A stretch of DNA of 5,031 nucleotides from a virus (taxonomy: Duplodnaviria > Heunggongvirae > Uroviricota > Caudoviricetes), in IMG/VR virus record IMGVR_UViG_3300039368_000063. One strand, written 5' to 3'. Positions 1 through 5,031 of this stretch are shown here, piece by piece. The notes under the pieces were generated by a model. The model did no database searches, was not told the DNA's origin, and saw only the letters and a program-made list of their open reading frames with translations. The number at the start of each line of letters is the position of its first letter. Within the stretch, counting starts at the first letter, position 1. A program made the translations under genes and the position numbers.

Positions 1-76
1 CACGGGAATATCTGCGGCAGTGGGCCAGTGATGGGTTAAGTGATAACAGGTGTCTGGAAATATAGGGGCAAATCCA
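1..76 (+). mobile_element. Right terminus of an IS2-like (IS3 family) insertion sequence, including the last 21 codons of the transposase (orfB/InsD-like) and the terminal inverted repeat
   Basis: Plus-strand frame 3 reads ...REYLRQWASDGLSDNRCLEI* with the stop at 63-65. Bases ~36-76 (ggttaagtgataacaggtgtctggaaatataggggcaaatcca) match the IS2 right end as I recall it, with few mismatches. Integrase-like coding on the opposite strand begins immediately at 77. The rest of the IS lies upstream of the window. Confidence 0.7.
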
Positions 77-212
77 CTTTGTCTGTTCCGAGTCCGTGAA
101 ATTTTCCAGTCACAGGATTTTTATACTGGTAGTAAACTCTGCCAGTTCTGCGATCAAACTTTTCGTAAAGACCGGCTACGTCAGTGCTGTTTTTTCGTGG
201 CCTCGGTGACAT
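77..212 (-). pseudogene. Lambda-family tyrosine integrase, N-terminal fragment (~45 codons) truncated by the IS2-like insertion
   Basis: ATG at 212..210 on the minus strand gives MSPRPRKNSTDVAGLYEKFDRRTGRVYYQYKNPVTGKFHGLGTDK. This parallels the lambda Int N-terminal arm-binding region (LY..G.YY.Y..P.TGK..GLG.D). The reading frame runs into the IS terminus at 76/77 and hits a stop at 38..36 inside IS sequence. The start overlaps the 3' end of xis by 32 nt, as int does in lambdoid phages. Confidence 0.7.
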
Positions 213-450
213 GAGTTAAAATCTCCTTCAGTGCATCATCATCGCCAGTATGAATTTCCGGCGCAATTCCCGTTTCACCAGGCCCAACAAATACTGCTCG
301 GCGATCTATCAGCCAACGCCCACGAATTTTTTGTGGTCTTGGAACGATGTATCCTAGTTTTCCGTATTTCACCAGGGTAGTGTTTGTTATTGGGAGACTG
401 AACCGTTTTGGTTTCCACTCGTCGAGCGTTATCAGGTACTGTTCGCTCAT
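181..450 (-). CDS. xis: Excisionase (lambda Xis-like)
   Basis: The ORF track gives 181..459 from a GTG; the first ATG is at 450..448 with GGAG about 8 nt upstream. The product MSEQYLITLDEWKPKRFSLPIT...GYIVPRPQKIRGRWLIDRRAV resembles the lambda Xis N-terminus (MYLTLQEW...RIFPPPVKDGREYLFHESAV). It sits directly upstream of, and overlapping, the int start. Confidence 0.7.
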   Translation of the reverse strand: MSEQYLITLDEWKPKRFSLPITNTTLVKYGKLGYIVPRPQKIRGRWLIDRRAVFVGPGETGIAPEIHTGDDDALKEILTHVTEATKKQH

Positions 451-511
451 GGCTATCACTCCGGAACGCGCCAGTTGCAGAATATCAACGACAACTGGCG
501 ACGGTTGAACA

Positions 512-2950
512 TTAAAAATCAGCCTGACTCGGGATCAGTTTTTGCCAGATAACTGAAACGTATTTTGCCTGGTAACGGGCGTCATCAAGTGCATTATGGC
601 GCTCACCTTCGAATGGAATAGCCGTTCTGGCATCGAAGTCTATGGCTTTCCCCAGCTCAACGATTGTGCGTACATCTCGATCGTTGTAGTAACGCCACGG
701 GCAGGGGATCCCCTGCCGTTCGTATGAACGGCGCAAAATCGTGTTGTCGAAGTTGGCTCCATTTCCCCAGACCTGAACAAAAAATTCACCGGAGTTTTCG
801 TCGATAAATTCCCGCAATTGTAACAGTGCATCATCTAACGGGATTTCATCGGTCATAATGGCAGATTGCGCTTCGCGTGATTGCTTAAGCCACCATTTAA
901 TGGTGTCCCGATCAATGACCCCGCCAGCAGTTTCCAGATCGATAGTCTTACTAAATTCCGGTCCCATATCTCCGGTTTGCGGATCGAAAAATATTGCACC
1001 TATTGAGATGATCGGGGCATCAGGATTTTTTCCCATGGTTTCAAGGTCGATCATTAGATGGTCACACGTCCTGCTGGTGGATGTGATAACATGATGACCG
1101 TTCACCGTAATTAAGGGATCTGCCGTCTCGCCAGTTTCACTATCGCTGGCGTGATCCTGAGCGCTGCCAGCATTCTCCTTGTGTGGATGTTCAGCGCCTT
1201 CCATTTCCTTCGGATCATTTTCCTGAACTTCAACCTGATTCTCTTCATCGAATGTTTCCTGGTATGTTGCGTCGCCCATCACCGCGCCACAATCAGGGCA
1301 GTTGCCGCCGCCGGTCTGACCGCAGGCGGTGCAGATCTTTTCCGGTTCCTGTTGCACTACTGGTTCAGGTTGTTTCGTTTCTGGCTCGTTTTGTAACGCA
1401 TTTGGGCTGTTTTGTTCCGCTTTCTGGTCGTTCTGTTCCGATTCTTGCTGGTTCTGGTTTACAGAATCGCGGGTTTCAATCCCCTTTACCCATTTCGGAT
1501 CATTCGGGTCGCTAATCCCTGCAACAAATTCTCCGCGAGAGGCAGCAAGCAACTTATCGGCGTCAGGCTGGCTGATATTGGCTGCCTGCATAATTTTGTT
1601 TACTTCGTCAGCGGTAACTTTTACCTGTGACTTGTCATCCAGCGGCTGCGGGTCCTGATGATGTTCAACTGTATCCGCTGCCATTGTTTCAGCCGTTGCC
1701 TGTTCATCTGCCATTGCGCCAGATGGTTGCGGGTTATCTTCATCATTTTTTTCTTCTTCTGTTTTGCACTCAGCAGCCAGTCCGCCGTTAATTTCTTCCA
1801 GGATATCTTTTTCCGGTGTATGCCGGGCAGCCATGAGCGTTTCAGCTGTGGGATTCTCGTGATCAGTTTCTGTCAGGTTGGCATTGATATACCCCTGAAG
1901 GCGCCCCGGGTAGTGATAAAACTCAGGGTGGGCGCTTCGGATAAGTGCAAAAATAGCTGCGCGGGAATAGTCCAGGATACCAGGGGTTGCGCGAAGTGCT
2001 GCGGACCATTCCCTGAACGGACTTTCTTTTTTCAGGACGATTTCTTTTGCGCGACGATAAACGCTGCCCGGAATTTCATAAATATTAAAATCCATCGGAA
2101 GTGTGGCTGCTGCAATCTCCACATCCAGCGCATCGAAGGTGTGTACTAAATTCGGATTGCGATCGGTTTTGTTCCCGCCACCGGCATTTGCACCGGAAGC
2201 CGTACGGGTGATACGCGAAACACGATTTCCTTTCATCCACTCTTTTGTCAGCAGACCCCGATCAGTGTAATCAGCGTCCAGGTATGCCTCGAAAAAAGCA
2301 GTTATCAGTCCCAGGTCTGAATTACCGGGATTAGGGAAAACTTTGTCAGTGTCGCGTACCAGTTTGTGAAGGTCGCGAATCTCCAGCGGGTCGAGCAGCT
2401 TTGTTTTGTGAGAAATGGCCAGGGCAGTAACAGCCGGCAGTTCTTCCGCCCGTGCTATATGTAATGCCTGAAGTTCTTCCCGTGCAACGTGCGTTACTGG
2501 TTTTTCGCTGCTGTGTTGCGCAAGCCAGCGAATGGGCAGCTCCTGACCAGAAACCGGCAGGAGCATATTCTCCTCAATCTCCGTCATGTCTTCGCCGTTG
2601 ACGTTGGTATTGTCAGTACTGGCTGGTTTCTCCTGCACGGAGGGAGAGGGCGCGATAAATACCATTGTAATGCCATCTTCCCCGCCTTTTTCGTATCGGT
2701 TGCAGAATTCGGTATCAAACACGCCTTCAGGTGGAAGGTCATTCACAACGGGTAAATGGACGCGAACGGGTTTTTTAAAGTCGTCTTCATCATAATCGTT
2801 GTCATCCATTGCGGTAATGCAGCGGGAGATGGCAACAGATAATTTTTTTGCTGTAGTCCAGTAAAAACCACCTTTAATTCCCAGACGTTTTCTGACTTTG
2901 TCATTTTTTGCTTCGCAATATAGCGCAAATTCTTCTTTATCAGTGCTCAT
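512..2950 (-). CDS. 812-aa prophage exonuclease: RecE (exonuclease VIII)-like N-terminal region + acidic Q/E-rich linker with a C4 zinc ribbon + C-terminal DEDDh (DnaQ/RNase T-like) 3'-5' exonuclease domain; probable intact counterpart of the Qin ydfE locus
   Basis: ATG at 2950 with GAGG 7 nt upstream; TAA at 514..512. Residues 630-812 carry the three DEDDh motifs: MIDLETMG (D635, E637), [12 protein letters not shown] (D735) and [13 protein letters not shown] (H785, D790). Residues 540-554 are [16 protein letters not shown] (C-x2-C-x7-C-x2-C). The N-terminal ~390 aa resemble, from memory, the N-terminal region of Rac RecE; this needs confirming by alignment. The gene sits where exo sits in a lambda pL operon, between dicB/ydfD and xis. 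Confidence 0.85.
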
Positions 2951-3042
2951 TGATAAACCTCATTACAGATTTAAGGGTGAACAAATCCCTGCCATTGCTG
3001 GCATTTTTAATCCGTTGGTATGGTGTTAATATGGCTGGAGGG

Positions 3043-3231
3043 TTATCCAGCCGGTGTTTCGTTATTCAGGTACAGCGATACTTTTTTTACCGGGAGGCAT
3101 TCACCAGAAATTTTTTGCTCGTCTCTTGCCTGGAGGCAGGATTCTTTACTGGCATAAATTCCGGTAATCACATTCTGTGATTCACCCGTTATAAGAAAAA
3201 CCGTCATCATCAGTGCAAATGCTGAAGTCAT
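3043..3231 (-). CDS. ydfD: YdfD-like small prophage protein (reported lysis-type toxic protein of Qin), N-terminal hydrophobic segment
   Basis: 62 aa, MTSAFALMMTVFLITGESQ...EQKISGECLPVKKV...ETPAG, with a hydrophobic N-terminus. Its ATG (3231..3229) overlaps the dicB stop (ATGA), so the two are translationally coupled. The position immediately after dicB and the size match the Qin dicB-ydfD arrangement. Confidence 0.75.
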   Translation of the reverse strand: MTSAFALMMTVFLITGESQNVITGIYASKESCLQARDEQKISGECLPVKKVSLYLNNETPAG

Positions 3232-3416
3232 TGACGCTCTCCGAAAATACCAAGTTCAAGAAGAGCAATTCGGGAAAGTATGGAATTATCATTGAGCAGA
3301 TAAGGCTCATATTTCCTCATATTAATGGCATCTTCAGTAAACTCCCGGTTACTGAGCAGAACACCAATATCAAAACAACCTTCAGACGTATTAACGTTTG
3401 GTAATAACGTTTCCAT
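3228..3416 (-). CDS. dicB: DicB cell-division inhibitor (MinC-dependent division inhibitor of Qin-type prophages)
   Basis: 62 aa, METLLPNVNTSEGCFDIGVLLSNREFTEDAINMRKYE... closely parallels E. coli DicB (M.TLLPNVNTSEGCF.IGV..SN..FTEDAIN.RK). GAGGA lies 7 nt upstream of the ATG. The gene is about 180 bp downstream of the DicF terminator, as in Qin. Confidence 0.9.
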   Translation of the reverse strand: METLLPNVNTSEGCFDIGVLLSNREFTEDAINMRKYEPYLLNDNSILSRIALLELGIFGERQ

Positions 3417-3594
3417 TATCGCGTCCTCAACAATGAATTTTGTGATGCAGTGCCTGGTGCCTCCAGGTGACGTTAACCAGTTAACAATTAACGCCGGGTT
3501 AGTTGATGCTCGTTACGCCAGTAAAAGACCGCCTTACTGCTTTAACTGTTCCGCGTGCGCATAGCCGCATTCACCGCATCACAAAATTCACTTT

Positions 3595-3652
3595 AAAAAG
3601 GGCGGCAGAGCAGTCACGGAGTAAAACTGATACCGCCAAACGTCACCAGAAA
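3595..3652 (-). ncRNA. dicF: DicF small regulatory RNA (Hfq-dependent antisense regulator of ftsZ and other mRNAs) with its intrinsic terminator
   Basis: The reverse complement of 3600-3652 is TTTCTGGTGACGTTTGGCGGTATCAGTTTTACTCCGTGACTGCTCTGCCGCCC. This matches the 53-nt E. coli DicF as I recall it. It ends in a GC stem (GGCGG...CCGCC) followed by TTTTT (3599..3595). Confidence 0.9.
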
Positions 3653-3956
3653 ATTGATAACAGAGGGCGTTGCAGCGGGGTTGTCACTTAAGCGTATGGT
3701 CAACCTGACAACCCGGTGTCCTCAACGGGGAAGGAATAACCCCGTCATACTTACCGCCGCGCCATTTCGCGGAGTGTCACAACCGGAAGCGCACGGTCGA
3801 CGAAAATTTAACGACAGGCTATCTATGAACCAGCTACCTCGCCGTGCGCTTTCGCGTTATGGTCTGACTTTTCATGGAAATATCCTTTCAGTAAACTGTC
3901 AGTGCCGGATTCTTATCCGTGTCCGGCGCACGCACTCTACCTCACCTGTGAATAAA

Positions 3957-4331
3957 TTAATGATTAATTGATATTTTGTTGTTTGATTCAACTTTCCCAT
4001 CGGATGTGTGATGCTTTAAATCACAGGAATTAATACTGCTTGCTGTAAAATGATTTTCAAGGGGAGCTATTCGAATCCCTTTCTTTTTCATTAACAAGCC
4101 AAATCCTTTATTAATGATGTCCATTAATTCCAGAAAGTATTTTTCATGTAAATCCTGGTTATCAGAGAGCTGCTTCTCTTCGTACAGCCCGATAAAGGCT
4201 TGGCGTACGTTACCGGATATATTGTCGATGGTTTCTTTTTCTACGGTACTCAGGTCAAGAGTCGCCAGTTGAGAGCGAACCACATTCGCTGCCATTTCCT
4301 GGAATGGCATTGGTAAATCTTTAAATTCCAT
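3957..4331 (-). CDS. Hypothetical protein, 124 aa, acidic and predicted helical, in a visibly AT-rich segment; no family recognised
   Basis: ATG at 4331 with GAGG 6 nt upstream, 22 bp after the ydfC-like stop. MEFKDLPMPFQEMAANVVRSQLATLDLSTVEKETIDNISGNVRQAFIGLYEEKQLSDNQDLHEKYFLELMDIINKGFGLLMKKKGIRIAPLENHF... The base composition is noticeably more AT-rich than the flanking genes. The C-terminal ~25 aa are low-complexity, so the true stop could be artefactually late. Confidence 0.6.
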   Translation of the reverse strand: MEFKDLPMPFQEMAANVVRSQLATLDLSTVEKETIDNISGNVRQAFIGLYEEKQLSDNQDLHEKYFLELMDIINKGFGLLMKKKGIRIAPLENHFTASSINSCDLKHHTSDGKVESNNKISINH

Positions 4332-4353
4332 TATTAGCCTCGTTGGTTAGCTA

Positions 4354-4572
4354 TTAACGCGGGTATGTAATCATTCTGGCAATGCTTAATGCCGCTGCTT
4401 TTTCCAGCCTGGTGATATCCTGCTCCAGAGCGGACAGATTTTCAGCCTGCTTAGCCCTGGCTTCATTGGCCCATTTCAGGTCCTGCGCAGCCTTAATTTT
4501 CTGGTGTATCCACTCATAAAGTTCATCATCGGTATAGTCTGGCACGATGATGACGGGTTCTCGTTTCTGCAT
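4354..4572 (-). CDS. ydfC: YdfC-like small protein (72 aa), predicted coiled-coil
   Basis: ATG at 4572 with GAGGAA 6 nt upstream. The 72-aa size and the third position in the operon match Qin ydfC. The sequence MQKREPVIIVPDYTDDELYEWIHQKIKAAQDLKWANEARAKQAENLSALEQDITRLEKAAALSIARMITYPR is protein-like. Identity to K-12 YdfC is inferred from synteny and length, not from remembered sequence. Confidence 0.65.
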   Translation of the reverse strand: MQKREPVIIVPDYTDDELYEWIHQKIKAAQDLKWANEARAKQAENLSALEQDITRLEKAAALSIARMITYPR

Positions 4573-4601
4573 ACTGATTCCTCGCGGTGCTGTTTCGCTT
4601 A

Positions 4602-4730
4602 TCAGCCGTTAGATTTTGCCGAACTGGAAAGCGCCTGTTTAAACTCACTGAAGCTGAGGGCTTCTTCGCCTTCGGCAAGGCCTTCGAAGTATTCTTCGTA
4701 AGCCTTTTCCATGATTGTGTTGAAATCCAT
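4602..4730 (-). CDS. ydfB: YdfB-like micro-protein (42 aa), acidic
   Basis: Not in the ORF track because it is too short; found by hand. ATG at 4730..4728, AGGTGA upstream, TGA at 4604..4602. MDFNTIMEKAYEEYFEGLAEGEEALSFSEFKQALSSSAKSNG. It starts 1 nt after the ydfA-like stop. The 42-aa length and position match Qin ydfB. Confidence 0.55.
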   Translation of the reverse strand: MDFNTIMEKAYEEYFEGLAEGEEALSFSEFKQALSSSAKSNG

Positions 4731-4731
4731 A

Positions 4732-4887
4732 TCACTCACCTGAGTTTCTTTCCAGCCAGCGACGGGCACCATTTTCGGTTTTAAACGTTTTGCTTTTGGT
4801 ATACGTCATCGCGGTGAACGTACCGTCCTGGTTGGGGAACACGCCACATACCAGAGATTCGCTGTTGCCAAGATCGATAGTATCCAT
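4732..4887 (-). CDS. ydfA: YdfA-like micro-protein (51 aa), first gene of the dicB-type operon
   Basis: Found by hand. ATG at 4887..4885 with GAGGT 5 nt upstream, TGA at 4734..4732. MDTIDLGNSESLVCGVFPNQDGTFTAMTYTKSKTFKTENGARRWLERNSGE. The 51-aa length and position match Qin ydfA. Caveat: the same frame stays open upstream to the window edge, so a longer ORF starting outside the window cannot be excluded. Confidence 0.5.
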   Translation of the reverse strand: MDTIDLGNSESLVCGVFPNQDGTFTAMTYTKSKTFKTENGARRWLERNSGE

Positions 4888-5007
4888 GCTGACCTCATTT
4901 CCCCTTAACGCCGGGGTAGCGGAACAAAAACCTGCTGCATAGTTATTAAAGTTTGAACCGCCCCGGGAATCCTGGAGACTAAACTTCCTGAGAAAGAGGT
5001 AAACAGG
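4888..5007. promoter_or_regulatory. Putative control region upstream of the minus-strand early operon, possibly divergent with a plus-strand gene starting at 5008
   Basis: 120-bp non-coding gap between the ydfA-like start and a plus-strand ATG. It contains AT-rich stretches (catagttattaaagtttgaa) flanked by GC-rich partial inverted repeats (gccggggtagcgg / ccgccccggg). I could not place confident -35/-10 hexamers. Confidence 0.3.
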
Positions 5008-5031
5008 ATGACTAAAAATACTCGTTTTTCC
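5008..5031 (+). CDS. Start of an unidentified plus-strand ORF (MTKNTRFS...), running off the window
   Basis: ATG at 5008 preceded by a strong Shine-Dalgarno (aaAGAGGTaaacagg ATG). Only 8 codons are visible, so no product call is possible. A minus-strand frame ending at 4905 overlaps antisense and is the alternative. Confidence 0.3.

Follow-up and report, generated by a model that had tools for sequence, protein, structure and literature searches.

A lambdoid prophage gene that joins a RecE-type N-terminal region to a DexA-type DEDDh nuclease domain

Does a large exonuclease encoded directly ahead of the excision and integration genes of a lambdoid prophage belong to a recombination system of the Red/RecET kind, or does it act by itself? 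The question is raised by the 5,031-nucleotide stretch of phage DNA analysed here (the window). Its main gene had been read from the letters as an exonuclease at the lambda exo position, equipped with a nuclease module of the opposite polarity and lacking an annealase partner. The open reading frame at 512..2950 (-) is genuine and encodes an 812-aa product. It starts with an ATG at 2950, with a GAGG ribosome-binding site 8 nt ahead, and its stop codon occupies 512-514. The product is labelled 'exonuclease' by PGAP (WP_000102132.1).

Position of the gene in the early operon

The gene and its neighbours are arranged as follows:

36..212, minus strand: integrase N-terminus, Arm-DNA-binding domain only, cut off by an IS end
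181..459, minus strand: excisionase gene (xis; PHROG 629, E 5e-26; Pfam Exc), directly downstream of the nuclease gene
512..2950, minus strand: RecE-N/DEDDh fusion exonuclease gene, complete (812-aa ORF)
3043-3231, minus strand: DUF1482/ydfD-like gene, directly upstream of the nuclease gene, same operon
3228-3416, minus strand: dicB, upstream of the DUF1482/ydfD-like gene, same operon
3600..3651, minus strand: DicF sRNA (76.7 bits, cut-off 48), same operon as the nuclease gene

The order is thus nuclease, xis, integrase N-terminus. Xis had been named as the next gene downstream, and indeed nothing separates the two. PGAP starts the excisionase gene at the position equivalent to 450 rather than at 459. 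The 'lambda exo position' is an approximate description only, since several ea/orf genes lie between exo and xis in lambda, and recT, ralR and rcbA intervene in Rac. The fusion gene stands at the distal end of an early operon that is under repression. A promoter scan revealed no promoter-like site ahead of it, leaving independent expression unsupported. The copy in the window sits in a prophage remnant with IS elements on both sides. EaC of phage P22, encoded by the last gene ahead of P22 xis, was considered as a homologue and rejected, as it has neither a Pfam family nor a BLAST relation to the fusion protein.

RecE-type N-terminal region, linker and DEDDh domain

Within the fusion gene the following segments were distinguished:

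1811..2950, minus strand: N-terminal structured region, aa 1-380 (AF2 pLDDT mostly 85-96), common to RecE
2384..2782, minus strand: Pfam Exonuc_VIII match (PF06630), aa 57-189, E 2.7e-33
1073..1810, minus strand: acidic linker, mostly disordered (pLDDT, composition), aa 381-626
1469..1555, minus strand: linker island, aa 466-494 (LAASRGE...DPKW), found in RecE-type and DEDDh-type proteins alike
1289..1333, minus strand: zinc-ribbon-like CxxC-x7-CxxC motif, aa 540-554, near-identical in K-12 RecE
1105..1109, minus strand: module junction, where K-12 recE homology ends in both DNA and protein
545..1060, minus strand: DEDDh domain of the 3'-5' exonuclease type, aa 631-802 (PF16473, DexA branch; D635, E637, D735, H785, D790)

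For the N-terminal part, the nearest known system is exodeoxyribonuclease VIII, or RecE, encoded by the Rac prophage in E. coli K-12. By BLASTP, aa 58-615 are 58% identical to residues 50-592 of RecE. The predicted RecE-like character of the N-terminal region was borne out for this segment, but not for the first ~57 aa, which differ. The RecE equivalog profile NF007259 (NCBIfam) aligned aa 1-615 with its positions 1-603 of 877, at a score of 907 that lies below the cut-off of 1269. Judged by these profiles, the protein is not a full-length RecE/exodeoxyribonuclease VIII equivalog and does have a RecE-type N-terminus. PF06630 was matched by 32 of the 34 aligned family members. In the AF2 model of aa 1-380, an alpha/beta module spanning aa 1-100 is followed by a helical one at aa 115-380, and block-wise conservation is strongest at aa 61-100 and aa 225-380. 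A profile search of this region turned up no relative of solved structure, and fold searches returned DEDDh matches only, none for the N-terminal platform.

The linker was described at the outset as acidic, and so it is: aa 381-626 hold 54 D/E and 16 K/R (net charge -38), with pLDDT below 50 across most of the length. It is not featureless, however. Occupancy in the family alignment is low apart from conserved islands; the LAASRGE...DPKW island (extending over about aa 461-500) is also present in RecE. The four cysteines of the second shared element (C540, C543, C551, C554) make it a putative metal-binding motif, with low AF2 confidence at this site. The RecE platform (aa 1-380) and an acidic linker with two RecE-shared islands are retained in the fusion protein. 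The two genes are also alike in their setting: each stands towards the end of a lambdoid early-left operon, ahead of xis-int.

Homology to recE stops at codon 614-615 of the fusion gene, corresponding to RecE residue 591-592, just N-terminal of the RecE nuclease domain. That domain (after residue ~592) gave no significant BLASTP alignment within the 812-aa protein, and Pfam found no DUF3799 match there. Its place is taken by a different nuclease. PF16473 ('Rv2179c-like') matched aa 631-802 with 227.4 bits (cut-off 27), on profile positions 2-177 of 177. The residues D635, E637, D735, H785 and D790, named in the original prediction, were confirmed in the translation; the catalytic set is complete, including the H-x4-D motif. 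None of the five varies in the family alignments, and their counterparts in T4 DexA are D7, E9, D119 and an H-x4-D motif. The domain has the RNase H-like DnaQ fold, DexA was its top Foldseek match, and DexA was also the sole PDB match by sequence. The Pfam match, Foldseek and the structure/profile comparison therefore agree on a DEDDh fold and not a PD-(D/E)XK one. In place of the 5'-3' PD-(D/E)XK nuclease of RecE (DUF3799, PDB 3H4R), the fusion protein has a DEDDh domain of the DexA type whose two-metal active site is complete. Membership in the DEDDh family points to 3'-5' polarity.

When the family profile was run against PDB sequences, DexA was found at E 4.6e-15 and the RNase Rv2179c of M. 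tuberculosis was not found. DexA (exonuclease A, PDB 8KEL/8KEN) is itself a PF16473 member and a phage-encoded 3'-5' DNA exonuclease. By sequence, the domain is nearer to this DNase than to Rv2179c, which favours DNA over RNA as the probable substrate. The resemblance to DexA has limits. At about 22-28%, identity is low. DexA comes from a virulent phage, consists of 227 aa and stands alone, without a RecE-type N-terminus; it has extra loops, including the one with D169, and its W152 corresponds to Tyr755 of the fusion protein. According to Kang et al. (NAR 2025, PMC12153337), DexA serves to scavenge host DNA and also functions in intron homing.

A closer relative is EcD, or 'HREX', described in the same study. 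Over 186 aa, EcD and the C-terminal domain share 38% identity (E 1e-39), and the DEDDh residue set is the same in both. We identified its locus via the primers given in PMC12153337. It lies among the early genes of a P2-like E. coli prophage; the recently claimed 'bacterial' anti-T4 exonuclease is hence a prophage gene of the same domain family. Unlike the fusion protein, EcD is a stand-alone protein of 189-193 aa, and the residues claimed for its 5hmC selectivity and dimer state are not kept in the fusion domain. Still more similar are stand-alone DEDDh genes of about 190 aa in lambdoid and CPS-53-like prophages (e.g. P0104 and P0118; 57-62% identical to the domain), and MIDLETMG-type forms reach 70-90%. 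Such genes are likewise the last early-left gene before xis-int. They differ in having no RecE-type N-terminus, and often lie downstream of YfdP, YfdQ (DUF2303) and a YfdR-like HD dNMP phosphatase.

Annealase genes and distribution of the fusion

No RecT, Bet or Erf is encoded in the window. An annealase was likewise absent from the complete homologous prophage L001 (PGAP annotation, PHROG), and none is annotated in phage Tritos. Using RecT, Bet, Erf, lambda Exo, Gam and the RecE nuclease as tblastn queries, nothing was detected in 80 IMG/VR loci within up to 10 kb upstream. BLASTP searches for RecT, Bet and Erf were also empty in 28 fused loci drawn from different species of Enterobacteriaceae. 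The usual order in these 28 loci is repressor (DicA-like), some small ORFs, nuclease, xis-int, almost always with no more than three small ORFs between repressor and nuclease. For Sak4, Rad52-like and Gp2.5 annealases, coverage extended to the PGAP/PHROG annotation of one prophage and to selected ORFs run against Pfam. The predicted lack of a bet/recT-like partner therefore held in every set of loci, and is a consistent trait rather than an artefact of the window edges. Neither a PD-(D/E)xK fold nor an annealase just outside the window, both named beforehand as grounds for abandoning the prediction, was encountered.

At a few loci, larger ORFs beside the nuclease gene were considered as hidden annealases. 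They turned out to encode DUF6932, a split Exonuc_VIII fragment, a ParB-like protein, SSB and DUF2800. A 310-aa ORF without a Pfam match occurs near the nuclease at two loci only. Among the stand-alone domain homologues, Erf and SSB genes were found together beside one of 47 loci and SSB beside two more; DUF2800-type modules adjoin some homologues in alphaproteobacteria. The fused form has no conserved partner gene across genera.

The locus occupies the same general early-left operon region as lambda Red (Exo/Bet/Gam) and other SynExo systems. The likeness ends there: lambda Exo is unrelated in sequence and fold and has the opposite polarity, and no Bet, RecT, Erf or Gam accompanies the fusion gene. 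Without an adjacent annealase, and with a nuclease assigned by its sequence to the 3'-5' instead of the 5'-3' class, the locus is probably not a two-component recombinase of the Red/RecET/SynExo kind.

The arrangement is not rare. The fusion gene, already labelled as an exonuclease in databases, is among the commonest E. coli prophage genes. Of 5426 complete E. coli genomes, 4051 (75%) contain DNA coding for the DEDDh domain, and 1728 (32%) contain recT together with DNA for the RecE nuclease domain. The identical 812-aa protein (P0122) occurs on at least 1000 contigs, and an intact fusion ORF was found in 28 species-level Enterobacteriaceae genomes. Together, these frequencies argue for selection for function. 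A pseudogene or relic reading was ruled out by the intact, conserved ORFs across genera. Since the full-length homologue search yielded near-identical E. coli sequences only, diversity was taken from a representative-sequence search and a scan of genome contigs. At 50% identity the DEDDh fusion falls into at least 17 clusters. Exonuc_VIII is combined with the Rv2179c-like domain in 20 alignment members, and with the PDDEXK domain DUF3799 in nine. In one protein, P0241, the same DEDDh domain (98% identity) follows a RecE N-terminus of the K-12 kind (88% identity), which points to recent module shuffling. In the 823-aa variant of the Tritos type, the linker and DEDDh domain are those of the window protein and the N-terminal module is another. 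YdfE of the K-12 Qin prophage had been considered as a fragment of the 812-aa protein; BLASTP against the window protein was empty, and YdfE corresponds to the first 256 aa of the Tritos-type variant.

In most E. coli prophages sampled, the 'exo/bet' or 'recET' slot hence holds a nuclease of opposite polarity without an annealase. The label 'exodeoxyribonuclease VIII', attached to many such proteins, does not apply to the nuclease they carry and could send searches for recombineering tools astray. Natural pairs of proteins that share the N-terminal platform and differ in the nuclease offer a direct handle on the role of the RecE N-terminus. Our literature search found no functional, biochemical or genetic study of any RecE-N/DEDDh fusion.

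Candidate functions

On balance, we think it probable that the protein, a RecE relative with a swapped nuclease domain, works alone during prophage induction as a 3'-5' exonuclease on DNA. It would be a Mg2+-dependent enzyme. In intact prophages its gene, among the last in the DicA/cI-repressed early-left operon, would be expressed on induction or infection. The N-terminal module would serve as a platform independent of the attached nuclease, and may target or scaffold it toward DNA ends or a host factor. Nucleotides would be taken from the 3' ends of linear or nicked DNA, resulting in degradation or trimming of host DNA, competitor DNA or the phage's own ends. Such a nuclease would not produce the 3' tails required for Red/RecET annealing, and no phage annealase would be needed for its action. 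The 3'-5' nuclease class and the missing annealase gene both favour degrading or trimming of DNA ends over recombination of the Red/RecET type. In line with this, the title of a 2026 paper (PMC13048471) states that mutation of xonA (Exo I) enhances RecET-mediated assembly, suggesting that 3'-5' exonucleases oppose annealing-type recombination. The role proposed at first, processing of invading or host nucleic acid, would fit by analogy with DexA and EcD. Against the main reading, T4 DexA works in double-strand-break repair (intron homing), so that a recombination-related role is conceivable, and a few stand-alone homologues adjoin recombination or replication genes.

A broader form of the stand-alone exonuclease reading is possible, though we hold it only tentatively. 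Here the RecE N-terminus would be a general, nuclease-independent targeting platform to which lambdoid prophages repeatedly attach nucleases of opposite polarity, the DEDDh version being the annealase-free form used at induction. If so, the DEDDh version would be commoner in E. coli than RecET and would have a function without counterpart in the lambda Red paradigm. It might destroy 3'-ended competitor or host DNA, feed nucleotide salvage, or suppress host RecA-dependent or annealing-type recombination.

Alternatively, the DEDDh domain could be a weapon between phages, directed at superinfecting T-even-like phages: it would selectively degrade their modified DNA (5hmC or similar) and so protect the lysogen or induced cell. 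For EcD, PMC12153337 reports 5hmC-specific DNA digestion and resistance to T4. This DNase, itself an early prophage gene, shares more than a third of its residues with the fusion domain, in which the active site is intact, and T-even phages infect E. coli, where the fusion gene is very widespread. The lambdoid fusion, far more abundant than EcD, could restrict other phages as well. We nevertheless regard an antiphage role as unlikely. W152 of DexA, involved in 5hmC recognition, aligns with Tyr755; D169 belongs to a DexA-specific insertion that is missing here, in a loop of uncertain alignment; and D90, an Ala in EcD whose loss is tied to the dimer-only state, corresponds to Asp707. Lying at the far end of a repressed operon without a promoter-like site of its own, the gene is doubtfully expressed in an uninduced lysogen. 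PADLOC gave no match for the fusion protein, and the EcD effect comes from plasmid expression in a single study (PMC12153337).

Slightly less probable again is a recombination or repair factor that works independently of an annealase. Double-strand-break repair would be completed by host RecA/RecFOR, or by replication restart, once this factor had trimmed the 3' ends or flaps of the phage DNA, and the RecE platform would provide the same recombination-related targeting as in RecE. Such a factor would account for the 560-aa platform held in common with a genuine recombination nuclease, for an operon slot that is that of recET in related prophages, and for the observation that full-length RecE, N-terminal region included, enhances linear-linear recombination (reviewed in PMC11611040). 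The intron-homing role of DexA (PMC12153337) and the one stand-alone homologue within an Erf-SSB module point the same way, as does a RusA resolvase encoded in the same prophage as the fusion nuclease. However, removal of 3' ends destroys the substrate of annealing and strand invasion, the xonA effect on RecET assembly stated in the title of PMC13048471 runs counter to it, and the fused form lacks a conserved partner across genera.

An RNA exonuclease akin to Rv2179c, trimming or degrading 3' ends of host or phage transcripts or of operon small RNAs such as DicF, is improbable: dicF is absent near the fused homologues of other genera, the family profile misses Rv2179c and detects DexA, the N-terminal platform derives from a DNA exonuclease, and both closest characterised relatives, the PF16473 member DexA and the reported anti-T4 enzyme EcD, are DNases.

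Domain architecture and operon position of the nuclease

The sequence of the window comes from a Qin/DicB-type lambdoid prophage of E. coli and spans the distal part of its early-left operon. Every gene is on the minus strand; in gene order, they are:

4732-4887, minus strand: DUF1391/ydfA-like gene, first in gene order
After the ydfA-like gene, minus strand: ydfB and ydfC
3957-4331, minus strand: 124-aa ORF between ydfC and DicF
3600-3651, minus strand: DicF sRNA (Rfam, 76.7 bits)
3228-3416, minus strand: dicB
3043-3231, minus strand: DUF1482/ydfD-like gene
512-2950, minus strand: ORF of the 812-aa fusion exonuclease
181-459, minus strand: excisionase gene (xis), directly 3' of the nuclease ORF
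36..212, minus strand: 58-aa ORF, first codons of the integrase only, last in gene order

The 124-aa ORF is missing in the K-12 Qin operon; it matched PHROG 6937 (function not assigned) over its full length and no Pfam family. In strain Eco889 this prophage is preserved intact (L001) and runs from a LexA-like repressor through this operon to xis, int and potC, and phage Tritos shows the same gene order. The ends of the window (1-76 and ~4960-5031) are ends of IS3-family insertion sequences. The left one cuts the integrase after ~45 codons, and the right one is found upstream of the ydfA-like gene, at the place of the repressor region in L001 and intact prophages. Thus, this copy is an IS-bracketed prophage remnant that may have lost the connection to its native promoter; its nuclease ORF is intact. 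E. coli chromosomes and plasmids carry both IS ends in thousands of copies.

The original prediction described an 812-aa ORF encoding a C-terminal DnaQ-type domain behind a RecE-like region and an acidic linker. All five predicted DEDDh residues were found in the translation exactly as given, the active site is intact, and Pfam confirmed the domain as Rv2179c-like (PF16473, aa 631-802, E 1.3e-67). The N-terminal region is a RecE-type platform: BLASTP aligned aa 58-615 with residues 50-592 of K-12 RecE at 58% identity, Exonuc_VIII (PF06630) was matched at aa 57-189, and the NCBIfam RecE equivalog matched aa 1-615 only (profile positions 1-603 of 877, below its cut-off). No significant BLASTP match to K-12 RecE was obtained beyond aa 615 (RecE 592). 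At the DNA level, homology between this gene and recE stops at their codons 614 and 591, respectively, an end point just ahead of the nuclease domain crystallised as 3H4R. The linker is indeed acidic (net charge -38) and contains two islands common to RecE, one being a CxxC-x7-CxxC motif. A full-length structure model comprised three parts:

aa 1-380: structured part, with an alpha/beta module and a helical module
aa 381-626: low-confidence stretch
Third part: DEDDh domain

Judged by its sequence, the 812-aa protein is a domain-swapped RecE variant with a DexA-type nuclease.

Annealase genes around the nuclease

As predicted, no bet/recT-like gene separates the nuclease from xis, the gap being only 52 nt. 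Beyond the window, the early genes of L001 on both sides of the repressor, including a right arm with CII-like, O-like, DnaC-like, DUF1627, DUF968/HNH and RusA genes, yielded neither an annealase annotation nor an annealase PHROG match. Searches by tblastn with K-12 RecT, lambda Bet, Exo and Gam, P22 Erf and Abc2, and the RecE nuclease domain gave no match in L001, Tritos (L002) and loci L005-L013, nor in 80 IMG/VR loci with the DEDDh domain, each taken with up to 10 kb upstream.

When one genome was scanned per species, 80 loci were obtained; 28 of these have the domain fused behind a RecE-type N-terminus, in proteins of 641-851 aa, and come from genera including Escherichia, Klebsiella, Enterobacter, Citrobacter, Kluyvera, Pluralibacter, Buttiauxella, Kosakonia, Atlantibacter and Scandinavium. 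Typically, a short operon leads from a DicA-like HTH repressor through 0-3 small ORFs (~71, 128 and 120 aa, the ~120-aa one Rrf2-like) to the nuclease, xis and int. RecT, Bet or Erf was present in none of the 28 fused loci; for the remote families Sak4, Rad52-like and Gp2.5, coverage was limited to the annotation of one prophage and to Pfam on selected ORFs. The lack of a RecT/Bet/Erf-type annealase in L001, the 80 viral loci and the 28 fused loci therefore argues against a partner just outside the window. On the structural and genomic side, the original interpretation finds support.

Larger ORFs near the nuclease in a few loci were inspected and are not annealases. In genera outside Escherichia (L100-L146), the place of dicB/ydfD upstream of the nuclease is taken by small ORFs, conserved between genera, that encode an Rrf2-like winged-helix protein of ~120 aa (PHROG 24072), a 128-aa protein (PHROG 13002) and a 71-aa product.

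Relation to DexA and EcD and candidate roles

Among characterised proteins, T4 DexA and EcD come closest. EcD is a homologue from E. coli that reportedly digests 5hmC-DNA and, on a plasmid, protects against T4 (Kang et al., NAR 2025, PMC12153337). EcD was located in E. coli genomes via primers from the supplement of that paper. The locus (L177:8989-9570, E. coli S19-651) belongs to the early region of a P2-like prophage, beside ParE-like, Dam and gpA genes, and encodes Ala at position 78 from the primer's ATG, matching the statement on EcD in PMC12153337. Thus, EcD, the 'bacterial' anti-T4 exonuclease of Kang et al., is the product of a phage gene and not of a chromosomal defence gene. On its other side, EcD is flanked by small DUF genes.

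With EcD 38% identical to the window's DEDDh domain, an HREX-like exclusion of modified phages comes into consideration. It is an unlikely role: PMC12153337 ties certain residues to 5hmC recognition, and by alignment these appear not to be reproduced in the 812-aa protein; W152 of T4 DexA aligns with Tyr755, and D169 sits in a DexA-specific insertion. Rather improbable, too, is annealase-independent recombination or repair, like that of DexA in intron homing. An RNase role, as in the database name '3'-5' exoribonuclease', is very improbable, since a profile of the domain's close family found DexA (E 4.6e-15) and did not reach Rv2179c, which favours a DNase.

We prefer a 3'-5' exonuclease that depends on metal and probably acts on DNA; it would be produced upon derepression of the early-left operon and act without a phage annealase. 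As such an enzyme removes 3' ends, the 3' tails for Red or RecET could not arise. Host Exo I has the same polarity and, going by the title of a 2026 paper (PMC13048471), appears to counter RecET-mediated assembly. Likely roles would be degrading or trimming linear DNA of the host, of a competitor or of the phage's own ends, and the N-terminal platform common to both nuclease types presumably serves their targeting or scaffolding.

Module exchange, prevalence and stand-alone genes

A search of 1.84 billion cluster representatives returned 11,738 relatives. Proteins with the RecE-type N-terminus fall into three classes, carrying the DEDDh domain (at least 17 clusters at 50% identity), the RecE PDDEXK domain (DUF3799) or neither nuclease. 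In one relative (P0241), a DEDDh domain 98% identical to the window's follows an N-terminus that shares 88% identity with K-12 RecE, indicating that modules are still swapping at the linker. The N-terminal end is also mosaic: an 823-aa Tritos variant (L002:9045-11516) differs in its first 245 aa and shares linker and DEDDh domain with the window protein. The first 256 aa of this variant are found (99% identity) as the IS2-truncated K-12 Qin pseudogene ydfE (L004:10079-10999). Another relative (P0247, 703 aa) joins RecE 1-528 (99% identity) directly to RecT (97% identity), as if a deletion had taken out the RecE nuclease domain and left both genes joined.

DNA coding for the DEDDh domain (window 515-1105, at least 85% identity) was present in 4051 of 5426 complete E. 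coli genomes, in up to 7 copies per genome; Rac recT plus RecE-nuclease DNA was present in 1728. The exact protein occurs on at least 1000 contigs, named 'exodeoxyribonuclease VIII', 'exonuclease' or '3'-5' exoribonuclease'. Hence, the fusion gene is extremely common, ordinary in frequency and already annotated by domain; full-text literature searches found no study of the RecE-N/DEDDh fusion. The opposite polarity, the consistent absence of an annealase and a prevalence above RecET are surprising. The architecture was already visible in domain databases, and the biological role proposed here is inferred.

The domain also exists as a stand-alone gene of ~190 aa, with Salmonella and Klebsiella forms 57-62% identical to the window domain. 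In prophages of Salmonella and other enterobacteria it likewise closes the early-left genes ahead of xis-int, and YfdP, DUF2303 and a YfdR-like HD dNMP phosphatase are often encoded upstream of it. In CPS-53-like prophages (L005-L009, L110-L137), YfdP, DUF2303/YfdQ and YfdR-like HD dNMP phosphatase (PHROG 318) genes lie one to several genes upstream of the stand-alone DEDDh gene, and a DndB-like gene is sometimes present; this pairing of exonuclease and dNMP phosphatase hints at a nucleotide-turnover module. Contexts in distant bacteria include Erf with SSB once, SSB twice, and DUF2800-type replication modules. The fusion gene of some E. coli genomes is broken into three ORFs of 456, 157 and 183 aa (L010:737-3127). 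Many ~180-aa database entries starting MIDLETMG probably derive from disrupted fusion genes as fragments and are not genuine stand-alones.
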